A DNA stretch of 64,000 bases from Nitrospirota bacterium (GCA_963663225.1 OY760142.1:1248001-1312000); one strand, 5' to 3'; positions 1 through 64,000 are shown, counted from the first letter of the stretch. Made by a program: numbers and translations. Notes: generated by a model not told the origin, from the sequence alone.

Positions 1-92
1 AAGCAAACGTGTCCGTAGACGACAAGGCGCTGGACGCAGCCGTTGCAAGCTGGTCGCAAACGACGGCACCGTCCAAAGAAGGAGCTAAATAA
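1..92 (+). CDS. 3' end of upstream gene (partial), possibly another PpiC-type foldase
   Basis: Open frame from position 3 reads ANVSVDDKALDAAVASWSQTTAPSKEGAK* (TAA 90-92). It resembles foldase C-termini and precedes a foldase gene. Confidence 0.45.
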   Translation, partial: ANVSVDDKALDAAVASWSQTTAPSKEGAK

Positions 93-102
93 CACCTCCA
101 CC

Positions 103-1047
103 ATGAATATGCTGCCGATGACAAAATATATAACCCCAGTGCTGCTGCTGGGGTTATTGTTTTTTTCCTGCAAAAAAAAGGACGAAGGCGATCAGGGGCG
201 CACGGCCACGGCTGACGCAAAAGTGGTGGCAACCGTAAACGGGGACCCGATAACGCTTTCCGAGTTTCAGGAGCGATTTGCCCGCGCCGGGCTCAAGGCC
301 GAACGCGACGCGAGCCGTGCCGTGAAAGAAGAATTTTTGAACCGGCTGATAGAACGCACGATGATGCTGCGCGAAGCCCAGCGAAAAAGAATCAAAGTCG
401 GCACACCGGAAATAGACAAGCGGGTTGAAGCGTTCCGCAGCGAACACGGAAAAGACATCGCGGCGGAACTGGCGGGGCTCGGCGTCGATTTTGAAAAGTG
501 GAAGTCCGACCTCTGGGAAGAGCTCATGATTCAGCGTTTGCTCGAAAGCGAGGTCTACCGGCGCGTTTCCCTGTCATCTGCTGACGTGCGCCGGTACTAC
601 CAGGCCAATCCCCAGGAGTTTGAAAAGCCCGAGCAGGTGCGCGTGCGCCAGATCGTGGTTCCTGCCGAGGACGACGCGAAAAAAGTGCTGGAGCTTTTGC
701 ATGCGGGCGGGGATTTTGCCGCCATTGCGCACGACAAGTCTACGGCGCCGGAAGCCGCAAAGGGCGGCGATCTTGGTTATTTCGCCATGGGAGATATGCC
801 GAAAGAATTCAACGTGGTGTTCGGGCTTCCCAAAGGCGGCGTGAGCGGGATTATCAAGAGCCCCTATGGGTACCATATCTTCAAACTCGTGGACAAGCGG
901 CATGCGGGGAAAATCACCTTCGAGGAAGCCAGGAAAGAAATCGAAGAAAAGCTGCGGCATGAAAAAGAAGACGTGCGGTACAAACAATGGTTGACAGACC
1001 TGCGGGCAAAAACGAAATTTGAAGTAAACTACAAAGCCCTGGAATAA
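103..1047 (+). CDS. PpiC-type peptidyl-prolyl cis-trans isomerase lipoprotein (PrsA/SurA-like)
   Basis: Lipobox LFFSC; VVATVNGDPIT SurA-N motif; parvulin motifs VRVRQIVV, KGGDLGYF, IIKSPYGYHIFKL. Start could be 103, 109 or 118. Confidence 0.9.
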   Translation: MNMLPMTKYITPVLLLGLLFFSCKKKDEGDQGRTATADAKVVATVNGDPITLSEFQERFARAGLKAERDASRAVKEEFLNRLIERTMMLREAQRKRIKVGTPEIDKRVEAFRSEHGKDIAAELAGLGVDFEKWKSDLWEELMIQRLLESEVYRRVSLSSADVRRYYQANPQEFEKPEQVRVRQIVVPAEDDAKKVLELLHAGGDFAAIAHDKSTAPEAAKGGDLGYFAMGDMPKEFNVVFGLPKGGVSGIIKSPYGYHIFKLVDKRHAGKITFEEARKEIEEKLRHEKEDVRYKQWLTDLRAKTKFEVNYKALE

Positions 1048-1096
1048 CGCCCACCCCGGCAATGCAGCGGGTTTTCAACCGAAAGTAAGCTGTCCT

Positions 1097-2179
1097 TTAG
1101 CGGTCAGCGGCCGTGGTCGTTCCCCCGGATGCCAGCTGAATTTTTCCGATGTCCGACTCGATTTCAAACTCCGTGTCAAAACGCTCCGAAGCGTCCTGTA
1201 ACGCTTCCAGCACCTCAGCAGCAGCCTTGCCTTTCAGCACCCGCGGCTGGTACTTTACCCGGTAATTATTCACACCCAGAGGAACCGCCTCCGCCCTGAC
1301 AAGACTCTTGCCCTTAAAGGTCAAAAGGAGTATGATACTGCTGTTTGTATTGTTGCTTTCGGACCCGAAGACGAAATTTCCGAGGCTGTACGCTATGAGA
1401 CGGCCCTTGTAAATTTCGATTTCCTGCAGTACATGAGGATGGTGGCCCAGCACGAGGTCTGCGCCCCAGTCTATGGCCTGATGCCCCAGCTCCACTTGAT
1501 ACTCTTTGGCCGCTGTCATCAGTTCAGCGCCCCAGTGAAACGAGACCACCACGAGATCAGCCAAAGGGCGGATTTTTTCCACATCAGCTTTTACAAATTC
1601 CTGATACCCCGGCGCGGTGCCCGGACGCTTCGCTGAAGCGTAGAATTCAAGCGGAAAGGTGAGGGAATACGAAAGAAAGGCAACTGTTTTTCCCTTGATT
1701 TTCAGGATCGCGGGTGCGCGTGCATCCTCAATGTCCATCCCCGCCCCTGAATAGAGAATCCCGTTTTCGTCGAGAATTTCAAGCGTGTCCTGCAGCGCCA
1801 GCGGGCCGAAGTCCATGGAATGATTGTTGGCCAGCGTAACCACGTGGACACCGGCTGCCGCGAGAGCTTCTACGGCGACCGGTCCGGCGCGAAGCGTGAA
1901 CTTCTTGTTTTCCACGGCAGTACCGCGCGTGGAAATCGGCGACTCGAGGTTGCCTACAACAATATCCGCCTTGTCGAGAAACGGCTGCACCTCGACAAAC
2001 GGATACTGCGGACCGAACTTCTTTAAAACCGGTTCGGTCCGATGCCCGAGCATGATGTCGCCGACCGCGGCGATCGTGATTTCCTCCGGCTGTGCCGCCG
2101 TCGGTTCCGCGGCAAGGGCGAATGACGCAAGAGCAAGCGCAGTAATAGCAGTAAGAAACGAAGCAACGGTTTTTTTCAT
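1097..2179 (-). CDS. CapA/PgsA family metallophosphatase-fold protein, exported
   Basis: Signal peptide MKKTVASF; motifs VGDIM, GNLESP, LANNHSMDFG, SFHWGAE, GHHPHVLQ, YSLGNFVF. Confidence 0.9.
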   Translation of the reverse strand: MKKTVASFLTAITALALASFALAAEPTAAQPEEITIAAVGDIMLGHRTEPVLKKFGPQYPFVEVQPFLDKADIVVGNLESPISTRGTAVENKKFTLRAGPVAVEALAAAGVHVVTLANNHSMDFGPLALQDTLEILDENGILYSGAGMDIEDARAPAILKIKGKTVAFLSYSLTFPLEFYASAKRPGTAPGYQEFVKADVEKIRPLADLVVVSFHWGAELMTAAKEYQVELGHQAIDWGADLVLGHHPHVLQEIEIYKGRLIAYSLGNFVFGSESNNTNSSIILLLTFKGKSLVRAEAVPLGVNNYRVKYQPRVLKGKAAAEVLEALQDASERFDTEFEIESDIGKIQLASGGTTTAADR

Positions 2180-2273
2180 ACTATACTGGATAATAATCAA
2201 CTTGGTTTCAAAAGGCAATAAAAAAGAAAATCAGCATTTCCAATCCAACGTATAACGAGCAGGAAACTAAAAC

Positions 2274-3218
2274 ATGGCTAAAAAAATCTTCTTATCGATT
2301 GTGATGTTAACAGGCCTTTTTCTTTTCTCAGGCCTGCAGGGCGCCGCAACCGGCTCCCTTGTTGTGGACCGGGTGGTTGCCGTTGTGAACGGCGAGATTA
2401 TCACGCTTTCCGATCTGCAGCGTGAGGAGACCCTCAATAAGAAAAAAGAACCAAAATTGGACACGCGTCATATTCTTGAGGACATGATTGACAGAAAACT
2501 GCAGATGACTGCCGCAAAACGCGCCGGCATGGACGTTACGGACAAGGAATTGAGCGAAGCCGTTTCGGACATAGAAAAACGAAATAATATGGACAACAGA
2601 CAGTTCGAGGCGGCCTTGGCCAAAGAAGGGCTGACCCTTGAACAATACAAGTCGGATCTGAAGGAGCAGATGACGCTTTCGCGCGTTTTCAACAAATTCG
2701 TGCGCGCCGGCATTGCTGTGGACGAGGCAGAAGCACGCGCATTTTACCAGAAAAACCTGAAGGTATATTCCCTTCCTGAAGAGATCCGCGTACGGCAGAT
2801 ATTCATTCCGGTGCCGGAAAAAGCGAAAGCGGACAAGATTGCCGCGGCAAAAGAAAAAGCACAGGCATTGTATGAGCGCGCGAAAAAGGGAGAAGACTTT
2901 ATCGGCCTTGTCCGCGAGGGATCGGAAGGCGTGACCGCCCAGCACGACGGCGATCTGGGCTTCATGCAAAGGGACCAGGTGATTCCCGAGATTGCAGCGG
3001 CCATTCAGAATCTTCAGCCCGGCGAGATTGCAAAACCGTTCCTCGGCGCCGGCGGCTATAATATTATCCTGCTCGAAGAAACGCGCTCGCCGATCAAACC
3101 GTTCGAGAGTGTCAAGGAAGAGATTCTGAATATTCTCTATCAGCAGAAGCTGGATAATTCCTACCGGAACTGGCTCCAGACACTCAGAAGCGATTCGCAT
3201 ATAGAAAACAAACTGTAG
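2274..3218 (+). CDS. SurA-like chaperone / PpiC-type PPIase
   Basis: Signal peptide; VDRVVAVVNGEIITLSDL SurA N-terminal motif; one parvulin domain (DGDLGFM). Confidence 0.88.
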   Translation: MAKKIFLSIVMLTGLFLFSGLQGAATGSLVVDRVVAVVNGEIITLSDLQREETLNKKKEPKLDTRHILEDMIDRKLQMTAAKRAGMDVTDKELSEAVSDIEKRNNMDNRQFEAALAKEGLTLEQYKSDLKEQMTLSRVFNKFVRAGIAVDEAEARAFYQKNLKVYSLPEEIRVRQIFIPVPEKAKADKIAAAKEKAQALYERAKKGEDFIGLVREGSEGVTAQHDGDLGFMQRDQVIPEIAAAIQNLQPGEIAKPFLGAGGYNIILLEETRSPIKPFESVKEEILNILYQQKLDNSYRNWLQTLRSDSHIENKL

Positions 3219-3266
3219 CGGGGATTCCGGGCGTTCTCTATCTCTATTTTTCTTTCATCAATCCAC

Positions 3267-4430
3267 ATGAAAACAGTAAAGCTAAAGCACAAAGAAGAGC
3301 GGCGCGTTTTGCGCGGGCACCCCTGGGTGTTCAGCAACGAACTTCAGCACACCAAGGAGACATTTCTTCCCGGCGAACTGGTGGATGTGCTTGACGCGTC
3401 CGGCCGGTTTGTCGGCAGAGGGTATATCAATCCCCATACCCTGATAGCGGTCCGCATTGTAACACGGAAACAGGAAGCAATTAATCAGGAGTTTTTTCAC
3501 ACGAGGCTGGCCACAGCGCACGCCCTGCGAACCGCGCTCGGGCTTGCTGATTCGTTCCGGGCCGTGTTCAGCGAAGGAGACAATCTGCCGGGATTGATCG
3601 TGGACAAATACGCCGACACGCTGGTCGTGCAGTCATCCACGGCCGGCATGGACAATCTTCTCCCGGAATTAATTCCCGCGCTGCAGCAGGAGTTTTCCCC
3701 GAACGCAATTGTTCTCCGGAACGACATGGCCTCCCGCGAGTTGGAAGGACTGTCCCTTGAAACGCGCGTCCTGCATGGAGAACTCGGAGGGCCCGTCCTT
3801 ATTCAGGAGTCAGGCATCCAATACGAAGTCGATCTGCTCCAGGGCCAGAAAACAGGTTTTTTTTTCGACCAGCGGGAAAACCGGCTGGCAATCAAGGATT
3901 ACGTGAACGGGGAGCGGGTGCTCGACTGTTTCTGCTATGTCGGCGCCTGGTCGCTTACTGCTGCGCGCTTCGGCGCCTCAGAAGTCATCGGACTCGATTC
4001 ATCAGAACGGGCCATCGCGAGCGCCTCCTTCAACGCGGAACTGAACGGATTGTCCGTGCAATTCAAAAAAGCCGATGTTTTCGAGGAACTGCGGCTGCTC
4101 GAAAAAAATCGGGAACACTTCGGCAGCATCATTCTTGATCCTCCTGCGTTCGTAAAGAACAGGGCGAAAGTGCGCGAAGCGCTGAAGGGCTACAAGGAAA
4201 TCAACCGCAGGGCAATGCAGCTGCTCGAACCGCACGGCATCCTCGTGTCCTGCTCATGTTCGCACCATATAGACCAGGCGTTGTTCAGGGAAATGCTGCT
4301 CGATGCAGCATATTCCGCCGGCAGACAGGCGAGGCTCCTCGAGATGCGCGCGCAGTCCCGGGACCATCCGATTCTTCTTGCGGCGCGGGAAACCGAGTAT
4401 CTGAAATGCGCGATTCTGGTTGTTGACTGA
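3267..4430 (+). CDS. rlmI: 23S rRNA m5C1962 methyltransferase RlmI family
   Basis: PUA-like GHPWVFSNE, EGDNLPGLIVDKY, GQKTGFFFDQRENR, ILDPPAF, SCSCSHH, DHP..ETEYLK. Confidence 0.9.
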   Translation: MKTVKLKHKEERRVLRGHPWVFSNELQHTKETFLPGELVDVLDASGRFVGRGYINPHTLIAVRIVTRKQEAINQEFFHTRLATAHALRTALGLADSFRAVFSEGDNLPGLIVDKYADTLVVQSSTAGMDNLLPELIPALQQEFSPNAIVLRNDMASRELEGLSLETRVLHGELGGPVLIQESGIQYEVDLLQGQKTGFFFDQRENRLAIKDYVNGERVLDCFCYVGAWSLTAARFGASEVIGLDSSERAIASASFNAELNGLSVQFKKADVFEELRLLEKNREHFGSIILDPPAFVKNRAKVREALKGYKEINRRAMQLLEPHGILVSCSCSHHIDQALFREMLLDAAYSAGRQARLLEMRAQSRDHPILLAARETEYLKCAILVVD

Positions 4431-4455
4431 TGCTGCGGAAAAATACTTTTTTAGC

Positions 4456-4484
4456 TTGACTAACACCCATCCTCTGGGTAAGAT
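4456..4484 (+). promoter_or_regulatory. sigma70 promoter of tRNA-Val
   Basis: TTGACT-17 nt-TAAGAT, 13 nt upstream of the tRNA. Confidence 0.7.
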
Positions 4485-4497
4485 GTTAACCGTTTCA

Positions 4498-4572
4498 GGG
4501 CGCTTAGCTCAGCGGGAGAGCACTGCCTTCACACGGCAGGGGCCACTGGTTCAATCCCAGTAGCGCCCACCA
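4498..4572 (+). tRNA. tRNA-Val (anticodon CAC)
   Basis: Acceptor stem GGGCGCT/AGCGCCC, D arm GCTC..GAGC, anticodon arm CTGCC-TTCACAC-GGCAG, T loop GGTTCAATCC, encoded CCA. Confidence 0.97.
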
Positions 4573-4738
4573 TTTTTCCATAATAACACGTGGGTTTTTC
4601 TTACGGATTTTTGTTTGTCCGAATAAAAATGTAACGCAGGTTTTTGAGGCCAAATTCAAAGTTGAACGGAATACCGAGCACAATTCAAGGCAGTAGTAAA
4701 CGTTTTTTCTGCTTCGGCGTAGGTGGTTCGCTTCAACT

Positions 4739-6052
4739 CTATTTCGACCGCATCAACTGCGGCGTCTGTTCACTATTATACTGCTTTCGTGCGATCCGCT
4801 CTACCTGAGGCTTGAGATAGCTGTAAAGATCATCTATTTTCAGCGAACCATCCTGGGTCGTTACGCCCTCATTCTTGATGCCTTTGAGCAAAAAATATGT
4901 GAAGAGCCCATGGCCTTTTTCCTCATAGGTAGAGCTTATCTGATCACCCTGAGAAGCCGAGATAACCGTCATGTTCCTAGATGGCACTGAATTGTTTTGA
5001 AGGTTCATAACAAGCGGACGCGCGCCCTTGGCCAGCACCGAGCGCCCTCCCGCACCGGAGAAGCAAGAATCAAGAGCGACAATGATTTCCTTCGCGGGCA
5101 ACTTCCCAAGCGCATCATACATTCTTTTCAGCGAGTAGCCGGTTTCTGCAATAAACGTTGGATCTCCGTCATAGGGCACCAGATAAGCCCCTCCTGTCTT
5201 GGGTTCCGGTGCACCATGGCCCGAGTAGTACACAAATACGGTGCTCTCTTTCTCGACATTATTTGGGAGCCATTTTTCGAAGTATTTTACAAAGTCGACA
5301 TTGGTGGCATTTTCGTTCAGCAAGGTGACAACGTTTTCTTCAGGATACCCAAGGGCTTTGGTGAGGTAATCAACAACTAACCTCGCATCCTGGGTTGCGT
5401 AATCCGCCCTCGGCAACTTCTGGCGGTAGTTTTGAATGCCGATCACAACAGCGTAGGCTTTACTGTTCTGCTTGGTTTTTACTACCGGCACGACATCAAT
5501 ATCCGACCGCTGCATAGAAGAATCTTCACTGGATAATGAAGAAGCATCGTCATCCGCAAACTGTTCCTGCTGTTGTTTCTGCAACGTTTTTTTTCGAGAG
5601 GGAACGGCTGCGGTCTGTTCTCGTTTTTGAGCTGCTACTACTGTTTCTCCTCCGCGATTAGCGCCGTAGTCAAACAAAAGCCTTACCATCTTGGTGTTTT
5701 TCTTGCACTCCGCGATAAACAGAGGCGTCCCGCAATTACAACTTGCCGCCCATCCGTCCCCACAGCTTATTTTATTTACGTCCGCTCCTCTCTCGAGCAT
5801 AAGACGGACGATATCCAGCCGGGCATTATTGAACACCGCCTCATGCAAAGGTGACAAACCGGGCATTACACGCGCGTTAACGTCAGCGCCATTATTTAAT
5901 AAATCTTCCACTTCCTTAATATCTCCCCGTTTTGCAGCTCTGCCCAAGGAGGAAACAGTTGCACATCCTGTCGTCAACAGAAACAAAAAAACGACAAACG
6001 CCACGCCGATACAAGAAAATATTGATTTTGAAGGATTCTCTCTTTTCACCAT
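4739..6052 (-). CDS. Lipoprotein with ankyrin repeats and C-terminal caspase-like (peptidase C14) domain
   Basis: Lipobox LTTGC; ankyrin repeats (GLSPLHEAV..IVRLMLERGADVN, GTPLFIA..MVRLLFDYGAN); AYAVVIGI, catalytic YSGHG and LDSCFSG, GHGLFTYFLLKG. Confidence 0.88.
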   Translation of the reverse strand: MVKRENPSKSIFSCIGVAFVVFLFLLTTGCATVSSLGRAAKRGDIKEVEDLLNNGADVNARVMPGLSPLHEAVFNNARLDIVRLMLERGADVNKISCGDGWAASCNCGTPLFIAECKKNTKMVRLLFDYGANRGGETVVAAQKREQTAAVPSRKKTLQKQQQEQFADDDASSLSSEDSSMQRSDIDVVPVVKTKQNSKAYAVVIGIQNYRQKLPRADYATQDARLVVDYLTKALGYPEENVVTLLNENATNVDFVKYFEKWLPNNVEKESTVFVYYSGHGAPEPKTGGAYLVPYDGDPTFIAETGYSLKRMYDALGKLPAKEIIVALDSCFSGAGGRSVLAKGARPLVMNLQNNSVPSRNMTVISASQGDQISSTYEEKGHGLFTYFLLKGIKNEGVTTQDGSLKIDDLYSYLKPQVERIARKQYNSEQTPQLMRSK

Positions 6053-6438
6053 GGCCTCCAGCAAATTCAGGAAAAGCGACATACAGTATTTTTTGGTTAT
6101 TACAGAGAAAATTCAACTTGTTAAATGTATAACAGGGCCAGGGGATAAATGCAAGAAAAAAGGGTTATGATATTTTTCAGGTTCAGGCTTAATATCTGCA
6201 AGAGATTGCTGGAAGTAGCTTGTTGTACGGGGTATTTGGAGCTGAGGAATAATATTTGAACTGACAAACCAAAATAAAACTCTAGATGCTAATTCTGCAA
6301 ATGGTCTTGTTATAGTAACCTTTTTGAAACTGTCTAACTATTTTGTAACTACTTGACAAAATATATTATTAGATGATACGGTCACTTAACAGCAAAGAAA
6401 AATATCAGTCCAAACCGCAGGAACGGAAGGAGGCCGAT

Positions 6439-6996
6439 ATGACAAAAGAAAAAATCGGTAATAATATATTTATTCCCATGCCGGTATGTATTGTCGGTGC
6501 GATATGCAACGGCAAAGAAAACTACATGGCAGTAGGCTGGATCACGAGAGTAAACGGCAATCCTCCAATGGTCGGAATCGGAATAGGCAATAAACACCAC
6601 ACGTGGAAAGGGATAACCGAACATGGGGAGTTTAGTGTTAACTTCCCTGCGGCAAACGACCTAAAGAAAACGGACTACGTCGGCATTGTGTCAGGGGCCG
6701 TAAAAGACAAGTCTCAGCTGTATACGGCACGGTATGAAAATCTTAAAAGAGCGCCCCTTATAGAGGAATGTCCCTTATCTCTGGAATGTAAACTGGTTCA
6801 GAAAATGGAGCTTCCCACGCATACGCTTTTTTTGGGCGAAATCGTCGGCGCCTATGCTGACCCGAAATACATGATTGATCATAATTTCAGCTACGAAAAA
6901 GCGGGAGCGTTCCTGCTGACCATGATGGACAATACGTACTGGAGTTTCGGAAAGAAAATCGGCGATGCGTGGAAGGATGGAAAAAGCTTTCAATAG
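6439..6996 (+). CDS. Flavin reductase-like / flavoredoxin family protein
   Basis: RBS AGGAGG; PMPVCIVGA, ENYMAVGW, EFSVNFP, APLIEECPLSLECKL, HTLFLGEI. Confidence 0.88.
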   Translation: MTKEKIGNNIFIPMPVCIVGAICNGKENYMAVGWITRVNGNPPMVGIGIGNKHHTWKGITEHGEFSVNFPAANDLKKTDYVGIVSGAVKDKSQLYTARYENLKRAPLIEECPLSLECKLVQKMELPTHTLFLGEIVGAYADPKYMIDHNFSYEKAGAFLLTMMDNTYWSFGKKIGDAWKDGKSFQ

Positions 6997-7061
6997 ATTT
7001 TCGGTATGCGCGCGATAGGAAAATTGCATAAGGATTATCCGGAAACCCCAGGGAGGCGCCA

Positions 7062-8081
7062 GTGAACAAGACTGATACCACTACCGATATAAAAGAAAAG
7101 GCATATGCGCTCGGCTATGATTTATGCGGGACCATTCCGGCAGATTCCTTGAACGAATACACTGCGTTTCTCGATAAACGGGTGGAACGGTTTCCGCAAT
7201 CGCGCCATTTATACGAACAACTCTACGCGCTGGGTTCACCCGAGAAAAAAGAAGCATGGGCGAAATCAATCGTTGTCTGCGTAAGACGGTATAATAAATA
7301 CAAAATTCCGGCGAATGCAAACAAATACTTTGGAAAATTGTATTTGTTTGACCGCAGATTGCCGTACACGGAAGGCTACAAAAGCGCAGCCTTATTCGAA
7401 GAATATCTTCAAAGCAAAGGAATGAAGTGTTTTAAGGACTCGACTGCTGCCAGATTGGCGGCGGTGAAAGCAGGTCTGGGGCATTTTGGGAAAAATAATT
7501 TTCTCTATACCCGGCACGGGTCATGGGTCACCGTGGATACCTGGACGGTGAGCGCCGAGCTGGACTATGATGGTCCGAAGGAAGTCAGCTCCGCGTGCCC
7601 GCCGAACTGCACCACGTGCATTGATGCCTGTCCCACGCGAGCAATGGCAGGTCCCTACGCAATGGACAGGGGATTATGCATAGCGCAGCTGTCCTTTTTT
7701 TCTACCGACCTTCCTGAAGAACAGGTGCGGGAGCAAATGGGGACCTGGTTATACGGGTGCGATGTATGCCAGGATGTGTGCCCGAAAAACAGCGGGTTAT
7801 GGAAGGAAGAAGAGGAGTTTCCAAGGTTGAATTCCCTCGCGGGGCTGTTAACCCCGGACAGGATCGCAGAAATGGGTGAACAAAGGTACCTTGAGACAAT
7901 TCAACCGAGATTCTGGTACATCAACAAAGAAAGCATCTGGCTCTGGAAGTCCAACGCGATACGGGCAATGGCAAACAGCAATGACTCCAGGTACCATCCG
8001 TATATCAGGCAGGCCTGTCAGGAACACGATGCAAAAATTAAAAGCATGGCAAATTGGGCCTGCAAAAAGCTCGGCATTTAA
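7062..8081 (+). CDS. Epoxyqueuosine reductase (QueG)-like 4Fe-4S dicluster protein
   Basis: GTG start after GGAGG; AVKAGLGHFGKN, CPPNCTTCIDACPT, GCDVCQDVCP, HEAT-like C-terminus. Confidence 0.8.
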   Translation: MNKTDTTTDIKEKAYALGYDLCGTIPADSLNEYTAFLDKRVERFPQSRHLYEQLYALGSPEKKEAWAKSIVVCVRRYNKYKIPANANKYFGKLYLFDRRLPYTEGYKSAALFEEYLQSKGMKCFKDSTAARLAAVKAGLGHFGKNNFLYTRHGSWVTVDTWTVSAELDYDGPKEVSSACPPNCTTCIDACPTRAMAGPYAMDRGLCIAQLSFFSTDLPEEQVREQMGTWLYGCDVCQDVCPKNSGLWKEEEEFPRLNSLAGLLTPDRIAEMGEQRYLETIQPRFWYINKESIWLWKSNAIRAMANSNDSRYHPYIRQACQEHDAKIKSMANWACKKLGI

Positions 8082-8095
8082 AAAAGGAGAGAACA

Positions 8096-8326
8096 ATGCC
8101 CCACATTATTGTAAAGCTGTATCCAGGAAGATCAGAGCAGCAGAAGACTCAGCTTGTCGAAACAATCGTGAAAGATGTTGTGGCAATAGTCAAGTGTGAA
8201 GAAAAATCCGTTTCCGTGGCTGTTGAAGAAATCAAACCGGAAGACTGGGTGGAAAAAGTGTATAAGCCGGATATACTTAGTAAGCAAGAGCAACTTTACA
8301 AAAAACCGGGCTACAACCCGTTATAA
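8096..8326 (+). CDS. 4-oxalocrotonate tautomerase family protein
   Basis: N-terminal catalytic Pro (MPHIIVKLYPGRSEQQK), SVSVAVEEI; RBS AGGAG. Confidence 0.88.
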   Translation: MPHIIVKLYPGRSEQQKTQLVETIVKDVVAIVKCEEKSVSVAVEEIKPEDWVEKVYKPDILSKQEQLYKKPGYNPL

Positions 8327-8394
8327 CGGCGATGGAAGCAAACACATAAATCAACCGCAGCACCCTGAGAAGATTCAATAAGAGGAGAACTAAT

Positions 8395-9009
8395 ATGAAA
8401 GCTATCGCAATAAACGGCAGTCCAAGGTCAGGCGGCAACACGGAAATTTTGCTCAAAAAAGTGCTGGAGCCGCTGAACGCCGCGGGGTGGAGCACGGAGT
8501 ACCTGAAAATCGGCGGCCAGGCGGTACGGGGTTGCATGGCCTGCTTTAAATGTTTTGAGAAGAAGGACAGGCGGTGCGTAATACAGCAGGATTCCATGAA
8601 TGAGTTTCTGGAAAAAATGTACGACGCCGACGCGATTATTCTCGGCTCACCGACCTATTTCACAGATGTGACTGCCGAAATGAAAGCTTTGCTTGACCGG
8701 TCGGGACTGGTGTCGCTGGCCAATGGCGCCCTGCTCAGGGGAAAAATAGGCGCTGCGGTCGTGGCCGTCCGGCGCGGCGGCGCCACGCATGTGTTCGACA
8801 GCATCAACCACATGTTTCTCATGTCTTCCATGATCGTGCCCGGTTCCATCTACTGGAACATGGGCATGGGGCTCGGCAAGGAAGAAGTTCTTCGTGATGA
8901 GGAAGCAATGCGCAACATGAATCATCTTGGACAAACAATCGCGTGGCTCGGCAAAGCGATCGTTTCAGCGCGCAATAGCTTTCCTGTGCCGCCGCTTGGC
9001 GAAGCATAG
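8395..9009 (+). CDS. Iron-sulfur flavoprotein / NADPH-dependent FMN reductase family
   Basis: INGSPRSGGNT, CMACFKC..C cluster motif, ILGSPTYF, RRGGA. Confidence 0.9.
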   Translation: MKAIAINGSPRSGGNTEILLKKVLEPLNAAGWSTEYLKIGGQAVRGCMACFKCFEKKDRRCVIQQDSMNEFLEKMYDADAIILGSPTYFTDVTAEMKALLDRSGLVSLANGALLRGKIGAAVVAVRRGGATHVFDSINHMFLMSSMIVPGSIYWNMGMGLGKEEVLRDEEAMRNMNHLGQTIAWLGKAIVSARNSFPVPPLGEA

Positions 9010-9029
9010 GTTCTTCGCGGGAAGCGCAT

Positions 9030-9608
9030 ATGAGACATGACCTGGAAAACAAGGCTGATGTAACGCTTATGCCCGGAGAAGCGTACATTACCGATAAACC
9101 GTTGATCATCACTACGATTCTGGGTTCCTGCCTGTCTTTTGTTTTATACAACAAACGACGCCGTCTTGCCGCGTTGTCTCATGCGCAGCTTCCCATGGAA
9201 AAAACACAGCACTGCTGTGTTGACAACTGCCCGGTAAAGTGCAATGCCGCGACCGAAGACAACCCTCTCAAGTATGTGGCCGGTTCCACCGAAACGCTGA
9301 TCGATACGATCCAATCTCTGGGAATAGCGCCGCGCGAGCTTGACGTGAAAATTTTCGGCGGCGCTGATGTGCTCAAGGTGGCCTATCCCACAAAGTCCAT
9401 AGGGAAGCAAAATATCGAAATGGCGCACGCGCTCATCGATAAATACAAAATGAAACTGGTCGCAGAGGACACGGGCGGAAAGCAGGGGAGAAAGATTGTT
9501 CTGAATGCAGGAACCGGCGATGTATGGGTAAAGAAAATCGTCAATGAAATGCGCGATACGCGCGATGACAGCGTGGGGATTGCCGATTATTTACACAAGC
9601 TGAAATAG
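9030..9608 (+). CDS. cheD: Chemoreceptor glutamine deamidase CheD with Cys-rich insertion
   Basis: PGEAY, TILGSC, SHAQLP, VKIFGGA, IGKQN, EDTGGKQGRKI, TGDVWVK. Confidence 0.85.
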   Translation: MRHDLENKADVTLMPGEAYITDKPLIITTILGSCLSFVLYNKRRRLAALSHAQLPMEKTQHCCVDNCPVKCNAATEDNPLKYVAGSTETLIDTIQSLGIAPRELDVKIFGGADVLKVAYPTKSIGKQNIEMAHALIDKYKMKLVAEDTGGKQGRKIVLNAGTGDVWVKKIVNEMRDTRDDSVGIADYLHKLK

Positions 9609-9657
9609 TGGAGGACGTCTGTTCAGGCAATAATCGATTTCTCACTTAGCCGTGATA

Positions 9658-10287
9658 CTACAGATGCTGCCAAGCAGTTGCCTGAACAAACCGGGAAAGT
9701 CCGTCTTTCTGCGATGAATCGGCACAAAACTCTGCCATGATCTGCGGAAAGAAGGAGTGGAAATGGTTCTGGAGGGAATCGTAGTTCTGCTCCAGCTCTT
9801 CGATGGCCGAGTCCAAAGGATTTTCATGCCGCAGCCTTCGGGAGATTCTTCTGAATGTCCGGTCGATGCTTTCCACGGACCGGTAGCTTCGCAGCCAGTC
9901 TTCGTGGACCATCTTCTCGATCACCAATGGCACCGGGTGGGGGACAGCCACGCGATGCCGGCCCAGGTTTTCATAAACCCGCCCAACGAACTCATCAAGC
10001 GTTAAGGAGTTGTATCGGTCCCAGTTCGTTGCCAGAAAGTGGTCATAGGCCACGTCGATGATGATGCCCGCGTAGCGCCGCCGGGAGTCGCTCACAAGCC
10101 GGCGGCTCGCGGCAAAGACTTCGTGCGAGTCCGTAAAGAAGTCCACTCTGCGGTGATTGCGGATGCCTTCTGCCACTTCGCGAGGAAAGCGTCCCTCCAC
10201 GTTGCCTTTTACAAAATCGGCAAGAAGGTTCCCCAGCATCGAAGCAGGGGTGTCGTTGCTGCAGAGCATGTGGGCGAGGTAGTTCAT
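9658..10287 (-). CDS. acpH: Acyl carrier protein phosphodiesterase (AcpH family)
   Basis: MNYLAH, GNLLADFVKG, HRRVDFFTDSH, DVAYDHFLA, DWLRSY. Confidence 0.88.
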   Translation of the reverse strand: MNYLAHMLCSNDTPASMLGNLLADFVKGNVEGRFPREVAEGIRNHRRVDFFTDSHEVFAASRRLVSDSRRRYAGIIIDVAYDHFLATNWDRYNSLTLDEFVGRVYENLGRHRVAVPHPVPLVIEKMVHEDWLRSYRSVESIDRTFRRISRRLRHENPLDSAIEELEQNYDSLQNHFHSFFPQIMAEFCADSSQKDGLSRFVQATAWQHL

Positions 10288-10413
10288 GGAGTGTGAAGGA
10301 GTATACGATTGAAGAGAGGAAAAAGTCAATCCCTGCGACACGGAGTTTTTGAAAAGAGAGAGGTACACAGTAAGCAGCAATGCAGGATGCATATAACGCC
10401 GGCGTAAAATAAC

Positions 10414-10442
10414 TTTACAGGGCCGGGAAAGGAAATTATAAT
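10414..10442 (+). promoter_or_regulatory. sigma70 promoter of second caspase-like gene
   Basis: TTTACA-17 nt-TATAAT. Confidence 0.6.
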
Positions 10443-10542
10443 ATTTCTTAAAAAGTGCGGGCTGCTATTGCGTGCTTGGTTTTTAGAGAGACAATGCATG
10501 CTGGTTGTCCGTCAAACGCAACGATCCGCCAGGGGGCAGGTT

Positions 10543-11910
10543 ATGAACAGAACGCGTAAGATATCCTCAATCAGTGTGATCCTGATGGTGCTAGCGGCCG
10601 TTGTGCTCAGCGGGTGCGCCACGTCCCGCACGGTCATGATCGCGCCCATCGATTCTGCGTCAAAGAGCCTGGTTCCCGTGCCGTTTTCGGTGCACGTGGA
10701 AATTCGGGGGGTCAAGGAGGAAAATCCAAATCCAGTGACCCCGATCGCTGTAGACAAGGAATCGTTGAAGAGGATGATCGTACGGTATCTCGCGGCCCGC
10801 TCGACGTTCGACCGTGTTTTGGACGGTCTTGCGGACAGCGTGCTGAACATTGACGTCACCTACCACGTGCGGCAAGGCAATTTTTTTGACTACGTCGCGA
10901 ATTTGAAGGCGGCGTTGATTTCGAAGGACGGGCGCGATCTCGGTTCGTTTACAGGACAAAGCACTGTACGAGGCGGCATGACGAGGTTTTCCGCGAGCGC
11001 CGACGTCGAGCCGATGAACAGCGCTATGGCGCAGGCAATTGAAAATCTCTGCCTGAGGATCGAAGAGAACCGTCCGCTGATCCTGGCAAAGCTTGGTCGG
11101 CAGGATGCTCTTCCTCTGGCAGCAAAACCCCTCATCAGATCCGATGTCGATGACATCCAGATCACAAAATCGAAACCGAACCCCAGCGCGTACGCCGTTG
11201 TCATCGGCATCGAGCAGTACCGACAGAAATTACCCGCGGCGGATTTTGCCGTGAGCGACGCGCAGACCGTGACCGACTACCTGACGAAAGCCATGGGGTA
11301 TCCGGCGGAAAACATCATTACCCTCACAAATGACCGGGCGGCGTTGGGGGATTTTGTAAAATACATCGAGCGATGGCTCCCGAACAATGTAGAACATGGG
11401 AGTACCGTTTTCATCTACTATTCGGGACACGGGGCTCCCAACACCAAGACGGGGGATGCTTATCTTGTTCCCTATGACGGCGACCCGACGTTTATCGCGG
11501 AGACGGGTTATTCGCTGAAGAGAATGTACGACGCCCTGGGAAAGCTACCGGCCAAGGAAATCATTGTTGCGCTCGATTCATGCTTCTCGGGCGCGGGCGG
11601 CAGATCGGTCCTTGCGAAAGGCGCCCGGCCTCTTGTCATGAATCTCAAGCATGACGCAGTAATGGCAAAAAACATAACCATTCTTGCTGCTTCCTCGGGC
11701 GAACAGATCAGCTCGACCTATGACGAGAAGGGCCACGGTCTCTTTACCTACTTTTTGCTCAAGGGAATCAAGAATGAGAATGTCGTAAACCAGGACGGCT
11801 CGCTCGCTGTACAGGATCTGTTCAGCTACATGAGGCCTCAAGTGGAGCGGATAGCCAGAAAACAGTATAACAATGAACAGATACCGCAAATGATCGGGCC
11901 GAATAGATGA
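10543..11910 (+). CDS. Lipoprotein with unknown N-terminal domain and C-terminal caspase-like (peptidase C14) domain
   Basis: Lipobox VLSGC; YSGHG and LDSCFSG dyad; C-terminal domain closely similar to 4739-6052. Confidence 0.88.
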   Translation: MNRTRKISSISVILMVLAAVVLSGCATSRTVMIAPIDSASKSLVPVPFSVHVEIRGVKEENPNPVTPIAVDKESLKRMIVRYLAARSTFDRVLDGLADSVLNIDVTYHVRQGNFFDYVANLKAALISKDGRDLGSFTGQSTVRGGMTRFSASADVEPMNSAMAQAIENLCLRIEENRPLILAKLGRQDALPLAAKPLIRSDVDDIQITKSKPNPSAYAVVIGIEQYRQKLPAADFAVSDAQTVTDYLTKAMGYPAENIITLTNDRAALGDFVKYIERWLPNNVEHGSTVFIYYSGHGAPNTKTGDAYLVPYDGDPTFIAETGYSLKRMYDALGKLPAKEIIVALDSCFSGAGGRSVLAKGARPLVMNLKHDAVMAKNITILAASSGEQISSTYDEKGHGLFTYFLLKGIKNENVVNQDGSLAVQDLFSYMRPQVERIARKQYNNEQIPQMIGPNR

Positions 11911-12041
11911 TGAAGGCTTTTGCGGCAAGGGTCACTTATGAACTCACGTCCGCAGGGAGCGCGATTGTCGAAAAGTTTGCGGCGGACCAGTCCCACGAGA
12001 TGTAGCAGGAATATGACAGCGTTTTGTGTCCATGGCTAGCT

Positions 12042-12446
12042 ATGAACGAAAGACCCTTTCTGACAGTTGACTGCGTTATGTTTCATAACAGCACAGTCGT
12101 CCTTATTCGGCGGGCATACGAACCGTTCAAGGGATGGTACGCGCTGCCCGGCGGTTTTGTGGAAGCCGGGGAGACCGTCGAGGAGGCGTGCCGCCGCGAG
12201 ACGCGCGAGGAAACCGGCCTCATCGTCAAAGACCTGCGGTTGATCGGTGTTTATTCCGACCCCGCGAGAGACCCCCGCAGGCACACCGTCTCCGTGGCTT
12301 TTCTCGGCGAGGCTGACATCTCTTCCCTCAAGGCGGGTGACGACGCGAGCGCAGCGGAGCTGGTTGTTGACTGGCAGCATGCCGAGATAGCGTTCGATCA
12401 CAAGAAAATACTGCACGATGCATGGCGGTTGCATAATCGACGGTAA
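12042..12446 (+). CDS. NUDIX hydrolase (ADP-ribose pyrophosphatase-like)
   Basis: Nudix box GGFVEAGETVEEACRRETREETG; YSDPARDPRRH, AGDDA, IAFDHKKIL. Confidence 0.93.
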   Translation: MNERPFLTVDCVMFHNSTVVLIRRAYEPFKGWYALPGGFVEAGETVEEACRRETREETGLIVKDLRLIGVYSDPARDPRRHTVSVAFLGEADISSLKAGDDASAAELVVDWQHAEIAFDHKKILHDAWRLHNRR

Positions 12447-12732
12447 TAACTATTAATTTTTTTTGTTACCTTTCTTGCTTGCTCCAAGAAAGGTAACCCA
12501 ATCCCCTGCGACATATGATTCCGGCTTTGGCCGGAGTCGGGTTAGTCGCGGGGAGGTCGCATTATCAAGAGCCTTCGGCTCATAAGGTTCTCCTCAGAAG
12601 GGCACCCGGCGAACATTCTGGTCCGTCATCCTCAATCGCCCTCAGTACATTTCGGAAATAGTCTGTATTCGCGCTACGCACTCATAACCACTGGCCACGA
12701 GCTCAATCGTCTGGCGGGAATGTTCGTATGGG
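12384..12732. repeat. Direct repeat copy 1: NUDIX 3' end plus structured intergenic element (carries a 94-nt insertion at 12502-12595)
   Basis: Aligns by eye with 14118-14419; 13-bp perfect hairpin GTTACCTTTCTTG-N7-CAAGAAAGGTAAC at 12465-12497. Confidence 0.85.
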
Positions 12733-12771
12733 GAGGCCCTTGTGTGCAGCCCCATCCGCCCTCTATCACCC

Positions 12772-12798
12772 TAAAGTAATCCACCAATTTGCCGATAA
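12772..12798 (+). promoter_or_regulatory. sigma28 (FliA) promoter of flagellin
   Basis: TAAA-N15-GCCGATAA, an exact consensus match 120 nt upstream of the flagellin ATG. Confidence 0.9.
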
Positions 12799-12918
12799 GC
12801 ATAGCAGCAAGAGCAAAACACGGGATTCGTGTGCTTTTTTTTAATTAGTTACGCGAAAGTTCGCAACGATATTAGAAATCGGGCGTGATTGTTCTGCCAA
12901 GAGGTCGAGGCCAGGGAA

Positions 12919-14103
12919 ATGGGCATCAATGACATATCGCTGACAACGGGAATGAGGTCGAATCTCATCAGCCTGCAGAAGACGTCAAGTCTCCTGAACA
13001 GGACACAGGAGCGTCTTGCCACCGGCAAGAAAGTGAACACCGCCCTTGATAATCCCACCAGCTTTTTCGCGGCCCAGACGCTCAATATGCGTGCCTCCAA
13101 TCTGACGGGCCTGAAAGACTCTATGTCGAACGCGGTCAGCACCATTCAGGCCGCGAACGACGGCATAACAGGCATTACCAGGCTGATCGATGCTGCAAAA
13201 GGCCTGGCCCAGTCTGCGCTTGCCACGTCCGACACGACCGCGATCAACTCATACGCTGCGCAGTTCGATACAATTTTGGGCCAGATCACGCAGATGGGCG
13301 GCGATTCGGGCTATTCCGGCACCAACTTCCTCGCTTCCCAGAACCTGACCGTCATCTTCGACAGCACGAGCGGGAATTCACTCCAGATCAACGGGTTCAA
13401 CGGCTCGAGCACCGGGCTCGGCCTGCACGCGGCGAATACGGCAAGCAGCACACAAACCGTCACGAGCACGGTCACAACTCTCCAGACGGCAACAGTGTCA
13501 AGTTATGACTCCATCTATCACATTGTCAAGCTCGGCTCCGGCACAGTATCGGCCGCGCTGGGAAATCTTATGAACGCAAATCCGTTCAACTACCGGATAG
13601 TCGATTCCGTGACAGGAGCAATCGCAACCGGCGATTCCGTGGATGCTATGGGCTATCAGCCGCCTTCCATTGGTGGAGACTATTGGGCCCTGGTGGTGTC
13701 CGGCACGTTTCACATCGGCGACGCGGTCACGATTCAGTACGACGCGAGCGGTTTCAACCACACGACCGGCGCGCCGAACTCCCTAACCGTAACCACGCCC
13801 GGCAGCAACTCCTGGCTCGCTTCCGGCGGCATACAGGCTTCGATAAACGAGTTGAATTCCGCCGTGACCACCCTCCAGAACTATTCAGCCGGCCTTTCAT
13901 CCAACCTGAGCATTGTTACGACGCGCGAGGATTTCACGACCAGCATGGTCAATGACCTGCAGGTCGGAGTCGACGAGCTTACCCTTGCCGACATGAACCA
14001 GGAAGGGGCCAGCATGCTGATGCTCCAGACCAGGGAATCGCTCGGCACCACCTCGCTCAGCCTCTCGTCACAGGCGGCCCAGACAGTCCTCGATCTCTTC
14101 TGA
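12919..14103 (+). CDS. fliC: Flagellin (DISLT..MRSNL N-terminal type)
   Basis: N-term TQERLATGKKVNTALDNP; C-term LADMNQEGASMLMLQTRESLGTTSLSLSSQAAQTVLDLF; Ser/Thr-rich variable centre; sigma28 promoter. Confidence 0.9.
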   Translation: MGINDISLTTGMRSNLISLQKTSSLLNRTQERLATGKKVNTALDNPTSFFAAQTLNMRASNLTGLKDSMSNAVSTIQAANDGITGITRLIDAAKGLAQSALATSDTTAINSYAAQFDTILGQITQMGGDSGYSGTNFLASQNLTVIFDSTSGNSLQINGFNGSSTGLGLHAANTASSTQTVTSTVTTLQTATVSSYDSIYHIVKLGSGTVSAALGNLMNANPFNYRIVDSVTGAIATGDSVDAMGYQPPSIGGDYWALVVSGTFHIGDAVTIQYDASGFNHTTGAPNSLTVTTPGSNSWLASGGIQASINELNSAVTTLQNYSAGLSSNLSIVTTREDFTTSMVNDLQVGVDELTLADMNQEGASMLMLQTRESLGTTSLSLSSQAAQTVLDLF

Positions 14104-14117
14104 ACAAATCGCTTTCT

Positions 14118-14419
14118 CAGATAGCGTTTAATCACGAACAAATTTTGAATAACGCGTGGCGGTTGCCTAAACAACGGTAACAAGATATTGATTTCTTTTT
14201 GTCACCTTTCTTGCTCGCTCCAAGAAAGGTAACCCAAAGAAGGGCGCCCGGCGAAAATCCTTTACGGCTGACTCGGTCGTCCTCGGTACATTTCGGAAAT
14301 AGCCTGCATTCGCGCAGTGCACTCATAAACGCTGGCTACAGGCTCGCCAACCTTTGGGCTCAAACAGTCCGAAATGTTTAACCCTCGTCCTCGGTCGTCC
14401 GCCTATATTTTCGCATGGG
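14118..14419. repeat. Direct repeat copy 2: NUDIX 3' remnant (14118-14180) plus structured intergenic element
   Basis: Reads QIAFNHEQILNNAWRLPKQR* versus NUDIX EIAFDHKKILHDAWRLHNRR*; hairpin at 14201-14233; stem ACATTTCGGA/TCCGAAATGT. Confidence 0.85.
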
Positions 14420-14532
14420 TTTTATCACAGGCCTTGCACACCATTGTCCTTCGGCTAAGGAACCTCTTGTGTGCTCAAGAAAAACATGCTGATCTGAAGA
14501 CTCACGCCACCTTGCCGGAAAGCGCTCCCTCC

Positions 14533-14561
14533 TTGACAGTGTGCTTGCTTGCCCCTATACT
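14533..14561 (+). promoter_or_regulatory. sigma70 promoter
   Basis: TTGACA-17 nt-TATACT upstream of 14632. Confidence 0.7.
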
Positions 14562-14631
14562 CAAATAAGCCTTCCGCGATAGCTCCTGTTCTCGCAAAAA
14601 TTTCACCCCAGCGCCAAAAGAGGATATTGCC

Positions 14632-15591
14632 ATGGCACAAGACCTGACCGCGCGATTCCGAACATTTTTCCCGCTGTTTATTATCACGCTTCTGATACTG
14701 GCTCAAGCCTGCTCTTCGGTGCCGCTTATGCAAAGCGATGATCCTGACGATCGGCTGAAGGGAATCAGGAAAGAGGCCGAAAATATCCGCTCTCTGGGCG
14801 AGCGCTATTGGATTCGGTCTCTGAGTTTCTGGGACAAAAATGACATCGTCAAGAGACTGAATGCATCAGGCGGAGACCTGGGCCGGTTAAGCCGACAAGA
14901 CAAGGACACCCGCGTCAGGACTGCCGCTGAACAGCAGTTGGCGGAATTGTTCAAAAGTGAAAATCCCCTTATCCGCCTCGTTGCCTTCCGCGAGATCAGA
15001 AATCAGCAAACCATTCAACAGGCTGTCCGGAATGACGCGTTGATAGAAGTGCGCTGCATCGCGGCTGCGCGGTTGAAAGATCCCAAGCTGCTGGAGGAGA
15101 TTTCCCGAACAGAGGGCGTAGTCGGCAGGATCGCGCGCGTCCAGCTCGGATTAACAGATCCCGTTGTTCAAAAACACCTGACCCACGAACCGGACATAAC
15201 CGTGGAAAGTGAAACAAAATATAGTAGATTTAATGAAGCATTAACGGAAGGCTATTTTGTGACCATTACCATTAAGGCCGGAGAGAAAGTTCTTGCCAAA
15301 GGAGAAGATTATTCGACCTTGAAAACGAGAACGCCGATGGCTCCCGGCCAGATGACGGTATTTGCCGTCGGATATCCCGTAGGCGGGAGCGATGTCATCG
15401 CCAAGATAAAAGCAACCGAGGGCCAGCAGAAGGGAGCAGTCAAGCGGGTCGAGCTGAATCCGCCGGAGATACTGTACAATGTTCTAATGAATTTATCTCT
15501 CCCGACTGCCGGCGCGAACGAAATCATCCGCGCGAGCGGCAGCGATGATCTGAAGCAGGCAGCTCTTCGCTATGTGAAGAACAGCAAATAG
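14632..15591 (+). CDS. Hypothetical lipoprotein with HEAT-like helical repeats
   Basis: Lipobox LAQAC; DKDTRVRTAA, ENPLIRLVAF, DALIEVRCIAA repeats; RBS GAGGA. Confidence 0.7.
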   Translation: MAQDLTARFRTFFPLFIITLLILAQACSSVPLMQSDDPDDRLKGIRKEAENIRSLGERYWIRSLSFWDKNDIVKRLNASGGDLGRLSRQDKDTRVRTAAEQQLAELFKSENPLIRLVAFREIRNQQTIQQAVRNDALIEVRCIAAARLKDPKLLEEISRTEGVVGRIARVQLGLTDPVVQKHLTHEPDITVESETKYSRFNEALTEGYFVTITIKAGEKVLAKGEDYSTLKTRTPMAPGQMTVFAVGYPVGGSDVIAKIKATEGQQKGAVKRVELNPPEILYNVLMNLSLPTAGANEIIRASGSDDLKQAALRYVKNSK

Positions 15592-15637
15592 ACAAATCCT
15601 TTCCTGATGCTGATTGTTCCTGTAAAGGGGTCATGGT

Positions 15638-16120
15638 ATGGAAATCAGATTGGCTCAGATAATAAAAACATGTAATAGATTCCTCATGCGAGGCATTCCC
15701 ACGGCAGTTCTTATTCTGCTTTTTGCAATGCTCACCTCCTGCGGCTCGACGTATCGGATATATCAGGGCGATCCCCTGCCCCCGGATAAAATCGGCATTC
15801 TGAAAATTCCCGGTGGCATTGATACCACGGAAACAGTCCGCATCAAAGTGGTCGACGGCGTGAGGCGGGGAAATTTCTACGGCAGCCTTTGGGATGGCAG
15901 CGGGCAGATAGAATTTATGCCGGGAAAACATTCGATTACTGTCTATGTCTGGCTTCGGGGATATCAGAGTTTTGAGCGGCGGCTGGATTTCATTGTTGAG
16001 GCCGGGAAAACGTATGTTGTCAGGCATGAACGCGTCAGTGGTATTGCAGGAACTTATTACGAACTCAAGGTTGAGGATGAGACGGTGAAAAAGGAGAAGT
16101 ATAAAATCGAGCCTTATTAG
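15638..16120 (+). CDS. Hypothetical lipoprotein
   Basis: Lipobox LTSC; beta-rich domain (IEFMPGKHSITV, VEAGKTYVV). Alternative start at 15686. Confidence 0.7.
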   Translation: MEIRLAQIIKTCNRFLMRGIPTAVLILLFAMLTSCGSTYRIYQGDPLPPDKIGILKIPGGIDTTETVRIKVVDGVRRGNFYGSLWDGSGQIEFMPGKHSITVYVWLRGYQSFERRLDFIVEAGKTYVVRHERVSGIAGTYYELKVEDETVKKEKYKIEPY

Positions 16121-16171
16121 CAGGTGATGACGTGAGCGCATTGATGATGATTGTAGATTGGCAGCATACGG
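16120..16171 (+). pseudogene. NUDIX 3' remnant
   Basis: Reads AGDDVSALMMIVDWQHT versus NUDIX AGDDASAAELVVDWQHA. Confidence 0.75.
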
Positions 16172-16239
16172 TAAACCGCTCGGACGAGGCGCGCAGCACG
16201 CAATGAAGTTTCACAGAACCACTGCATATCAGCAATAAG

Positions 16240-16357
16240 AAACTTAGTTGATGTGCTTTTGCTCGGAAGGCATGTTGCTGAAAAATCAAGAGGACACGTG
16301 GGACACAGCATAGGTTGCTTCAGGATTGTCAATAACTACAGATTCAAGTCTGACTCT
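16240..16357. repeat. Diverged ~120-nt spacer, copy A (homologue at 17381-17495)
   Basis: Shared blocks TGCTTTT, GTTGCT, AAGAG, GTGGGAC, TAGGTTGC and terminal AAG..TGAC. Confidence 0.7.
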
Positions 16358-16378
16358 ATACACCCCCAAGGGCGATGA

Positions 16379-16855
16379 ATGAAAAGCTACGCATCAATAA
16401 GGAAAGCAATTAGTGCCGATCTGCCAGCTATCGGGGAGCTCTGGAAAGAGTTCATTGATTTCCATAAAAAACGCGATCCACATTTTACCCGCGCAGCCGA
16501 CGGCCATGAGGTGTTCAAGGAGTTCATATCCGGTCACATGACGGCAGAGACATCGTGTGTTCTGGTCGCCGAGCAGGACGGTGAAGCAGTAGGTTACTGT
16601 CTTGCAACATTGGCCAAGCATCCGCCGGTGTTCGAGAATCAGGATTATGGAATGGTGTGCGATCTTGCCGTGACCGAACGGTGCCGGAGAAACGGCATCG
16701 GCGAGAGACTGTTCCGCGCGGTACAGACATGGTTTGTGGACTGCGGTATTCACCGGATCGAACTTCGGGTCGTCGTGGCCAATGAGACTTCCACGGCATT
16801 CTGGCGGAAGATGGGGCTTAATCCCTACATTACAACTGTTTTCAAAAGTATCTGA
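16379..16855 (+). CDS. GNAT family N-acetyltransferase
   Basis: IRKAISADL, VLVAEQDGEAVGY, acetyl-CoA motif DLAVTERCRRNGIG, N..STAFWRKMG. Confidence 0.9.
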   Translation: MKSYASIRKAISADLPAIGELWKEFIDFHKKRDPHFTRAADGHEVFKEFISGHMTAETSCVLVAEQDGEAVGYCLATLAKHPPVFENQDYGMVCDLAVTERCRRNGIGERLFRAVQTWFVDCGIHRIELRVVVANETSTAFWRKMGLNPYITTVFKSI

Positions 16856-16933
16856 CAGCGGAGTAATGAAGGTCAACGCTTTACTGATGGCACTGATGTC
16901 GACAATAAAGATTTGACCCCAAAGATGATAAGT

Positions 16934-17236
16934 ATTGATACCACGGAAACAGTTCGCATCAAAGTGGTCGACGGCGTGAGACGGGGGAATTTTTACGGCA
17001 GCCTCTGGGACGGCAGCGGGCAAATAGAATTTATGCCGGGAAAACATTCGATCATTGTCTATGTCTGGCTTCAGGGGTATCAGAGTTTTGAGCGGAGGCT
17101 GGATTTTACAGTTGAGGCAGGAAAAACCTATGTTGTCAGGCATGAACGCGTCAGCGGTATTGCAGGAACTTTTTACGAACTCAAGGTTGAGGATGAGACG
17201 GTGAAAAAGGAGAAGTATAATATAGAGGCTTACTAG
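16934..17236 (+). pseudogene. 5'-truncated duplicate of lipoprotein gene 15638-16120
   Basis: Near-identical to 15818-16120 (IDTTETVRIKVVDG...), without signal peptide or lipobox. Confidence 0.85.
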
Positions 17237-17352
17237 CAGGAGCGGTTGAGGATAGCGGAGTTAATTGTAGATTAGCAACATGCTGAGATAGCTTCGGATC
17301 ATAAAAAAAATTTTAACGACACGACGCGTGGCGAATGCAAAATCAATGGTAA
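17236..17352 (+). pseudogene. NUDIX 3' remnant with stop and frameshift
   Basis: Reads AELIVD*QHAEIASDHKK / HDAWRMQNQW* versus AELVVDWQHAEIAFDHKKILHDAWRLHNRR*. Confidence 0.8.
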
Positions 17353-17380
17353 GGGAATTAACAGGAACATTTAACTCAAT

Positions 17381-17495
17381 AACTAAAGTGATTTGCTTTT
17401 TGGTCGAAAAGCAAGTTGCTATAAAATTAAGAGAACAAGTGGGACTGAACGTCCCGCTAGGTTGCGTGAGAATACTAAAATAAAGATTTGACACT
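17381..17495. repeat. Diverged ~120-nt spacer, copy B
   Basis: Homologous to 16240-16357; ends in AATAAAGATTTGAC, identical to 16904-16917. Confidence 0.7.
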
Positions 17496-17507
17496 ATTTG
17501 GACTGAT

Positions 17508-17918
17508 TCATGTCTGATCCTGTAAGGTTCTATCTATTCGTTTGATACAGGCCTCGAAATTATTTTTGAGTTCATGCTGCCATAGACGGATAACTTTCCA
17601 GCCCTGTGCACGAAGTCTTCGGTGGTTCCTGGTGTCCCGTTTCCGATTTTGCGATATTTTCTTTTTCCAAAAGTCCGACAGCTTGTGTTCCCATAATGGG
17701 AATCGGTATCCATGCCAGAAATCACCATCCACAAATACTATCACACGGTTCTTTTTGAATACGATATCTGGTTTGCCTGGTAAGCGCTTGTCATGCTTCC
17801 TAAACCGTAATCCTTTTTTATGAAGAGCCGTTCTCACGCGTAATTCCAAGCTGGTGTCCTTCCCCTTAATACGGGACATACAGTAGCTGCGCTGTTTTTT
17901 GGTCAGATTATCCGGCAT
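17508..17918 (-). CDS. vsr: Very short patch repair endonuclease
   Basis: D.LT..QRSYCMSRIKGKDT, LPGKPDIV, VFVDGDFWHG, FWKKKI..NRKRD, GWKVIRLW. Confidence 0.95.
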   Translation of the reverse strand: MPDNLTKKQRSYCMSRIKGKDTSLELRVRTALHKKGLRFRKHDKRLPGKPDIVFKKNRVIVFVDGDFWHGYRFPLWEHKLSDFWKKKISQNRKRDTRNHRRLRAQGWKVIRLWQHELKNNFEACIKRIDRTLQDQT

Positions 17919-20853
17919 TATCCTGTCTTTGGAACTGGCTGAATATTCGAACCATCGCCCGCTGGTTGGGTAAGTACAGGGCAGGCGGTAATGTTTTCAG
18001 AAGTTCGAAGTTCTGTGGTTCTCGCGAGCACAGCTGTTTGAAGTCGCAGTTCGCACATTTATCGGGATGCGGCCGCATCGGAAAATCAGCGTTGAGAATA
18101 CCCTGTACTGCCCATTCTATGTTCGCGAGGGCGGCATCGACGGCCTCGGACGTTATCGGTATCTCGATTCGCTTGTTGTCTTTCAAGAGATGTACACTGC
18201 CCGTCTTGGCATTCTGACCGATGACTTGATCCGCTGCGCTCGCATACAATTGAACTTGCAAGGAGAGCTCGGTCCAGTCGAGTTTGGCGTTTGTTTCGGG
18301 TGTCTCGCCGCCTTCCATCGCCTTGAAGTCGATGATCTCGGCGTCGAGGATGTTCCCGCTCTGATCTTCACGGAGCAACAAATCAATCGCGCCAGAGATC
18401 ACGCAATTTGATGCTGGTATCTCGAAAGCTACCTCAACTTGCCTTTCCCGCTCGAAGTCGGCACCGTACGAGCCCACGTAGTCCTGAGTAATTTCGACAG
18501 CCCGGTTCTTTGCTTTCTCGTACGCGCCTGGATTATTAACTGGATCGCGGCTCTCAGGAACATGCTTCAAGTGAAAAGTATTTTGTATGACCTGTTCAAT
18601 TTCGTCCGCACGAGGCGGTGCTTGGGGAAACAGTTCATGTAACTTTTGGATGGATGTATGAACCGTCTGTCCAAAACCGAACATTTCCGGAATGGCAGGA
18701 TTAAGACCATACCGTTTCCGAAATTGATAGCCCTTTGGGCACTGCAGGTAGTATTTGATTTCAGTGAAACTTGTTGGATAGTCGGCATCCTCGACTCTGC
18801 GACGAGGTGTAGTCGGAACGAGCCCTAGAGGAAGTCCTGCGGGGTCTTTAACAATCGCAGGGTGCAATGCGAACCGAAGCGCAAAGATCGATTGTGGTCT
18901 GGGTTTCTTTCCTTGCGGCAATTGTGCAGCGCCGGTTATGTAAAGATACCGTTCAGCGCGCGTGGCAGCCGTGTAGAAAAGTCTTATTTGCTCATTCTCA
19001 GTACTCTGATAAGCCCCACGGTTGACTGCCGGAGCCATGACGCCAGCTGGCAGCCATCCGGAATAGCTACTACGTTTTTTCGGGAACCGCTGAGCTTCCA
19101 CGTCCACGACGAATACACATGGAAACTCGAGTCCCTTCATTTTATGAACAGTCGATACTGTTACTGTATCCGGCCGTTGTAACAGATCATCAGTAGATAC
19201 ATCGTATCCTATTTCGGCGGCATTTTGCAAAAAATTGAGGACTTCCGAGAAGCGAAACGTAGAATCGACACTCATGTACACAGTTTCGACGTCCAAAATC
19301 ATGCGGCTGAATAGCCCTATATCCCGCATCACATCGTCGCCGAAGTTCGTCCTGGCAATATTAAACGCCTCTAACAAATCGTAAACGAGCTGTTGCGGAT
19401 AGAGCCGAATCCTCGTTGATCCTTGGGGTCGATGAATCTTACGATGCCAATCGGTAAGAATACGGATTACTGCATTAATGTCCGAGTCGGGAAACGCGGG
19501 ACGTACTTGGGCGTTGAAATGCTGCTGCACGGTGTTCCGGTCGAGAAACGTTTGCCGGAGTAGCTCAAAAGTGCCACGAAGTACTGCTATCTGCGGACGG
19601 TCAAATGGGCCGCCTCCTGATTCCAAACTATAGGGAAGTCCTAAATCACCTAAAGCTCCGGTGAACGCACTGTGCCTTGGAAAACCATTTTGTTCTGGCT
19701 CTCGTGTGGACTGCATTAATACAGCAAAATCAGCCGGGGTTAAGCCCCTGCTCTGTCCATTGTCGTTGTAGGCAGTGCCAAGTAGATCATTGATCTTTCT
19801 TGCTACCCAGTCAGCCTCGGTTGGACGGTCTGGAAACCACAGCACCCGAGTATCCTGAGGTGCGATATTAGCAACCGCGGATGGGTTCTTTGGAAACCGG
19901 CTCGGCCCCAGCATTGCCACTGCAAATGCATCCGATGCCTGCACGATCGGCTCAGTACTTCGAAAATTTTCGGACAATGTATGTACACTACAGCTCGGAT
20001 ACCGTTGCTGAAATCCTAGTATGTTTGTAACATCCGCCCCACGCCAAGCATATATAGACTGATCGTCGTCCCCGACTACAAAGAGGGTCTGAGAGCGACT
20101 GTGCAGAAGTCGGATTAGCTCTTCTTGACAAGGATTGACATCTTGGTATTCGTCTACCATGAGATGCCGCAGCAGGCCGACCCCTTTTTCAACACCCCGT
20201 GAATTGCTACGGATCGCCTCAACCACGTTTCTGATCATGAGGGAAAAATCGATATATTGGTCCGCCCGGAGTCCATCCCGAATGGCTGTAAGTAACTCAC
20301 CTATCTCCGCGTCCTCTGCAGCGATTGCATTGAAGTCTAATAGCTCATCATTCGCGGTTTTCCATGCATCAGACGCCTGTTTGATCGTGTCGAAGTAGCT
20401 ACCCTCTTTATTTGGCCCTGCTCCTTTTGCTCGTCTGCGTAGCGGTTTAAGTTTTAATGCGCCGAATCGTGAGATCATGTACAGCTTCAGACGGTTCTCG
20501 TCCAAGACATCGAACTGACGATACGTTGCATCCATGTCGCCTAAGACTCTTTGGCAGTAAGCATGAATTGTCCCGATGAACATCGCACCCATGACCGTTG
20601 GGTCGATCCCTGCCTTAGTTAGGGCTTGAGAAACGCGCCGCTTGATTGTTTCTGCCGCCTTTTCAGTAAATGTGAAGGCTACGATGCTATCAGGAGACTG
20701 TCCCTCGGCTAAGAGCCTCGCTATCCTATATGCCAGCGTTCTTGACTTCCCTGATCCTGCGCAAGCCAGACACAATACTTCTCTCACAGGATCAACTGCT
20801 GCGTCATATTGCTCTGGTGTAAGTTCCGCTCTCAATACCTGATCGATGTCCAT
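17908..20853 (-). CDS. UvrD/PcrA-family SF1 helicase fused to C-terminal PD-(D/E)XK (RecB/AddB-like) nuclease
   Basis: AGSGKS, FTFTEKAA, VDEYQD, VGDDDQSIYAWRGA, NFRS, TVHKMKGLEF, RLFYTAATRA; nuclease YLQCP, GAIDLL, IIDFK, QVQLYA, CANCDFKQLC. Confidence 0.92.
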   Translation of the reverse strand: MDIDQVLRAELTPEQYDAAVDPVREVLCLACAGSGKSRTLAYRIARLLAEGQSPDSIVAFTFTEKAAETIKRRVSQALTKAGIDPTVMGAMFIGTIHAYCQRVLGDMDATYRQFDVLDENRLKLYMISRFGALKLKPLRRRAKGAGPNKEGSYFDTIKQASDAWKTANDELLDFNAIAAEDAEIGELLTAIRDGLRADQYIDFSLMIRNVVEAIRSNSRGVEKGVGLLRHLMVDEYQDVNPCQEELIRLLHSRSQTLFVVGDDDQSIYAWRGADVTNILGFQQRYPSCSVHTLSENFRSTEPIVQASDAFAVAMLGPSRFPKNPSAVANIAPQDTRVLWFPDRPTEADWVARKINDLLGTAYNDNGQSRGLTPADFAVLMQSTREPEQNGFPRHSAFTGALGDLGLPYSLESGGGPFDRPQIAVLRGTFELLRQTFLDRNTVQQHFNAQVRPAFPDSDINAVIRILTDWHRKIHRPQGSTRIRLYPQQLVYDLLEAFNIARTNFGDDVMRDIGLFSRMILDVETVYMSVDSTFRFSEVLNFLQNAAEIGYDVSTDDLLQRPDTVTVSTVHKMKGLEFPCVFVVDVEAQRFPKKRSSYSGWLPAGVMAPAVNRGAYQSTENEQIRLFYTAATRAERYLYITGAAQLPQGKKPRPQSIFALRFALHPAIVKDPAGLPLGLVPTTPRRRVEDADYPTSFTEIKYYLQCPKGYQFRKRYGLNPAIPEMFGFGQTVHTSIQKLHELFPQAPPRADEIEQVIQNTFHLKHVPESRDPVNNPGAYEKAKNRAVEITQDYVGSYGADFERERQVEVAFEIPASNCVISGAIDLLLREDQSGNILDAEIIDFKAMEGGETPETNAKLDWTELSLQVQLYASAADQVIGQNAKTGSVHLLKDNKRIEIPITSEAVDAALANIEWAVQGILNADFPMRPHPDKCANCDFKQLCSREPQNFELLKTLPPALYLPNQRAMVRIFSQFQRQDNAG

Positions 20854-20877
20854 TGCGTTCTGACCTCATGCTGTTAC

Positions 20878-21930
20878 TTATACTCTGTTAACATTCAGCA
20901 AGCCGCGTCTAATACATCTTCCATGAGCAGCAATCATCGGAGGTGGCAAGGCATTCCCTATCATCAATGCCACCGCTGATTTGCTCTCTGCTATTGGGAA
21001 TTTGTATCGGGATGGGAATCCCTGTAGAAGTGCAGCTTCGCGCATTGTGATCGCTCTATTCTCTTTTGGGTGAATGAAGCGACCCTTTGATGGATTGAAG
21101 CATCCGCTGGTGATCGTGGGGGCGACATCGTCCCAGGCCATGCGCCCGTAGACGTCCTTGAACCCAGAACATCGCTTATGACATTTTAGTTGAAATCTCT
21201 TCGGTAAATCCGTGCGGCTTCCGCCGTTTCTCGGTACTCGCCGTATAATATCCATAACCCTAGGCGTACGATGCTCCGGCATATCGTGCAGGCGGTCTCC
21301 ACTTTTACCCGCAGCCGGTAGCTTCCCGATAGCATCCCTGACTGTCCGCAGTCTGTTAGTTTTCGCTGCGAAGGGTATCTCAACGCCCATACCGGCAAGA
21401 TAAATCAACCTGCGTCTTCGCTGCGGGACACGGTAATCCTTGGCATTCAGGACACGGTGGCCCCCGAAATATCCGAGTTTCTTCATTGCTCTACTAAATG
21501 TAGCAAACCGTTTATCATCACCAAGGCCAGGTACATTTTCCAGCATTATAGCTCGTGGACGGAGGATCTCTACGAACCGTTGAAATTCAAGTAATAGGTC
21601 ATTCCGCGAATCAATGATCTTGAGCGCTCCATTGAGTGTCCTCAATGTAGAGAAACCTTGACAAGGCGGGCATCCAGCCAGGAGGTCCAGCTCTCCCTTT
21701 TTCAGTCCGAGATCAGCGAGTAAGCGTCTCGGGCTAAGTCGCCTGATGTCCTTTTCCCACACCATGACATTGCGATGATTTGCCTTATAGGTCATCATGG
21801 CAAGAGGATCGATATCAACAGCACCCAACACGCGAAAGCCAGCATTTTTGAGTCCGACCGTAGTTCCACCGCACCCGCAGAAAAGGTCAATAGCCGACAG
21901 TTTTTTCTTATTTGCTTTCTTGCTCTTCAT
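20878..21930 (-). CDS. dcm: DNA (cytosine-5)-methyltransferase
   Basis: Motif I DLFCGCGG, IV PPCQGFS, VI ENV, VIII PQRRRR, IX REAALLQGFP, X GNALPP. Confidence 0.95.
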   Translation of the reverse strand: MKSKKANKKKLSAIDLFCGCGGTTVGLKNAGFRVLGAVDIDPLAMMTYKANHRNVMVWEKDIRRLSPRRLLADLGLKKGELDLLAGCPPCQGFSTLRTLNGALKIIDSRNDLLLEFQRFVEILRPRAIMLENVPGLGDDKRFATFSRAMKKLGYFGGHRVLNAKDYRVPQRRRRLIYLAGMGVEIPFAAKTNRLRTVRDAIGKLPAAGKSGDRLHDMPEHRTPRVMDIIRRVPRNGGSRTDLPKRFQLKCHKRCSGFKDVYGRMAWDDVAPTITSGCFNPSKGRFIHPKENRAITMREAALLQGFPSRYKFPIAESKSAVALMIGNALPPPMIAAHGRCIRRGLLNVNRV

Positions 21931-22073
21931 CTTTTTGCAATAATGGGTAGGATATGTACGATGTGATGGGAAAATCTTCAAAGGTGAAGTTCCTCCCAGA
22001 TGTGATGAGAATACTATGCTTTTGCGAAAGAAGCAAGGACTTTTTCTTAATATTTAAGTTGGTTTTCCGCCTG

Positions 22074-22089
22074 TAAGCACTAGTGCTTA
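22074..22089. promoter_or_regulatory. Perfect 16-bp palindrome, putative operator
   Basis: TAAGCACTAGTGCTTA between divergent genes, just upstream of TTGATT-18-TATAAT (22104-22133). Confidence 0.5.
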
Positions 22090-22190
22090 ATCAAAACAAG
22101 AACTTGATTGAAATGTGAAAACAAGGGTATAATCTTTTGGCAGTTTAACATCATGCTGCAAGTTTTCAGCGTTTACAGGGAGGGCCTATT

Positions 22191-23519
22191 TTGGGTTATC
22201 TTTGGCTGAACATCAAACATAAAGTGCTGACGGTTTCAGCGCTCTTAATCCTGCTGGTGATGATGCTATCCGGATGCGGCGCCGCGACCGATTACCTCGC
22301 CTTCATGGGGCGACATAAATCCCTGGAATCTTCATTTCAATCTCATCCCAGTCTGGAAGCAAGACGGGAACTGTATCCGGAAGATTGCTTCTACCTGAGC
22401 GGCAGGATTCTGATGAACCGCCCGTACAACGGCCCGGTGCTGATTGTCGCGGTCTCCGACCGGTATGCGCAGCGCGAAATTGTCGCTACCCGCATACTTC
22501 GAAGCCCTGCCACGTTTTACTCGCTCTTCCTGCCGGAAGGGGAGTACGATCTTCTGGCCTTTGTCGATCTGAACAATAACAATTATTTTGAATCTCAGGA
22601 AATGATCGGCTGGACACCGATGGGGAAGCGGGCAACTGTCAATCGCTCATTGACCGTTGACGGCATCACGGTGGTCGGCCCGGAAGTCAAGCTCGATTTC
22701 AACGTCACCAAAAAAGCGGAGATTCCGGTTAATACGAAGGTGACGGTGAACAGCTACAAATATACTTCCCTTGATGATGATTTCTTCGATTCCCGGTACG
22801 GCACCATGGGAGTCTACCGTCCCACGCAGCTGCTGACCCATACCCAAGGGTCGATATTTTCCCTGGAAGAATATGATGCCAAGAAAACAGTTGTTCTGTT
22901 TGTGCACGGCATGGAAGGAACGCCGCAGGACTGGAAGTATATGGTGGACGGTCTGGACCGAAGCCGCTTTCAGCCCTGGTTTTACTACTACCCGTCCGGC
23001 CTGCCCCTGGCGCAGCTCGAATCTCATCTGGCCAATTCCATCATCGAAAGGAACACCAGACACACTATTAACCGGTTGATCATTGTCGCGCACAGCATGG
23101 GCGGCCTCGTGGCGCGGTCGGCCATCGACACGCTGAGCAAGCGTGACAAGCCGTCGTATTTGAAGATGTATATTTCGATGTCGTCGCCATACGGCGGCGT
23201 GGAGGACGCGAACAGCGGCCTCAAATCGGCGCCTGTTGTGGTCCCCTCCTGGCGCGATGTAGCGACAGAGAGCGTGTTTTTGACGCAGCTGTACCAACAG
23301 GAAACTCCACAGAACCTCCCCTTTTACATGTTTTTCAGTTATCGAAACCGGTCCGGGGCCAGCGGCGACGGGGTGATTGCCCTGAAGAGCCAGCTTGATT
23401 CACGGATACACATGAAGGCAATAAAGACATACGGATTCGATACGACCCATGTCGGGATTCTGAATGATGAAGCAGTGAGGCGGGAGTTTTACCGGCTTTT
23501 GGAGACGGTCCACCCGTGA
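22191..23519 (+). CDS. Lipoprotein with C-terminal alpha/beta hydrolase (esterase/lipase) domain
   Basis: Lipobox MLSGC; VLFVHG, nucleophile elbow AHSMGGLV, SSPYGG, DGVI, H near the C-terminus. Confidence 0.82.
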   Translation: MGYLWLNIKHKVLTVSALLILLVMMLSGCGAATDYLAFMGRHKSLESSFQSHPSLEARRELYPEDCFYLSGRILMNRPYNGPVLIVAVSDRYAQREIVATRILRSPATFYSLFLPEGEYDLLAFVDLNNNNYFESQEMIGWTPMGKRATVNRSLTVDGITVVGPEVKLDFNVTKKAEIPVNTKVTVNSYKYTSLDDDFFDSRYGTMGVYRPTQLLTHTQGSIFSLEEYDAKKTVVLFVHGMEGTPQDWKYMVDGLDRSRFQPWFYYYPSGLPLAQLESHLANSIIERNTRHTINRLIIVAHSMGGLVARSAIDTLSKRDKPSYLKMYISMSSPYGGVEDANSGLKSAPVVVPSWRDVATESVFLTQLYQQETPQNLPFYMFFSYRNRSGASGDGVIALKSQLDSRIHMKAIKTYGFDTTHVGILNDEAVRREFYRLLETVHP

Positions 23520-23550
23520 CAAAACAGGGACAACGAGCGAGGAGCGGAAA

Positions 23551-24693
23551 ATGAAAAAAATATTCTGCGTTCTGGTGCTGCTTCTGAGCGTGCATGCCGG
23601 ATGGGCGGCGGAACCGCTGCGGATAGGCTTTATCGGCCCGATGACCGGCAGCTTTGCGGACGCAAGCAAGGAAGCAACGCAGGTGCTGACGCTGCTTGCT
23701 GCGGACATCAACGACCAGGGCGGGCCAGTCGGACGGAAGATTGAATTATTCTTCGAAGACGACGGCGGCAGCCCGGAGGCGGCGCTGGCAGCGGCGAAAA
23801 AGCTGCTCCTCCGGAATCCCGTTGCCGTCATCGGCACCCAGACATCGACCATTACGGAAGCCCTGCAACCTGTCTTCAACGACCGAGGAATCATCCATAT
23901 ATCGCATGCCGCCACGGCGATGCCGCTGACGGAAAAAGGGTATAAATATTTTTTCCGCACCTGCCCCCAGAACAACGACCAGGCAAAGGCAGTGATAAAG
24001 AGCATCCGGAAAATGAACATTAAAAAGGCGGCCCTGATTCACGACGGCAGCCTCTATGGACAGGACCTGGCCGACGCGGTGCGCAAGGAGCTGTTCAACT
24101 GGATGATCGATGTTGTGTATGACGGGCAGCTGAAAGCCGGTCCGCCGGATTATCTTTCGCTCGTGGAGCAAGTGAAGGCAGCAGGCCCGGAACTGGTCTT
24201 TTTTGCGGGCTATTATCCCGAAGCCGCGAAGCTCCTGTCGGCCCGCAGCCGGCTGAATTGGACAGTGCCGTTCATGAGCGGGGACGGGGCAAACAACAGC
24301 GACCTTGTCGAAATCGCCGGGGAAAAAGCCGCGGCGGGTTTTTATTTCATCAGCCATCCGGCGCCGGAAGACCTTGCTTCTCCGAGGACAAAAACGTTTC
24401 TCGACCGCTACCAAAAAACCTACGGCACAAAGCTTTCCTCGATTTTCGCCCTCTTTGCCGGCGATGCCTTGATCGCCGTTCTGGAAGGCGTCACGAAAGT
24501 GCAGTCAACAGACCCGGACCAGATTTCGGATTATCTGCATCGCAGTTATTTTAATACCGGCGCGCTCACGGGCAAGCAGTACTTCAATTATAAAGGCGAC
24601 GTGATGAATGACCTGCACGGTTTATACCGGGTGGACAATGAAGGCCGTTTTGTTCTTCAAACCGTTCATGCCGGCGGGCAAGCCGGCCGATAG
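23551..24693 (+). CDS. Branched-chain amino acid ABC-type substrate-binding protein (LivJ/K family)
   Basis: Signal peptide; IGFIGPMTG, GRKIELFFEDD, YFFRT, YGQDLAD, FFAGYYPEA. No permease genes adjacent. Confidence 0.88.
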   Translation: MKKIFCVLVLLLSVHAGWAAEPLRIGFIGPMTGSFADASKEATQVLTLLAADINDQGGPVGRKIELFFEDDGGSPEAALAAAKKLLLRNPVAVIGTQTSTITEALQPVFNDRGIIHISHAATAMPLTEKGYKYFFRTCPQNNDQAKAVIKSIRKMNIKKAALIHDGSLYGQDLADAVRKELFNWMIDVVYDGQLKAGPPDYLSLVEQVKAAGPELVFFAGYYPEAAKLLSARSRLNWTVPFMSGDGANNSDLVEIAGEKAAAGFYFISHPAPEDLASPRTKTFLDRYQKTYGTKLSSIFALFAGDALIAVLEGVTKVQSTDPDQISDYLHRSYFNTGALTGKQYFNYKGDVMNDLHGLYRVDNEGRFVLQTVHAGGQAGR

Positions 24694-24744
24694 CCGCGTG
24701 CGGCGCGTCCGGGTTTCGCGGATGAACAAGTGGAATTTGGAAAA

Positions 24745-25488
24745 ATGATCGTCAAAGAGGTCAAGGCAAAGGGCATCCTGTCAAAATCAAAGATCAATGA
24801 TTACGCCTTGAATGCCTATATCGGCTGTGAGCATGCGTGCACGTACTGCTACGCGCGGTTTATGAAGCGGTACACAGGGCACACGGAAGCCTGGGGAGAT
24901 TTTGTAGACGTAAAAATAAATGCCCCGGACCTGCTGACGAAAGAGGTAAAAACCAAGAAACCGGGAACTGTATGGATAAGCGGCGTCTGCGACGCCTACC
25001 AGCCCCTGGAAGAAAAATATCAACTTACGAGAAGATGCCTTGAAATCCTCGTTGAAAACCACTGGCCCATTGTCGTGCAGACCAAATCCCCTCTGGTGTG
25101 CAGGGACATCGACATCCTGAAGAAATCCGGCGATTGCGAAGTCGGATTTTCCATTGCCACGGCGGACGAAGCAATACGAAAGGTTTTTGAACCCCGGGCT
25201 CCGTTGATACAGAAAAGAGTGGAGGCATTGGCCGCGCTTCGCCGGGAAGGGATCACTACGTTTGTGATGATCGCACCGATGCTGCCCGGTGTTGAAGCCC
25301 TGCCTGAGATGTTGAAAGGACACGTGACGTCCGTGCTTGTTGACAAGATGAATTACCATTACGCGGACTGGGTGTATAAAAAGCAGGGGCTGCAAAAAAC
25401 GATGCAGAGAGAGTTCTACCGCCTGAAAAGCGAGGAGCTGAGAATACAGTTTGAAAAGGCCGGCATTCCCTGCCGGATATTCGGCTGA
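24745..25488 (+). CDS. Radical SAM protein, SPL-like family
   Basis: NAYIGCEHACTYCYA, VKINAP, DAYQPLE, QTKSPL.RDID. Confidence 0.88.
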   Translation: MIVKEVKAKGILSKSKINDYALNAYIGCEHACTYCYARFMKRYTGHTEAWGDFVDVKINAPDLLTKEVKTKKPGTVWISGVCDAYQPLEEKYQLTRRCLEILVENHWPIVVQTKSPLVCRDIDILKKSGDCEVGFSIATADEAIRKVFEPRAPLIQKRVEALAALRREGITTFVMIAPMLPGVEALPEMLKGHVTSVLVDKMNYHYADWVYKKQGLQKTMQREFYRLKSEELRIQFEKAGIPCRIFG

Positions 25489-25581
25489 TTGCTCTCGATC
25501 AAGGTATTATTCTGCGCGGTTTACGAGCGATAGTGGGAAAAAGCAGATTACGCCAGTGCGCGATATGCCTGCATAAACAAC

Positions 25582-25611
25582 AAAAGGGCTGCCCGGAACC
25601 GGACAGCCCTT
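25582..25611 (-). terminator. Rho-independent terminator downstream of dksA (possibly bidirectional)
   Basis: AAAGGGCTG..CAGCCCTTT stem-loop between convergent genes. Confidence 0.7.
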
Positions 25612-25639
25612 TGCTTAGAAAGATATGATGAAGCAGCAC

Positions 25640-26008
25640 TTACCCTGCCTGGATTTTTTCTTCCTCTTCCTGGCGGGTCTTGCATTCGATGCAGAGCGTT
25701 GTCACGGGACGCGCTTCGAGCCGCTTGACGCCGATTTCTCCGCCGCAGGACTCGCAGACACCGTACGTTCCGTCGTCGATGCGCGCAATGGCCTCATCGA
25801 TTTTTTTGAGCAGCTTCTGCTCCCGGCCGCGCAGCCGCAGCAGGAAATTGTTGTCGAGTTCCGCCACTGCCTGGTCCGTTGGATCGGGAAAACTCTCTTT
25901 TTCGGTGCTGATTTTCGTATTGAGGGTCTGGCCCGCTTCAGCCAAAAGATCCTGCCGCTGTTTAAGGAGTTTCTTTTTGATCATTTGCAGCTTTGAATCA
26001 GTTACCAT
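25640..26008 (-). CDS. dksA: RNA polymerase-binding transcription factor DksA
   Basis: DPTDQA coiled-coil tip, YGVCESCG, RLEARP, LCIECK zinc finger; promoter TTGACT-17-TATAGT at 26075-26047. Confidence 0.93.
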   Translation of the reverse strand: MVTDSKLQMIKKKLLKQRQDLLAEAGQTLNTKISTEKESFPDPTDQAVAELDNNFLLRLRGREQKLLKKIDEAIARIDDGTYGVCESCGGEIGVKRLEARPVTTLCIECKTRQEEEEKIQAG

Positions 26009-26159
26009 TTCGCAACCCCTTCTTTACAGATAAAATACAAAGTGCTACTATACCAAAAAAAAACGAATGAGTCAATTGCTAAAAACAACAGAGTGAACAC
26101 CATGGTTTGCTGTTACAATTTGACAAAGAACCCTGTTCCCGATATCATAAAATTAACGT

Positions 26160-27389
26160 ATGAAAAATGAAAAGCAAAAACTCGCGAAAATCATAAGGTT
26201 AGGCGCTGAAATCACGGAGATCAAGGATGTCGATGTGCTTTTGGAGCGCATTCTTCGCGAGGCGCGGCAGCTGGTGAACGCCGACGCAGGCTCCATCTAT
26301 ATAAAGGAAGACAATTCCCTGAAATTCAGCTATACCCAGAATGACACGCTGCAGAAGAAGCTCCCCCCGGGGAAAAAGCTGATCTATTCCACGTTTTCGA
26401 TACCGATCAACAATCAATCCATTGCCGGATATGTGGCAAACACCGGGGAAGTCTTAAATATCGCGGATGTGTACAAACTGGAACCCGGGCTTCCGTTCAC
26501 GTTTAACAAGTCCTATGACGGCCTTTCGGGCTACCGCACGCAATCGATGCTGACGTTTCCGCTCAGAACCAATCAGGGCGTTACCGTCGGCGTGCTTCAG
26601 CTGATCAACGGCAAAAGCGAAAAAGGAAGAATCATTTCGTTCAAGAAAAAAGACCAGCTCACCCTGCTCTATTTTGCCAACATGGCGGCCGTTGCCATCG
26701 AGCGGGCGCTCATGACGCGCACGATGATTCTGCGCACCATCAAGATGGCGGAGCTGCGGGACCCCAAGGAAACCGGCGCGCATGTAAACCGCGTTGCCGC
26801 CTATGCGGTGGCCATTTACGAGGCGTGGGCGATGAAACGGAAGGTGCCGCTTGCGGAGGTCGAAAAAAACCGTGACATTCTGCGCATGGCCGCCATGCTC
26901 CACGATGTGGGAAAGGTCGCAATTTCAGACACTATCCTCAAAAAGCCTGCCCGTCTGAGCGATGAAGAGCGCAAAATCATGATGCAGCACGCGTGCGCGG
27001 GCGCGAAGCTCTTTCAGGAGCGGTATTCAGAGTTCGATGAGGCAGCCGCAGTCGTGGCCCTGAACCATCACGAAAAATGGGACGGGACCGGCTATCCGGG
27101 ACACGTGAACCCGTGTGATGGATCCGTCATCTGCGGGTATGAGAACCATGACGGATCGCCGAGGCCGAAGAAAGGGGAAGAAATCCCGCTGTTCGCGAGG
27201 CTTGTCGCGCTGGCCGATGTGTACGATGCGCTCAAGTCGCACAGGGTTTACAAGGAAGAATGGGACGAGACGCGCATTCTTGATGAGGTAAAAACCCACA
27301 GCGGAACGCAGTTCGATCCGGAAGTCGTTGAAATGTTTTTTACCTGCATAGAGACAATCCACAATATTACCGAGCGGTATCCTGATTAA
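26160..27389 (+). CDS. GAF + HD-GYP domain c-di-GMP phosphodiesterase
   Basis: GAF domain (ADAGSIY, GYRTQSML, GVLQLIN); ETGAHVNRV, LHDVGK, HHEKWDGTGYP, ADVYDAL; promoter TTGACA-17-TATCAT at 26120-26148. Confidence 0.92.
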   Translation: MKNEKQKLAKIIRLGAEITEIKDVDVLLERILREARQLVNADAGSIYIKEDNSLKFSYTQNDTLQKKLPPGKKLIYSTFSIPINNQSIAGYVANTGEVLNIADVYKLEPGLPFTFNKSYDGLSGYRTQSMLTFPLRTNQGVTVGVLQLINGKSEKGRIISFKKKDQLTLLYFANMAAVAIERALMTRTMILRTIKMAELRDPKETGAHVNRVAAYAVAIYEAWAMKRKVPLAEVEKNRDILRMAAMLHDVGKVAISDTILKKPARLSDEERKIMMQHACAGAKLFQERYSEFDEAAAVVALNHHEKWDGTGYPGHVNPCDGSVICGYENHDGSPRPKKGEEIPLFARLVALADVYDALKSHRVYKEEWDETRILDEVKTHSGTQFDPEVVEMFFTCIETIHNITERYPD

Positions 27390-27443
27390 AAACCCGAACA
27401 AAATCCAGCGTAAAGGCGATAGCGGCCTGATTCCCATACTCTC

Positions 27444-28136
27444 ATGAAAAAAAACAAAACCCCTGATTCCCTTTCCGGTGATTTCAAGAACAAACCGTTC
27501 GGGATGCTCAAGCAATTCAAATCAACAACAGCCGCGCCGGAAAAAACAAAGCTTATCCACAAGAAAAGCGCGGGCAAGAGCGGTGAACACGCAGAAAACG
27601 ACGAGGCGCTTTTTCTGCGCGCCATGGAAGGCGCCAGGTCGATGCACGAATCTCCCAGGACCGTGACGGCTTCCTCCAGGCAAAAAGCACCGGCTAACCC
27701 TGCGGCCGCTGCAGAGGAGGATGAAAAACTCTTTCTGCAGGCGATGCAGAAGATGGGAACGACATTCCGGGATTCATTTCAGAAAACCGACAATGAAGAC
27801 ACGGAATTCCGGTCAGCATCGAACCGCATGCGCCAATTAAAACGCGGAACAATCCGGATCAGCCAGGAACTCGACCTGCACGGGTATTTGAAGGAGGAGG
27901 CACTCGCCCGGCTTGGGCATTTTATCGGCGATGCCTTCAGCCGGGGCCAGAAGGCGGTCCTGGTAATCACGGGGAAGGGGATCAATTCGCCGGAAGGACC
28001 GGTGCTGCAGGGGGCGGTTGCCGCGTGGCTGCGGGGGCAGGGAAAGGCGCTGGTCTCCGAATTCTTTCCCGCGCCGCAGAACCGGGGCGGCAGCGGCGCG
28101 TTTGTGATATTTCTGAAGGCGAAAAAAAAAGAATAG
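27444..28136 (+). CDS. Smr/MutS2 C-terminal domain protein
   Basis: LDLHG, VLVITGKG.NS, GGSGA. Confidence 0.9.
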   Translation: MKKNKTPDSLSGDFKNKPFGMLKQFKSTTAAPEKTKLIHKKSAGKSGEHAENDEALFLRAMEGARSMHESPRTVTASSRQKAPANPAAAAEEDEKLFLQAMQKMGTTFRDSFQKTDNEDTEFRSASNRMRQLKRGTIRISQELDLHGYLKEEALARLGHFIGDAFSRGQKAVLVITGKGINSPEGPVLQGAVAAWLRGQGKALVSEFFPAPQNRGGSGAFVIFLKAKKKE

Positions 28137-28139
28137 GAA

Positions 28140-29966
28140 TCAGCGCGGCTCTTTTTTGCCAGGCAGCCTCAGAATATTCCGGATTTCCTCTCCTTCTATG
28201 GTCTCCTTTTCGAGTAGCGCCGCGGCGAGCGTCTTCAGATTGCTCTGGTTGGATTTCAGCAGTTTCTGCACTTTTTTATACGCGGCGTCCACAATCCGTT
28301 TTACCTCCTGATCGATCTCTCTCGCCGTTTCTTCGCTGTATTCCCTCGATCCCTGCGGCATTCCGATGTCCAGAAAGAGCGGGCGCCGTTCCCGTTCGAA
28401 GGTAAGCGGTCCGAACGCGTCGGTCATGCCGTATTCCGTCACCATGCTGCGCGCGATGACAGCCGCCCGTTGCAGGTCATTCTGCGCGCCGGTCGAAACT
28501 TCCTTGAAGATGAGTTTTTCCGCGACGCGGCCGCCGAGCATGACGCACAGCTTGTCCTGGAGCTCGGATTTTGTCATCAGATACCGGTCTTCGGTCGGCA
28601 ACTGAAGCGTATAGCCGAGGGCCGCAATGCCGCGTTGCACGATCGAAACCCGGTGCACCGGATCAGTGGTCGGCAGAAGTTCGGCAACGATCGTATGGCC
28701 GCATTCGTGGTATGCTACTATTTCCTTTTCTTTTTTATTCATGACGCGCCGCTTTTTTTCGAGACCCGCAACGATGCGGTCGATGGCGGCTTCGAAGTCA
28801 GTCATGTCCACGTGCGACTTGTTTTTGCGCGCGGCCAGGAGCGCGGCTTCATTCACGATGTTGGCCAGGTCCGCACCGACAAAACCCGGGGTCCGGGCCG
28901 CAAGGACGGAAATGTCCACTTCCTTCGAGAGTTTCACGCCGCGGATGTGGATTTTGAGAATATCTTCCCGGTCCTTGATATTCGGACGGTCCACCAGCAC
29001 GTGGCGGTCGAAACGTCCGGGCCGCAGCAGCGCGGGATCGAGGATCTCCGGCCGGTTGGTCGCCGCCATGATGATCACGCCTTTTCGCGCATCGAAACCG
29101 TCCATCTCCGCCAGGAGCTGGTTGAGGGTCTGCTCCCGCTCCTCATGGGCCCCCGCTATGCCCACGCCGCGCGCGCGCCCGAGTGCGTCCAGTTCATCGA
29201 TGAAGATGATGCACGGGGCCTTTTGTTCGGCCTGCTGGAACAGGTCGCGCACGCGCGACGCGCCGACGCCGACGAACATCTCGACGAATTCAGAACCGCT
29301 CATGGAGAAAAACGGAACCTTTGCCTCTCCTGCCACAGCCTTTGAAAGCAGCGTTTTACCCGTGCCCGGCGGCCCCACCAGCAGCACGCCTTTCGGTATG
29401 CGGCCTCCCAGCCGGGTGAATTTTTCCGGATGCTGCAGAAAATCGATGATTTCGACAAGCTCGTCTTTTGCCTCATCGACGCCCGCGACATCGGCGAACG
29501 TGACTTTTATGTCGCTCTCCCCGTATATCTTTGCGTGAGACTTCCCGAAGCTCATAAAGCGTTCACCCGCTCCGCCTGCGCCGCTCATTTTTCGAAAAAC
29601 AAAGCTCCAGATGACGACGAGAATAATAAGAGGAAGAATCCAGGCGAGGAAAAAATCCTTTAAAAAATTGTCCGACAGCTCGCCGCGGTAGGAAATGCCG
29701 GTGCTGTCCAGCAATTTTACCAGATCGCTGTCTTCGATGCGTACAACAGTAAACGCTTTTTCTTTTTCGCCGGTTTTTTGGGGGAGAAGAACGCCTTTAA
29801 TGGAATCGCGGGTAAGTACGAGGTTTTTGACCTGCTTTTCCGCGAGGAGCGTTTTAAACGTACTGTAGGGGATGTCCGTTGCCGAAGGCTCGGCATACAT
29901 GCGAAACAGCGTGATTGTCACCAGGAACAGCGCAATATAGAAAAAAAGAAGGTAGTTTTTTTTCAT
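28140..29966 (-). CDS. ftsH: ATP-dependent zinc metalloprotease FtsH
   Basis: Two TM helices, [38 protein letters not shown] zinc motif. Confidence 0.97.
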
Positions 29967-30094
29967 GCTGCCCTCATTCGTGCGGACGTAGTGAGGTTAG
30001 GCAGGCTTTCCTGTGCATGACTGCTGGAAGAACGAAGAACGACGTTTCTAAAAATACTACTCTCTTAGGGACCTATTCACAAATGGCCGGGCTG

Positions 30095-30598
30095 TCAGGG
30101 CTGCCGCTGCGGATCGTACAGAGGATCACCCCACTGCGTCTGAGCGCCGGGCCGCATTTGGTCTTTCTGCCAGAGTTTCAATTCTTTTAAAATGAGGAGA
30201 GGATAATCAAATTCATTGTCGCCCAGGGCTTTCAGACGGGTGCCAGCCACTTCGGCTGCTACCGTAATATCGCGTCCGAGAGCATAGGCTAACGAATCCA
30301 GGTGACGGTAGGAAAACACGAGATAATATCCGCCCGAGCTGGTCGTACGGACAGGCTTGCCCCAGTAGTCGAGGGGCTTCTGCACGACGGTCAATAAGGA
30401 ACCCTGCTTCGCATCGGCAACCTGTTCTATGGTGCCGCCCAGGATGAGGATTTTTCCCTTATAGAGATTGGGGTCCGCACGCAGCATTTCGAAGGTTATG
30501 CTTTTGTCCGCCTTGTCAACCACGGCTGAAGAAAGCACGGATGTGCACCCGCTGAGCAACAGGACGGCTATGAACAGAAGTCCGACAGGATGTGCCAA
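30095..30598 (-). CDS. Slp family outer-membrane lipoprotein
   Basis: Lipobox LLSGC; ILGGTI, QKPLD..GKP, GRDITVAAEV, YP..ELKLW. Confidence 0.8.
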   Translation of the reverse strand: MAHPVGLLFIAVLLLSGCTSVLSSAVVDKADKSITFEMLRADPNLYKGKILILGGTIEQVADAKQGSLLTVVQKPLDYWGKPVRTTSSGGYYLVFSYRHLDSLAYALGRDITVAAEVAGTRLKALGDNEFDYPLLILKELKLWQKDQMRPGAQTQWGDPLYDPQRQP

Positions 30599-30639
30599 GG
30601 AACACCTCTCACCAAAGGGTTATACTCATTGCCGGAACA

Positions 30640-30918
30640 TTACCGTGCATCGATGTTCGTCGGCCGGTGCCGCTCCGATTCGTGTTCTATTTTCTTTTTG
30701 ACTTTATCCGGGATGTCCAAACCGGTAAGGTCGAAGTTTCCGAGTTCTTTCGCTAAAAGATTGATCTTTTCACTGTTTTGAAGGTGCTTGTTGATAATAA
30801 TTCTTCTGGTGGTGACGACTCTGCACGATCCGCCCTTTGACGTTTTAAGATCGTCGTACGATATTTTGACGGACAGCGCGAGTGCGATTTTTTCGAGATC
30901 AGTAAGGGTAACTTTCAT
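30640..30918 (-). CDS. Conserved-looking hypothetical protein
   Basis: 92-aa ORF co-oriented with its neighbours; GGSCRV..IIINK motif. Confidence 0.6.
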   Translation of the reverse strand: MKVTLTDLEKIALALSVKISYDDLKTSKGGSCRVVTTRRIIINKHLQNSEKINLLAKELGNFDLTGLDIPDKVKKKIEHESERHRPTNIDAR

Positions 30919-31231
30919 ACGTGGTTATACTCTAAATATAGCAGAATTGTGGACATGCTAAATACCTGGTTTGAAAAAAAATGCTCAAATGAAAAAGAAC
31001 ATAAAATAGTATTTTATGTTCGTGAGAGTGCACCGTCATACTGGCATAATGCAGAAGTCATTCCCAAGTCAAGCGGAAATAAAGTATCATAAACCAAGCG
31101 CGCAAGTCAACACCGAAAACCAGGTCCGGCTTTGCGTGCAAGAGTTGCGAAACAAGGCATGTTTTTCGGCGCCATTTTCAAGGTTTTTTAAACAACAGGA
31201 TTTTGTAAAAATAAAAGTAATAAAATTTCAC

Positions 31232-31260
31232 TTGCTATTTTAATCTTTCCTGTATATACT
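31232..31260 (+). promoter_or_regulatory. sigma70 promoter of hup
   Basis: TTGCTA-17-TATACT preceded by an AT-rich UP-like region. Confidence 0.6.
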
Positions 31261-31334
31261 TTTCGACGAATTACATAGCCCACAGCGGATGTTTTCAGAA
31301 TTTTTATTTTAATTATCCTAAAGGAGGTAGATTT

Positions 31335-31622
31335 ATGGCAAAGGCCATGACGAAGTCGCAGATTGCGGACCACATCGCGAAAAAGGCTGACATTAAAAAG
31401 AAAGTAGCAGTACAGATTCTGGAAGACATTGCAGCACTTGCATACAAGGAAGCCAAGAATGCATTTACGCTCCCCGGGCTTGGCAAGCTGGTACTCGTGC
31501 AGCGCAAGGCCCGCATGGGCAGGAACCCCCAGACCGGCGAAGCTATCAAGATCCCGGCCAAGAAAGTCGTAAAATTTCGTGTTGCCAAGGCAGCGAAAGA
31601 AGCAATTCTCGGCAAAAAATAA
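31335..31622 (+). CDS. hup: HU family DNA-binding protein
   Basis: MTKSQI, LPGLGKL, RKARMGRNPQTGEAIKIPAKKVVKFR; RBS AAGGAGG. Confidence 0.95.
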   Translation: MAKAMTKSQIADHIAKKADIKKKVAVQILEDIAALAYKEAKNAFTLPGLGKLVLVQRKARMGRNPQTGEAIKIPAKKVVKFRVAKAAKEAILGKK

Positions 31623-31654
31623 TTTTTTACCCCTTAGCATAAACGGCGTTATAA

Positions 31655-31692
31655 GAAAGGCATCCCGCGCATTCGGGATGCCTTTTCTTTTT
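31655..31692 (+). terminator. Rho-independent terminator after hup
   Basis: AAAGGCATCCCG-CGCATT-CGGGATGCCTTT followed by a T tract. Confidence 0.85.
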
Positions 31693-31754
31693 TAAAAAGA
31701 AAATGTGCAAAATGTTTTTGAGCATGGTATAACTACCGAGAAAAAGGGTTTCCT

Positions 31755-32807
31755 ATGAACAAACGCGTTCTTATTGCGATGAGCGGCGGCGTCGACAGTT
31801 CGGTTGCCGCCGCATTGCTGGTCAGGCAGGGTTTTGAGGTCAAAGGCGTGACCCTGAAATTGACTCCGGGGCAATGCTGCGATATCGGCTCAGCCCAGGC
31901 TGTTTGCGAACACTTGGGAATTCCACACGGCATGCTTGATGCGCAGGCGGAATTTACAGACGGTGTTATACAAAATTTTGTTTTGGAATATCAGCAGGGC
32001 CGCACGCCGAATCCGTGCATCCGGTGCAACGAAATCATAAAATTTCGGCTGCTCCTGGAATATGCGCGATTGCAGTCGTTCGACTTTCTTGCAACGGGGC
32101 ATTACGCGCAAATAGAACCGGCGCCGCAGGAGCCGTTGTTTCAGCTTAAGAAAGGCGTTGATTCCGGGAAGGATCAAAGCTATTTTTTGTATCGTCTTTC
32201 CCAGGCGCAGATGCCGAACATTCTCTTTCCTCTCGGCGGGATGCGGAAAGAGGAGGTGCGTTCCCTCGCACGAGAACTCCGCCTTCCTGCTGCGGAACGT
32301 CCGGAAAGCCAGGAAATATGCTTTGTGCCGGGAAATGACTACCGGGGTTTTTTAAAAAAGCACGCACCCGAAACGCTCCAGGCGGGCGACTTGGTTTTAA
32401 GCGACGGAAAAATCATCGGCCGCCATACGGGCATCGCCTTCTTTACCGTCGGACAGCGGAGAAAGCTGGGGTACGCTGCCGGAGAACGAATGTACGTAGT
32501 CAGAATCGAACCGTCCTCACAGCGGGTGGTGCTCGGACCGTTGTCTGAATTGCGAACCCGGAGCATTGTCGTGTCAAACGCGCATTTCATTCCCTTTACC
32601 TCCCTCCGCACCGGCATGAACGTTTCCGTCAAAATACGGTATCGCTCGCGATCCGTTCCCGCCGTGATAGAACCCCGGGGGCAGAACGAAGTTCTTGTGG
32701 AGTTGCAGGACGCGGCGGCGGGGGTCTGCCCCGGCCAGGCAGCCGTTTTTTATACAGACGATATCGTACTGGGTGGCGGCATTATAGAAGCGCCCCGGCA
32801 ACAATAG
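31755..32807 (+). CDS. mnmA: tRNA 2-thiouridylase MnmA
   Basis: AMSGGVDSS, GRTPNPCIRCN, ATGHYA, KDQSYFL, ESQEICF, TVGQR, PGQAAVFY. Confidence 0.96.
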   Translation: MNKRVLIAMSGGVDSSVAAALLVRQGFEVKGVTLKLTPGQCCDIGSAQAVCEHLGIPHGMLDAQAEFTDGVIQNFVLEYQQGRTPNPCIRCNEIIKFRLLLEYARLQSFDFLATGHYAQIEPAPQEPLFQLKKGVDSGKDQSYFLYRLSQAQMPNILFPLGGMRKEEVRSLARELRLPAAERPESQEICFVPGNDYRGFLKKHAPETLQAGDLVLSDGKIIGRHTGIAFFTVGQRRKLGYAAGERMYVVRIEPSSQRVVLGPLSELRTRSIVVSNAHFIPFTSLRTGMNVSVKIRYRSRSVPAVIEPRGQNEVLVELQDAAAGVCPGQAAVFYTDDIVLGGGIIEAPRQQ

Positions 32808-32976
32808 CTCCGGCTGCCTGTATTCACCTGGCCTGTCTGCCGCATACGGCTGCGTTCCGTGATGCAACGAAGAAGCGCAGCGGGCTTTTTCCAAATGCAT
32901 ATATAAGCAGTTGACAATGACTTTTTTATCATGCTAATATTCTAAAATTTTTGGAAACAGCACTCCGGGGGCATAC

Positions 32977-34275
32977 ATGGCAGGGGAAAAAATACTTGAC
33001 ATAGATGATAGTCCGACAGTCCAACGACTGATCGAGATGATTCTGACGACGCAAGGCTATCAGGTCGTTCTAGCGTCCGACGGCGATGAAGGCATTGCGA
33101 AAGCCCGGTCCGAACGTCCCGCCGTGATTCTTGTTGACTTTGTCATGCCGAAGATGAACGGATTCCAGGTTTGCAAGATCCTGAAAGAAGACCCGGAGTT
33201 CAAAGACACGCCCATTATTCTGGTAACGTCCAAGGGCGACAAAGTCGGCAGCAAATTCGTCGATGTTCTCGGCATTACCGAATATTTTACCAAGCCGTTT
33301 CAGCCCGAAGAACTTCTTGCCAAAATCCGGGAAGTAATCGACAAGAACAAGCAGGCGGTGCAGCCCGCGGCCCCGCCTCCGGTCAGAGAACCGGCCGGCC
33401 GGCCCGCACCGGTCCCGGGGCCGGGTGTGCAGGCAGCGCAAGGCGTTATTGAATCCATGGTGAAAAATATCGTCGAACAACTGCTCGACGATTTCGTAAA
33501 GAACACTCTTCCGCAGAAAATACAGCAGGAGTTGGCGAAGGCGCGGCCGGGCGGCGGCAGCACCGGCATCCAGGGGAATCTTGCTAGCGTGCCGATCGTG
33601 GAAGTGATACAGATGCTCGGGCTGCAGCGCCAGACCGGAAAATTAGTCGTCAACAAACCAGGCAGCAGCGTAGCGATTTGCTTTAAAGACGGACAGGTTG
33701 TTTTTGCGTCACCCAACAGCAACGGCAGTGACAGTGCCGCCATGGAAGGGTTTCTCAGGAAAGCGTGCAGGCTTGAAGAGGACAGCCTGCACCATGTTTT
33801 GCGTATTGCAAAAATGACGCAGCAGTCTCTTGACAGCATTCTTATCCAGGAGAAACTGCTTGGTGCCGCGGCTTTTTGCGAGGCCCTGAAACGCTATACC
33901 GAGGCCGCAGTCTACAGGGTCATGACCTGGAAGCAGGGCGCTTTTTTCTTTGAAAAAGTTGCACCGCCGGTGTTTACCAACCACGTGCAATTGAAAGTGG
34001 ACGACCTGCTTCTGGAGGGCGCCCGGCGGGCGGATGAATGGAGCCTGATCCAGCAAAAAATGCCGGATTTCGACATTGTGTTTGAACCGATAATCGGCGA
34101 TGCAGAAGAACTCACGACACGCGGCATGAGCGATATCGATATGAAAGTTTTTTCCCTGGTCGACGGTCGGAAAACCGTCCAGAAAATTATTGACCAGGCT
34201 GATTTGAGCGAGTTTGATGTGGCCAAAAGCCTGTTTATCCTGCTTTCGGTCAATCTTATCAGGAAGCGGCGCTGA
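32977..34275 (+). CDS. Response regulator with receiver + DUF4388/PATAN-like domain
   Basis: IDDS, VDFVMPKMNG receiver; IQGNLASV..IQML..QTGKL, W..GAFFF, LLLEGARRADEW; promoter TTGACA-18-TAATAT at 32911-32940. Confidence 0.87.
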   Translation: MAGEKILDIDDSPTVQRLIEMILTTQGYQVVLASDGDEGIAKARSERPAVILVDFVMPKMNGFQVCKILKEDPEFKDTPIILVTSKGDKVGSKFVDVLGITEYFTKPFQPEELLAKIREVIDKNKQAVQPAAPPPVREPAGRPAPVPGPGVQAAQGVIESMVKNIVEQLLDDFVKNTLPQKIQQELAKARPGGGSTGIQGNLASVPIVEVIQMLGLQRQTGKLVVNKPGSSVAICFKDGQVVFASPNSNGSDSAAMEGFLRKACRLEEDSLHHVLRIAKMTQQSLDSILIQEKLLGAAAFCEALKRYTEAAVYRVMTWKQGAFFFEKVAPPVFTNHVQLKVDDLLLEGARRADEWSLIQQKMPDFDIVFEPIIGDAEELTTRGMSDIDMKVFSLVDGRKTVQKIIDQADLSEFDVAKSLFILLSVNLIRKRR

Positions 34276-34406
34276 ACTTTTTTGCCGGCACGAAAACACC
34301 CTGTTTTTCTTCACTGATCACGTGCCGAATAAAACGAAAACTTGACAGAACCAAAGAAATGTGTTAATTTTTAGTAACCTGTAATCAGGAGAAAAAGGAG
34401 ACTGGC

Positions 34407-34766
34407 ATGGCCAAAATACTCATTGCGGATGATAGCGTGGCTGAGCTTCAAATCCTCCAGCAAACCCTTCAATCTACGGGCCATTCGATCATAACCGTCC
34501 TCGATGGAGAAGCGGCAGAGGAGAAGATCAAATCGGAAAAAATCGACTTGATCATTTTAGATGTCATCATGCCTAAAAAAAATGGTTTTCAGGTCTGCAG
34601 AGACATCAAGAGCAATGACCAATACAAAAAAATACCTATTATCATGGTAACCTCCAAAGACCAGGAAAGCGATAAATTCTGGGGGATGAAGCAGGGTGCT
34701 GATGAGTATTTGACCAAACCGTTCAAACCTGAAGATCTGCTGAAGGCAGTTAAAAAGTATATCTAA
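34407..34766 (+). CDS. Single-domain response regulator, PilH/CheY-like
   Basis: ADDS, LDVIMPKKNGFQVCR, TSKDQESDKFWGMKQGA (PilH signature); promoter TTGACA-17-TAATTT at 34342-34370. Confidence 0.9.
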   Translation: MAKILIADDSVAELQILQQTLQSTGHSIITVLDGEAAEEKIKSEKIDLIILDVIMPKKNGFQVCRDIKSNDQYKKIPIIMVTSKDQESDKFWGMKQGADEYLTKPFKPEDLLKAVKKYI

Positions 34767-34788
34767 ATCCCTACAAAAGGGGGCCCGT

Positions 34789-35283
34789 TTGGCCGAGACT
34801 GACAGCGACGTCACCGTCGAGGTAAACAGTACACAACCGGAAGAGGAAATTCGAGTTTGCCTCTTCACTATTGGCGAGGACACGTATGCCATACCGGTCG
34901 AATTGCTGACGGAAATCATCATTCCTCAGAATATTTTTCCTGTCCCGACCACCCCGCCTCATGTGCTCGGCGTTATTAATCTTCGTGGAAACATTGTTCC
35001 CATTGTTGATATACGAGAAACACTTTCGCTTTCACAAAACCCCGCGACCACGAACCAGATTGCCATTATAAAACAGGGCACCATCACGCTGGGCATTGTT
35101 GTTGATAATGTCTCCGAAGTTATTTCAGTTCCCGTAAGCAGTATGCTGGCCATCCCCGCAGATTATGGAGCGAAAGCCAGCAGAAGCCGCAGCCGTTTTT
35201 TTAAAGGAATTTTACAGCGAGAGACCGGTTTGGCCGCAGTTTTGAATATCGAGCGCCTTATAGAAGAGATAAAACTGACTTGA
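34789..35283 (+). CDS. cheW: CheW/PilI coupling protein
   Basis: VPTTPPHVLGVINLRGNIVPIVDI, GIVVDNV. Confidence 0.92.
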   Translation: MAETDSDVTVEVNSTQPEEEIRVCLFTIGEDTYAIPVELLTEIIIPQNIFPVPTTPPHVLGVINLRGNIVPIVDIRETLSLSQNPATTNQIAIIKQGTITLGIVVDNVSEVISVPVSSMLAIPADYGAKASRSRSRFFKGILQRETGLAAVLNIERLIEEIKLT

Positions 35284-35378
35284 ACCGTCTGTAATGTAAA
35301 GCATCCCGACAATGAATCGCACGGCTAAAGCAAAGCCACCGAATTCACGAAACCAGAACGCTACGAAGGAGTAATTTT

Positions 35379-37235
35379 ATGAACAAGAAAACACTGAATC
35401 CTTTTTATGGGTGGAGCATCCGAGCCAAAATAGTGGCCCATATTGTTTTCCTCTCAGTCGTTTTTGGTGGTTTCATGCTCTTTTACATATACAACCAGAT
35501 ACAGGCTTCCCAGCGGGATGATGTGATCAATAGAACCATCATCATGGCCGATGGTCTGAGTTCAAAGGTTGTGGAGGCGGTGCAGGTTGAGGACATCAAC
35601 GCGCTTCAGACGTTCAGAAACGAAGCTGCGTCGCAGCCGGAAGTGGCCTACTCCTTTATTCGAGACGCCAGAGGAAGGGTGCTCTCGTCCTCCTTTGAAG
35701 GGAACGCCGTCCCCGCAGATCTTCAGCAGATAAACAAACTGATGCCGGGTGTCGCGTATGGAACGCAGCCGGCAGACATTGTTTTAAAAGGAAACCCGCT
35801 CAGCGTAATCGATATTGCCACGCCGATATCCGGAGGAACCCTCGGCACGGTGCATATAGGCCTGAACATGACGGCAATCAATTATCATATCAGGTCCATT
35901 CTTATGAATATCATGGGACTTGGCGCAGTATCGCTGATCGTTTTGACCATTCTCAGTCTGTACCTGTCGTCACGCACCGTCGCGCCGACCAAAGAGCTTA
36001 TCCGGGTGGCGGAAGCCGTGGGGCGCGGAGACCTTTCAAACAAGGCCGTCGTTGACACCGGCGATGAACTCGGCCAGCTGGCAATCACCCTGAACCAGAC
36101 CATCGAACGCCTGCAGGGCCTTGTGCAATCAGAGACCGACCGCGATAAGATGCAGAGCCAGGTCATCGGACTTCTTTCAGTCGTGAGTACGGCCGCGGAA
36201 GGCGACCTTACCGCGAAAGCAGAAGTTACCGCCGACGCACTCGGATCGGTGGCTGACGCGTTCAACCTCATGATCACCGGTCTTACATCGCTGATCACGC
36301 AGGCCAGTACCGTGGCGGTCGAGGTGCAGCGCTCTACCTCGGAAATTTTGCAGTCGTCCGAACGCATGCGGTCCGGCGCTTCACAGCAGACGGCCCAGAT
36401 CAGAAACGCGGCAGAGGCGGTCAACGCCATGTCGCTTACTACCCAGCACATGGCCGAGAACGCCGAAGCGGCCACGCAGACATCAGTGAAGGCGACCCAG
36501 GCGGCGGTCAAGGGCGGAACGGCCGTGTCGGAAACGATCAAAGGTATGCAGCGCATCCGGGCCACCGTGCAATCCACCGGAAAGAAAATCAAGGGACTGG
36601 GCGAGCGGTCGCTCGAAATCGGCGCTATTATCGAGGTGATCAGCGAAATCGCCACGCAGACGAACCTGCTTGCATTGAATGCCGCAATCGAAGCTGCCCG
36701 CGCCGGCGAGCAGGGCAGGGGTTTTGCCGTCGTTGCGGACGAAGTGCGAAAACTGGCTGAACGGGCTGCCCGCTCAACGAAAGACATTACCGGCCTCATT
36801 AAAGGCATTCAGGTTGAAACAAGCGAAGCTGTGGCGGTCATGGAGGAAGGCACGCGGGAAGTGGAGGAGGGAACCAAGCTCGCCGACCAGGCAGGCGCCG
36901 CGCTGCGTGAAATTGAACAAATCGTGAAACAGACCGCAAGTCTCATGACGGACATCACCAGGGCCGCCGGAGATCAGGTGAAATCAACAGAAGGCGTTGT
37001 GCACACGATGGACAGTATCTCGAAACTGACACAGGAAACCACCCAGGGCGTGCAGGACACGGTGACGACGATCAGCAAGCTGGCAGACCTGACCACACGC
37101 CTGACAGAAGCAATCGGCAGATTCAAGACCAGCAAAGAGCAGGAGGCACCGCTTCCTGAACTTGAGCGGTACCCGTCTGCTACGGAAAATGTTACTACAA
37201 GCGACGAAGAAATCAAGCTCGGACTGATTAAATAA
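35379..37235 (+). CDS. Methyl-accepting chemotaxis protein, PilJ-like
   Basis: Two TM helices, HAMP (DELGQLA), [50 protein letters not shown]. Confidence 0.95.
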
Positions 37236-37243
37236 ACGACCGT

Positions 37244-39910
37244 ATGGCTGGGCCATCAGATAAAGCAGGCATTATTGAATTTTTTCTCGTAGAAGCTGGT
37301 GATCACCTCCAGAACCTGAATAAGGGACTGTTGTCTATTGAGAAGGATCCATCTGATACCGCCCAGATCGATGAACTTTTCCGCGCAGCACATACGCTGA
37401 AGGGCTCGGCTGCCATGATGGGGTTCCAGGGCATCAGCGATGTGGCGCATAAGGCCGAAGACATGCTCGGCCAATTCCGTTCAGGAACCATTCCTATCTG
37501 CAAAGAATCCCTCAATTTTCTTTTTGACAGTGTAGACGCAATAAAACTGATGGTCGACAGTGTCGCGGTCAACGATCCTGAAGACATGCTGGTAGTGGAC
37601 AGCATCGCCAGGGCATACAAAGACGTTACCGAGAGCCTGCAAAAGACCGTTTCTCCCTCCCCCGCCGTTTCGGATCTCGATGTTGCACCCATCCTGACCG
37701 AGGATCTTAATTTGCCTTGGGAGCAAGCCTTTAGTCTCGAGGAAGAGCCGATTGTCGCTGAACCTGCCCTCGAACCTGTCGGAGGGCCTCAGACGGAGCT
37801 GGAACCAGAGGCTGAACTTCAAGTCCTTGATGAGGTTGAAAAGCCGGAAGAACTTGAGGAAATCGAAGCAATTGAAACAGCCGTTGAGGAACTTGAAGAA
37901 CAGGATGTCTTGCCAGAGACTCCCGAAGTCCGTGCAAATTTGCTTTCGACTGCGCACAAATCGCCGCTTCAGCAGGAAATAGACGAGACAAAGAAATCGG
38001 GCGTTCCTGAAAAGCGAGGATTCAGCCGCCGCGCTACAGACGTTGCCGATCTGGAAAAACAGTTTATTCGGGTCAACATTGACCGCCTCGACAATCTGAT
38101 GAATCTGGTTGGGGAAATGATTGTAAGCCGGAACCGTCTGGCGCACCAGGTCGATTTTATAAAAGTGCTGCGGGAGGAGCTTGCATTCAGCCAGAACCGG
38201 TTGCTGCACGAGATCAAAAAATTCGAGGAGAAATACGAATATACGCTGAGCATAGAGGCGCCCGGAACCAGTGAAAAACCGGCGGAACAGACCGGCGATT
38301 TTCTCGAACTGGAATTCGACCGCTATGATGATTTCAACCTGCTTTCCCGAAAACTCACGGAAATTACGAATGACACGAATGAAATCATGACTGATCTTGC
38401 CGGATTCTTCGACTCGTTTGAGGTTGATACGGCGAGAATTTCCACCATCACGACAAACCTGCAGGACGAAATTACCCTGGCCCGCATGGTTGAGATGGAC
38501 AAGCTCTATCAGCTGTTTCCCAGGCTGGTGCGCGATCTTGCGCAGGCAGAACGGAAACAGGTAAACATCGTGCTTTCGGGCGGAGAAACGAAGATCGATA
38601 AAACGGTCTTCGAAATCATATCTGATCCGCTCATGCACATGATCAGAAATGCGGTGTCGCATGGAATCGAGCCGGCTGCGGAACGCACGGCACTCGGAAA
38701 AGACCCGACCGGACTTCTCGTCCTGAAGGCTCGGCATGAGGGAAACAGCATCATAATTGAAATTGAAGATGACGGACGCGGTATGGATCCGGCCGTACTC
38801 CGGAGCACGGCCGTTGAGAAGGGTTTCATTACTCCGGGGGCGGCCCAGGCTCTCACGGACCCTGAAGCCATTAATCTTATTTTTCAGCCCGGGTTTTCCA
38901 CGGCTGCAACCATAGGCAAGATTTCCGGAAGAGGCGTGGGCATGGACGTGGTGGCGAACCAGCTGGTCCGCATTCACGGCCGGATAGAAATAAAAACGGA
39001 AAAAAATATCGGCACGAAGTTCACGATCAGGCTTCCTCTCACGCTGGCCATTGCACAAGCGCTCATTGTAAAGCTTAAAGACCAGGAAATAGCCGTCCCC
39101 ATGAACCTGGTCGAAGAAACCACACGGTTCTCCTCGAAAGATATTCAGCATGCCGCAGGGGAGGAAATGGTAAACCTGCGCGGATCCCTGGTAAAACTTC
39201 TGAAGCTGAATGAACTGCTCGGCCTCGGGAAATTGCCGAAAAAAGAGGAGACATTCCGGCAGCCGACGCTGATTCTCGGCTCGGCGGAAAAACGTCTCGC
39301 GCTTATGGTGGAAGACATTATCGGCCGGGAAGAAATCGTGGTCAAAACGCTGGGAGACTACCTCAAGGAAATAAAGATGTTTTCCGGTGCGACTATTTCC
39401 GGGGACGGCAATGTGCGGCTTATTCTTAATATTGCGTCGCTGTTCGGTGATGAGGCTGCGATGGCATCCCGAACGACGGTAGGATCGGCAAAACCGGAAT
39501 CAACGCCTGAGATTTCTACCAGAAAGCCGCGAGTGCTTGTTGTTGACGACTCCATAAGCATCCGGAAATATGTGCAGCGGTTTCTTGACCGGACCGGCTA
39601 TGAAGTTCACGTGGCGCCAGACGGCATGGAAGCCCTGAACGTCATGGGACGGGTGAAATTTGATGCCGTTATTACCGACCTGGAAATGCCTGTCATGCAT
39701 GGGTATGACCTGATGGTCGAGATGAAAAAGAATCCGGAACTCGCGAATATTCCAATCATCGTGCTTACGTCTCGGGCCGGTGATAAACACCGCCAGAAGG
39801 CTCAGGACATGGGAGCGCAGGATTATCTGGTAAAACCGTTTGAAGAGCAGGAAATGCTCGATGCGCTCAAAAAACTTCTCAGCGGAGCCGTCCTTACAAG
39901 TCGGACATAA
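37244..39910 (+). CDS. cheA: CheA/ChpA-like hybrid histidine kinase (Hpt, HATPase, CheW, receiver)
   Basis: FRAAHTLKG, IRVNIDRLDNLMNLVGE, HMIRNAVSHGIE, SGRGVGMDVV, C-terminal receiver TDLEMP. Confidence 0.95.
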   Translation: MAGPSDKAGIIEFFLVEAGDHLQNLNKGLLSIEKDPSDTAQIDELFRAAHTLKGSAAMMGFQGISDVAHKAEDMLGQFRSGTIPICKESLNFLFDSVDAIKLMVDSVAVNDPEDMLVVDSIARAYKDVTESLQKTVSPSPAVSDLDVAPILTEDLNLPWEQAFSLEEEPIVAEPALEPVGGPQTELEPEAELQVLDEVEKPEELEEIEAIETAVEELEEQDVLPETPEVRANLLSTAHKSPLQQEIDETKKSGVPEKRGFSRRATDVADLEKQFIRVNIDRLDNLMNLVGEMIVSRNRLAHQVDFIKVLREELAFSQNRLLHEIKKFEEKYEYTLSIEAPGTSEKPAEQTGDFLELEFDRYDDFNLLSRKLTEITNDTNEIMTDLAGFFDSFEVDTARISTITTNLQDEITLARMVEMDKLYQLFPRLVRDLAQAERKQVNIVLSGGETKIDKTVFEIISDPLMHMIRNAVSHGIEPAAERTALGKDPTGLLVLKARHEGNSIIIEIEDDGRGMDPAVLRSTAVEKGFITPGAAQALTDPEAINLIFQPGFSTAATIGKISGRGVGMDVVANQLVRIHGRIEIKTEKNIGTKFTIRLPLTLAIAQALIVKLKDQEIAVPMNLVEETTRFSSKDIQHAAGEEMVNLRGSLVKLLKLNELLGLGKLPKKEETFRQPTLILGSAEKRLALMVEDIIGREEIVVKTLGDYLKEIKMFSGATISGDGNVRLILNIASLFGDEAAMASRTTVGSAKPESTPEISTRKPRVLVVDDSISIRKYVQRFLDRTGYEVHVAPDGMEALNVMGRVKFDAVITDLEMPVMHGYDLMVEMKKNPELANIPIIVLTSRAGDKHRQKAQDMGAQDYLVKPFEEQEMLDALKKLLSGAVLTSRT

Positions 39911-39914
39911 CGTT

Positions 39915-40325
39915 ATGGCTGAAAACAAACGGTTTTTGATATTGTCTTTGGAACACGAACAGTACGCCATTCCCATCACGAGGCTTCTGGAGATTACGGT
40001 TGCACGCAATATTCAGAACGATCCGAGCCTCGATGATTTTTTTGAAGGAAAGTTTGAATATCGCGGGTCGCCTATTCCGGTTTTGAACATTAAAAAATTA
40101 TTCAAGCTTTCCAGCAGCCCGCTGGAGACGCTTCTGGTCGTCAAAAACAAAAAGCGGACCTTCGGCATCCTCGTCGATGCAGTAACCGATATCCTGGACT
40201 CTGTCCAAAACGTAATTCCGATGCCGAAAGGGGTTGTCGCACCGGGGCTCCACTGCTACAATGGCGTTCTGCGGCACGGAGAAAACCTTGTTCTGCTGCT
40301 GAACGAGGACGGTTTGCTGCCATGA
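39915..40325 (+). CDS. CheW-like protein
   Basis: YAIPI, YRGSPIPVLNI, GILVDAV. Confidence 0.8.
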   Translation: MAENKRFLILSLEHEQYAIPITRLLEITVARNIQNDPSLDDFFEGKFEYRGSPIPVLNIKKLFKLSSSPLETLLVVKNKKRTFGILVDAVTDILDSVQNVIPMPKGVVAPGLHCYNGVLRHGENLVLLLNEDGLLP

Positions 40326-40774
40326 TCAGCAGCTTTCTGGTGTTCCATCTGGCCGGCAGGCTTTTTGGTGCAAAGCTGCACGGTGCTATTGAGATCTTTC
40401 CGTGGCGCGCGTCTCGTTCTGTTCCGCTGTCGTATCCTTATGTGGAGGGACTGATCGATTATCGGGGGACCGTATACCCGATTTTTAGTCTGATAAAAAG
40501 GCTGGCCCTGAACAGATCGGCGCCGATCGGCTTTGCGGCGGAAACAAACGAGAGTACCGGTGCCGGGCAAAGCATTATTCTACTTGAAGAAAAAAAAATA
40601 CCGTTCGGAATTGTTGTGGACGACGTAGCACGAATGGCCCTGCTGGAAGAAAGCACATCCTCCCCCGCAGAAGCGGCGCCTGATGTCGATCCACACTATG
40701 TAAAAGGGGTCGTTTTTGAAAACGACCTGTCGATCATGATCCTCGATTTTGAAAGGTTGTTCCATGCCGGTTAA
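40322..40774 (+). CDS. CheW-like protein
   Basis: VEGLIDYRGTVYPI, GIVVDDV, ILDFERL. Confidence 0.8.
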   Translation: MISSFLVFHLAGRLFGAKLHGAIEIFPWRASRSVPLSYPYVEGLIDYRGTVYPIFSLIKRLALNRSAPIGFAAETNESTGAGQSIILLEEKKIPFGIVVDDVARMALLEESTSSPAEAAPDVDPHYVKGVVFENDLSIMILDFERLFHAG

Positions 40775-42035
40775 ATTACTATTGGCAGATAAAAGCATCA
40801 CCATCCAGAAGGTCGTGGAGATGTTGTTTTCCGGAAGAGAGTATGAAGTCATCTGTGTGAGCGACGGAGAGGCTGCTCTGCACGAGGTGGAGAGGACCAT
40901 TCCGGGCGCTGTGCTGGTTGATATAGATCTGCCGCGGGTAGATGGCTACGCGGTTGCCACGCAGCTCAAAAACAATCCGAAACTTTCCCACATTCCGGTT
41001 ATTCTGATGATGAGCAGAGACGATGTATATGATACCGCGAAAGGCAAGCAGGCCGGAATCACCGATAAAATCGTCAAACCGTTCGAATCTCAAGAGCTCA
41101 TCGGCAAGGTGAAAAAAGTGCTTGCATCAGCGCCGCCGCGCAGAGAAGCGCCTGCCGCTCCGAAGCCGCAGGCGGCAAAGCAGGAGAGTCGTACCGTCCG
41201 TCCTCCCGTTACCGCAAGCGAACCAAAGCAGACGCCGACGTCTATTTTCGACATCATCAGCAACGCGCCTACGCACGCGGACCTCAAACAGGGTGCAGCC
41301 TCCGTTGAAGAGGACTCGGTTTTCGAGGTTGAGCCTGTTGTCGAGGAAATAGAAGCGCCATCTCTTCAGGAAGAACAGGCATTGCCGACCGGTGCAAAAG
41401 CAGTGGAAGAGATGCGGGCCAATTTAGGCCTGACGGAAATAACCGACGAAATCAAGCCGGAGATTGTCACGTTCGAATCGTTCGATACAACGTTCGAAAC
41501 AGCACAGCCTGCCGCGCCTATCACGCCGCAGGAACACGCACCCGCCTTACAACCAGCCATGCCGCCGACTTCGCAGCCGGTATTGTTGATGGACGATATG
41601 CGCAAACTGGTGTCGGAGACCGTATCAAAACAGGTAGCAGACGCCCTGAAAAACGTGCCCCCCCCGCCGGTGCAACAGCCGTCATTCTCGCTGGACGACG
41701 TACGCAAACTGGTGTCGGAGACCGTATCAAAGCAGGTAGCGGATGGCCTGAAAAGCATGCCGCCTCCGCAACCGGTATTGCCGATGGATGATATGCGCAA
41801 ACTGGTGGTGGAAACAGCATCAAAGCTGACCATGAATGCTTTGAAGGAGCTGCCGCCTCCCCCCATTCCTAAAATATCCGACGAAACAATCAAGCGAGGC
41901 ATCCAGGAAGCGGTTATGACTGTGGCCCGGGAGCTCGCGCGGGGCATAATTGAACAAGTGGCATGGGAAGTAATTCCGCAGTTGGCAGAGCACCTGATAA
42001 AAGAAGAGATTGAGCGTTTAAAGAAAACACCGTAG
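40764..42035 (+). CDS. romR: RomR-like response regulator (atypical receiver, Pro-rich linker, RomR-C tail)
   Basis: LLLADKSITIQKVV receiver; C-terminal IIEQVAWEVIPQLAEHLIKEEIERL; directly upstream of valS. Confidence 0.8.
   Translation: MPVKLLLADKSITIQKVVEMLFSGREYEVICVSDGEAALHEVERTIPGAVLVDIDLPRVDGYAVATQLKNNPKLSHIPVILMMSRDDVYDTAKGKQAGITDKIVKPFESQELIGKVKKVLASAPPRREAPAAPKPQAAKQESRTVRPPVTASEPKQTPTSIFDIISNAPTHADLKQGAASVEEDSVFEVEPVVEEIEAPSLQEEQALPTGAKAVEEMRANLGLTEITDEIKPEIVTFESFDTTFETAQPAAPITPQEHAPALQPAMPPTSQPVLLMDDMRKLVSETVSKQVADALKNVPPPPVQQPSFSLDDVRKLVSETVSKQVADGLKSMPPPQPVLPMDDMRKLVVETASKLTMNALKELPPPPIPKISDETIKRGIQEAVMTVARELARGIIEQVAWEVIPQLAEHLIKEEIERLKKTP
41574..41863 (+). repeat. Three tandem ~93-102 nt coding repeats in the RomR linker
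   Basis: QP...(M/L)DD(M/V)RKLV.ET.SK....LK..PPP units starting at 41574, 41676 and 41769. Confidence 0.9.
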
Positions 42036-42070
42036 AACCAAATAACGAAAATAACTGACTGCCGGCGGAC

Positions 42071-42097
42071 GAGGGGACTAGTTCCCCTCTTTTATTT
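42071..42097 (+). terminator. Putative terminator between romR and valS
   Basis: GAGGGGA-CTAGT-TCCCCTC followed by TTTTATTT. Confidence 0.55.
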
Positions 42098-42132
42098 GAA
42101 GGCGATGTGTGCAGTAAAGGAGATAGTATTTC

Positions 42133-44865
42133 ATGTCGGGAAAAGAACTGCCTAAAACATATGATCCTCAACAGGTCGAACAGAAATGGTACCATGACTG
42201 GCAATCAAAAAACTATTTTCATGCTGATAAAAACGCAGACGGCACGCCGTTCTCCATTGTAATCCCCCCGCCGAATGTGACCGGGTCGCTGCACATCGGC
42301 CACGCGCTGAACTCCACACTGCAGGATATTTTGACGCGGTGGATGCGCATGAGCGGTAGGAACGCGCTCTGGCTGCCCGGTACGGACCATGCGGGGATAG
42401 CCACTCAGAACGTAGTGGAACGCCAACTTGCCAAGGACCATATTGACCGCCAAAGTCTTGGGCGGGAGAAATTCATCGAAAAAGTCTGGGAGTGGAAAAA
42501 GGAATATGGCGGCAAGATCATCGGCCAGTTGCAGCGCCTGGGTGCCTCCTGCGACTGGGAACGCGAACGTTTTACCATGGATGAAGGTCTGTCGCGGGCC
42601 GTGCGGGAAGTTTTTGTCACGCTTTATGAAGAAGGTCTGATTTACCGCGGTGAACGGCTGATCAACTGGTGCCCGCGCTGCCATACTGCATTGTCCGATA
42701 TTGAAGTTGAGCACGAAGATGAAAAAGGCAAGCTGTATCATATTGCCTACCCGTTGAGCCATGACCCGAACATCCGGCTGACGGTGGCGACCACCAGACC
42801 GGAGACCATGCTGGGAGACACCGCCGTTGCCGTGCACCCGCTGGACCCGCGGTATAAAAGTCTCATCGGCAAGACCGTAGATCTTCCGCTCACCCGGCGC
42901 AAAATTCCGATTATCGGCGATTCAATCCTTGTTGATCTCGAATTCGGGACCGGTGCCGTCAAGGTGACGCCGGCGCATGATTTCAACGATTACGAAGCAG
43001 GCCAGCGCCAAAAACCGGAGTTGCTGCGGATAAAGATGCTTAATGAAAAGGCGGAAATTCTTTCCGATATTCCGGATGTGCTTCCTGATGTGTTGAAGCA
43101 TCTTGCCGGCAAACCAGCCAAAAAAGCGCGCGGCATGGTTGTAGAGCTTCTTCAGGAACGGGGTTTTCTTATTACAACTGAGGACCACGCCCATTCCATC
43201 GGCAAATGCTACCGCTGCAAAGCAGTGGTTGAGCCCTACCTCTCACCGCAATGGTTTGTGAAGACAACGCCGCTGGCAGAACCTGCAATCAAAGCCGTTG
43301 AGGACGGGGCGGTGAGAATCATCCCCAAGGGCTGGGAAAATACCTATTTTGACTGGATGCGGAATATAAAAGACTGGTGCATCTCGCGCCAGATCTGGTG
43401 GGGACATCGCATTCCTGCCTGGTATTGCGACGACTGCGGCGAACTTATGGTAACGCGGACGGACGCAGCTGCCTGCAAAAAATGCGGAAGTAAGAACATA
43501 CGACAGGAAACCGACGTTCTCGATACCTGGTTCTCCTCCGCGTTATGGCCGTTCTCGACGCTGGGATGGCCCGATAAAACCGGAGAGCTGAAGGTTTATT
43601 ATCCGACCTCAGTGCTTGTCACAAGCTTTGATATCATCTTCTTCTGGGTGGCCCGGATGATCATGATGGGCCTTCATTTCATGAAAGAAGTCCCCTTCCG
43701 GGACGTGTATATTCATGCGCTGGTACGCGATGCGGAAGGCCAGAAAATGAGCAAGTCCAGGGGAAATGTCATCGATCCGCTGGTGATGATAGACCAGTAT
43801 GGGACCGATGCTTTCCGTTTCACTCTTTCCGCTTTTGCGGCGCAGGGGCGCGATATTAAACTTTCGCCCGAACGAATAGAAGGCTATAGAAACTTTGCAA
43901 ACAAGATCTGGAATGCCAGCAGGTTCGTGCTCATGAATCTCGATCAGGATTTTGCTCCGGCTCCTGCGTCCGCAACAGCATCACTGTCTCTTGCAGACCG
44001 CTGGATTCTGTCGCGGCTGAATTCCGTTACGAAAGACATACAATGCGCCCTCTCCGAATATCGGTTTAATGATGTTGCTTCTTCGCTCTACCAGTTCATC
44101 TGGCACGAATACTGCGACTGGTACCTCGAATTGTCAAAACCGGCCCTGAACCAGGAGAAAGATTCTCCCAGCCGCACGGCGACCCAGGCGGTGCTTGCCC
44201 GGGTACTGGAAACCGCACTTCGGCTGCTGCATCCCCTTATGCCGTTCATCACGGAAGAAATATGGCAGACCCTGCCCGAACAGGCCAGGAACCGGCAGTC
44301 CTGCGGGGAACATGCAAAGGCGGGAAAACAGTATGATTCCATCATGGTCTCGCCGTATCCTGTTGCAGACGAGAAGCTGATCAATCCCGGGATCGAGCAG
44401 GACATGCAGATGGTCATGGACCTGATTTTGGCGATCAGGAATATTCGCGGCGAAATGAATATTGCGCCCTCGCTGCAGATAACGGCAATTGTGAAGGTAG
44501 ATCACGCGAAGCTTGGGGAGCACCTCGAACAAAGCGCACTCTATGTGAAAACGCTTGCGCGCGTGAGTGATCTTCGTATCGGCACGGAGGAACGCAAGCC
44601 GAAAATAACCGCTACGGCCGTCATTAAGGGCGCGGAGGTGTATGTCCCGCTGGAAGGTCTTCTTGACTTGGACCAGGAGCGCGAGCGTTTACAGAAGGAC
44701 ATGACGAAGATATCGCAAGAGATTGAAGTCCTGTCAAAAAAACTCCTGAACAGAAACTTTGTAGACAAAGCGCCGCAGGACGTCGTGGCAAAAAACCGGG
44801 AAAAGCTCGCCGAGCTGAAGTCAAAATATGAAAAGCTGACAACAAGCCTGAAGATTCTGAACTAG
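42133..44865 (+). CDS. valS: Valine--tRNA ligase
   Basis: PPPNVTGSLHIGH, GTDHAGIATQ, DWCISRQIWWGH, KMSKS. Confidence 0.98.
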   Translation: MSGKELPKTYDPQQVEQKWYHDWQSKNYFHADKNADGTPFSIVIPPPNVTGSLHIGHALNSTLQDILTRWMRMSGRNALWLPGTDHAGIATQNVVERQLAKDHIDRQSLGREKFIEKVWEWKKEYGGKIIGQLQRLGASCDWERERFTMDEGLSRAVREVFVTLYEEGLIYRGERLINWCPRCHTALSDIEVEHEDEKGKLYHIAYPLSHDPNIRLTVATTRPETMLGDTAVAVHPLDPRYKSLIGKTVDLPLTRRKIPIIGDSILVDLEFGTGAVKVTPAHDFNDYEAGQRQKPELLRIKMLNEKAEILSDIPDVLPDVLKHLAGKPAKKARGMVVELLQERGFLITTEDHAHSIGKCYRCKAVVEPYLSPQWFVKTTPLAEPAIKAVEDGAVRIIPKGWENTYFDWMRNIKDWCISRQIWWGHRIPAWYCDDCGELMVTRTDAAACKKCGSKNIRQETDVLDTWFSSALWPFSTLGWPDKTGELKVYYPTSVLVTSFDIIFFWVARMIMMGLHFMKEVPFRDVYIHALVRDAEGQKMSKSRGNVIDPLVMIDQYGTDAFRFTLSAFAAQGRDIKLSPERIEGYRNFANKIWNASRFVLMNLDQDFAPAPASATASLSLADRWILSRLNSVTKDIQCALSEYRFNDVASSLYQFIWHEYCDWYLELSKPALNQEKDSPSRTATQAVLARVLETALRLLHPLMPFITEEIWQTLPEQARNRQSCGEHAKAGKQYDSIMVSPYPVADEKLINPGIEQDMQMVMDLILAIRNIRGEMNIAPSLQITAIVKVDHAKLGEHLEQSALYVKTLARVSDLRIGTEERKPKITATAVIKGAEVYVPLEGLLDLDQERERLQKDMTKISQEIEVLSKKLLNRNFVDKAPQDVVAKNREKLAELKSKYEKLTTSLKILN

Positions 44866-44918
44866 ATAAAAACGCGCGCTGCATGCTGCAGCGAACCGGC
44901 AAGAATGGCTAGGATTTG

Positions 44919-45752
44919 ATGATCAATTTAGCGCTCAAAAAACTGATCGAGCAGGCCCTGCTCGAAGACATCGGCCCCGGAGACGTTACCACGGAGGCAA
45001 CGATATTGCCCGAAGCAGAAGCCGTTGCGGCAATAACCGCCAAACAGTCTCTTGTTCTCGCCGGTATTTCCGTAAGCCGGGAAGTGTTTCACGTCCTTGA
45101 CTCTTCAATAGAGTTTGAGCCTCTTGCCCGGGACGGAGACTGTCTGAACGCCGGTGCAGAGATCGCCCGCCTGTCAGGCAAGACCCGGGCGCTGCTGATG
45201 GGAGAACGCGTTGCTTTGAATCTGCTCCAGCACCTGTCCGGCATTGCGACCCTGACGGCCCGGTATCTCGACAGCATTAAGGGGCTGAAGGTGGCGGTGC
45301 TTGACACAAGAAAAACCCACCCCGGTTTGCGCCAGCTTGAGAAATATGCCGTCCGGCTGGGAGGGGGCAGGAACCACCGCTATTGTCTGAACGACGGCGT
45401 GCTGATTAAAGACAATCATATTGCGGCAGCGGGGGGCATTACAAACGCTGTAAACCTGGTAAGAAAAAAATCCCACCATCTGCTTAAAATCGAAGTGGAA
45501 GCAAGGACCCTTGAGGATGTGCGGGAAGCGCTGTCCGCAAAGGCTGACGTAATCATGCTTGACAACATGGCGGTTGCTATGATGCGCGAGGCGGTGGCGC
45601 TGATCAACCATCAGGCGCTGGTGGAGGCATCAGGCAATGTGACCCTTGATACGATTCGAACCATCGCGGAAACAGGCGTTGATTTTATATCCTGCGGAAG
45701 CCTGACTCATTCGGCGCCCGCCGCCGATATCAGCATGAAAATCATCAATTAA
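44919..45752 (+). CDS. nadC: Nicotinate-nucleotide diphosphorylase (carboxylating)
   Basis: LLEDIGPGDVTT, GERVALN, DTRKT.PGLR, IKDNHI, IMLDNM, EASGNV. Confidence 0.96.
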   Translation: MINLALKKLIEQALLEDIGPGDVTTEATILPEAEAVAAITAKQSLVLAGISVSREVFHVLDSSIEFEPLARDGDCLNAGAEIARLSGKTRALLMGERVALNLLQHLSGIATLTARYLDSIKGLKVAVLDTRKTHPGLRQLEKYAVRLGGGRNHRYCLNDGVLIKDNHIAAAGGITNAVNLVRKKSHHLLKIEVEARTLEDVREALSAKADVIMLDNMAVAMMREAVALINHQALVEASGNVTLDTIRTIAETGVDFISCGSLTHSAPAADISMKIIN

Positions 45753-45848
45753 AACCGCAGGACAATCGGTAGCAACACCGGCACCATAGTTGCTCACTCC
45801 ACAGCGGGCAAAGCACGCATGAGGTGATGCCGCCCCGGTTTTCAAAGA

Positions 45849-46823
45849 ATGTATAAAGACAAAATACTGCGCCTCCTCAGATCATCACCTGCCGATTTCC
45901 TTTCCGGAGAAGAATTAGCCAGGAAAACAGGGATTTCACGCACCATGGTCTGGAAGCATATCAAGTCGCTCGAACAGGAAGGCTTCGGAATCGAGGCCGT
46001 CCCGTCTCAGGGATACCGAATCCTGAGCGAGCCTGATACCCTCCGGAAAAGCGACATACTCCAAGGGCTCAGGACCAAATTCATGGGCCGAACACTCCAC
46101 CTGCATCCCGCGGTCGCATCCACCAACACGCTTGCCATGGAGATGGCGTCGCTCTCATCGCCTGAAGGTTCTGTGGTCATTGCGGAAACGCAAACCGCCG
46201 GCAAGGGCAGAATCGGCAGGACATGGATTTCGCCGAAAGGAAATCTCTATTTCAGCGTGGTTCTGAAACCGAACATGCAGCTGCAGAAGGCCCCTCTTCT
46301 TACTCTCATGGGGGCGGTTGCAGTTGCTTCCACAGTCCGAACCATGCTCGCCCAGCAAGCCGTCATTAAATGGCCCAATGATGTTCTTATCGGCCAAAAG
46401 AAAATCAGCGGACTGCTTACCGAAATGAGCGCGGAGCAGGACCGCATCAAATATATCGTGCTGGGTATCGGTTTGAATGTAAACATGGATCTTGTGGCAC
46501 TTCCGTCCGACGTCCGCAGAAATATAACGACAGTGGCGGCGGAAACCGGGAAGAACATCCGGCGCACACCGCTGCTGTGCCAATTGCTGCTGGACCTTGA
46601 ACACTGGTACCGGGTGTTTCTCGAAGATGAAGAACTCGTTTTATCGGAGTGGAAAAAACTTAATGTGACGATCGGCAATCGGGTCACGGTACGCGGTCTG
46701 AACGATACTCTCGAAGGATTGGCGCAGGGAATCGACCGCGAAGGCAGGCTTATCATCACGCTTGATGACGGCAGTGTGGTCCACGTGGCTTCCGGGGATG
46801 TAACGCTGAAGCCGGTTTCATAG
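45849..46823 (+). CDS. birA: Bifunctional biotin--[acetyl-CoA-carboxylase] ligase / repressor
   Basis: N-terminal HTH (SGEELA..GISRTMVWKHI), STN, QTAGKGRIGRTW, KWPND, KISGLL. Confidence 0.95.
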   Translation: MYKDKILRLLRSSPADFLSGEELARKTGISRTMVWKHIKSLEQEGFGIEAVPSQGYRILSEPDTLRKSDILQGLRTKFMGRTLHLHPAVASTNTLAMEMASLSSPEGSVVIAETQTAGKGRIGRTWISPKGNLYFSVVLKPNMQLQKAPLLTLMGAVAVASTVRTMLAQQAVIKWPNDVLIGQKKISGLLTEMSAEQDRIKYIVLGIGLNVNMDLVALPSDVRRNITTVAAETGKNIRRTPLLCQLLLDLEHWYRVFLEDEELVLSEWKKLNVTIGNRVTVRGLNDTLEGLAQGIDREGRLIITLDDGSVVHVASGDVTLKPVS

Positions 46824-46874
46824 CGCTCTGGGCTGATAGTTCGAACCGATGACGCAGGCGAACTGAGGTCATCG

Positions 46875-47312
46875 TTAGAGTTTGTCTCCAATATAGTTGA
46901 TAATGTCCGTAAGAGTCACGATGCCCACCAGCCTGCCGTTATCCACGACCGGCAGCTGTTTTACTTTTTGGCGTATCATGAGTGAACCCGCCTTGATGAT
47001 CGGCATGCTGCTGTCGATCGTGATGAGACATTTGCTGGCAAAATTGCTTACTTTTATATCATACAGTTTATATGCTCGCTCCTCGATATACTCAAAGCTT
47101 GCAATGTTGTGTTCATTTTCCATAATATCGGCATAGCTGGGAAGAAGCGCCTTGAAGAGATCGGCCTTGGTGATTATCCCAACAGGCGTCGAGCCGTCCA
47201 GAACGACAAGGCCGTTCACATCACGCTGCTTGAGAATCTGTATGCACTCCCTGAGTGTTTTGTCCGGAGTGCTGGTGTAAACTCTTTTTGTCATAATATC
47301 GGCAATTTTCAT
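46875..47312 (-). CDS. CBS domain pair protein
   Basis: IADIMT, VGIITKADL, LPVVDNGRLVGIVTLTDI. Confidence 0.88.
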   Translation of the reverse strand: MKIADIMTKRVYTSTPDKTLRECIQILKQRDVNGLVVLDGSTPVGIITKADLFKALLPSYADIMENEHNIASFEYIEERAYKLYDIKVSNFASKCLITIDSSMPIIKAGSLMIRQKVKQLPVVDNGRLVGIVTLTDIINYIGDKL

Positions 47313-47491
47313 TTTTCCCTCCTCCGCCACACCGGGTTGTGCGTTCCAGCGCCTCTGTTTTTAGTGTAACATAAAAAATGAACGTGTGGGAACGGCAGGG
47401 AAAAGCGGTTTGCACGGGGAAAATATATTCCTAATTGACAGATATCAGCATCCTGATGTAATATCGCCTAAAATGCAAAAAGGAGCTCTCT

Positions 47492-49042
47492 GTGTCCGAC
47501 ATTCATAGTGAAAGAATACTGATTCTTGATTTCGGGTCTCAATATACCCAGCTTATCGCCCGACGCGTGCGTGAGGCCAAGGTCTATTGTGAAATATTTC
47601 CCTTCAATGCGGGATTAGACAAGGTCAAAATGTTCCGTCCCAAAGGGCTGATTCTGTCCGGCAGCCCGTCCAGCGTGTATGATGCCGGGGCGCCGCTTGT
47701 CGATAAATTGCATCTGGAGCTTGGAGTGCCGATTCTCGGCATCTGTTATGGCATGCAGCTTCTGACGCATGTTTTCGGCGGGACCGTTGCAAAATCCCTC
47801 AAGCGGGAATATGGAAGGGCCGAATTGAACATTCACAAAAAAGAGGGCCTTTTCTATGGATTCGGCGAAGGTGAAAAGGCGGTAGTCTGGATGAGCCATG
47901 GAGACCGGATTGAGAAGATGCCCGCTGGCTTTTCCTCCATTGCGCATACCGACAACTCTCCCACGGCCGCTATGGCCGACGAGCAAAGAAAATTTTACGG
48001 CGTTCAGTTCCACCCGGAGGTCGTGCATACCCCCCAGGGAGCGCAGATCCTCAGAAATTTTGTGTACGAAATCTGCGGATGCAAACCGTCGTGGAACATG
48101 GCGTCCTTTGTAGAATACTCGGTGGCTGAGATTCGCAAGACTGTGGGCGGCAAAAAAGTTATTTGCGGACTTTCCGGCGGCGTCGATTCCTCTGTTGCTG
48201 CGGTGCTGGTAAACAAGGCGGTAGGCAGACAGCTGACATGCATTTTTGTGAATAATGGAGTGCTCCGGAAGGATGAGGCGGAGAAGGTACAACAAACGTT
48301 CAAAGATATGGGTTTGAATCTTGTGTATGTAGATGCGTCTTCGCAATTTCTGCGAAAACTCGAAGGTGTCGAGGACCCGGAAAAAAAACGGAAGATCATC
48401 GGCAATACATTCATTGAAGTCTTCGACCAGGCGGCCCACGATGTCGGCGGCGCCGAGTTTCTTGTTCAAGGCACGCTGTATCCGGATGTCATCGAAAGCG
48501 TGTCATTCAAAGGGCCCTCGGCAGTCATCAAATCGCACCACAATGTGGGAGGGCTTCCGGAGAAAATGAAGCTGAAGCTCGTGGAGCCGCTCCGGGAACT
48601 GTTTAAGGACGAGGTTCGCGCTATCGGCAGGGAGCTTGGCATGCCTGCCGATATTATCGATCGGCAGCCCTTCCCGGGGCCGGGTCTGGCAATCCGGATT
48701 CTGGGAGAAGTGACCGCCCAGCGGCTTTCCATCCTGCGCGAGGCCGACGTCATTGTGATCGAGGAAATCAAGAAGGCAAATTTATACCGGGAAATCTGGC
48801 AATCCTTTGCCGTTCTGCTGCCGATCAAAACAGTAGGCGTAATGGGAGATGAACGGACCTATGAAAATGTCATTGCCATCCGGGCGGTAACAAGCCAGGA
48901 CGGCATGACAGCAGATTGGGCCAAGCTCCCCTATGACCTTATGGGCGTCCTGTCCAACAGGATTATCAATGAAGTAAAAGGCGTCAATCGTGTGGTTCTT
49001 GATATTTCTTCCAAGCCGCCAAGCACGATTGAGTGGGAGTAA
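47492..49042 (+). CDS. guaA: GMP synthase (glutamine-hydrolysing)
   Basis: [49 protein letters not shown]; promoter TTGACA-18-TAATAT at 47435-47464. Confidence 0.98.
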
Positions 49043-49113
49043 GTGCTCATACTGCCGTTATTGGACGTGGCAGGCAAAGACAGGATAGTATTCGACCGGC
49101 AAGCAGTTGCACA

Positions 49114-49896
49114 CTATGCCGATGGGCTCGAACTCTCTGGTTTTAGCGCTGGCCGCTTCGCTCTGAGGTACCGCACCCCGATCCAGATCAATACAACCGA
49201 AAACACAACCCGTAATATATCTTCCCTCAGAAATTGGGCGGTCGTTCCTCCCAGATAGGTGCCCACTAAAACACCGGGAATCATTCCCCACAGCGCCGTC
49301 GTCTTGACGTTTCCGAGCTTCCAGTGGGAGTATGCTCCCACGCTGCTGGCGGGAACCATGGCCAGCAAAGAACTCCCCTGCGCAATGTGTTGTGAAAAAC
49401 CGGTAAGAAGCACCATGGCCGGCACCAGGATTGTTCCACCGCCGACACCCATCATGCCGGAAAGAAATCCGGTAAAAGCGCCGGTCACCAGCAGGACTGC
49501 AACTTTAAGCCAACCGGTTTCTAATCCCTGCATCATGGGCAGATACGGCTTCAAAGGAAGCAAAAGAGAGACAAAGACGAGAAAAGCGCCGAATGAGCGC
49601 TTTAACTTCCATTCAGGAAGCGCATGCGCATAATGGACACCCATGCGGGCGGTGAGCATGGCGGTTGCCGCAAGCAGAACTGCGGCCATTACATCAACGT
49701 TGCCTTTCGATGAGTAAACAATAGCTCCCGACAGTCCGGTGAAAACCACCGCTACAAGACTGGTGCCGTGCGCACTGTGCTGGTTCAGCTTGAGCAGGCT
49801 GACCATAAGCGGAATCATGATTACGCCTCCGCCGAGGCCCACGAGCCCTCCGAAAAGACTTCCCAGAAATCCGACGAGAAAACTCAAGGTAAACAC
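49114..49896 (-). CDS. Sulfite exporter TauE/SafE family membrane protein
   Basis: Duplicated GLVGLGGG / GMMGVGGG motifs, AHGTSL / AQGSSL, multiple TM helices. Confidence 0.9.
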   Translation of the reverse strand: MFTLSFLVGFLGSLFGGLVGLGGGVIMIPLMVSLLKLNQHSAHGTSLVAVVFTGLSGAIVYSSKGNVDVMAAVLLAATAMLTARMGVHYAHALPEWKLKRSFGAFLVFVSLLLPLKPYLPMMQGLETGWLKVAVLLVTGAFTGFLSGMMGVGGGTILVPAMVLLTGFSQHIAQGSSLLAMVPASSVGAYSHWKLGNVKTTALWGMIPGVLVGTYLGGTTAQFLREDILRVVFSVVLIWIGVRYLRAKRPALKPESSSPSA

Positions 49897-50026
49897 CTCC
49901 AGACGAAATTCTTATCGTGAACGTGAGCAAAAACCGTTCAGCTTGCGCTGTAGTGGAAAATTCAGCAGAAGCCATCCTGAGTGTTAGAGCGGAATCCGCT
50001 TCACTGCTTGTAACAGACAAGCGGTT

Positions 50027-50368
50027 TTAAAATGTCTGACGCTCTTTTGGCCTGCGCTCGGGGACTTGCCGGTGTTCTTTCATGCCAGCGTTCCAGTCCA
50101 AAGACACATACAGCCCGCAGTAGCAGCTTCCATATTCCTTGATGTCCGGGTCGCGGTAAGCACAGGGGCAGACGATATCTGAATCTTTTTCCTTTATACC
50201 CGATGCCAGGCGGCAGGGGCAGGACCGGTAGCCATAGCGGGTTTCATTGGTAAGCAAGCCCTGGAGAATATCAAGGACAAACGGTGTGTCTTTGTTCAGA
50301 GAAATTCCCTGAGAAGCAGCGTATTTCGACAGGATGTCGAACAGTTTATCCGGCGTCACTGCAGACAT
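50027..50368 (-). CDS. Ferredoxin:thioredoxin reductase catalytic subunit-like
   Basis: CPC, CPC and CYC motifs (YGYRSCPCR, DIVCPCAY, GSCYCGLYV). Confidence 0.9.
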   Translation of the reverse strand: MSAVTPDKLFDILSKYAASQGISLNKDTPFVLDILQGLLTNETRYGYRSCPCRLASGIKEKDSDIVCPCAYRDPDIKEYGSCYCGLYVSLDWNAGMKEHRQVPERRPKERQTF

Positions 50369-50619
50369 AACGCCTCACGCAGCTGGTCTTCATGAAAGCC
50401 GACAATTATTCTGTCGCCGATGCAGATTGTGGGGAAAGTACAATTGGGGTTTAGTTTCCGCACTTCATCTAAAGCATTCTCCCGTTCAGCGCCGGAGAGC
50501 AGGTCCACATCCAGAAACTCAACGGCGATGTTGTTGTCTTTAAAGAATCTTTTGGTGCGATTACAGTGCGAGCAGGTGCTGAGGGTATATAGCATTATTT
50601 TTTTGTCAGCAGTGTGCAT
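50356..50619 (-). CDS. Glutaredoxin/NrdH-like redoxin
   Basis: YTLSTCSHC, TFPTI, IVGF. Confidence 0.88.
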   Translation of the reverse strand: MHTADKKIMLYTLSTCSHCNRTKRFFKDNNIAVEFLDVDLLSGAERENALDEVRKLNPNCTFPTICIGDRIIVGFHEDQLREALCLQ

Positions 50620-50770
50620 AACGCCCCCTTCTCAAGTGTGGTGCAGTATAGCACGGTGGATATCGATATGCAAACGCATTTGGCAATTGAGCAAAGGTCG
50701 AAAAATATGGTATGATATGGCGGTTTAAAAAGCACCATATCTCGGTGGCGAAAAAAGGGGCGTACCGAGC

Positions 50771-51487
50771 ATGAAAAAAATACTATTCGCAGACGATGTT
50801 AAAAATTTTTGCATAGAACAAAGCAGTTTTTTAACGCGGTCTGGCATTACGGTTTTTACGGCCTCCTCGAATGATGACATACTCAGTATCCATACGAGAG
50901 AAAAACTGGACCTCATTGTGTCAAAACTCGACATGCCGGGGCTTTCGAGTGAGGAGTTATTCCATAGTATAAAACAACGCGGGGATTTACAGAAGGTTTC
51001 GACCATTCTTCTCTGCAAGGACACTCCGATGCACAGGGCTCGATGCAACGAATGCAGAGCCAGCGCAGTCCTTAGTTTGCCGGTCGATTTTGAGCAGCTT
51101 CAGGCAACAATGCTGCACCTTTTGAACATTGCGCCGAGACAATCATACCGGGCCGCGCTCAAAGTCACTGTTGAGGGGAAATTCAAAAACAAGCCTTTTC
51201 TATACCGGATGGACAATATTAGTACCACCGGGATGCTTATTACGGCAGAAGTAAAACCAGAGGAAAGGCTTGCCCAGGGCGACCAGCTGGCACTTTCATT
51301 CTGCCTTCCCGAAGGAACTCATATCTATGCCCGGGGAAAAGTGGAACGGATTATTCCGCAGTCGCTTGCAGCAAATGTCTGCCTATATGGACTTAAATTT
51401 GACGAGCTTACCTCAAACGTCCAGTCGGAAATTGCAGCTTTTATCAGCAAAGAGCAGGACAATAAACGTACGTTCAACAGGGACTAG
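50771..51487 (+). CDS. Degenerate receiver + PilZ domain protein
   Basis: KILFADD, SKLDMP (no phosphoacceptor Asp); PilZ RQSYR and NISTTG. Confidence 0.82.
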   Translation: MKKILFADDVKNFCIEQSSFLTRSGITVFTASSNDDILSIHTREKLDLIVSKLDMPGLSSEELFHSIKQRGDLQKVSTILLCKDTPMHRARCNECRASAVLSLPVDFEQLQATMLHLLNIAPRQSYRAALKVTVEGKFKNKPFLYRMDNISTTGMLITAEVKPEERLAQGDQLALSFCLPEGTHIYARGKVERIIPQSLAANVCLYGLKFDELTSNVQSEIAAFISKEQDNKRTFNRD

Positions 51488-51622
51488 AATCTTTTCCGGA
51501 ACGTGGACGTCCGCTTCCGGCAGATTTTGAATACTTGCAAGGACGGATGCCAATACGGCAGGGAACATATGTTGCAGCAGTCAAGATAACACAAAATAAT
51601 TAATATAACAAAGGAGAGTTGC

Positions 51623-51880
51623 ATGGAAAAACGATGTGTCATTGGTATCCGGATAAAAAACCGGGAAGAAAATGCTTCTGAGTTGCAGAAGGTGCTGACG
51701 GAATGCGGTTGTTACATTAAAACAAGACTGGGGCTTCACGATGGGGATGGCCAGACCTGCTCACCGTCCGGTCTCATTCTTCTGGAAATTGTCGGGGATG
51801 AAAAAGTCTACGACCAAGTCGAAAAAAAGTTGAAAGCAGTCAAAAACGCGCAGGTTCAGAAGATGGTTTTTGAGGCGTAA
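51623..51880 (+). CDS. TM1266-like (putative Fe-only hydrogenase system) ACT-fold regulator
   Basis: NASELQKVLTE.GC.IKTRLGLH, GLILLEI, VQKMVF. Confidence 0.7.
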   Translation: MEKRCVIGIRIKNREENASELQKVLTECGCYIKTRLGLHDGDGQTCSPSGLILLEIVGDEKVYDQVEKKLKAVKNAQVQKMVFEA

Positions 51881-51918
51881 CCAGGTATCTCCGGCAACGC
51901 AACGGTCCAGCCAAAGGG

Positions 51919-53493
51919 TTATTTCCGCACCACCGTCCTTTTTTTCCAGTTTTTTCCTTTCCGCGGAAAATCGCTGCGGAAATGCGCACCCACGCTCCCT
52001 TCGCGGAGCAGAGCGGAGCGGGTAATCAGTTGCGCGGTGCAGACCATGTTCTTGAGTTCGAAAAGCCTTCTTTCGGGCGAACAGTTGCGCAGAACCAGGT
52101 CCCATTCACGAAGCTGTTTTAATGCACTTTGCAAATCCTTCTTGGTGCGGATAATACCTGCATTGCTCCACATGAGTTTTTGCAGTGCCGTGCGAATCGA
52201 AGGGATATTCAGGTTCGAGGCAGAAACGCATGTACCGTGAGCGCGGCGGGGGGGGGTGCGCAAGGCCGGGCCTTTTTGGCCGCTCTTGGCCCGCGCATAC
52301 CGTGCGGCAGCCTGGCCGGCGCGGGCTCCGAAGACCAGTCCTTCAAGCAAAGAATTGCTTGCCAGTCGGTTTGCGCCATGCACACCCGTGCAAGCGGCCT
52401 CTCCGGCCGCAAAAAGTCCCGGAACATTCGTGGCACCCCAAAGATCGGTTTTTATGCCGCCCATAATAAAGTGTGAAGCAGGAGAGACCGGGATGGGATC
52501 GCTGGCAATGTCGATGCCGAACTCTTTGCAGGTTGAATAAATCCGGGGGAAACGGCGGACAAGAAACTGCGTAGGCAACTGTGTCATATCAAGAAAAACA
52601 TGGTTGGATTGTGTTGAAACCAGTTCCGATTGGATAGCCCGGGCAACGACATCACGCGGGGCGAGTTCCCGGAGCGGATGGTAGCGGTCCATGAATTTTT
52701 TGCCGTAAATGTTTCTCAGTATGCCGCCTTCCCCGCGCATGGCCTCCGACAAAAGAAACGGCGGGGCGCCTTTGCAATACAGCGCCGTCGGGTGGAACTG
52801 GACAAACTCCATGTCCATAAGCATTGCGCCGGCACGATACGCCATTGCCATGCCGTCTCCGGTCGCCACCTCCGGATTTGTGGTGCGTTCATACAGATGG
52901 CCTGCTCCTCCGGTAGCGAGCAGAACGGCCCGGGCAGAAATATTAAGAAGCGTTTTCGATGGTTGCCGGCAGACGACGGCGCCGATACAGGTGCCGTTTT
53001 TTACAAAAAGGTCCCGGGTAAATGCAAAATCGATTTCCGAAATGGTGACCGCGGAGCGTATATGTTCGCTTAATGTCCGGACGATCTCGCGTCCTGTTGA
53101 GTCCCCCTGCGCGTGCAGCACCCTGTTTCTGGAATGAGCCGCCTCCCGGGTAAAGGAAAGTTTTGTGCCCTCCCGGTCAAAACCTGCTCCCCAGCGAATG
53201 AGCTCCCGAATCCGTGCCGGTCCTTCCTCCACGAGTGTGTGCACGGCCTTGTGCAGACAAAGGCCGTCACCTGCCTTGATAGTATCTTCAAAATGAATAG
53301 AAATTCGATCCTCGTCCGAGAGCGCGACAGCCACGCCGCCCTGGGCATATTGCGAACTGCTTTCTGACGGCGCGTCTTTGGTCACAATCAGAACCTCGCC
53401 GTGCTGTGCAAGTTCGATAGCAGCACGAAGGCCCGCCACCCCGCCGCCGATGATCAGAAAGTCGGTTGATATATATTCGGTAGTAAAACTCAT
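51919..53493 (-). CDS. nadB: L-aspartate oxidase
   Basis: GGGVAGL, YAQGG, REAAHS, EFVQFHPT, SEAMRGEG, ELAPRD, GVHGANRLASNSLLEG. Confidence 0.95.
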   Translation of the reverse strand: MSFTTEYISTDFLIIGGGVAGLRAAIELAQHGEVLIVTKDAPSESSSQYAQGGVAVALSDEDRISIHFEDTIKAGDGLCLHKAVHTLVEEGPARIRELIRWGAGFDREGTKLSFTREAAHSRNRVLHAQGDSTGREIVRTLSEHIRSAVTISEIDFAFTRDLFVKNGTCIGAVVCRQPSKTLLNISARAVLLATGGAGHLYERTTNPEVATGDGMAMAYRAGAMLMDMEFVQFHPTALYCKGAPPFLLSEAMRGEGGILRNIYGKKFMDRYHPLRELAPRDVVARAIQSELVSTQSNHVFLDMTQLPTQFLVRRFPRIYSTCKEFGIDIASDPIPVSPASHFIMGGIKTDLWGATNVPGLFAAGEAACTGVHGANRLASNSLLEGLVFGARAGQAAARYARAKSGQKGPALRTPPRRAHGTCVSASNLNIPSIRTALQKLMWSNAGIIRTKKDLQSALKQLREWDLVLRNCSPERRLFELKNMVCTAQLITRSALLREGSVGAHFRSDFPRKGKNWKKRTVVRK

Positions 53494-53532
53494 ATCTGCA
53501 GTATCATAAGGGTCATGGAATTTGCACCGGCA

Positions 53533-54000
53533 CTATTGCTTAACGGGATTTTCGACCGGGATAAACGGGTTTTTTCCGTCAATGGCAACCAGTTTGAACG
53601 CGTCAGGGTTGAACGAGAACGTAACGCGGCCTCCGCCTTTGCTCGTTATTCCTGTCGAGGTGGTCCATTCTGCGTCCCAGTTGGACAACACTTTGATCTG
53701 CCCTTTGTCCTGGATCATGATAAGCATTTTTGTGTACTGAATGTTAAATCGAATGGACTCATACTTTGCAAACACGTCAGCGAGCGATTGTGAGAATTTA
53801 TTGCGCTCCGGATAATCTTGAGAAATATTTGACAGAAAGGAATCAAGGTTCTTGGTCTCGTATGCATGGGTCATGTCCTTGAGAACCGAGAGAACATTCT
53901 TGCTTTGGACTGCCGACCGCTCCAATGTTTTTTTACCGCTACAAGCTGCAGCTGCAATGAGAAGTATAAGAATGAGAATAGCTGACAGGAAACGGTTCAT
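53533..54000 (-). CDS. Hypothetical lipoprotein (NTF2-like fold possible)
   Basis: Lipobox AAAC; AYETKNLDSFLSNISQDY; RBS GGAGG. Confidence 0.7.
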   Translation of the reverse strand: MNRFLSAILILILLIAAAACSGKKTLERSAVQSKNVLSVLKDMTHAYETKNLDSFLSNISQDYPERNKFSQSLADVFAKYESIRFNIQYTKMLIMIQDKGQIKVLSNWDAEWTTSTGITSKGGGRVTFSFNPDAFKLVAIDGKNPFIPVENPVKQ

Positions 54001-54052
54001 ACAACCCTCCACACAAATTCGTTAAGGTATGGTGCCACCGGGGAAATACCTG

Positions 54053-56899
54053 TTAACGTTCAGCCAGAATATAGGGATTCTCCGGGCGTTGATAGGTATT
54101 GCCCGAGATGAGCTGTTTCAAAAACTGTCCGGTATACGATGCTTTTACTCGTGCAACGTCTTCGGGTGTTCCTTCGGCCACGATAAGACCTCCCTGGTCC
54201 CCGCCTTCAGGGCCGAGATCGATAATCCAGTCGGCCGTTTTAATCACATCGAGATTGTGCTCGATCACTACAACGGAATTCCCCGATACTACCAGCTGGT
54301 TCAGCATGTCCAGTAATTTTTGGGTATCGGCAAAATGAAGGCCTGTTGTCGGCTCATCCAAAATATAAAGCGTCCGTCCCGTAGCCCGACGGGAAAGTTC
54401 TTTTGAAAGTTTAACGCGCTGTGATTCTCCTCCTGAGAGGGTGGTGGCGGACTGCCCTAATGTTATATAACCGAGGCCCACATCGAGAAGCGTTTGCAGT
54501 TTAGAGCGGACCGGCGGGACGTTTTGAAAAAACTCAAAGGCCTGTTCCACGGTCATGGCAAGGACTTCGGCAATATTTTTGCCTTTATAACGGATATCCA
54601 GGGTTTCACGGTTGTACCGGCTGCCGTGGCAAGCGTCGCAGGTAACGTACACATCCGGAAGAAAGTGCATTTCAATTTTAATGAGTCCGTCGCCTTCGCA
54701 GGCCTCACATCTGCCGCCCTTGACATTAAAGCTATAACGGCCCGGTTTGTATCCCCGCACCCTCGATTCCGGAAGCTGAGCGAAAAGGTCGCGGATCGGA
54801 CCGAACACGCCGGTGTAGGTCGCCGGGTTTGAACGCGGTGTCCGGCCAATGGGGGACTGGTCGATGTCGATTACTTTGTCGATGTGCTCAAGTCCTGTTA
54901 TGTCTTTGTGTTTTCCAGCACGCTGCGTGGACCGGTAAAGCCTTTGCGCGAGAGCGCGGAACAGGATATCCACGACCAGCGTGCTCTTCCCGGAACCCGA
55001 CACGCCGGTCACACAGGTAAAAACACCGATCGGGAACTTCACGCTGATATTTCTCAGATTATTTTCGGTTGCGCCAATGACATTGATGCATTTCTCGAAC
55101 TTTCTGCGCATTGCTGGCGGCGTGATGAATGCCTTGCCCGAAAGATACTGTCCGGTGAGTGATTGCTCGGTGTTTTGAATTTCTTCTGGTGAGCCTTGTG
55201 CCACAATTCTTCCGCCGTGCACTCCGGCGCCCGGGCCCATATCGATAACATGGTCGGCGGAGCGGATGGTTTCCTCATCGTGCTCCACTACTAAAACGGT
55301 GTTTCCGAGATTGCGAAGGCGCATTAATGTGTCGAGAAGACGGCGGTTATCGCGCTGATGCAATCCGATGCTCGGCTCATCGAGGATATACAGTACGCCC
55401 ACAAGAGACGAGCCGATCTGGGTGGCAAGCCTGATGCGCTGGCCCTCGCCGCCGGAGAGTGTTGCCGAACCGCGGTCTAGGGTCAGATAATTCAGGCCGA
55501 CATGCACCATGAAGCCAAGACGTTCCCGGATCTCTTTTAATATGCGCTGGGCGATGGCGGTTTCTTTTTCCGTAAGTGCGAGATTGGTAAAAAAAGCAAG
55601 AGCCTGCGTGATGCTCATTCGAGTCACGTCGTGGATATTTTTGCCTGCGACCTTGATCGCCAGAGATTCTTTGCGCAGCCTGCTGCCGTTGCAGTCGGGA
55701 CATGTCTGGTAGCTCATGTACTGCTCCAGCTCCCATTGGGTGGCGAAAGAATCGGTTTCATCATAGCGGCGTTTCAGGAGCGGCAAAATGCCTTCGAACG
55801 ATTTGCAGGACGATGAACGTGCGGATACCGGTTTGGCGGAGTCCTCCCTGTTTCCATGTAGAAGTACCTTTTGGTGGTAGGGCTTCAGGTTTTTGAATGG
55901 TGTATTTACGTCAAAACCGCAACTGCTGGCAATGGATTCGAGCATCTGAAAATACTGAAACGAAGTGCGTTTGGCCCAGGGTTTGACGGCGCCCTCACGA
56001 AGTGAAAGATTCGCATTCGGTACGATCAAGTCCGGATCGAATTCGAGCAAACCGCCGAGTCCGTCACAGGTGGGGCAAGCGCCCTGAGGGTTGTTGAAAG
56101 AAAAAACCTGGGGCGTCAGTTCCGGATAGCTGATGCCGTCGGTAATGCAGGCAAGTTTTTCACTGTATAAAAGGTCCTTTTTCTGATCAACCAGGTTGAT
56201 GAGGACGATGCCGTCCGCCAGGCGAAGTGCCGTTTCAACAGACTCGGCAAGGCGGCGCTCTATGCCGGCTTTGACAACGAGGCGGTCTATCATGATCTCG
56301 ATGTTGTGCTTCTTTTTTTTATCCACGGCAATGTATTCGCCGAGCTCATGGACAATACCATCTATGCGCGCACGCACATAGCCGGAGGCCGCAGCGGCCA
56401 TGAGTTCCTTCTTGTATTCGCCTTTTCTGCCGCGCACAATGGGAGCTAAAATCTGAATGCGCGTATCACCCGGCAGCGACATGACCGCGTCGGTAATCTG
56501 CTGGACCGTTTGCGCCGCGATTTCCTTGCCGCATTTATAGCAGTAGGGTTTGCCGATGCGTGCGAAAAGCAGACGGAGGTAATCGTAGATTTCGGTCACC
56601 GTTCCGACTGTGGAGCGGGGGTTTTTGCTCGTTGTTTTCTGTTCAATGGCAATGGCAGGAGAGAGCCCGTCAATGGAGTCAACATCGGGCTTGTCCATCT
56701 GGCCGAGAAACTGCCGGGCATAGGCGGAAAGGCTTTCCACGTAGCGGCGTTGCCCTTCGGCGTAAATGGTATCGAAGGCGAGAGACGACTTGCCTGACCC
56801 GGACAGGCCGGTGATCACGACGAGCTTGTCCCGCGGAATTTCGAGATCGATATTTTTCAGATTATGCTGGCGGCAGCCTTTTATAATGATTTTATCCAT
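54053..56899 (-). CDS. uvrA: Excinuclease ABC subunit A
   Basis: [23 protein letters not shown], two ABC domains, zinc fingers, LSGGE.QR. Confidence 0.98.
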
Positions 56900-57039
56900 A
56901 TAATTTGCAGAAGCGGTAAAACGCTATTGTACCACCGCGATATTCCGGAGTAAAGCTGTTTATACAGGCAGGCGTACTGCAGTATTCGGGGTGGTGTGCA
57001 TACTCGTCTTTCCAGCTGAAGCAAACGTCACCGGTCCGT

Positions 57040-58662
57040 TTAGCAGATTTGCTTGTAGAAATCATTACCTTTATCATCAACCAGCATAAATGCGGGGAAA
57101 TCAACAACATCGATTTTCCATACAGCCTCCATCCCCAGCTCCGGGTAATCTATACATTCGACGCTTTTGATATTTTCTTCCGCAAGAAGCGCCGCGGGCC
57201 CCCCGATTGAGCCAAGATAAAAACCGCCGTATTTTTTGCAGGCATCAGCCACCTGCTGGCTCCGGTTTCCTTTTGCAATCATGATCAGCGAACCACCAAG
57301 AGATTGGAGCTGTTCGACATAGGAATCCATACGGCCGGCCGTTGTCGGTCCGAAAGAGCCGGAAGCTCTTCCCGGCGGTGTTTTTGCCGGACCCGCATAA
57401 TAAATGGGATGGTGCTTCAGATATTCAGGGATTCCCTTTCCCTGGTCGATGCGTTCTTTGAATTTGGCATGAGCAATGTCGCGGCCCACAATAATCGTGC
57501 CGCTCAGTGAAAGCTCGGTTGTAACAGGATATTTGGACAGGTCTGACAGCACTTCCCGTATGGGACGGTTCAGATTGATCTTTACCCCTCTGTTGTGCGC
57601 GCCGCGATACGTATCCGGAATCAGCCGACCGGGGTTGCGCTCCAATTCTTCGAGCCAGATTCCGTCTTTGTCGATTTTTGCTTTAATGTTTCGATCCGCC
57701 GAGCAGGAAACGGCCATTCCCACCGGACACGAAGCTCCGTGCCGGGGCAAACGGACGACACGCACATCGAGTGCGAAATATTTGCCGCCAAACTGGGCGC
57801 CGAAGCCGATTTTGTATGCCGCATCAATCAGCTTTTTTTCGAGCGTTATATCGCGAAAAGCCTGTCCTGAGCGATTTCCCGCGGTTGGAAGGCCATCCAG
57901 GTATTTGGTTGATGCGAGTTTTGCCGTCTTAAGACAAGCATCCGCCGAAGTGCCTCCAATGACAAAAGCAATATGGTAAGGCGGGCAGGCGGCGGTACCG
58001 AGACCCTTCATCTTTTCCACAAGAAAAGCTTCTAGTGATGACGGGTTCAGGAGTGCCTTGGTTTCCTGATACAGCATGGTTTTGTTGGCCGAACCGCCAC
58101 CCTTTGCCAGAAATAAAAAATTATAGGACATGCCGTCAACGGCCTGGATGTCGATTTGCGGCGGCATGTTGTTTCCGGAGTTGATTTCTTCATACATGCT
58201 GAGTGCAACGGTTTGGGAATAGCGCAAACTCTCTTCTGCATATGTTTTCAGGATACCCCGGGCAAGAAACCCCTCATCGTTTGCACCGGTCCAGACCTGT
58301 TGCCCTTTTTTGGCGATCACCGTTGCCGTGCCGGTGTCCTGACAAAAGGGAAGCTCAAACTTTGCCGCCACCTCGGCGTTGCGCAGCAGGGCAATTGCTA
58401 CGCCACGATCGTTCGGTGAAGCTTCCGCGTCAGAAAGTATCGCGGCTATTTGTTCGAGATGATCGCGCCGAAGAAGGAAAGATACGTCCCGCATGGCCTG
58501 ATTTGCAAGGAACACAAGCCCTTCAGGGTCAAGCTTCAGCATTTCCCTTCCCTCAAAGGACACCACAGAAACATAATCCTTGGAAAGAAGACGGTACTTG
58601 GTTTTATCCGGTCCGAGAGGACATGGATCAGGGTATGTAAATTCAGAATTCTTTGCTGGCAT
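57040..58662 (-). CDS. Class I (Fe-S) fumarate hydratase
   Basis: [45 protein letters not shown]. Confidence 0.95.
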
Positions 58663-58973
58663 GGTAATCCTCTCTTTTTTTCACGAAGAGACAATACGTT
58701 TCGTTAACGACAGCTATTCTTCGGCATCTAAGTTTATACTCTTTTCTTGATGCTGCTACAAGATGTTTATAAATCAGTTCAAACAGAGATGAATTTTCAA
58801 TCAGGTTTATTACCTTGATTATAAATCATAATTAAACTTATAACACATTAATCTTATTGGAAATAAAGAAGAAAAAAAGTACTTTAAAAGTTCTCATAAT
58901 TTTTGTTATATGACATCCTGTGCAGAGCTCTCTCCAAATTGCGTGTATTAAAAAGGAATATAAAATAACCGGT

Positions 58974-58990
58974 TTGGCATGCTCCTTGCT
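58974..58990 (+). promoter_or_regulatory. Putative sigma54 -24/-12 promoter
   Basis: TTGGCATGCTCCTTGCT: GG-N10-GC in consensus context, downstream of an AT-rich tract. Confidence 0.6.
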
Positions 58991-59089
58991 CTATATAGAA
59001 AAATTAACCGAAGCAAATATGCATATATCGTCAGCGTGTTTCAGTGCGCCTCATAAACACGCAGAAGCGCATGCGTACGGACAAAAATC

Positions 59090-59118
59090 TTGACAATAGT
59101 TTTTTGTTGTGTTAGGTT
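59090..59118 (+). promoter_or_regulatory. sigma70 promoter of atp operon
   Basis: TTGACA-17-TAGGTT with extended TG. Confidence 0.55.
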
Positions 59119-59190
59119 GCATAAATTTCGAGTTTTTTAGCTTGATTGTCGCAAAACGTTGTTTTACCCCTGCCAAAGGCGGTTGCAACC

Positions 59191-59616
59191 ATGTTGGACA
59201 TTGACAGCACATTTATTATACAGCTCGTAAATTTTCTTGTCGTACTAGTTGCACTTCATTATATTCTCTTTAAGCCCATCAGGCAAATCATCAGGGAGCG
59301 TGGGGAAAAGATCAGCACCGCGCTCGGCGATGCAAAGACTGCACAAGACCGCATGCAGTCCCTCCTTGAACAATACAATTCCTTACTCGACGGCTCAAAA
59401 CAGAAAGCGACCGCAGCGTATAATGCGCTGTATCAGCAGGGGCTGGACATCCAGAGAGAGCTTATTGCCGCGGAACGTGCAAAAGCCGCTGAGTTGCTGG
59501 ACAAGGCACGGACGGAAATTGCGACGCTGTCTTCCTCTGCCAGGGCCGATCTGAAAAAGGAAGCAGAAAAGCTGTCGCAGGACATTACCTCCAAACTGCT
59601 CGGAAGGGCGGTATAG
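59191..59616 (+). CDS. ATP synthase F0 subunit b'
   Basis: IQLVNFLV..ILFKPI, coiled coil, KLLGRAV. Confidence 0.9.
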   Translation: MLDIDSTFIIQLVNFLVVLVALHYILFKPIRQIIRERGEKISTALGDAKTAQDRMQSLLEQYNSLLDGSKQKATAAYNALYQQGLDIQRELIAAERAKAAELLDKARTEIATLSSSARADLKKEAEKLSQDITSKLLGRAV

Positions 59617-59619
59617 TAA

Positions 59620-60204
59620 ATGAGACGCACAATAACAACAGGAATTTTACCGCTGGTTTCCGGATTCCTGGTGACGCTGATCGCTTTCGCAGGGGAGGCA
59701 AGCAGCGGCGCCCATGAGCAAGCGAGCTTCATGACGGACTGGTTTCCGAGAATCGTCAATTTTGCCATCCTTGCGGCCGTTGTCGTCTATTTTTTAAAAA
59801 AACCGATTCGGCAGTTCTTTAAAAACAGGTCAGCGGAAATTGCCAAGGCCATGCAGGAATCGCAGGCAGCCAGAGAGCGCACCCTTGCAGAACTTGCCGA
59901 GATGGAACAAAAGATGAAGGCTCTGGAGATTGAGACCGAAAGAATGATCTCGGAAGCCAAGGCGCGCGGAGAAAAGGACAAAGTGGAGCTTGTTGAAGAA
60001 GGTAAAAAGCTGGTCCGCGACATTCAGGGCCAGGTGCAGCAAGGAATAGACATAGAAGTTCGCAAGGCAAAGAACGCATTGGCGGTGGAGGCATCGCTTC
60101 TTTCCATCGATCTTGCGGAAGGCAGAATTAGGGATAAAATCAGCAGCAAGGACCATGACCGCATTGTAAAGGAATACATCTCCGAAGTGGGAGGCAAGGA
60201 TTGA
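59620..60204 (+). CDS. atpF: ATP synthase F0 subunit b
   Basis: RIVNFAIL..KKPIRQFF..R..I, coiled coil. Confidence 0.9.
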   Translation: MRRTITTGILPLVSGFLVTLIAFAGEASSGAHEQASFMTDWFPRIVNFAILAAVVVYFLKKPIRQFFKNRSAEIAKAMQESQAARERTLAELAEMEQKMKALEIETERMISEAKARGEKDKVELVEEGKKLVRDIQGQVQQGIDIEVRKAKNALAVEASLLSIDLAEGRIRDKISSKDHDRIVKEYISEVGGKD

Positions 60205-60737
60205 TCCGGACCATTGCAAAGAGATATGCGAAGGCGCTCATGGAGCTTGCTGAGGAGAGCAAGGCCGTTGAAAAAACCAAGGCAGACCTCGGGGTGTTCA
60301 TTGAGGCGGTTGACGCGCAGCCTGCAATGCGCAAACTTTTTGCGAGCCCGGTCTTTACTCCGGAAAATAAAAAGGCCGTTATCAATGAACTGGCAAAAAA
60401 GCTGAAACTGCAGCAGACCACGAAGCGTTTCATGGAATACCTGGCGGAATCGGGCAGAATAAGATATGTTGGGCATGTCTATGACGCTTTTTTGGAGCTG
60501 CTTGCCGAACGCCAGAACAGGGCGGCCGTGCAATTGACCACGGCGGCAGCCATAACCAAGCGCGATCTGACGGAGATTAGAAAGAAGCTTGAGGACTTGA
60601 CGGGAAAACAGGTTGATATCGACGTGCAGGTGGATGCTGAGCTGATCGGCGGTGCGAAGGCAAAAATCGGCAGCCTCATCTACGACGGGACGATCAAAAA
60701 TCAGATTGACAAGATGCGAAATCGTCTTTTGAATTAA
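60201..60737 (+). CDS. atpH: ATP synthase F1 subunit delta
   Basis: IAKRYAKAL, LIGG..IG..IYDGTIK. Confidence 0.93.
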   Translation: MIRTIAKRYAKALMELAEESKAVEKTKADLGVFIEAVDAQPAMRKLFASPVFTPENKKAVINELAKKLKLQQTTKRFMEYLAESGRIRYVGHVYDAFLELLAERQNRAAVQLTTAAAITKRDLTEIRKKLEDLTGKQVDIDVQVDAELIGGAKAKIGSLIYDGTIKNQIDKMRNRLLN

Positions 60738-60780
60738 ACGTATTTTTCTGACTTCGGGATACTGACTTCAAAGGAGTTGA

Positions 60781-62292
60781 ATGATGCAGATCAAGGCACA
60801 GGAAATCAGTGAGATCATAAAAAAGAAGATAACCGATTTCGAAAAGACCGTTGAGGTCGCCGAAATCGGCACCGTGATCACCGTCGGCGACGGTATTGCC
60901 AAGGTCTTCGGGCTCGACAATGTTATGTCGGGAGAACTTCTGGAGTTCCCGGGCGGGATCATGGGCATGGCGCTCAACCTTGAAGAAGAGAGTGTTGGCG
61001 TGGTGCTCATGGGCGACGATTCGCAGATCCGTGAAGGTGATGTCGTAAAACGCACCAAAAGAATTGCCGAGGTTCCTGTCGGCGACGCTATCGTCGGTCG
61101 CGTGGTAAACGGCATCGGGCAGCCTATTGACGGCAAGGGCCCCATTGCTTCGAAGGAATTCCGGAAAATTGAAGTTATTGCTCCGGGCATTGTTAAGCGT
61201 CAGTCGGTTCGTGAGCCGCTTCAGACCGGCCTGAAAGCTATCGATGCCATGATCCCGATCGGCCGGGGACAGCGCGAACTCATTATCGGCGACCGGCAGA
61301 CCGGAAAAACGGCTGTTGCTATTGATACCATCATCAACCAAAAAGGCCAAAACGTTATTTGCATCTACGTGGCCATCGGCCAGAAACGGTCCACCGTTGC
61401 CCAGGTGATCAAGACACTCGAAGAACATGGGGCGATGGAGTACACACTCATTGTGTCAGCGACGGCATCCGACCCGGCACCGCTTCAGTTTATTGCTCCC
61501 TATACGGGCTGCACCATCGGCGAATATTATCGCGACAGCGGCAAACACGCCCTGATTGTGTATGATGACCTTTCAAAACAAGCCACGGCCTATCGCCAGC
61601 TCTCGCTGCTGCTCCGCCGTCCTCCGGGACGCGAAGCGTACCCGGGCGATGTGTTTTATCTCCACTCCCGGCTGCTGGAGCGCGCGGCAAAACTGTCCGA
61701 CAAACTGGGAGGCGGCTCGCTGACGGCCCTTCCGATCATTGAAACGCAGGCGGGTGACGTTTCAGCATATATTCCGACAAACGTTATTTCGATCACGGAC
61801 GGCCAGATATTCCTGGAAACCGACCTTTTCTACTCAGGCGTGCGGCCTGCAATCAACGTCGGCATCTCCGTGTCCCGCGTGGGCGGCAGTGCCCAGGTCA
61901 AAGCCATGAAACAGGTGGCCGGTACGCTTCGTCTTGACCTTGCCCAGTACCGTGAGCTTGCCGCTTTTGCCCAGTTCGGCAGTGATCTGGACAAGGCAAC
62001 GCTGGCCCAGCTGAACCGCGGCCAACGCATGGTTGAGCTTCTGAAGCAGGACCAGTATTCTCCGCTGCCGGTTGAGCAGCAAATCTTTATTATTTTTGCC
62101 GGTACCAACGGCTATGTAGATGATGTCCCGGCGCATGCGGTAAAAAAATTCGAACAGGAACTGCTCCGGTTCGCGACCAGCACGCATCAGTCTTTGCTGA
62201 ATGAGATAGCAGCCAAGAAGCAAATTGATGAGGATATCAAGGCCCGTACGAAAGCGGCTATTGAAGAATTCAAAAAAACCTTTACGGCATAA
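60781..62292 (+). CDS. atpA: ATP synthase F1 subunit alpha
   Basis: [37 protein letters not shown]. Confidence 0.98.
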
Positions 62293-62379
62293 AACCTTGC
62301 ACCACGGAGAACGGGCAGAGACGTGTTTTTCCTGCGCGGCGCTCTCAGCGGTACTGCAGGTCTGGAAAAGGGATTTTTC

Positions 62380-63252
62380 ATGCCCAGCTTAAGAGACATT
62401 AAAAGAAAGATAACAAGCGTCAAGAAGACCCAGCAAATCACGAAAGCCATGAAAATGGTTGCTGCGGCCAAACTTCGCCGCGCTCAGGACCGCGTAATTT
62501 CTGCTCGGCCATATGCACGCAAGATGCTGCAGGTTATCGCCAATCTTGCCGCCGGGGCCCCGCGGACACAGCACCCCCTCCTGGCAAAACGGGAACCCAA
62601 GAAAGTCAAACTTATTGTGCTCACTTCAGATCGCGGACTCTGCGGGGCGTATAATACCAACATTGTGCGTAAGGCGGCGGAAGCGGTCAGACAGTTTTCA
62701 GAGGAAGGAAAGCAAGTGCTGGTTGATGTCGTGGGCAGAAAAGGACGCGATTTCTTCCGCAAACGGCCGGCATATACCGTGGGTACCGTCTGGTCCGATT
62801 TGGGCACGATTACCTACGAAAAATCCGCTGATATCGGCAAACATGTTGTCGACCGATTTACTTCCGACGAAGCTGATGAGGTATATTTGCTCTATAACGA
62901 ATTTAAAAGCGTAATGCAGCAAAAAGTGACGCTTGAAAAACTCCTGCCGATCGAGCCGCCTGCTGAAGCCGATCCCTTTATGGCCGGAGCGGCTTTTAAC
63001 TACAATTATGAACCGTCGGAAGAGGAAATGCTCAGCTCCTTTCTTCCCAAGCACGTTGAAGTTCAGGTCTTTCGAGCGCTTCTTGAGAGCCAGGCGAGTG
63101 AGATGGGCGCCCGTATGACGGCAATGGATTCGGCCACGAGAAACGCCAAAGACATGATCGATAGGCTTACCCTGAAATTTAACAAGCAGCGTCAGGCCGC
63201 CATCACAAAGGAAATTTCTGAAATCGTCGGCGGAGCAGAAGCATTAAAATAA
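62380..63252 (+). CDS. atpG: ATP synthase F1 subunit gamma
   Basis: QITKAMKMVAAAKL, SDRGLCG, ARMTAM, RQAAITKEISEIVGGAEAL. Confidence 0.97.
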   Translation: MPSLRDIKRKITSVKKTQQITKAMKMVAAAKLRRAQDRVISARPYARKMLQVIANLAAGAPRTQHPLLAKREPKKVKLIVLTSDRGLCGAYNTNIVRKAAEAVRQFSEEGKQVLVDVVGRKGRDFFRKRPAYTVGTVWSDLGTITYEKSADIGKHVVDRFTSDEADEVYLLYNEFKSVMQQKVTLEKLLPIEPPAEADPFMAGAAFNYNYEPSEEEMLSSFLPKHVEVQVFRALLESQASEMGARMTAMDSATRNAKDMIDRLTLKFNKQRQAAITKEISEIVGGAEALK

Positions 63253-63281
63253 CAGCTAATTTCATTATACGGAAAGCATGA

Positions 63282-64000
<719 letters not shown>

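Follow-up and report, generated by a model that had tools for sequence, protein, structure and literature searches.

Fusions of a UvrD-like helicase with a Cas4-like nuclease, encoded beside Dcm and Vsr, have been described by Hudaiberdiev et al. 2017 (PMC5704561), who predicted a role in defence. The paragraph and figure panel of that paper that cover these fusions keep the Dcm and type III contexts separate and favour an ancillary role. The three genes analyzed here, which lie in a 64-kb stretch of DNA (the window), belong to the same group, and the observation of such a gene set is therefore not new: both the UvrD-like SF1 helicase and the four-Cys PF12705 Cas4-like nuclease reported in that coverage are present, as are the adjoining Dcm-type methylase, found in 53/56 related loci, and the Vsr gene that often accompanies it. 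Beyond what that paragraph and panel contain, the methylase linkage is counted here, certain loci are seen to combine the Dcm and type III contexts, and the minimal pair is found to travel alone. The defence prediction made there, from other genomes, agrees with the reading reached here.

Several other systems resemble the cassette in part. As in AddAB, RecBCD, and AdnAB, an SF1A motor and a C-terminal RecB-family nuclease are carried on one chain, and the four-cysteine site is similar to that of AddB and Cas4. In contrast with these complexes, the cassette has no gene for a second subunit (AddB, AdnA, or RecC/RecD) and has a methylase and Vsr as neighbours, its motor and cysteine-bearing nuclease are united in a single chain, the gene is methylase-linked and horizontally mobile, and the identity of the helicase-nuclease to these enzymes in structural alignments is only 13-19%. 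Type III restriction-modification (RM) systems such as EcoP15I follow the same two-gene logic, a methylase with an ATP-dependent helicase-nuclease bearing a PD-(D/E)XK domain, and their Mod subunit supplies target recognition, one possible way for the cassette to operate; however, those systems pair an SF2 Res with a Mod that methylates N6-adenine (or N4), whereas here the motor is of SF1 UvrD type and the methylase is a C5 enzyme of PF00145. C5 methylation is the self mark for NTP-dependent restriction in the CglI/NgoAVII and LlaJI/BsuMI systems, which rely either on an SF2 helicase paired with a PLD nuclease or on McrBC-like GTPases, and we know of no UvrD/RecB-type enzyme in them. Class 2 DISARM includes a C5 methylase, DrmMII, and PADLOC models of DrmMII match the cassette methylase (1.7e-43, compared to 1.6e-81 for the MTase_II model), but DrmA, DrmB (DUF1998), and DrmE are missing from the window. 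Similarly, GajB of Gabija is a UvrD-type helicase whose PADLOC models match the helicase half, but these matches span the motor only, and no GajA OLD-type nuclease is found in the window. Classical type II RM with Vsr differs in that no conserved small site-specific endonuclease gene lies beside the methylase here. The preliminary description of this locus had seen no match to DISARM, Gabija, or type I/III RM, and the window indeed lacks the partner genes of those systems; PADLOC likewise returned only generic partial matches for the helicase-nuclease, to GajB and RT-associated helicase models, but the gene set had already been described in the PMC5704561 coverage cited above.

ORF coordinates confirmed the three tightly packed minus-strand genes originally reported, with a 24-nt gap between the methylase and helicase genes (20854-20877) and an 11-nt overlap between the helicase and vsr genes (17908-17918). 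The C5 cytosine methyltransferase ORF (20878..21981) encodes 367 aa from a TTG at 21981, or 350 aa from an ATG at 21930. Because GGAGGA (21991-21996) is found 9 nt upstream of the TTG and none precedes the ATG, the TTG is the likelier start, and the cassette probably ends at 21981 rather than at 21930, the end given previously. The helicase-nuclease ORF (17908..20853, 981 aa) and the ORF for Vsr, the T:G mismatch endonuclease of very-short-patch repair (17508..17918, 136 aa), both start with ATG. The intergenic region upstream of the cassette (21982..22190, minus strand) is common to a divergent DUF676 esterase gene and holds the ribosome-binding site as well as a 10-bp palindrome at 22077-22086; promoter-like matches upstream of the cassette were no commoner than chance. 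At the other end, a weak terminator-like hairpin (17441..17455, minus strand), 53 nt 3' of the vsr stop, is a possible end of the operon, with 7 terminator-like sites seen in the region compared to 5.2 expected from shuffles. The AT-rich codon choice noted earlier is clear in GC3, which is 0.49-0.51 in the cassette and averages 0.618 (sd 0.06) in the window's 33 ORFs that reach 300 aa, placing all three genes about 2 sd below these long ORFs, but is weak in bulk GC (0.497 compared to 0.516 across the window).

Pfam matches to the 981-aa protein comprise UvrD-helicase (PF00580, 3e-55, residues 11-286), UvrD_C extending to residue 641, PDDEXK_1 (PF12705, 6e-23, residues 694-942), and Cas_Cas4 (6e-7, residues 862-942). 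On the minus strand, a helicase core of SF1A UvrD type with domains 1A/1B/2A/2B (residues 1-645, 18919..20853) is followed by a Cas4/RecB-type PD-(D/E)XK nuclease domain with four cysteines of Cas4/AddB type (residues ~690-945, 18019..18786) and by a C-terminal tail specific to the methylase-linked clade (residues 949-981, 17911..18009), which is conserved in the close clade and falls in an alignment gap for over 70% of relatives at ~30% identity. The SF1 helicase motifs, nuclease motifs, and four cysteines pointed out before are all present in the translation, as Walker A AGSGKS (residues 32-37), motif II DEYQD (234-238), GAIDLL, IIDFK, QVQLY, and C705-P, C933-x2-C936-x5-C942. Across 72 relatives, some with as little as ~25% identity, helicase residues K36, D234, E235, Q265, R298, and R632 and nuclease residues D824, K844, Q866, C705, and C942 do not vary, and at least 90% retain D842, Y870, C933, and C936. 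By analogy, C705, C933, C936, and C942 probably bind a 4Fe-4S cluster. The AF2 model of the helicase-nuclease (pLDDT 90.4, pTM 0.91) had AddA as its top whole-chain Foldseek match (4cej_A, E 5.6e-35), with RecB and AdnB matching too and UvrD, PcrA, and Rep matching the motor part, and showed no additional domain. Neither Pfam, the AF2 model, nor the structure search revealed a recognizable sequence- or methyl-reading domain in this protein. The methylase matches DNA_methylase (PF00145, 3e-57) in Pfam and dcm (TIGR00675, 7e-47) in NCBIfam, its translation carries the GCPPCQ and ENV motifs, and the stretch separating motifs VIII and IX, presumed to recognize the target, is conserved in 54 related loci. 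Vsr was identified by PF03852 (1e-29) and by TIGR00632, with 124.7 bits against a curated NCBIfam cut-off of 97.85.

A search of genome contigs matched at least 600 stretches, of which 577 among those listed code for a relative, and the analysis went on with the best 80; 56 of these loci were informative, containing a full helicase gene and at least 1300 bp on either side. A C5-methyltransferase lies within 1.5 kb of the helicase-nuclease in 53 of the 56, on either side, on either strand, and in many gene orders. Since the same neighbours recur in this proportion of loci, the three-gene arrangement goes far beyond what chance would give. When 3964 ORFs from the best 80 of 577 loci were clustered all against all, the helicase, the methylase, and Vsr were the only ones to recur, with no AddB/AdnA-like partner or fourth recurrent gene, consistent with the earlier statement that such a partner is missing; a non-conserved site-specific endonuclease may nonetheless lie near the cassette. 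Additionally, pairwise identities of helicase and methylase co-vary (Spearman 0.70, 1431 pairs). Taken at the level of sequence, a functional tie between the helicase-nuclease and the C5-methyltransferase is supported, and the linkage that the preliminary description envisaged is conserved for the methylase, but for Vsr in part: it is found within 1.5 kb in 32/56 informative loci and missing in 24/56.

No methylase was seen in 10 of the best 80 of 577 loci, five of which have less than 1300 bp upstream (L005, L017, L019, L049, L063) and two of which retain less than 300 bp downstream (L024, L025). In 3/56 informative loci an intact helicase-nuclease lacks an intact adjoining methylase: the flanks of L030 and L057 have none, and in L076 the methylase is 5'-truncated beside a helicase-nuclease that keeps every catalytic residue. 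Alone, then, the enzyme is not invariably lethal, unless a second methylase is encoded elsewhere in these genomes. Gene decay gave no clear pattern of restriction gene lost and methylase kept, with ~5 loci having a broken helicase and a whole methylase compared to 3 with the reverse, in a set where many loci come from long-read MAGs, in which faulty assembly may account for frameshifts.

The repair gene next to the methylase varies among three unrelated folds. An HhH-GPD glycosylase stands in place of Vsr in 5/56 loci, the two never occurring together within 1.5 kb, and a UDG-family gene adjoins the methylase in L034. Either Vsr or HhH-GPD is found within 1.5 kb in 37/56 loci and neither in 19/56, and among the 56 informative loci Vsr was never seen without the methylase.

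The cassette is horizontally mobile, across phyla and into archaea. Relatives at 70-80% identity occur in records titled as at least 10 phyla (best 80 of 577), two archaeal MAGs carry relatives at 51-60% identity, and on the tree of relatives 13 groups require 21 changes of phylum. A search of 72,556 plasmid records gave no close relative and 2 distant matches, and phages likewise held no close relative, with matches to the helicase half only. We classed the context of 76 loci ourselves by Pfam matches of the nearest ORFs that reach 150 aa, up to two per side: an unambiguous RM, BREX, DISARM, Abi, or type IV gene lies beside 25/76, a further 16/76 have neighbours from families common in defence islands, another 6/76 adjoin integrase, transposase, or relaxase genes alone, and 29/76 have none of these classes. 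Location in a defence island thus holds often for the relatives but not for the window's own locus, where the flanks are housekeeping or unknown genes and the adjoining small ORFs neither match Pfam nor recur among related loci. BrxL and PglZ lie directly upstream in 7 loci. In the Bacillota branch the pair adjoins complete type III or DISARM-like gene sets. A type III Mod+Res pair comes after the C5 methylase in L071, L073, L074, and L077, and DrmE/DrmA/DrmB genes of DISARM-like type flank the pair in L067 and L072, the only loci with these.

Based on these data, the interpretation first offered for the locus is partly supported by the sequence comparisons, and we put it at about an even chance that the three genes form a self-contained, mobile, ATP-dependent RM-like defence cassette. 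The C5-methyltransferase would mark host DNA at one motif, and the sole effector would be the 981-aa helicase-nuclease, a 3'-5' SF1A motor feeding the C-terminal Cas4-type nuclease. As this protein is built like AddA/RecB, we propose that it would unwind and degrade DNA processively with ATP, starting at an end, nick, or gap and not cleaving at a given site. Vsr would stand outside the attack, repairing T:G mismatches that arise in the host from 5mC deamination, a role that an HhH-GPD or UDG-family glycosylase would fill in other loci. We infer that DNA lacking the methyl mark would be degraded, 5mC serving to label self.

The helicase-nuclease could instead serve damage control, as a repair enzyme downstream of Vsr or the glycosylase, which we consider unlikely; it would load where a deaminated 5mC has left a nick or abasic site, or at a methylase trapped in an adduct with DNA, and the damaged strand would be unwound and removed and the gap filled by a polymerase. 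The position of its gene between the methylase and vsr, with an 11-nt overlap suggestive of coupled translation, is consistent with this, as are the repair genes in 37/56 loci and in L034, and the nearest solved relatives (UvrD, PcrA, AddA, RecB, AdnB) are repair enzymes. Moreover, intact enzymes without a methylase (L030, L057, L076) would be harmless under a repair role, and the coverage in PMC5704561 suggests redundancy with RecB in repair-like functions. However, the linkage is to the methylase and not to a mismatch enzyme, 19/56 loci having neither Vsr nor HhH-GPD and Vsr never occurring without the methylase, and a repair accessory would be unlikely to hop phyla with a methylase or to adjoin BREX, DISARM, and type I/III/IV genes. 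To our knowledge, very-short-patch repair in E. coli does not need UvrD, which also counts against this explanation.

RecBCD enlarges breaks after type I-III cleavage, and by the same model the helicase-nuclease might only widen breaks made by another restriction system, the other nuclease in the window's case being unlinked or the pair a remnant; we regard this, too, as rather improbable. An AddA-like enzyme requires an end made by something else, and the type III Mod+Res (L071, L073, L074, L077), DISARM-like (L067, L072), and BrxL/PglZ (7 loci) neighbours could supply it with partners. In the part of PMC5704561 concerned, the wider family is found most often next to type III Mod/Res and an ancillary role is proposed, and the type III and DISARM-like sets beside the Bacillota pair fit that preference. 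Against this, the pair has no further recurrent neighbour in the window's clade, where flanks are diverse, no further restriction gene was found in the 64-kb window, and a booster would not need a tightly linked methylase of its own. Far less probable still is an attack by all three genes in which Vsr is the first cutter, nicking foreign DNA so that the helicase-nuclease enters at the nick. The helicase/vsr overlap is tight, and Vsr-type domains are predicted effectors in the ARMADA and Druantia-like systems, as treated in the relevant parts of PMC12458937 and PMC13463889, but 24/56 loci have no Vsr within 1.5 kb, glycosylases substitute in some, and the window's protein is a regular Vsr above the NCBI curated cut-off.

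Returning to the restriction cassette, no experimental test of this gene set was found in full-text searches of the literature. AddA/RecB-type enzymes require a DNA end, and access to a circular or unmethylated target would need a further explanation. This counts against the cassette reading, as do the missing reader domain, the intact enzymes of L030, L057, and L076, the gene decay that favours neither partner, the type III and DISARM-like sets beside the Bacillota pair, the housekeeping or unknown flanks in the window, and the lack of close relatives among the plasmid records and phages. Discrimination could follow either of two routes: the methylase may be the specificity subunit, much like Mod with Res in type III RM, or 5mC may be sensed by the motor on the strand along which it translocates. 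More tentatively, and with doubts that outweigh our confidence, the cassette might represent a new type of RM in which a lone AddA-like SF1 helicase/Fe-S nuclease is the whole restriction arm and, because it has no reader domain, reads methylation in an unprecedented way. If the second route is true, the motor would halt at 5mC motifs, and the methylated motifs would then function as a Chi-like signal of self.

The three genes of the cassette lie on the minus strand within 4.5 kb and encode a C5 cytosine methyltransferase (20878..21981, 367 aa; PF00145, 3e-57; TIGR00675; GCPPCQ and ENV motifs), a 981-aa helicase-nuclease (17908..20853; PF00580, 3e-55; UvrD_C; PF12705, 6e-23; Cas_Cas4), and a regular Vsr that exceeds the NCBI curated cut-off (17508..17918, 136 aa). 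The close packing reported in the preliminary description, with a 24-nt gap followed by an 11-nt overlap, agrees with the ORF listing, and the helicase-nuclease motifs it had picked out (GAIDLL, IIDFK, and QVQLY), together with four cysteines (C705 and C933-x2-C936-x5-C942), are present in the translation. The methylase probably starts at a TTG at 21981 rather than at the ATG at 21930, since GGAGGA sits 9 nt upstream of the TTG. A perfect 10-bp intergenic palindrome upstream of the methylase (22077-22086) may be an operator; no controller-protein gene to go with it is present. Promoter and terminator scans of the cassette region yielded matches not beyond shuffled expectation.

An AlphaFold model of the helicase-nuclease, built with 72 relatives as input, was confident (pLDDT 90.4, pTM 0.91), and its top whole-chain match among solved structures was AddA of AddAB (E 5.6e-35, model against structures). 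The motor is also matched by UvrD, PcrA, and Rep, and RecB and AdnB match as well, at the level of both structure and sequence. In the predicted structure, domains 1A/1B/2A/2B are joined through a linker to the nuclease, which a short tail follows; these make up the full chain, and the model contains no extra sequence- or methyl-reading domain. Down to 25% identity, little or no variation occurs at Walker A, at motif II, at the arginine fingers, at the D/D/K/Q/Y residues of the nuclease, or at the four cysteines. Compared with relatives at ~30% identity, the close clade is set apart by three small inserts and by a C-terminal tail of its own (residues 949-981). One distant relative, the 1419-aa P0188 (~33% identity), combines the UvrD-nuclease with a PIF1-like (RecD-type) helicase at its N terminus, so that a single chain holds a nuclease and two motors with opposite polarity. 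A complex prediction for the methylase with helicase-nuclease residues 332-981, omitting the N-terminal 331 residues owing to a 1000-residue limit, scored 0.00 against a mark of 0.32, without controls, and weighs neither way.

We fetched the best 80 of at least 577 related loci with their flanks (L001 onward) and counted neighbours in the 56 whose helicase gene is complete and whose flanks reach at least 1300 bp in both directions. Of these 56, 53 have a C5 methyltransferase no more than 1.5 kb from the helicase-nuclease. It is most often upstream on the same strand (38 loci); in 7 loci it follows the helicase on the same strand, in 4 it is upstream and divergent, in 3 it is downstream and convergent, and in 1 it overlaps an extended helicase ORF call. 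Pairwise identities of the two proteins co-vary (Spearman 0.70, 1431 pairs), and the linkage of the family to the methylase is strong. The presumed target-recognition region of the methylase is conserved over 54 loci. No specificity could be derived for the methylase. Catalytic domains of DNMT1 and bacterial methylases without names are its closest matches among solved sequences; for the window's methylase (P0003), the eukaryotic DNMT1 domains (7e-32) come before bacterial M.HaeIII and M.HhaI. Vsr is present in 32 of the 56 loci and an HhH-GPD glycosylase in 5, never together within 1.5 kb, and no locus among the 56 has Vsr without a methylase; in the Vsr-less L034, a UDG-family gene adjoins the methylase instead. 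No fourth gene recurs on clustering the 3964 ORFs of the best 80 loci, so the absence of an AddB/AdnA-type partner, remarked on for the window, extends to its relatives. Methylase/helicase-nuclease fusions were not found among 9 longer representatives, whose fusions involve instead one PIF1, one HTH, and one rve, or among 4 matches of at least 1718 residues, although this carries little weight.

The helicase-nuclease family is widespread. The best 120 database clusters (965-995 aa) are 69-85% identical over the full length and are named at most 'ATP-dependent helicase' or 'PcrA'. An exhaustive profile-free search returned 3245 representatives at E <= 1e-30, with few full-length 50%-identity clusters near the query and then a broad shell at ~30% identity, and among species-representative genomes at least 600 stretches matched, of which at least 577 encode a relative. 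Among the matches listed, and going by record titles, loci whose protein is 70-80% identical to that of the window occur in Omnitrophota, Chloroflexota, Aminicenantes, Latescibacterota, Spirochaetota, Deltaproteobacteria, Nitrospirales, Planctomycetota, Gammaproteobacteria, Acidobacteriota, and Bacteroidota, and two archaeal MAGs carry relatives at 51-60% identity. In a FastTree phylogeny of 42 helicase-nucleases the phyla are intermixed (21 label changes for 13 groups), and the well-supported clade of the window's protein has 10 members from at least five phyla. No close relatives were found on PLSDB plasmids or in a phage collection. A 1009-aa variant is encoded at L024:3-5487 and L025:3946-9925, one of these records being titled an archaeal MAG; there, the helicase-nuclease comes after a CotH-kinase gene and an ORF of 316 aa that has no Pfam match, and the downstream sequence is too short to show a methylase.

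Neighbourhoods were classified for 76 loci from Pfam matches to neighbouring ORFs of at least 150 aa, taking no more than the two nearest per side, with defence-linked families chosen by our own judgement. Of the 76, 25 have an unmistakable defence gene nearby, among them PglZ with BrxL, GmrSD, HsdR of type I, type ISP, Mod+Res of type III, DISARM-like DrmE/DrmA/DrmB, AspBHI-like type IV, Mrr, AbiEi, EcoO109I, and Z1/DUF4420. Another 16 loci have families often seen in defence islands (such as HerA, OLD-type AAA_15/21, MORC-like GHKL, and NOV_C), and 6 have only integrase, transposase, resolvase, or relaxase genes. The window's own locus is one of 29 with none of the classes. PglZ and BrxL immediately precede the methylase in 7 of the 25. 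In L001-L004, L016, L026, and L050, BrxL adjoins the cassette on this side, with PglZ where the contig extends; this BrxL is >90% identical between records of different phyla, and in L002 and L004 vsr is followed by GmrSD. The BREX-plus-cassette island appears to move as one. Loci of the Bacillota branch have the pair next to complete type III or DISARM-like gene sets. At L067:11137-16844 and L072:206-5732 the DISARM-like genes are DrmE_C, a large helicase, and DUF1998/MZB; type III Mod+Res lie downstream of the C5 methylase in L071, L073, L074, and L077; and Vsr is at the far end in loci of this branch. At L061:3692-10765, two ORFs ~650 nt apart make up a split helicase-nuclease gene, no methylase is present, and a gene for an AspBHI-like (5mC-dependent) HNH endonuclease lies upstream.

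In the window itself, the remaining genes are those of an ordinary chromosome (ValRS, GuaA, UvrA, FtsH, ATP synthase, chemotaxis, and flagellar genes), and no further restriction or defence genes were found in the 64 kb besides the cassette. The impression of foreign codon usage holds modestly, because GC3 is low (0.49-0.51 for the cassette genes, where the 33 long ORFs of the window average 0.618, sd 0.06) even though bulk GC is near-equal (0.497 for the cassette and 0.516 for the window). No tRNA or integrase adjoins the cassette in the window, the sole tRNA being at 4498, and no flanking repeats that might mark element ends surround it. The sole repeat, a 300-nt direct repeat of 92% identity (15818-16117 and 16934-17233), brackets a neighbouring GNAT acetyltransferase gene (16379-16855), and its second copy ends ~270 nt from the vsr stop. 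The copies form the 3' parts of two plus-strand ORFs without Pfam matches (15638-16120 and 16913-17236) and could represent a local duplication or insertion scar. Two caspase-like (Peptidase_C14) proteins are also encoded in the window, at 4742-6082 on the minus strand, with ankyrin repeats, and at 10468-11907 on the plus strand.

The gene association is already known as a prediction, since Hudaiberdiev et al. (2017; PMC5704561, 'Phylogenomics of Cas4 family nucleases') describe a monophyletic UvrD-Cas4-like fusion in two conserved contexts, with type III Mod/Res and, in several loci, with Dcm and Vsr, and conclude that the fusion proteins belong to defence systems, probably with an ancillary function. 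A full-text literature search found no experimental study and no named system for the cassette. PADLOC-DB 2.0 (2023 models) gave partial generic matches only and does not capture the family. ARMADA has a GajB-like UvrD helicase and Vsr-type nuclease domains, but its gene set differs from that of the cassette. We reject assignment to Gabija, DISARM, type I/III, or AddAB, and a type IV (methylation-dependent) reading was rejected because the helicase-nuclease travels with a methylase.

The cassette is most likely a restriction-modification-like module, the interpretation proposed in the preliminary description and the best available, although unproven. Consistent with it are the linkage, the lack of further partners, the way three unrelated deamination-repair enzymes alternate between loci, the spread by horizontal transfer, and the neighbours. 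Several observations count against it: L030 and L057 have intact helicase-nucleases and no methylase in their flanks; at L076:6483-9919 the methylase has lost its 5' part, with approximately the last 118-160 residues left, beside a helicase-nuclease that keeps every catalytic residue; and gene decay displays no clear asymmetry, many of the MAGs being long-read assemblies. For the Bacillota branch, the adjoining complete systems favour an ancillary 'booster' role of the helicase-nuclease. It is also possible that the enzyme acts in repair downstream of Vsr, but linkage to the methylase rather than to a mismatch enzyme makes this less likely, with 19 of the 56 loci having neither Vsr nor HhH-GPD nearby.

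Under the restriction-modification-like interpretation, the methylase would mark self DNA, the AddA-like enzyme would degrade unmarked DNA processively in an ATP-driven manner, and Vsr, or a glycosylase in other loci, would repair the mutagenic side effect of 5mC in the host. We infer both restriction by the cassette and the mode of methylation sensing. Enzymes of AddA-like architecture enter at ends or nicks and lack a reader domain, and methylation status might be read either through recognition supplied by the methylase, in a type III-like manner, or by a motor that senses 5mC on the translocated strand. To our knowledge, the restriction arms described so far rely on SF2 motors, on GTPases of the McrBC type, or on plain endonucleases. 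An SF1/RecB-type motor-nuclease would join them if the pair restricts DNA alone, posing the mechanistic question of how an end-processing enzyme tells 5mC-marked self DNA apart. Moreover, given that the family is widespread, generically named, and missed by PADLOC models, a functional test would reclassify many genes.
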